IMG/VR virus record: IMGVR_UViG_2695420478_000008
Source of the DNA: a virus
Lineage: Duplodnaviria; Heunggongvirae; Uroviricota; Caudoviricetes
Length of the DNA stretch: 5,548 bases
Direction: 5' to 3' (one strand)
Positions 1-5,548 of the stretch are shown here, in pieces (position 1 is the stretch's first letter; the number at the start of each line of letters is the position of its first letter). The notes beneath the pieces were generated by a model, which was not told the DNA's origin, ran no database searches, and worked only from the letters and a program-made list of their open reading frames with translations. The translations under genes were made by a program, and so were the position numbers.

Positions 1-22
1 GGGATTCAGGGGGTGACGTGTC

Positions 23-763
23 ATGAAAAACATTGCGGCAGTTGGGGTTCTTGAACGTATTCGCAGACTTGCACCACAGGGGTCGGTTCCACCGTACCGT
101 ACGGTGGCGGAGTGGCGGGAATGGCAGCTTGCTGAAGGGCGTAAGCGCAGCGAGGAGGTTAATCGTCTGAATCATCAGACGCGGGTTGAAAAAATTATTA
201 ACCGCTCCGGTATCCAGCTGCTTCACCGGAAGTGTACGTTCGGTAACTACCGGGTGCAGAACGATGGTCAGCGCCATGCCCTGAGTCAGGCGAAATCCAT
301 TGCGGCAGAGCTGGAAGGCGGCTGTACGAATTTTGTTTTCAGTGGCAGGCCTGGCACAGGAAAAAACCACCTGGCGGCGGCTATTGGCAACCACCTTCTG
401 GCGAAAGGTCGCAGTGTGATTGTGATAACAGTGGCGGATGTGATGCTGGCGTTACATGGCAGCTACGACAACAAAAACTCGGGCGAAAAATTTTTGCAGG
501 GATTGTGTGGCGTTGACCTGCTGGTACTGGATGAAATTGGCATGCAACGGGATACGCGTAATGAGCAGGTCACGCTGAATCAGATTGTTGACCGCAGAAC
601 GGCATCGTTACTCAGTGTGGGGATGCTGACAAATCTTAACCATGCAGCGATGAATACACTTCTCGGCGAGCGGGTGATGGACCGCATGTCCATGAACGGT
701 GGTCGCTGGGTGACGTTTAACTGGGAGAGTTGGCGTCCGAACGTCAGCCAGCACAGGAACTGA
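23..763 (+). CDS. DnaC-like replicative helicase loader (AAA+ ATPase, DnaC/IstB family), prophage-encoded
   Basis: 246 aa, near-collinear with E. coli DnaC (245 aa) as recalled from memory. Walker [17 protein letters not shown] is at about nt 341-388 and Walker [10 protein letters not shown] at about nt 515-541. Conserved stretches include NRSGI, FxNYRV, ITVADx[22 protein letters not shown] and FNW. The in-frame stop at 14-16 just upstream suggests a preceding gene ends at the window edge. Confidence 0.9.
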
Positions 764-792
764 GAAGTAATTTTTATCCGGAGGAAGTTTTA

Positions 793-1563
793 ATGGAAAC
801 CGTATTGCATGCACTGAAAGCGATGGGTAAAGCCAATTCTGTTGAACTGGCGGCGCGGCTTGATATCAGCCGTGAAGAAGTTCTCAACGAACTGTGGGAA
901 CTCAAAGAAAATGGCGTTGTTGATAAAACGGGTCACACCTGGTTTCTGGCTGGTGAAGGTGAATCCGGGGTAACCGAAGAACAGCCAGCACAGTCTGAAG
1001 TACCGGATGTGCTGACCGGGGAGGTCGAACAAAAAGTTACCGCGGACATGATGATTGAGTTTATCTGTCAGGATGGGGCTAAAACGTGTGAGGAACTGGC
1101 GGATAAGTTCGGTGTTAGCATTCGCAAGGTTGCTTCCACGTTGGCGGTCGTAACAGCAACGGGGCGCCTGGCACGCGTAAATCAGAACGGTAAATTTCGT
1201 TACTGCATGCCGGGCGATAATTTACCAGCAGAGCCGAAAGCCGCGCTGGTAACGGAAAGTGATGGTAAGGCCTTTCCTCAGCCAGCAGGTGCTGCGTTAC
1301 CAGGCCGGGAAGCCGCAACACAGGAAGAAATTAAAACAGAAACTGTGGCGGACATTGTGCAGTCGTTGCCATCGTTTACCGAAACGCAAGCAGATGAGCT
1401 GATTTTTCCGTCCCTGCGCAGGGCAAACCTGGCGCTGCGCAGGGCGAAAAGTGATGTTCAGAAGTGGGAGCGAGTCTGCGCCGCGCTGCGGGAGCTGAAC
1501 AAGCACCGGGATATTGTTCGACAGATTACTGATTCTTCCCGCCGTGTTGTATCGGAAAAGTGA
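793..1563 (+). CDS. Hypothetical prophage protein with two N-terminal winged-helix-like modules
   Basis: ATG at 793 is preceded by GGAGGAA (780-786). The track ORF begins at 730 but that would overlap the end of the DnaC-like gene and has no RBS. Residues ~1-55 and ~95-150 both show the pattern hydrophobic helix, ELA..hG.S, hydrophobic, then G...G.hF, typical of wHTH DNA-binding domains. The C-terminal region is charged and helical. Confidence 0.6.
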
Positions 1564-1578
1564 TTGCCGGAGGCGCTT

Positions 1579-2001
1579 ATGGCAAAAGTATTTACACAAG
1601 AAGAGCGGGAAAAAATTAAGGGGCAGGTTGTTGAACTCGTGCGCCAGAATGGGCGCGAGACGTTACGACAACTTGAAGCTAAGACAGGTGCGACAAGATA
1701 TTTAATGAGCGTTCTCGCCAGAGAGCTGGTTGCCAGTGGCGATGTATATAACTCCGGCTACGGGCTATTTCCCTCTGAACAGGCTCGTAAGGACTGGCAA
1801 AACGCCCGCAAAAAACTCTCAAGGGCAAAGCTGAAGAAACCATCTGCGGTTGATCCGGACCTTATCTGGTCATTACCAGATGGCGAAATACGCCGCTACG
1901 ACAGGCGTCTGAACATAATCTGTCTCGAGTGCCGGAAGAGCGAAGTTATGCAGCGCGTACTGGCGTTTTATCAGGGGAATTTTGAGGAGGTGGTGCGGTG
2001 A
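1579..2001 (+). CDS. Hypothetical prophage protein with a winged-helix-like N-terminus
   Basis: ATG at 1579 with GGAGG (1568-1572) 6 nt upstream. The track start at 1564 is a TTG directly abutting the preceding stop. The N-terminal VVELVRQNGRETLRQLEAKTGATRYLMSVLARELVASGDV resembles the wHTH modules of the preceding gene. The stop overlaps the next start. Confidence 0.55.
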   Translation: MAKVFTQEEREKIKGQVVELVRQNGRETLRQLEAKTGATRYLMSVLARELVASGDVYNSGYGLFPSEQARKDWQNARKKLSRAKLKKPSAVDPDLIWSLPDGEIRRYDRRLNIICLECRKSEVMQRVLAFYQGNFEEVVR

Positions 2002-2252
2002 GTGAATCAAAATGCCAGGTTAATGGCAACAAGATAGAACCATGTGCAGCACTGGCAAAGTCCCTTGAGCATGATGCTGAATACACGATGCGAAAAGGTC
2101 TGCTGATATACAAAATCTGGAATGAGAGTTTAACTCGCGGTCCTGATTTTGTGATGTTGCGTTCCGGTGAATTTTCTAAATTACCAGTTCGGGTTTCATT
2201 TTGTCCGTTCTGTGGTGAAAGTCTGAAAACGTGGGAGAACAGAAATGAATGA
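1998..2252 (+). CDS. Small hypothetical protein with a Cys4 zinc-ribbon-like arrangement
   Basis: GTG start at 1998 overlaps the upstream stop (GTGA), with GAGGAGG (1984-1990) as RBS. Cysteines are spaced C-x9-C near the N-terminus and C-x2-C (CPFCG) near the C-terminus. 84 aa. Confidence 0.55.
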   Translation: MSESKCQVNGNKIEPCAALAKSLEHDAEYTMRKGLLIYKIWNESLTRGPDFVMLRSGEFSKLPVRVSFCPFCGESLKTWENRNE

Positions 2253-2556
2253 AATTAAAGAAATACCAGTAGTACGTGATGAATATGGCTGCTGGACGCA
2301 TCCTGAATATGAAAAATTCTGTGACGGTCGGGAATATATTTCAACGGAAGAGTTTAACGCCTGGATGGAGGAAAATAATCTTCAATACGTCCTCTGCTTC
2401 AGAGATGAAGGATGTGCTGACCTTGATGCGTGTGATGCTGATATTTCTGCATGGGAACCGGAACGACCAGAGGGCAATGGATGGTTTATTGGTTCAATAC
2501 ATGACACCGAAGATGGCCCGGTTTGTGTATGGCTGAGAAATAAGGCCGAAGCATAA
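2245..2556 (+). CDS. Small, highly acidic, Cys-rich hypothetical protein
   Basis: ATG at 2245 overlaps the end of the preceding gene by 8 nt, with GGGAGA (2232-2237) as RBS. 103 aa with about 25 D/E versus 8 K/R (counted by hand, net about -17), 6 Cys and several Trp. Confidence 0.6.
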   Translation: MNEIKEIPVVRDEYGCWTHPEYEKFCDGREYISTEEFNAWMEENNLQYVLCFRDEGCADLDACDADISAWEPERPEGNGWFIGSIHDTEDGPVCVWLRNKAEA

Positions 2557-2587
2557 AGGCTATAAACCGACTAACAACTAAATACTG

Positions 2588-2622
2588 AGGATTTAAATCA
2601 GAAACGATTTTTATTAAATCCT
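2588..2622. repeat. Perfect 9-bp inverted repeat AGGATTTAA / TTAAATCCT separated by 17 nt, in the intergenic region upstream of Q
   Basis: Read directly: 2588-2596 AGGATTTAA and 2614-2622 TTAAATCCT are exact reverse complements. No U-tract follows on either strand, so it is more likely a protein-binding site or RNA structure than an intrinsic terminator. Confidence 0.35.
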
Positions 2623-2688
2623 TAACCGGAGGGATTCCTGCACCCTCAAATCATCAGGAGGCCGCCAGAAAGGGCGGTGGAGATAATA

Positions 2689-3210
2689 ATGGGAATAACT
2701 AAAGAACGATTGTTGGAAATAGCAAACCTTAGTGATTGGGCATTAAGTGATGAGAGAATTGTTTCTCCTCATGCTTATGAGTCAGTTACAAGTATAGAAA
2801 TAACAACAATGGCTAGAATGCTGCTTGGTTATTTCAAAATAGAAAATAAAAAACAGATGGATAGTAATGTTGATATATGTGAGATTTTAGACGATTGGGG
2901 GGCTTGGGTTGTGGCTGGTAATAGTTCTATTGATTGGCAGGAAATAGCTGATAAATATAAAAATGTTGTTCCTCATGGTAAAAAATCACGTCGTCAGTGC
3001 AGCAATGATGAAGGGCGAATTATTGACATTAGTATCCTTAGGTTAGAAAGATATAAGCAACAAGAATATGAGTTAATTGTTGCTCATTTCGTGATTGGTT
3101 TATCTCTTCGTGCTATTGCAAAGCAACAAGGATGTTCAGATGGAACAATTCGTAAAAGATTGCAAAAAGCCTTAGGTTTTTTGACTGGATATATAGCAAT
3201 TACCAGTTAA
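2689..3210 (+). CDS. Late-gene antitermination protein Q homologue (QuuD-like Phage_antitermQ family) with an N-terminal extension of about 55 aa
   Basis: The C-terminal two thirds match my recollection of E. coli DLP12 QuuD: LDDWGAW, KSRRQCSNDEGRI and the C-terminal GCSDGTIRKRLQKALGFL (QuuD has CCSDGYIGKRLQKAEG). The start is uncertain: ATG 2689 has GGAG 6 nt upstream and is preferred, GTG 2677 is the track start, and ATG 2857 would give a QuuD-length protein but lacks an RBS. Confidence 0.7.
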   Translation: MGITKERLLEIANLSDWALSDERIVSPHAYESVTSIEITTMARMLLGYFKIENKKQMDSNVDICEILDDWGAWVVAGNSSIDWQEIADKYKNVVPHGKKSRRQCSNDEGRIIDISILRLERYKQQEYELIVAHFVIGLSLRAIAKQQGCSDGTIRKRLQKALGFLTGYIAITS

Positions 3211-3848
3211 GAGTCAGCGGTTTTTTTACCAGTGTAATGGTATAAGGATACTCCCATGTGTCTTACATGATATGGAAGCGCTGTTGCTGGATGCTTTGTG
3301 ATACTCTTAAAGCGGAGGGGAGAGCCTTCCGCTTCAATTTCTGCGTCCGAAACGGTCGTAGAGAAAAATTCTTTCCATTCATTGAATTTTACTGCTGATT
3401 TGTCAGACTTTATATAAATTAGAATTCCTCCATGATCGTCACGTGACGTACCCGTGCCGTAACGTTCGGTTAGCTGAATCCAGCCATTATGAATAGATTT
3501 GGGGCCTCTCCATAATTTTGCTTCACCGATCCATTCGAATTTTCCGAATTGATGTTTAACTAATAAATCAACGTGACCGCCATGTTGAGTATCATGTTCA
3601 ACATCATAAAACCTACCTTTCAGGAAATTTTTGATCGACGCTGTTAGCTCGTCCTCTCCCCACTTAGCATCTTGATAGAAGTGTTTGTCATTTTCTAAAT
3701 TCTGAATAGCGTCGTCTAAATCTTCATAGAGTTGCTTTACAAAAATATTTTTGTCTGCAGCTAATTTTCTTTGAACCATTCCCCTAAATTCAGGATCCAT
3801 TCTAATTAATGATTGAAGGTCTGCAGTACAGATGTTTACATCACTCAT
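3207..3848 (-). CDS. Hypothetical protein, third gene of the cargo operon; putative PD-(D/E)xK-type nuclease
   Basis: ATG at 3848-3846 is preceded by GGAGAG and overlaps the stop of the upstream gene (ATGAGTGA). The track's longer ORF to 3911 would overlap the upstream gene by about 70 nt. 213 aa. The motif ...EDELTASIKNFLKG...HGGHVDLLVKHQFGKFEWIGEAKLW has E65/E67, D94 and E109-A-K111 with spacing typical of PD-(D/E)xK nucleases. The fold assignment is inference. Confidence 0.6.
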   Translation of the reverse strand: MSDVNICTADLQSLIRMDPEFRGMVQRKLAADKNIFVKQLYEDLDDAIQNLENDKHFYQDAKWGEDELTASIKNFLKGRFYDVEHDTQHGGHVDLLVKHQFGKFEWIGEAKLWRGPKSIHNGWIQLTERYGTGTSRDDHGGILIYIKSDKSAVKFNEWKEFFSTTVSDAEIEAEGSPLRFKSITKHPATALPYHVRHMGVSLYHYTGKKTADS

Positions 3849-4269
3849 GCAGACTCTCCAAAAGACTCGAAGGAGTAAAGTATGGATAAAGATACTGGCT
3901 AAAATTATCAACCAATTCGCCAGTTTCTGGATGGTAAAAACTTCCTGTGTCTAAAGCATAGGAAATAAGATCATCTTCAACTGGTATTGGTTCTTCCGTT
4001 AAATTATCAATGTATTGAAAATGCATATCCAATAGATGTGCTTTATAGCTAGATAAATAATCAGTTGCTTTTATTAGCAGGATATAGTCATCTTTCGTAT
4101 CAGTTAGATAGGTTAAACCATTGATAAGGGTTTTGTATGTAAAGTGATTGATATTTTTAGCATCTTTACTAACCAGAAAAAGAAAAAGATCACGACACAC
4201 ACTGCGAACAGGATCATTAAAATCCTGCTCTATTTGCGTGATAATGTCGTGATATATACTCTTTTTCAT
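3841..4269 (-). CDS. Hypothetical acidic, Tyr-rich protein, middle gene of the cargo operon
   Basis: 142 aa. The ATG at 4269-4267 overlaps the stop of the upstream gene (ATGA) and its own stop overlaps the next start, indicating translational coupling. No recognisable catalytic motif. Confidence 0.6.
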   Translation of the reverse strand: MKKSIYHDIITQIEQDFNDPVRSVCRDLFLFLVSKDAKNINHFTYKTLINGLTYLTDTKDDYILLIKATDYLSSYKAHLLDMHFQYIDNLTEEPIPVEDDLISYALDTGSFYHPETGELVDNFSQYLYPYFTPSSLLESLHE

Positions 4270-5357
4270 TTATGGCCTGATGATCTCGCTCTTCTTTTCT
4301 CTTCACAGGACTTAACAGAATCCAATATTTTTTCAACAATAAATATAATCGAATCAATGTTGTTACAGTTCTTCGCAATTGCTTCATGCAACCTAATTCT
4401 AGGATTATCAAGCATTGTCCTTTTTCCTGGTAATATTAACTCTACTGATAAAATATGTGAAGAACTTTGTGGTAAATCCCAAATTTTTCCCAACTTAAAC
4501 TTTGTCAATATTGGGCTTGCGGACTCTCCACTATGATGGTAAACATCTTGACGCAAACACTTTTGACTTGGTTTGAGTTTTAAAGAACTTGTATTGCCAT
4601 CTGAGGTGATAAAAGATACATGAGAAATTCTGCCATCTACTTTTTCGTAAAGATCTTGTATTGAACCAAATAATTCAAGAGGATTGTTTAAAATAACGCC
4701 AGCTTCTTTTTTTATAAATTTAGCCACAAGGTATTGTTGAGGCTGTGATTCACTTCTTGGAAGGATAGATAAATCAATCGTAAGAATTAATATTTTTTCT
4801 GCAGGCATTAGCATGATGGTATTAAAGCATTGCGTGACTTGGCGTGTTTTGCATTTTATTTCTCCACCATTAGCACGTAATTCCATACCCGCATCGCTAA
4901 GATGTGTTGGGTCAAGCTCTATCACTTCAGTGTAATACGCTTTGGATAAAAAAACAGCAGTGTCAATTTGTTTATCACGAATGATATCTTGACGTAGTTC
5001 AGCAAAATGCAGCTCAGTATCAGCAACTAACAGCTCCTCTCTGGATAAAGGAGTTGGGTATTTTTCTGAGAAGGGGCTATTGTCCTTTTTCTGATTTGTG
5101 AAAATTGTTTGTAATTTTGCTACGTCTTCATCGGTGATTCTATAAATAGAAAGTAATCGATTCCCGCTAAAAATTAAACCTTTCCAGAAATCGTCGATTC
5201 TGTCTTTTAGGTCGGGATTATGCTGAACTACACTATTTACACGTTCAATAAAAAGGGGTAATCCTTGGGCCGTTACACCCAGTGATGAACCAAGAAGCTT
5301 ACGGGTGTTGCGCCAGCCAAAGCGTGAATTGATGTTTTTTACTGTTTGCTCAAGCAT
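4266..5357 (-). CDS. Hypothetical protein, first and largest gene of the cargo operon; function unknown
   Basis: ATG at 5357-5355 is preceded by a strong SD, AAGGAAG (5370-5364), with 6-nt spacing; the track start is the GTG two codons upstream at 5363. 363 aa, with no P-loop, no GS...DxD nucleotidyltransferase motif and no reverse-transcriptase YxDD motif visible. The C-terminus is basic (KRRARSSGHK). Confidence 0.65.
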   Translation of the reverse strand: MLEQTVKNINSRFGWRNTRKLLGSSLGVTAQGLPLFIERVNSVVQHNPDLKDRIDDFWKGLIFSGNRLLSIYRITDEDVAKLQTIFTNQKKDNSPFSEKYPTPLSREELLVADTELHFAELRQDIIRDKQIDTAVFLSKAYYTEVIELDPTHLSDAGMELRANGGEIKCKTRQVTQCFNTIMLMPAEKILILTIDLSILPRSESQPQQYLVAKFIKKEAGVILNNPLELFGSIQDLYEKVDGRISHVSFITSDGNTSSLKLKPSQKCLRQDVYHHSGESASPILTKFKLGKIWDLPQSSSHILSVELILPGKRTMLDNPRIRLHEAIAKNCNNIDSIIFIVEKILDSVKSCEEKRRARSSGHK

Positions 5358-5410
5358 TAACACTTCCTTAATTTTCCCTTAACAATTTAGGGTGCTAAAC
5401 TTTTTTGCGC

Positions 5411-5440
5411 AGTTTACATAAAAAAATAGTGCGTACGCAA
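5411..5440 (-). promoter_or_regulatory. Candidate sigma70 promoter for the minus-strand operon: -35 TTGCGT (5440-5435), 18-bp spacer, -10 TAAACT (5416-5411)
   Basis: Hexamers read by eye on the reverse complement. An A/T-rich tract lies between them and the perfect palindrome GCGTACGC (5431-5438) overlaps the -35. The predicted transcript start would be about 45-50 nt upstream of the ATG. Not experimentally supported. Confidence 0.25.
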
Positions 5441-5508
5441 AAACTATCTAAGGAAGGTGCGAATAAGCAGGTCATTTCTTCCCAAGCTGACTCGCTGATT
5501 AAAATTTC

Positions 5509-5530
5509 TCGGATCTGGGCCGATTTTTTT
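5509..5530 (+). terminator. Weak candidate intrinsic terminator on the plus strand: 4-bp stem TCGG/CCGA, 7-nt loop, then T7 tract
   Basis: Read directly: tcgg (5509-5512), atctggg, ccga (5520-5523), followed by ttttttt (5524-5530). The stem is short and so predicted stability is low. Confidence 0.2.
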
Positions 5531-5548
5531 CCCGCAAACACATCGAAT

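Follow-up and report, generated by a model that had tools for sequence, protein, structure and literature searches.

Three adjacent minus-strand genes (A, B and C) in the 5,548-nucleotide stretch of DNA analysed here (the window) are supported by comparison of related loci as one conserved mobile module found in prophages, plasmids and islands. We regard this trio as a mobile conflict module and most likely as an anti-phage defence system, a reading held with middling confidence, in which a DNA-clamp sensor would be combined with a regulated nuclease effector. The coordinates of the three genes and of the features surrounding them are given in Table 1.

Table 1. Features in and around the three-gene block (positions are those of the window).
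Feature	Position	Strand	Details	Assignment
Gene A	4266–5357	minus	363 aa, ATG start	RdgC-like-fold protein (structure model), unnamed family; proposed DNA-binding sensor
Gene B	3841–4269	minus	142 aa	Small acidic soluble protein; proposed regulator/inhibitor of C
Gene C	3207–3848	minus	213 aa, ATG start	Predicted PD-(D/E)xK (restriction-endonuclease-fold) nuclease; proposed effector
Q-like gene	2677–3210	+	Pfam Phage_antitermQ, E 9e-32	Q-family antiterminator-like gene
Remaining native operon 5' region	5358–5451	minus	RBS AAGGAAG at 5363–5369; palindrome TGCGTACGCA at 5430–5439	
IS5-family element end	5452–5548		Starts GGAAGGTGCGAATAAG after target CTAA at 5448–5451	

Sequence comparison indicates that A, B and C are genuine genes and not chance ORFs, with full-length homologues recovered down to ~20% identity. 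The three minus-strand genes put forward in the initial annotation agree in their lengths and coordinates with both the ORF list and the sequence; for gene A the program-made ORF list extends the start to a GTG at 5363, versus the ATG at 5357. The genes are coupled by overlapping codons exactly at the places that had been proposed, the stop of A and the start of B sharing ATGA (4266–4269) and the stop of B and the start of C overlapping by 8 nt in ATGAGTGA (3841–3848). Two further properties claimed for the block, its AT-richness with respect to the replication region and its orientation against phage transcription, were borne out as well. The GC content is 0.31–0.41 over positions 3150–5400, compared to 0.49–0.57 over positions 1–2100 (window composition), and the AT-rich stretch begins near 2550, so that the Q-like gene also falls inside it. 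All other long ORFs with a protein-family match are found on the plus strand (window ORF list and family scans). No RNA families were detected in the window (Rfam).

All related loci examined have the genes in the order A-B-C. Such loci were found in prophages of E. coli, Salmonella and Yersinia, in islands of Shewanella and Photobacterium, and in Moritella and Calothrix plasmids, these two plasmid loci being assigned via gene order and size only. Homologues of the three genes are co-linear even beside relatives of A at 18–25% identity (hmmsearch), and B and C overlap by 1–11 nt in all related loci except two (L022 and L062). The profile of gene A gathers at least 500 clusters at 50% identity. 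The settings are diverse, comprising a Yersinia phage that carries the module, a Shewanella island in which recombinases flank it, a 19-kb Moritella plasmid where it adjoins parA, a cyanobacterial (Calothrix) plasmid and plain chromosome, where it is also intact outside phages. One copy adjoins a type ISP restriction enzyme and another lies within a toxin-antitoxin cluster with PIN, HepT, YhaV and ParE genes. Neighbours of the trio vary between loci, and the module is AT-rich compared to its flanks. The operon had been described as acquired cargo, a description that fits well with this conserved and mobile trio of prophages, plasmids and islands.

The frequency of the module was assessed in several collections. 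The variant of the window is present in 14 of 5426 complete E. coli genomes, and 12 of the same 5426 have a second E. coli variant. In an assembly collection, the index lists the exact A protein for 2925 blocks and a Salmonella relative for 2006. A scan of genome contigs returned a single locus. Sequenced phage genomes (tblastn) gave two weak Acinetobacter matches and nothing else, which indicates that the module is absent from that phage-genome collection.

The Q-like gene is convergent with C, overlaps its stop by 4 nt, and shares 34–38% identity with the Q genes that Salmonella and E. coli prophages have next to C. The mosaic unit common to the E. coli copies spans 2613/2619–5451. In the loci of Yersinia, Shewanella and Photobacterium and in those on plasmids, no Q-like gene was called beside the trio. 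The Q-like gene is co-inherited with the trio in lambdoid prophages, yet lies outside the core module. Between the block and the late genes, this prophage lineage has hokD, DUF968, rusA and a second antiterminator (Q), which places the block in the nin region and not in the Stx slot; the Q-family gene adjoining the block is not the Q that precedes the lysis genes. The Stx-type slot downstream of Q, named in the initial annotation, is therefore not right for this lineage, but relatives of the block in prophages of Salmonella and in others of E. coli are indeed found between Q and holin.

The last gene had been noted as nuclease-like, and its structure model shows a restriction-endonuclease-like core fold (alpha-beta-beta-beta-alpha-beta), in good agreement with that suggestion. 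Across 39 C homologues, residues E65, D94, E109, K111 and Q125 do not vary; they map in the model to helix 65–78, strand 91–98, strand 105–112 and helix 116–130, the catalytic E ... D ... ExK pattern being present on the core helix and strands. By modelled fold and invariant residues, C is predicted to be a PD-(D/E)xK nuclease. Its closest folds are the restriction enzymes BstYI, BamHI, OkrAI and BglII together with McrC, and it resembles a series of defence or toxin nucleases (McrC, CdiA-CT, HamA, NucC, Can2 and Shedu). A domain-level match to PDC-S54, an unvalidated PADLOC defence candidate, was obtained for 30 of the 39 C-family members, with E-values of 0.0016 for the window protein and 7.5e-11 for the best relative. 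It spans ~295–353 of the 410 profile positions (~60 positions), from which it follows that only the nuclease core is shared. The trio nuclease was rejected as a full PDC-S54, having no full-length match to this single-protein profile. Pfam gave nothing for the window protein, and three of the 39 family members touch PDDEXK_9 (E ~0.01). PDB sequence/profile searches yielded no credible match, those of C to Rab GTPases being judged spurious.

The fold neighbours of C also bear on an improbable alternative, a methylase-free restriction system of type IV or McrBC-like kind, in which A as a sliding clamp would read a modification or structure and recruit C to foreign DNA, the host being spared. Besides restriction enzymes and McrC being nearest to C, the DNA-ring fold modelled for A would suit such a system, and so would the fact that a methyltransferase is part of the module in none of the loci (neither the window nor the conserved unit has a cognate methyltransferase in the trio or next to it). 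However, the trio lacks the NTPase or translocase of McrBC and most type IV enzymes, no modification-reading domain of a known type was detected in A, and the role of B would be left without explanation.

The structure model of A shows an RdgC-like fold. Compared with E. coli RdgC (PDB 2owl), the fold type is shared at 10% identity, whereas A has 60 additional residues and, in the model, an added helical bundle at the N-terminus, and its gene heads an operon that includes a nuclease gene, RdgC being a stand-alone chromosomal gene. In sequence, A gave no Pfam match to the RdgC family model (window protein, 30 close and 94 distant relatives), and the hhalign probability was 1.4% when the 94-sequence profile was compared with E. 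coli RdgC and 0.2% against RexA, which was likewise missing from the top structural hits of the A model. Nothing usable was obtained in NCBIfam (window protein) or PADLOC (window protein and 94 distant relatives), and only scattered matches at chance level appeared. The initial annotation had found no motif that could be placed in the first two proteins, which stands for the sequence scans, none of which gave a usable match, but not for the structure of A, given its modelled fold. From this fold we infer that A is a DNA binder. RexA, with an RdgC-related fold, is a non-specific DNA binder (PMC11077077), and a role in exclusion has been suggested for RdgC homologues of lambdoid phages (PMC12315714); the literature on RdgC and phage defence yielded only the RexA structure paper and this remark. 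Conservation in the A superfamily is highest at polar residues (D195, R269, H274, Y237 and Q176), which hints at a catalytic or ligand-binding role beyond what the model accounts for, and several of them fall in its least confident loop.

RdgC has a known role in recombination; such a role would suit a function in phage DNA metabolism, an observation that weighs against the defence reading. An accessory of this kind, with an RdgC-like modulator of RecA-type recombination and a structure-specific nuclease serving prophage replication, recombination or induction, seems to us quite improbable. It would be consistent with the location of the block in the nin region here, with rusA and DUF968 nearby, and with RdgC modulating RecA and RexA biasing the lambda switch (PMC11077077). 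Yet the block is transcribed against both early and late operons, its base composition is unlike that of the replication genes, it is intact outside phages, on plasmids and plain chromosome, and most related prophages are without it, as the E. coli counts above illustrate.

Protein B had been called a small acidic protein, and so it is across the family, with a pI of 4.5–5.4 in 11 of 11 homologues. It has a net charge of −13, and its hydropathy over 19 residues peaks at 0.57, so that it has no membrane helix, all hydrophobic stretches being too short. The homologues have an FYHPxTGE motif together with invariant residues. No family or PDB match was found for B (Pfam, NCBIfam, PADLOC and PDB, with 11 relatives run in Pfam). 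FMRP matches from PDB sequence/profile searches were judged spurious.

As a defence system, the trio could work as follows. The three genes would be translated together from one operon, and A would dimerise as an RdgC-like clamp on DNA, where it would report an infection-specific DNA state, e.g., foreign ends or replication/recombination intermediates. B, made just ahead of C via the overlapping codons, would keep C inactive or bridge it to A. The arrival of the signal would put an end to this restraint or bridging, and C would cut DNA as a response.

Nearly as good a fit is provided by a three-part toxin-antitoxin or addiction module, to which we give a low but appreciable probability, with C as a DNase toxin, B as an acidic antitoxin and A as a DNA-binding regulator or accessory, stabilising its carrier and with defence as a side effect at most. 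The small acidic B directly upstream of the nuclease gene, overlapping it by 8 nt, is the usual antitoxin-toxin layout, the conserved dyad preceding A could serve as an operator for autoregulation, and the company of the module points in the same direction, i.e., parA on the 19-kb plasmid, the PIN, HepT, YhaV and ParE genes, and hok, which it adjoins in E. coli. On the other hand, B and C match no known antitoxin or toxin family, and in a plain toxin-antitoxin pair one would not usually expect a first gene of 360 aa that is kept in all examined loci. Phage defence is a second function of many toxin-antitoxin modules, so that this reading overlaps with the main one and the two do not exclude each other. 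If the trio were an addiction module only, it would be a new three-part toxin-antitoxin family.

The preferred reading, anti-phage defence, was also compared with described systems. The operon had been put forward as a candidate undescribed module, and the database scans agree, since no named system was found for the trio in PADLOC 2.0, Pfam or NCBIfam. Likewise, no component matched a validated defence family. The three proteins belong to PHROGs families 12777, 11490 and 9664, all of unknown function, and literature searches on the RefSeq protein accessions (WP_000893384, WP_000748514 and WP_001380433), the PHROG numbers and PDC-S54 found nothing.

Lambda RexAB resembles the trio in being carried by lambdoid prophages, in having a second gene of ~140 aa and in the fold of the largest protein, RexA having an RdgC/Iml3/Chl4-type fold (PMC11077077) as A does in its model. 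Transcription of the trio runs against the early and late operons of the phage. RexA is thought to sense infection (PMC11077077). However, RexAB is without a third nuclease gene, RexB has four membrane helices (a RexAB-like system is listed with 4 TMs; PMC9122126) whereas B is acidic and soluble, and the trio has no sequence similarity to RexA or RexB (hhalign probability of 0.06% for B against RexB), with A and B matching no PADLOC model. The RexAB type was rejected for the trio, which has neither a RexA homologue nor a RexB-like polytopic membrane partner. C shares its modelled PD-(D/E)xK fold and catalytic residues with HamA (Hachiman), McrC, NucC, Can2 and Shedu, but the partner proteins of Hachiman, McrBC, CBASS and type III CRISPR are absent from the trio. 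Another three-gene system of E. coli prophages without recognisable domains is Rst_3HP, a P2-hotspot system described as 'hp + hp + hp' with proteins of 333, 359 and 227 aa (Rousset et al. 2022; PMC9122126), which is found in another kind of phage and at another locus. It was discarded too, the BLASTP alignment being limited to a 35-residue patch and the family-profile scores to ~0–1 bit (Table S2 sequences, PMC9122126).

If the trio defends against phage, it would be a further widespread system, carried by Salmonella prophages and by those of enteropathogenic and Shiga-toxigenic E. coli, and would connect two puzzles. RdgC is a DNA ring whose cellular role is unclear, and RexA, whose trigger is still unknown, acts as sensor in the earliest phage exclusion system to be described. 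The trio would pair the RdgC/RexA fold class with a soluble nuclease and not with a membrane protein, and a soluble partner should ease reconstitution and could make sensing directly testable. More tentatively, the trio could be the founder of a large unrecognised immune family extending from Enterobacterales to cyanobacteria, based on a clamp sensor of RdgC/RexA fold and a restriction-like nuclease. Lambda Rex would then be one branch of a broader set of clamp-sensor defences, and the trio a soluble and tractable model for the sensing of phage DNA.

Upstream of A, 94 bp of native DNA are left before the IS5-family end, and similarity between the window and E2348/69 ends at 5451. The palindrome within these 94 bp corresponds to a dyad, TGCGGACCGCA, that precedes A in relatives from Salmonella, E. 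coli and Enterobacter. The candidate promoter that had been attributed to the operon was not supported, as neither the window nor the uninterrupted copy of E2348/69 (NC_011601.1; operon with upstream region at 1437328–1439830) showed a sigma-70-like site in a consensus scan of the minus strand upstream of A. No IS junction was found in loci L001–L060, which include ~20 near-identical copies. The IS5-family insertion, which the initial annotation had overlooked, lies outside the module and may alter its expression. This IS stretch explains the matches of the window in 1892 of the 5426 E. coli genomes, and in one matching genome it adjoins an IS5-like transposase gene of the ISKpn26 family.

A re-reading of the window confirmed the overall observation of the initial annotation, placing its three linked minus-strand ORFs (A, B, and C, here the trio) and both overlaps at exactly the positions first reported. 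Read on the minus strand, A ends ...CAT AAA TGA with the ATG of B embedded (ATGA, 4266–4269), and B ends ...CAT GAG TGA with C starting ATG AGT GAT (8 nt, 3841–3848), a co-translated arrangement in which a good ribosome-binding site (AAGGAAG) lies 5 nt 5' of the ATG of A and GGAG precedes the start of C. In E2348/69, an EPEC strain carrying an uninterrupted copy of the block, the RefSeq annotation begins C at an internal ATG (window 3801–3848), giving 197 aa; this start is probably wrong, because the N-termini of homologues line up with the ATG upstream of it, which most gene calls use (213 aa). The block is AT-rich as described, with a GC content of 0.31–0.41 vs 0.49–0.57 in the replication genes, and since the AT-rich stretch sets in near 2550 it also covers the neighboring Q-like gene. 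The remaining family-matching ORFs of the window are all on the plus strand (a DnaC-like loader, DUF1627, DUF977, two small PHROG families, and the Q-family protein).

Coordinates of the main features of the window
Feature	Position	Strand	Remarks
Q-family gene	2677–3210	+	AT-rich like the trio; weak sigma-70 region 4 matches
Gene C	3207–3848 (from ATG)	-	213 aa ORF
Gene B	3841–4269	-	142 aa ORF
Gene A	4266–5357 (from ATG)	-	363 aa ORF
Palindrome TGCGTACGCA	5430–5439		73–82 nt upstream of the ATG of A
IS5-family element end	5452–5548		begins GGAAGGTGCGAATAAG; target CTAA at 5448–5451

The three genes co-occur obligately. A profile of A searched against 1.84 billion representatives retrieved at least 500 relatives at E <= 0.001 (290 at <= 1e-10); of the matches listed, those of full length measure about 335–400 aa. 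Close homologues fell into 32 (A), 7 (B), and 45 (C) clusters, every one of them unnamed. Wherever neighboring genes were visible, A was followed by a B homologue and then a C homologue, an order that held by hmmsearch with family profiles even for A relatives of only 18–25% identity (in two plasmid loci the trio was assigned from gene order and size only), and B and C overlapped by 1–11 nt in all listed loci except L022 and L062. The settings were Salmonella and E. coli lambdoid prophages, a Yersinia phage (flanked by tail genes and a giant polyvalent protein), a Shewanella island (resolvase on one side, a DUF6538 gene on the other), a Photobacterium variable region with helicases, a metagenomic prophage with hipA adjoining, an isolated islet amid metabolic genes, a site two genes from a type ISP restriction enzyme, a cluster of PIN, HepT/MNT, YhaV, and ParE genes, a 19-kb Moritella plasmid with parA adjoining, and a Calothrix plasmid. 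Such varied settings with the order and the B–C overlap kept mark the trio as an autonomous, horizontally moving functional unit, in agreement with the mobile cargo first proposed. A phage recombination accessory appears improbable, the least favored of the readings we considered, as the trio is antisense, foreign in base composition, found outside phages, and patchy among related prophages.

Neither Pfam, NCBIfam, nor PADLOC 2.0 contains the trio and PHROGs lists A, B, and C as unknown; a recent naming is possible. Brenes and Laub (2025) reportedly screened E. coli prophages functionally for defenses. Identity with Rst_3HP was rejected by sequence comparison. The trio comes closest to the lambda exclusion system Rex in its proposed sensor (A), and to Hachiman, McrBC, and Shedu in its effector (C), without being a member of any of them.

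The model of A has a predicted fold like that of RdgC, the E. coli DNA-binding ring protein. According to the paper on the RexA crystal structure, RexA shares this fold class with RdgC, Iml3, and Chl4, and all four bind DNA (PMC11077077); a 2025 survey suggests that RdgC homologues of lambdoid phages may act in exclusion in a RexA-like manner (PMC12315714). No link exists at the sequence level, where A had no Pfam match and hhalign gave 1.4% against RdgC and 0.2% against RexA; RexA was also missing from the top structural matches of the model. The residues with the strongest conservation in the A superfamily as a whole are polar (D195, R269, H274, Y237, and Q176), and the most conserved stretch, CLRxDxYHHxGExASPI (residues 261–284, window about 4506–4577), falls with its CLRxDxYHHxGE portion in the one loop that the AlphaFold model predicts with low confidence (residues 269–282; pLDDT below 50 at 269–272 and 276–282). 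This loop could be a catalytic or active site or a partner-binding site, or may become ordered only upon binding DNA, B, or C.

The third gene had been called nuclease-like, and C is indeed predicted to have a restriction-type nuclease fold with its catalytic residues. Of 39 members of the C family, 30 match the PADLOC defense candidate PDC-S54 in this nuclease core (best E 7.5e-11), over only about 60 of the 410 profile positions. B is acidic in every homologue (pI 4.5–5.4) and carries a conserved FYHPxTGE motif; family and PDB searches gave no match, and a search for membrane segments found none. A relationship to RexB was ruled out by direct comparison.

The best-supported reading, to which we give an even chance, is that the trio forms a conflict module. 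A would bind DNA as an RdgC-like clamp sensing an infection-linked DNA state, the presumed trigger; C would execute the response, and with it the presumed phenotype; and the acidic B, translated just ahead of C, would restrain or bridge it. A three-part toxin–antitoxin addiction module is a less probable alternative, given about one chance in five: the B–C layout, the resemblance of C to CdiA-CT, and the plasmid parA context all fit it, and it overlaps with defense. A methylase-free restriction system, in which the nuclease would act directly on DNA, seems rather unlikely. The interpretation in the initial annotation thus holds in part: calling the trio a nuclease-bearing mobile module of undescribed appearance is right; its defense role is unproven.

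Of 5426 complete E. coli genomes, 14 carry the block variant of the window, E2348/69 and one O145 strain among them, and an identical A protein occurs in 2925 indexed blocks of the assembly collection. All window-lineage prophages share the order DUF977, two small genes, Q-like gene, convergent C-B-A, hokD (swapped for an HTH/Peptidase_M78 gene pair in one copy), DUF968, rusA, second antiterminator (of another family than the first Q-like gene), and late genes. Because four of these elements, from hokD to the second antiterminator, come between block and late genes, the block lies in the nin region, 3–5 kb ahead of the antiterminator preceding the lysis genes, and not in the Stx slot. The placement in that slot therefore fails for this lineage and holds for relatives (~50% protein identity) in Salmonella and other E. 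coli prophages, located exactly between Q and holin and antisense to late transcription. The true toxin cargo slot is seen in L072, a prophage copy with the trio, where a gene for a pertussis-toxin-like ADP-ribosyltransferase subunit (1051–1776) lies between the second Q and holin.

The Q genes abutting C in the Salmonella and other E. coli prophages are 34–38% identical to that of the window, and E. coli copies share a mosaic unit (2613/2619–5451); Q and trio are thus carried along together in lambdoid phages. Outside these phages, gene calls put no Q beside the trio, placing Q outside the core module. In a 177-aa ORF reading, the N-terminal ~65 residues of the Q-family protein match a separate PHROG. 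Locus L001 has two Q-type genes in one prophage (11540–12061 and 16575–17264), the second from another family and ahead of the late genes, and the first Q-family gene is frameshifted in the O145 copy. Further upstream, PHROGs labels the DUF977 gene (1564–2001) a Ren-like exclusion protein, and the 84-aa ORF after it (1998–2252) is intact here but interrupted by an internal stop, and so a pseudogene, in E2348/69.

Matches to 1892 of the 5426 complete E. coli genomes come from the IS5-family end, and one of these genomes has an ISKpn26-family IS5-like transposase gene adjoining the equivalent of 5452–5548. In otherwise 99–100% identical copies similarity stops exactly at 5451, and a viral contig (L029) matches window 3–5451 at 100% identity and then runs on without the IS. 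Since the junction was missing from L001–L060, the insertion looks private to the source strain. Between it and A only 94 bp of native sequence remain, and IS5 insertions 5' of operons are able to silence or activate them. The proposed own promoter found no support, as a consensus scan of the minus strand 5' of A detected no sigma-70-like site in the window or in the intact E2348/69 copy.

Relatives from Salmonella, E. coli, and Enterobacter (L003, L023, and L015) carry TGCGGACCGCA 5' of A in place of the palindrome of the window, within a similar TTTTTGCG...GCACTA context, the changes on both arms keeping the dyad symmetry. The palindrome could be an autoregulation operator, or belong to a late promoter or a Q-binding site on the opposite strand. 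Between A and holin, the same three loci share a conserved G+C-rich hairpin, AAAACCCCGTCGAAACGAGGTTT (~7830–7870 in L003), which is missing from the window lineage and may act as a terminator or belong to the late-transcription control region. The region 5' of the trio seems to attract IS insertions, because several E. coli copies (L068–L072) bear another IS gene just past hokD, a DDE_Tnp_1 transposase (370 aa) unlike the IS5 one, ~700–1800 nt upstream of A.

What the first reader, a model, noticed from the sequence alone, without database searches (positions are those of the whole stretch)
3207..3210. Q and the cargo operon converge with overlapping stop codons (TTAA), leaving no intergenic terminator
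The Q stop (TAA, 3208-3210) and the minus-strand stop (TAA, 3209-3207) share the sequence TTAA. Any terminator for either transcript must therefore lie inside the other gene. Read-through from Q into the antisense strand of the operon, or the reverse, is likely and could couple expression of the cargo to the prophage state by transcriptional interference or antisense RNA.
Basis: seen in the sequence. Interest (0 to 1): 0.45.

Follow-up and report, generated by a model that had tools for sequence, protein, structure and literature searches.

The report
Terminator-less tail-to-tail junction of Q and cargo
Two converging prophage genes do share the four bases TTAA as stop codons, a common geometry; the more useful result is that this regulator gene family routinely carries opposite-strand cargo genes just downstream, and this cargo lacks the usual terminator hairpin.

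Summary
TAA at 3208-3210 ends a Q21-family (PF06530) ORF. The reverse complement of 3207-3209 ends the last gene of a three-gene minus-strand cassette (RdgC-like protein, small protein, PD-(D/E)xK nuclease).

The exact 4-nt overlap is ordinary. TTAA/CTAA/CTAG/TTAG overlaps are the commonest convergent class. In seven lineages of this cassette the junction ranges from a 6-nt gap to a 25-nt overlap.

Three wider results:
1. In 80 viral contigs with this Q subfamily, 17 of 18 downstream-neighbour families are convergent, -30 to +39 nt from the Q stop. The conserved pR'-like block always lies 0.65-2.9 kb further on.
2. Most of those cargos have a strong palindromic hairpin at the junction (18 of 26 representatives). 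This cassette has none in 7 of 7 lineages.
3. The "Q" here is a displaced copy. Its pR' block is truncated, and in E. coli E2348/69 another Q sits in the late-gene position.

Antisense read-through is therefore plausible, with a C-rich candidate Rho site inside anti-Q, but it is unproven. Any coupling would be to early-operon transcription, not to Q activity. The finding itself is of modest interest. The cargo slot is the more interesting lead.

The parts
3207..3210 (.). TTAA shared by the two stop codons (TAA 3208-3210 on +; TAA as reverse complement of 3207-3209 on -)
2689..3210 (+). Q21-family antiterminator homologue, 173 aa. The Q domain spans residues ~60-173; the N-terminal ~60 aa is an extension matching phrog_3323. 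It is a displaced, probably orphan copy.
   Evidence: PF06530 E=9e-32. phrog_79 and phrog_3323. Q21 structures 6P18/6JNX E=6e-4. 35 of 37 differences from STEC308 lie in the first 231 nt, indicating a recombination breakpoint near 2920.
3207..3848 (-). geneC, 213 aa, PD-(D/E)xK nuclease with invariant D94, E109 and K111. The C-terminal tail after ...HYTG is unconserved and disordered. NCBI calls a shorter start at 3800.
3841..4269 (-). geneB, 142 aa, no recognisable domain. It overlaps geneC by 8 nt and geneA by 4 nt.
   Evidence: phrog_11490
4266..5357 (-). geneA, 363 aa, partly RdgC-like fold. SD AAGGAAG lies before ATG 5357.
5411..5440 (-). Candidate cassette promoter: -35 TTGCGT (5440-5435), 18-nt spacer, -10 TAAACT (5416-5411).
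   Evidence: The TTGCGT lies in the conserved slot border. A -10-like hexamer at a 16-18 nt spacer occurs in 24 of 28 distinct borders, against 40 of 112 at control offsets. The generic consensus scan did not call it.
5429..5448 (+). Remnant of the conserved late-promoter (pR'-like) block, GTGCGTACGCAAAAACTATC. It is truncated about 10 nt before the 13-mer TGTTAAGAGTGGT and its terminator.
3310..3334 (+). Hairpin AAGCGGAGGG-GAGAG-CCUUCCGCUU (-17.2 kcal/mol) followed by a weak U tract, 100-124 nt inside geneC. It is the only terminator-like site for Q-strand read-through.
2817..2972 (-). C-rich, G-poor stretch of the cassette read-through RNA (C/G 3.2-6.75, top 1% of the window). Candidate Rho loading site 235-390 nt past the geneC stop.
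2613..2678 (+). Conserved double-hairpin intergenic element with the shared SD/ATG. It is the left border of the variable region in Rac-like prophages.
5452..5548 (.). End of an IS5-family (ISKpn26-like) element inserted at CTAA (5448-5451), 11 nt upstream of the candidate -35.

Best explanation
What it is. The TTAA is the tail-to-tail junction between a Q21-family antiterminator homologue and the last gene of a three-gene accessory cassette. The cassette encodes an RdgC-like protein, a small protein and a PD-(D/E)xK nuclease, and is a candidate anti-phage system.

The cassette sits in what appears to be a standing cargo slot of this Q subfamily. The slot lies between the Q gene and its conserved late-promoter block (ACGCGTACGCAAAAA, 15 nt, TGTTAAGAGTGGT, then an intrinsic terminator). 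It is filled almost always by opposite-strand cargo. That cargo is read from a leftward promoter whose -35 (TTGCGT) lies in the conserved border.

The exact 4-nt overlap is a by-product. Both proteins end in unconserved tails, so the stop codons drift, giving anything from a 6-nt gap to a 25-nt overlap in sister lineages. The distinctive feature is that this cassette, unlike most cargos in the slot, has no hairpin at the junction.

How it likely works (inferred, not shown).
- In the lysogen the cassette is transcribed from its own promoter. Its RNA continues antisense into the Q gene until Rho stops it in the C-rich tract at 2817-2972.
- After induction, rightward early transcription that makes the Q mRNA runs head-on through the cassette and lowers its expression.
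- In this window the Q copy has lost its target promoter, so any coupling is to early-operon transcription, not to Q's antitermination activity.
For: Junction and gene ends.

Cassette identity. Invariant D/E/K.

Same cassette abutting PF06530 Q genes in E. coli, Salmonella, Enterobacter, Cronobacter and Pantoea, with spacing +6 to -25.

Cassette without any Q in Yersinia, Vibrio, Shewanella and Alteromonadaceae.

Slot:
- 70 of 72 called neighbours in 80 viral contigs are convergent.
- 17 of 18 neighbour families are convergent.
- The 13-mer lies 653-2922 nt past the Q stop in 52 contigs.
- Conserved border and terminator.
- Different cargo in O104:H4 and strain 99-3165.
- Leftward promoter.

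No hairpin in 7 of 7 cassette lineages against 18 of 26 other representatives with a hairpin of -10 kcal/mol or stronger. My hypergeometric arithmetic gives p about 0.0015.

No intrinsic terminator. C>G bubble.

Displacement of Q.
Against: - There are no transcript data of any kind, so read-through, Rho termination and interference are all inferred from sequence.
- The promoter is only a consensus-level call, and the generic scan missed it.
- Junction regions of overlapping pairs are shorter, so they have less room for a hairpin. One 4-nt-overlap cargo (L091) nevertheless has a -15.7 hairpin.
- The 80 contigs are the best-scoring hits of one Q subfamily and are redundant. Family-level counts rest on simple ORF calling.
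- The cassette also lacks a canonical terminator where it is not next to Q, so the absence may be a neutral trait of the cassette rather than an adaptation to Q.
- Anti-phage function is not shown. PADLOC gave only one faint match (geneC to PDC-S54, E 0.0017).
Confidence: 0.5

Rival explanations
1. Neutral compaction. The overlap and the missing terminator have no regulatory role. They are the frozen scar of recombination in a compact phage genome. Both transcripts are ended promptly by Rho once translation stops, and interference is negligible.
For: - Four-base convergent overlaps are the commonest short class and are found throughout prokaryotes.
- The junction geometry is not conserved among lineages.
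- Both protein tails are unconserved.
- The cassette also lacks a canonical terminator away from Q.
- In this window Q is an orphan, so nothing obvious needs regulating.
Against: - Most other cargos in the same slot keep a strong junction hairpin, even within 2-39 nt, which suggests insulation is normally selected there.
- Its consistent absence in seven lineages of one cassette is then unexpected.
- N-type antiterminated early transcription would ignore Rho (textbook knowledge of lambdoid phages, not tested here).
Confidence: 0.35
2. The Q-like protein is a working part of the module. For example, its sigma region-4-like HTH could regulate the cassette promoter, which would explain why it was carried into a Rac-like prophage without its late promoter.
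For: - Q-like and the cassette were moved together, replacing resident genes.
- The ORF is intact in 14 genomes. dN/dS is 0.38 against STEC308.
- The remnant ACGCGTACGCA-like element still lies beside the cassette promoter.
- Sigma70_r4 similarity.
Against: - The cassette occurs without any Q in Yersinia, Vibrio, Shewanella and Alteromonadaceae.
- Near-identical Q proteins sit next to 18 unrelated cargos.
- Co-transfer is explained by physical overlap, since no crossover can separate the two genes.
- Nearly all divergence in the ORF is in the N-terminal extension, so the dN/dS says little about the Q domain.
Confidence: 0.1
3. Annotation artefact. One of the two ORFs really ends elsewhere, so there is no overlap.
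For: NCBI and ORF listing disagree on the start of geneC (3800 against 3848). The Q ORF has a possible internal start near residue 59.
Against: Only the starts are in doubt. Both stops are fixed by the sequence, by full-length family matches and by identical junctions in independent genomes.
Confidence: 0.02

Closest known systems
Short convergent (tail-to-tail) gene overlaps of prokaryotes: the TTAA/CTAA/CTAG/TTAG class (Lillo and Krakauer 2007, PMC2174442)
   Same: Two stop codons share four bases. Any intrinsic terminator must lie in the partner's coding sequence. In E. coli, 19 of 58 convergent overlaps have such an intragenic terminator.
   Different: Here neither gene has a convincing intragenic terminator near the junction. 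The pair also belongs to a recurrent phage module rather than being an isolated chromosomal pair.
Lambda paQ antisense RNA, which lowers Q expression (summarised in PMC2327240)
   Same: An RNA made antisense to the 3' part of Q from a leftward promoter would reduce Q expression when the lytic programme is not wanted.
   Different: paQ is a CII-activated promoter inside Q that makes a dedicated short RNA. Here the antisense RNA would be unterminated read-through of a protein-coding operon. Its existence is not shown, and this Q copy seems to have no target.
The Q-dependent regulatory cassette of lambdoid phages: Q gene, then PR', SDPE, terminator, late genes (Yin et al. 2019, bioRxiv 10.1101/651190)
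   Same: The Q protein is of the Q21/933W family (PF06530). In canonical relatives, a conserved promoter-like block with a terminator 25-45 nt later precedes the holin.
   Different: In this subfamily the Q gene and the PR'-like block are separated by 0.65-2.9 kb of opposite-strand cargo. In the window the block is truncated and the Q gene lies in the early region.
Phage morons (own knowledge: Juhala/Hendrix definition, an extra gene flanked by its own promoter and a factor-independent terminator)
   Same: This is accessory, low-GC, independently transcribed cargo inside a prophage, probably expressed in the lysogen.
   Different: There is no terminator. The -35 of the promoter appears to be supplied by the conserved slot border rather than by the cargo. 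The orientation is convergent to Q.
Prophage and satellite hotspots of antiviral systems (P2/P4; PMC9122126)
   Same: A fixed position between conserved phage genes holds many unrelated cargo sets, several of them nuclease-like.
   Different: The phage family and position differ (between an antiterminator gene and its target promoter). There is a strong orientation bias. Defence activity of the cargo is untested.
Transcriptional interference between convergent promoters (own knowledge: coliphage 186 pR/pL)
   Same: Face-to-face transcription units without an intervening terminator.
   Different: In 186 the promoters are 62 bp apart and interference is measured. Here they would be more than 2 kb apart and nothing is measured.

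Membership tests
Q21/933W-family antiterminator Q (PF06530) | Sequence membership in PF06530 | tested here: met
   E=9e-32, 109.9 bits against a cut-off of 26, residues 62-171. phrog_79 E=1.7e-34.
Q21/933W-family antiterminator Q (PF06530) | Detectable similarity to the solved Q21 protein | tested here: met
   6P18/6JNX E about 6e-4, residues 67-145 aligned to Q21 20-99. The match is weak and the C-terminal part is about 35 aa shorter than Q21.
Q21/933W-family antiterminator Q (PF06530) | Gene lies at the end of the early-right operon, just before the late promoter and lysis genes | tested here: not met
   In the 99%-identical E2348/69 locus it lies before hokD, DUF968 and RusA, and a second Q precedes the tRNAs and holin. 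The module replaces small early genes of Rac-like prophages.
Q21/933W-family antiterminator Q (PF06530) | Cognate PR'/QBE/SDPE/terminator unit downstream | tested here: not met
   The 13-mer TGWTAAGAGTGGT and its terminator are present in all 15 canonical loci but absent from the window, L001 and L002. The block is truncated at about 5448.
Q21/933W-family antiterminator Q (PF06530) | Antitermination activity | not testable with these tools
   Needs a PR'-terminator reporter.
Bidirectional intrinsic terminator at a convergent junction | G+C-rich palindromic hairpin flanked by A and T tracts between or across the two stops | tested here: not met
   Best hairpin is -1.0 to -2.5 kcal/mol at the junction and the consensus scan found none. 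The 3163-3183 hairpin is -8 on + but only -3.5 on -, and lies inside the Q ORF.
Moron | Own promoter | tested here: inconclusive
   It is an opposite-strand island, so it needs its own promoter. TTGCGT-18-TAAACT fits a pattern shared by 24 of 28 slot borders, but the generic scan did not call it and there are no transcript data.
Moron | Own factor-independent terminator | tested here: not met
PD-(D/E)xK nuclease superfamily (geneC) | Restriction-endonuclease-like fold with a D...(D/E)xK catalytic motif | tested here: met
RdgC-like DNA-binding proteins (geneA) | RdgC fold | tested here: inconclusive
Known anti-phage defence systems (PADLOC-DB v2) | Match of the component proteins to a system model | tested here: not met
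   The only match involving a cassette protein is geneC to PDC-S54, E 0.0017. No Pfam or NCBIfam hit.
paQ-type antisense control of Q | An RNA antisense to Q is made and lowers Q expression | not testable with these tools
   Only the geometry (no terminator; C-rich antisense strand) is compatible.

The most novel reading that the evidence does not exclude
This Q21 subfamily carries a built-in cargo slot with its own promoter, lying between the antiterminator gene and its own late promoter. Diverse accessory or defence genes are plugged in head-on to early lytic transcription. For cargos without a junction hairpin, such as this nuclease cassette, convergent transcription would act as a switch. 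It would keep the cargo on and Q leak-free in the lysogen, and shut the potentially self-harming nuclease off once the prophage goes lytic.
Probability: 0.3. Interest if true: 0.6.

Novelty: new member of a known kind. Interest (0 to 1): 0.35.

Why it matters
The shared TTAA on its own matters little, because it is a routine way for two converging genes to end.

The context could matter more. If the slot between Q and its late promoter is a general docking site for opposite-strand cargo, it would be a simple, searchable place to find new prophage-borne accessory and defence genes in enterobacteria. It would also explain why such cargo hitch-hikes with the Q/pR' specificity pair.

The contrast between cargos with and without a junction hairpin sets up a direct experiment. 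It would test whether convergent transcription ties expression of a nuclease cassette to the lysogenic or lytic state.

Tried and rejected
- Rfam at E<=1 found nothing relevant.
- Pfam, NCBIfam and PADLOC gave no usable name for the three cassette proteins.
- A profile search of PDB sequences with geneC found nothing.
- The genome-contig scan first failed for lack of a conserved stretch, then returned only 3 loci.
- The INPHARED phage collection holds no close relative of the module.
- Protein accession numbers of the four genes occur in no searchable paper. Literature searches for a described hotspot downstream of Q found none.
- Hypothesis that the N-terminal extension of the Q ORF is a fusion with the resident DUF7167 gene: rejected. 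There is no similarity, and homology with module-less prophages stops at the shared SD/ATG.
- Hypothesis that the A5GCC-UUA-GGU6 hairpin at 3163-3183 is a bidirectional terminator: rejected. It is -3.5 kcal/mol on the cassette strand and lies inside the Q ORF.
- Hypothesis that GCGTACGCAAAAA belongs to the cassette: rejected. The same block flanks unrelated cargos.
- Idea that IMG/VR contig L029 is the source of the window: rejected, because it lacks the IS.
- My first home-made terminator scan had a de-duplication bug and was replaced.

Full report
OBSERVATION.
Positions 3207-3210 read TTAA. The + strand ORF 2689-3210 ends with TAA at 3208-3210. The - strand ORF ends with TAA read from 3209 to 3207. 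Both ends are real gene ends:
- The - ORF matches phrog_9664 from residue 1 to 211 of 213, and a 213-aa protein of the same length is in the protein collection.
- The + ORF matches Pfam PF06530 up to residue 171 of 173.
- The junction is identical in E. coli E2348/69 and 13 other complete genomes.

The geometry is not unusual. Lillo and Krakauer list TTAA, CTAA, CTAG and TTAG as the tetramers that end two converging genes. About a third of 1890 convergent overlaps in 58 genomes are of this short kind. In E. coli, 19 of 58 convergent overlaps have a terminator inside the partner gene (PMC2174442).

WHAT THE GENES ARE.
The + ORF is a Q21/933W-family antiterminator homologue:
- PF06530, E=9e-32.
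- Weak direct match to the solved Q21 protein.
- The family is assigned to Q21 in bioRxiv 10.1101/651190.

The - strand carries three translationally coupled genes with no Pfam, NCBIfam or PADLOC assignment:
- geneA (5357-4266) has a partly RdgC-like predicted fold.
- geneB (4269-3841) has no recognisable domain.

From about 2560 to 5400 the G+C content is about 35%, against 50-55% upstream.

THE 'Q' IS A DISPLACED COPY.
In E2348/69, which is 99% identical over 1569-5451, the block lies in a Rac-like prophage between the replication genes and hokD. A second Q gene sits 4.5 kb downstream, just before the tRNAs and lysis genes. Rac-like prophages without the block have small + strand genes at the same place. 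Homology with them stops at a conserved double-hairpin element and the shared SD/ATG. Between the window and strain STEC308, 35 of the 37 differences in the Q ORF lie in its first 231 nt. The rest of Q and the cassette differ by about 1% or less, so a crossover lies inside the ORF near 2920.

THE CASSETTE ELSEWHERE.
The three genes form a rare, self-contained unit (45 geneC clusters).

In Enterobacterales lambdoid prophages it always lies tail-to-tail with a PF06530 Q gene, between Q and the holin. The junction varies:

| Lineage | Junction |
|---|---|
| Window type | 4-nt overlap |
| Enterobacter sp. | 4-nt overlap (CTAG) |
| Salmonella L020 | 4-nt overlap (TTAA) |
| E. cloacae / Salmonella L010 type | 12-nt overlap |
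| Pantoea | 20-nt overlap |
| E. coli L003 type | 25-nt overlap |
| Cronobacter | 6-nt gap |

In L003 the codon that is a stop in its sisters reads TAC, and Q runs on for seven codons.

GeneC's tail after ...SL(Y/F)HxTG is unconserved and predicted disordered. Q's tail after GF(I/V)xG is also hypervariable.

In Yersinia, Alteromonadaceae, Vibrio, Shewanella and Cellvibrionaceae the cassette has no Q neighbour, and the gap to the next (also convergent) ORF is 12-224 nt. Q is therefore not an obligatory partner, and the exact 4-nt overlap is not what is conserved.

A GENERAL CARGO SLOT.
All canonical Q-linked loci share a block on the far side of the cassette: ACGCG(T/G)(A/T)CCGCAAAA-type sequence, 15 nt, TG(T/A)TAAGAGTGGT, then 25-45 nt later an intrinsic terminator, then the holin. 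This matches the promoter, pause element and terminator unit expected after a Q gene. I could not assign the -35, -10 or QBE.

The same block follows different two-gene opposite-strand cargos in E. coli O104:H4 and strain 99-3165. Their gaps from Q are 12 and 13 nt.

In 80 IMG/VR contigs carrying this Q subfamily:
- The ORF just downstream of Q is on the opposite strand in 70 of the 72 cases with a called ORF.
- These neighbours fall into 18 unrelated protein families, 17 of them convergent.
- Stop-to-stop spacing is -30 to +39 nt.
- The 13-mer, found in 52 contigs, is always 653-2922 nt beyond the Q stop and never adjacent.

On the cargo strand the conserved border provides TTGCGT. A -10-like hexamer lies 16-18 nt further in 24 of 28 distinct borders, against 40 of 112 at control offsets. 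In the window this is TTGCGT (5440-5435), 18 nt, TAAACT (5416-5411).

The window and E2348/69 keep only the first part of the block (5429-5448) and lack the 13-mer and terminator. This Q copy has therefore lost its presumed target.

TERMINATORS.
At the window junction there is no terminator-like site on either strand, and the local fold is -2.5 kcal/mol.
- On the + strand, the nearest candidate is a -17.2 kcal/mol hairpin at 3310-3334 with a poor U tract, 100 nt inside geneC.
- On the cassette strand nothing is found within 400 nt.
- The RNA that would be made there is C-rich and G-poor throughout. C/G is 3.2-6.75 at 2972-2817, in the top 1% of the window. That composition is typical of Rho loading sites (general knowledge).

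Most other cargos in the slot do have a strong A-tract/GC-stem/T-tract palindrome across the junction, even in gaps of 7-39 nt and in one 4-nt overlap. Eighteen of 26 representatives, covering 15 of 16 other convergent families, have a hairpin of -10 kcal/mol or stronger. None of the seven lineages of this cassette does; their values range from 0 to -6.1. My hypergeometric arithmetic on these counts gives p about 0.0015. Two caveats apply: the lineages are not independent, and the regions scanned are shorter for overlapping pairs.

It is also a lineage-constant and atypical trait of this cassette.

MECHANISM.
Shown: the geometry, the absence of hairpins, the conserved slot and its borders, and the displacement of Q.

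Inferred:
- The cassette is transcribed from its border promoter in the lysogen.
- Its RNA runs antisense into Q until Rho acts.
- After induction, early rightward transcription crosses the Q stop and meets cassette transcription head-on.

The closest precedent for an anti-Q RNA is lambda paQ (PMC2327240). Because this Q copy seems to have no target, any coupling in this window would be between early-operon transcription and the cassette, not through Q function.

The main rival is neutral compaction with prompt Rho termination. It is supported by the variable geometry and by the cassette also lacking canonical terminators away from Q. A minor rival is that the Q-like protein regulates the cassette. 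Q-less occurrences and the 18 unrelated cargos next to near-identical Q proteins argue against it.

VERDICT.
The feature is real, but as stated it is an ordinary kind of gene junction. The regulatory reading is plausible and somewhat strengthened by the comparative data, but it is untested.

The more interesting lead is the opposite-strand cargo slot between this Q subfamily and its late promoter. I found no description of it in the searchable literature, and that search was limited.

Noticed in passing
window 5452-5548 (target CTAA 5448-5451): End of an IS5-family, ISKpn26-like element, multi-copy in E. coli (up to 43 places per genome). It is inserted 11 nt upstream of the candidate -35 of the cassette promoter and is absent from E2348/69 and IMG/VR contig L029. 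In a reference copy the transposase is transcribed towards this end, in the same direction as the cassette. It could therefore alter cassette expression.
   Followed up: partly
window 2613-2678: A 66-nt intergenic element with two hairpins (GAGGG...CCCTC and GCCGCC-AGAAAG-GGCGGT) is conserved in about 2800 of 5426 complete E. coli genomes. With the shared SD/ATG it marks the left border of a variable region in Rac-like prophages. Its function is unknown. It has a boxB-like look, but no T tract follows.
   Followed up: partly
window 2689-2920: The first ~77 codons of the Q ORF are an extension absent from canonical 115-129-aa Q proteins. They match a separate phage family (phrog_3323) and differ about 15% from STEC308, while the rest of the ORF is nearly identical. 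The ORF is mosaic. An internal start near residue 59 (ATG here, GTG in STEC308) cannot be excluded.
   Followed up: partly
loci L026, L028, L036-L108 (IMG/VR and E. coli prophages): The position between this Q subfamily and the conserved TGTTAAGAGTGGT block holds at least 18 unrelated cargo families, 17 on the opposite strand. This is a candidate hotspot for accessory or defence genes.
   Followed up: yes
window 3207-5357 (- strand): The three-gene cassette (RdgC-like, small protein, PD-(D/E)xK nuclease) is not in PADLOC v2, Pfam or NCBIfam. It also occurs in integrative islands of Vibrio and Shewanella and in a Yersinia phage tail region. It is a candidate undescribed defence system.
   Followed up: partly
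window 3800-3848: RefSeq starts geneC at ATG 3800 (197 aa). The PHROG profile and the protein-collection clusters support ATG 3848 (213 aa), which overlaps the geneB stop by 8 nt.
   Followed up: yes
window 1998-2252: This 84-aa ORF (phrog_4030) is intact in the window but annotated as a pseudogene with an internal stop in E2348/69.
   Followed up: no
L027 (E. coli S5) 2928-5315: Downstream of a near-identical Q there is a + strand DNA cytosine methyltransferase. It converges, with a 32-nt overlap, on a HEPN-like nuclease and a DUF262 gene. This is the one co-directional cargo type, possibly a restriction-modification-like set.
   Followed up: no

Follow-up and report, generated by a model that had tools for sequence, protein, structure and literature searches.

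The window, i.e., the whole stretch of 5,548 nucleotides that was analyzed, originates from an Escherichia coli prophage of the lambdoid (Rac/Qin-like) type. Its plus strand carries a set of phage genes that includes a Q-family antiterminator, and its minus strand carries an operon of three genes (A, B, and C) that is antisense to the phage operons. The GC content of the A-B-C operon is 36.5%, compared to 50.1% for the upstream phage genes (nt 1 to 2676). The following features were annotated:

23 to 763, plus strand: phage gene for a DnaC/IstB-like ATPase.
790 to 1563, plus strand: DUF1627 gene.
1564 to 2001, plus strand: DUF977 gene.
Plus strand: two small open reading frames (ORFs) belonging to the phage gene set of the window.
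2677 to 3210, plus strand: Q-family antiterminator (Pfam PF06530, E value of 9e-32).
3207 to 3848, minus strand: gene C, 213 amino acids, the last gene of the operon; predicted PD-(D/E)xK (restriction-endonuclease fold) nuclease.
3841 to 4269, minus strand: gene B, 142 amino acids; small acidic protein with a pI of 4.6 and a net charge of -13.
4266 to 5357, minus strand: gene A, 363 amino acids; N-terminal helical region (possibly helix-turn-helix-like) followed by a predicted RdgC/CENP-L-like α+β body.
5358 to 5548, minus strand: upstream noncoding region of the operon, with a Shine-Dalgarno sequence (AAGGA) at 5369 to 5365.

Among 5,426 complete E. coli genomes, no more than 14 carry the stretch from nt 3207 to 5451, which contains the operon. 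Thirteen of these genomes, among them O145 RM9154-C1 and EPEC O127:H6 E2348/69, carry it in chromosomal prophages with 99.4 to 100% identity, and the match in the 14th genome covered 89% of the query. In E2348/69, the operon is placed between the Q-family gene and hokD. The stop codon of A and the start codon of B overlap in an ATGA, and the last 8 nt of B are also the first 8 nt of C, which indicates that A, B, and C are translationally coupled. The first-pass annotation of this DNA had described C as the third protein of an operon, and C is indeed the last of three coupled minus-strand genes. The promoter of the operon is presumably located between 5358 and 5548; a promoter scan upstream of A revealed no site on the operon strand above the background rate and no strong sigma-70 consensus.

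RefSeq lists gene C as a 197-amino-acid product that starts at M17 (WP_001380433; nt 3800). We favor the start at nt 3848, since the PHROG profile phrog_9664 (labeled as unknown function in PHROGs) spans residues 1 to 211, the alignment of the homologs begins at residue 1, the start overlaps the upstream gene, and a GGAG is found 8 nt ahead of it. On the minus-strand translation from the ATG at 3848, the residues in which the first-pass annotation had recognized a PD-(D/E)xK-like signature fall exactly where it had placed them, with D94 encoded by nt 3569 to 3567 and E109 to K111 encoded by nt 3524 to 3516. The segment HGGHVDLLVKHQFGKFEWIGEAKLW constitutes residues 89 to 113 of the 213-amino-acid protein. 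The helix that precedes the motif, EDELTASIKNFLKG, starts at E65 (3656 to 3654). The motif residues and their positions in the predicted fold are as follows:

3654 to 3656, minus strand: E65 (codon GAG), the invariant Glu that opens core helix α1; the neighboring D66 is 93% conserved.
3573 to 3596, minus strand: H85-D86-T-Q-H-G-G-H92 hairpin between β1 and β2; H85 is 84%, H92 85%, and G91 100% conserved.
3567 to 3569, minus strand: D94 (codon GAT), the invariant Asp on core strand β2, in the motif G91-H92-x-D94.
3516 to 3524, minus strand: E109-A110-K111 (codons GAA GCA AAA), the invariant ExK on core strand β3, within W-I-G-E-A-K; the single codons are at 3524 to 3522 (E109), 3521 to 3519 (A110), and 3518 to 3516 (K111).
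3459 to 3476, minus strand: Q125-L-T-E-R-Y130, a near-invariant Q...RY on the helix after β3; R129 is 97% conserved.

The bare D...[DE]xK motif is not significant in C. The protein contains three [DE]xK sites, and a D followed by [DE]xK 10 to 25 residues later was present in 89% of shuffles of C; the version of the motif with the hydrophobic strand context was present in 4.4%. The signal lies in the conservation. A homolog search of 5.8 billion proteins yielded 45 homologs, and a profile search over 1.84 billion cluster representatives retrieved 986 clusters with E values of ≤1e-3, 371 of them with E values of ≤1e-30. Conservation was evaluated for 191 family members (the 45 close homologs and 146 representatives of 50%-identity clusters) that were aligned to the family profile. 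E65, G91, D94, E109, and K111 were invariant in all 191 members, Q125 and Y130 were each kept in 190 (99.5%), and W106 was kept in 188 (98%). The invariance of E65, D94, E109, and K111 over 191 diverse members is a strong argument for catalysis. In PD-(D/E)xK active sites, the auxiliary acidic residue is usually such a Glu at the start of α1, and the acidic helix that the first-pass annotation had noticed ahead of the motif is modeled as a helix of residues 65 to 78 whose first Glu is the invariant E65. The Q125...Y130 motif probably contributes to the active site or contacts the substrate. The hairpin from H85 to H92 is a family signature and may supply metal or substrate ligands.

The AlphaFold2 model of C, which was calculated from a 32-sequence alignment, reached a mean pLDDT of 91.8 and a pTM of 0.88. 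It comprises an N-terminal three-helix part (residues 8 to 53) and a predicted catalytic core (residues 65 to 201) with the order α (65 to 78), β (82 to 88), β (91 to 98), β (105 to 112), α (116 to 130), β (139 to 146), and α (151 to 165), followed by three strands. E65 is placed on α1, D94 on β2, E109 and K111 on β3, and Q125 on the next helix. The model thus predicts the α-β-β-β-α-β order of a restriction-endonuclease core with each motif residue on its canonical element. The fold reading of the first-pass annotation thus withstood the check that had been proposed with it. As a caveat, the Foldseek search of the model against the PDB returned nothing at an E value of ≤0.001, and its best matches, at about 0.03, included NucS/EndoMS and an unrelated terminase ATPase. 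The nearest structural neighbors of C were the double-stranded DNA (dsDNA) endonucleases of the BamHI/BstYI/BglII group, and CdiA-CT toxin domains were also among the structural matches. When all PDB sequences were searched with C by phmmer and by profile, no nuclease was retrieved, the only match being a spurious one to Rab21 (E value of 0.006), and sequence homology to BamHI, BglII, or BstYI was not detectable in these searches. Taken together with the conservation data, the model makes it very probable that C is a PD-(D/E)xK-fold nuclease with an intact predicted active site.

Pfam and NCBIfam scans of the window C protein gave no match, and NCBIfam scans of the members of the C alignment gave no nuclease family; Pfam PDDEXK_9 was touched by 2 of 32 C homologs with an E value of 0.018. 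C therefore appears to represent a family of this superfamily that is still unannotated in the curated libraries. C-terminal tails of at least 12 amino acids were present in 101 of 192 members, and 72 of these tails have a net charge of at least +3 and are Lys/Ala rich, resembling histone H1. One member matched Pfam HC2 (E value of 9e-6). The tail of the window C protein consists of only 9 residues. The basic tails of the family point to DNA binding and, together with the nearest folds being dsDNA endonucleases, suggest DNA as the substrate of C.

The C domain was also found at the C terminus of proteins of 700 to 1,226 amino acids that carry an N-terminal NACHT or NB-ARC STAND NTPase followed by HEAT or TPR repeats (P0086, P0100, P0104, P0110 to P0112, P0114, and P0206), and the C domain of these fusions has intact catalytic residues. 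The window C protein has no NTPase domain detectable with Pfam. In NLR-like proteins, such as Avs and NLRs, effector domains are activated by ligand-induced oligomerization. The occurrence of the C domain in NACHT-HEAT and NB-ARC-TPR proteins therefore implies the same use, as an effector that would be activated by oligomerization. A search for a fusion of A with C gave just a 31-residue match in P0087 (E value of 0.001), which is too weak to count as a fusion.

To describe the gene neighborhood, we used 71 loci that each encode a C-family protein (59 IMG/VR viral contigs together with isolate genomes and metagenomes), the most divergent of which have C proteins of only about 30% identity. In 64 of these loci, A, B, and C directly follow one another in this order on a single strand. 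In six of the seven exceptions, the contig ends directly upstream of C. The seventh (L009) encodes a 423-amino-acid protein whose last 145 residues are the B domain and whose N-terminal region is unrelated; here, A is replaced and B stays with C, which makes B the likelier direct partner of C. A narrower C alignment applied to a set of species-representative genomes yielded only 3 loci. All three proteins of E. coli are homologous to those encoded on a Vibrio parahaemolyticus island (32, 43, and 45% identity).

The carriers of the module are diverse mobile elements. In lambdoid prophages, it lies between Q and the holin gene, and three distinct lambdoid backgrounds have it downstream of Q. Seven Stx1a-converting phages carry it between the antiterminator Q and stx1A, on the opposite strand. 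Other phage carriers include a Mu/P2-like metagenomic phage, phages of Moraxella, Acinetobacter, and Klebsiella, and a 14.8-kb corticovirus-like Vibrio element in which the module adjoins the integrase. The module was further found on a Vibrio island with an integrase beside rpoD, in a Shewanella locus adjoining a resolvase, and on plasmids of Pseudomonas (beside an AbiEi gene), Rhizobium, and the cyanobacterium Calothrix. This sporadic distribution across elements, together with the low GC content and the antisense orientation, argues for accessory cargo and not for a core phage function. A methyltransferase was found neither among the ORFs of the window (Pfam) nor in the annotated operon neighborhoods, and no other self/non-self marker was seen.

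Searches of Pfam, NCBIfam, PADLOC, and the PDB sequences yielded no relatives of either A or B, with the Pfam, NCBIfam, and PADLOC scans covering the window proteins as well as all members of the protein alignments, and domain scans revealed neither an NTPase motor nor a known modified-base reader domain in these two proteins. The model of A (pLDDT of 84.1, pTM of 0.82) has as its closest folds RdgC (2owl) and the kinetochore proteins Iml3/CENP-L and Chl4/CENP-N, followed by TBP-like and helix-grip folds. RdgC is a ring-forming dsDNA-binding protein associated with recombination. The Iml3/CENP-L fold has been compared with that of RdgC in the literature, and these matches of A thus form one coherent fold class. 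The root mean square deviation from RdgC is 6.4 Å, there is no match to the Pfam RdgC family and no sequence similarity, and A differs from RdgC by an extra N-terminal helical region and a long C-terminal helix. In a divergent alignment of 17 A sequences, few polar residues were invariant (D195, the G of a DGR motif, R269, and G277), suggesting a binder or scaffold and not an enzyme. Based on the model, A is probably a DNA-binding protein. The N-terminal region of A (LGVTAQGL and its surroundings) looks helix-turn-helix-like by eye. B corresponds to phrog_11490 and is acidic in every ortholog examined (pI of 4.5 to 5.4, net charge of -6 to -13); its conserved C-terminal motif reads G-x-F-Y-H-P-x-T-G-x-x-V-x-x-F...P-Y-F-x-P-S.

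The first-pass annotation had proposed that C is a DNA- or RNA-cleaving effector of the kind that serves as the killing component in defense systems, and such a role would fit the genomic context. We estimate a probability of roughly 60% that C is the effector of a three-gene defense or abortive-infection module, A-B-C. We infer for C a catalytic activity, a DNA substrate, and a role in defense, which could be connected in the following way. C would be a metal-dependent (Mg2+) nuclease that most likely acts on DNA, with E65, D94, E109, and K111 as predicted catalytic residues and Q125 in an assisting role. The three genes would constitute a moron-like accessory cassette of prophages, plasmids, and integrative islands. 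The RdgC/CENP-L-like A, probably a nucleic acid- or nucleoprotein-binding protein, would sense infection in the form of phage DNA or nucleoprotein; B would either couple A to C or keep C inactive or masked until the trigger arrives; and release or induced oligomerization of C would then lead to DNA cleavage. The specific division of labor between A and B is a guess from fold, charge, and a single fusion, and we regard it as rather doubtful.

A more far-reaching reading joins these steps into a widely mobile, previously undescribed three-gene immune system. It would range from Enterobacterales and Vibrio to cyanobacteria and would reside on lambdoid, Mu-like, and corticovirus-like phages as well as on plasmids. 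The RdgC-like A would encircle or bind DNA, detect incoming or replicating phage DNA, and unleash the BamHI-fold nuclease via B, and NACHT-HEAT NLR-like sensors would have acquired this nuclease module independently. In the Stx1a phages, where the module occupies a slot between Q and stx1, the system would be accessory cargo that travels with the Shiga toxin. As a whole, this joint reading is tentative and falls somewhat short of an even chance.

Several other explanations were weighed against the reading of A-B-C as a defense or abortive-infection module. With C as an active nuclease, the operon could instead be an addiction or toxin-antitoxin-like cassette, in which C would be the toxin, B the antitoxin, and A a regulator, or it could serve the phage itself through degradation of host DNA, superinfection exclusion of close relatives, or recombination. 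The overlap of the gene for the small acidic B with the nuclease gene is reminiscent of a toxin-antitoxin pair, the module always resides on mobile elements, and most of the loci examined have no known defense genes immediately adjacent; the RdgC-like fold of A, with RdgC being a recombination-associated DNA-binding protein, can likewise be placed in this scheme. We nevertheless consider it unlikely. The antisense orientation and low GC content of the cassette, its sporadic occurrence (14 of 5,426 E. coli genomes), and its presence in phages of unrelated types are more in keeping with a moron than with a core phage function, and the attachment of the C domain to NACHT/STAND proteins yields an architecture that typifies immune sensors. 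Moreover, toxin-antitoxin activity does not preclude abortive infection, so that this explanation partly overlaps with the preferred one. Quite improbable, in our view, is a modification-dependent (type IV-like) or constitutive restriction complex. Here, A and B would recognize some mark of foreign DNA (e.g., modified bases or free ends) and C would do the cutting itself, comparable to McrC in its complex with McrB; abortive infection would not occur, and B would not act as an inhibitor. Type IV systems as a rule restrict DNA without a methyltransferase, which agrees with the lack of a methyltransferase gene in the window and beside the operon in the annotated loci, and the probable DNA binding by A would suit such a complex. 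However, A and B offer neither the NTPase motor nor a known modified-base reader, and the STAND fusions suggest induced oligomerization after sensing and not constitutive surveillance. On specificity, the sequence is silent either way.

The two remaining alternatives concern the biochemistry of C itself. C could have the predicted fold but target RNA (tRNA or rRNA), or it could be a catalytically inactive nucleic acid-binding module. The PD-(D/E)xK fold includes RNases as well as noncatalytic members, CdiA-CT toxin domains are among the structural matches, and the first-pass annotation, too, had left the choice between DNA and RNA open. Given the presence of E65, D94, E109, and K111 in 191 of 191 members, the dsDNA endonucleases as nearest folds, and the histone-H1-like basic tails of many members, we assign only a very small likelihood to this alternative. 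That the motif of C is a chance D...ExK in a protein of unrelated fold was rejected and has, in our estimation, a next to negligible likelihood. The ease with which shuffled sequences produce the loose pattern (89%), the three [DE]xK sites, and the silence of Foldseek, Pfam, and NCBIfam would be in line with a chance occurrence, but this explanation is contradicted by the AlphaFold2 model, by its structural neighbors, and by the invariance of the residues (191 of 191 members) on canonical elements of the predicted fold.

Restriction-fold nuclease effectors are routine in bacterial immunity. The catalytic signature of C is accordingly ordinary for the cargo of a mobile element: it belongs to a familiar effector class, whereas the partnership is so far undescribed. 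With its 986 clusters at 50% identity, the C family is large and yet absent from Pfam and NCBIfam, and A-B-C is an almost obligate module with two partner proteins that have no known relatives, one of them with an RdgC/CENP-L-like fold. The location of the module in the moron slot downstream of Q, directly beside stx1 in Stx1a-converting phages, means that it could affect which phages superinfect pathogenic E. coli. The use of the C domain as a putative effector in NLR-like STAND proteins provides a natural experiment on its activation. If validated, the module would add a new type of sensor to nuclease-based defense, and about a thousand protein clusters would become annotatable.

No paper on an A-B-C operon was found in the literature, although an earlier description is possible, and the accessions of the operon were absent from the DefensePredictor supplements. 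Likewise, the literature yielded no report of an RdgC/CENP-L-like fold in a defense system. Among the models of PADLOC-DB 2.0.0 (2023), no validated defense system was matched by A, B, or C, and A and B had no match at all. The candidate phage-defense single gene PDC-S54 of PADLOC was matched by 24 of 32 C members (best E value of 8e-9), with the window C protein matching at an E value of 0.0016 over residues 88 to 150, i.e., in the catalytic core. The matched part is confined to about 60 of 410 profile positions (295 to 353); thus, the nuclease core is common to both, whereas the architecture differs. Together with the PDDEXK_9 matches, this partial match speaks weakly for the nuclease fold of C.

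Compared to the BamHI-like enzymes (BstYI [1sdo], BamHI [1bam], OkrAI [3odh], and BglII [1d2i]), C shows 8 to 14% identity. It differs from them by the extra N-terminal three-helix region, the family-specific HDTQHGGH hairpin, the partners A and B, and the lack of a methylase. BamHI-like enzymes cut as dimers. Membership in a type II restriction-modification system was rejected, as no methyltransferase gene lies beside C and its constant neighbors are A and B. McrC of McrBC (6hz4) needs the GTP-driven AAA+ motor McrB, whereas A and B lack an NTPase signature. HamA of Hachiman (8vxy) has a helicase partner, and NucC, Can2, and Cap4 are associated with cyclic-nucleotide sensor domains; in contrast, C is encoded together with an RdgC-like and a small acidic protein, and the operon contains no second-messenger synthase, helicase, or CARF/SAVED partner. 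Defense effectors of the same fold include NucC, Can2/Card1, Cap4, and Shedu SduA, and none of their PADLOC models was matched. C was rejected as a member of Hachiman or CBASS and as a type III CRISPR accessory nuclease, since the respective partner genes are absent and the HMMs were not matched. In its mode of action, C would nevertheless resemble the Hachiman, CBASS-NucC, Can2, and Avs nuclease effectors. Nuclease effector domains are also part of antiviral STAND proteins (Avs and bacterial NACHT proteins); in the STAND fusions of the C family, the C domain is C-terminal, whereas the C protein of the window is a stand-alone protein, with A and B in the place of the sensor.

The RefSeq entry WP_001380433 begins gene C at M17 (nt 3800, giving 197 aa), in contrast to the 213-aa product obtained from the ATG at 3848. 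The latter start was favored by alignments of homologues, by the PHROG profile and by the overlap with the end of gene B. In RefSeq numbering, the putative catalytic residues of the predicted nuclease are E49, D78, E93 and K95.

The nuclease domain of the C family was also found at the C terminus of STAND NTPases of the NACHT or NB-ARC type, which carry HEAT or TPR repeats and span 712 to 1,226 aa. In the library of representative C-family proteins, such fusions were P0086, P0100, P0104, P0110, P0111, P0112, P0114 and P0206; P0092 is a fragment that combines a HEAT-repeat region with the nuclease domain. Many family members (e.g., P0037, P0045, P0113, P0155 and P0184) end in long Lys/Ala/Pro-rich tails resembling histone H1, and P0037 matches Pfam HC2. 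No such tail is present in the C protein of the window. L009, another locus encoding a C-family protein, lacks an A homologue and represents a two-gene variant:

L009, 4743-6014: 423-aa protein, followed by C; its C-terminal 145 residues form a B domain (HMM E value of 2e-12)

Here, the B domain is joined to an unrelated N-terminal region of approximately 280 aa. For gene A, the only segment of the predicted model with a pLDDT below 50 comprises residues 271 to 278 (window approximately 4524-4547), which coincide with D-x-Y-H-H-x-G-E, among the most conserved motifs of A and containing the near-invariant G277. In the model, this segment may represent a flexible functional loop.

The final 100 nt of the window (5448-5548) lie outside the A-B-C operon. 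At 95 to 97% identity, this stretch has matches in over 2,200 E. coli records, including 1,120 plasmid places and the P1-like phages RCS47 and phi456. Because hokD is the next gene in the prophage-bearing EPEC genome E2348/69, the stretch is probably a conserved hok/sok-type upstream region. The plus-strand genes on the other side of the operon include:

1998-2252, plus strand: 84-aa ORF with a C-terminal CPFCG motif
2677-3210, plus strand: Q-family antiterminator gene, convergent with gene C and overlapping it by 4 nt (3207-3210)

The former possibly encodes a small zinc-ribbon protein; the annotation of E2348/69 treats its counterpart as a pseudogene that contains an internal stop. The E2348/69 prophage also contains, farther downstream, a second Q of 229 aa that is unrelated to the first.

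A scan of window positions 3000-5548 detected six terminator-like sites (1.4 expected from shuffles) but none at the 3′ end of the operon, where C and Q overlap. Several are located on the plus strand within genes A, B and C (e.g., 5068-5091 and 4209-4227), antisense to the operon, and could affect read-through of phage transcription over the cassette.

Since the Q gene shares the low GC content of A-B-C (34.5% for Q), and since Q genes of the same family (38 to 61% identity) adjoin A-B-C in two further lambdoid backgrounds (L005:7612-7998 and L074:6679-7026), Q and A-B-C seem to move jointly as one block. A homologous A-B-C module was present in seven GenBank Stx1a-converting phages, with all three genes annotated as hypothetical:

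L074 (phage Stx1_499, LC567825.1), 4541-6648: A-B-C module encoding proteins of 350, 130 and 221 aa

The C protein of the Stx1a-phage module is 32.5% identical to that of the window. In these phages, antiterminator Q and stx1A directly flank A-B-C, which lies on the opposite strand. The block of Q and A-B-C seems to occupy the moron slot downstream of Q, the site of stx1 in Stx1a phages.
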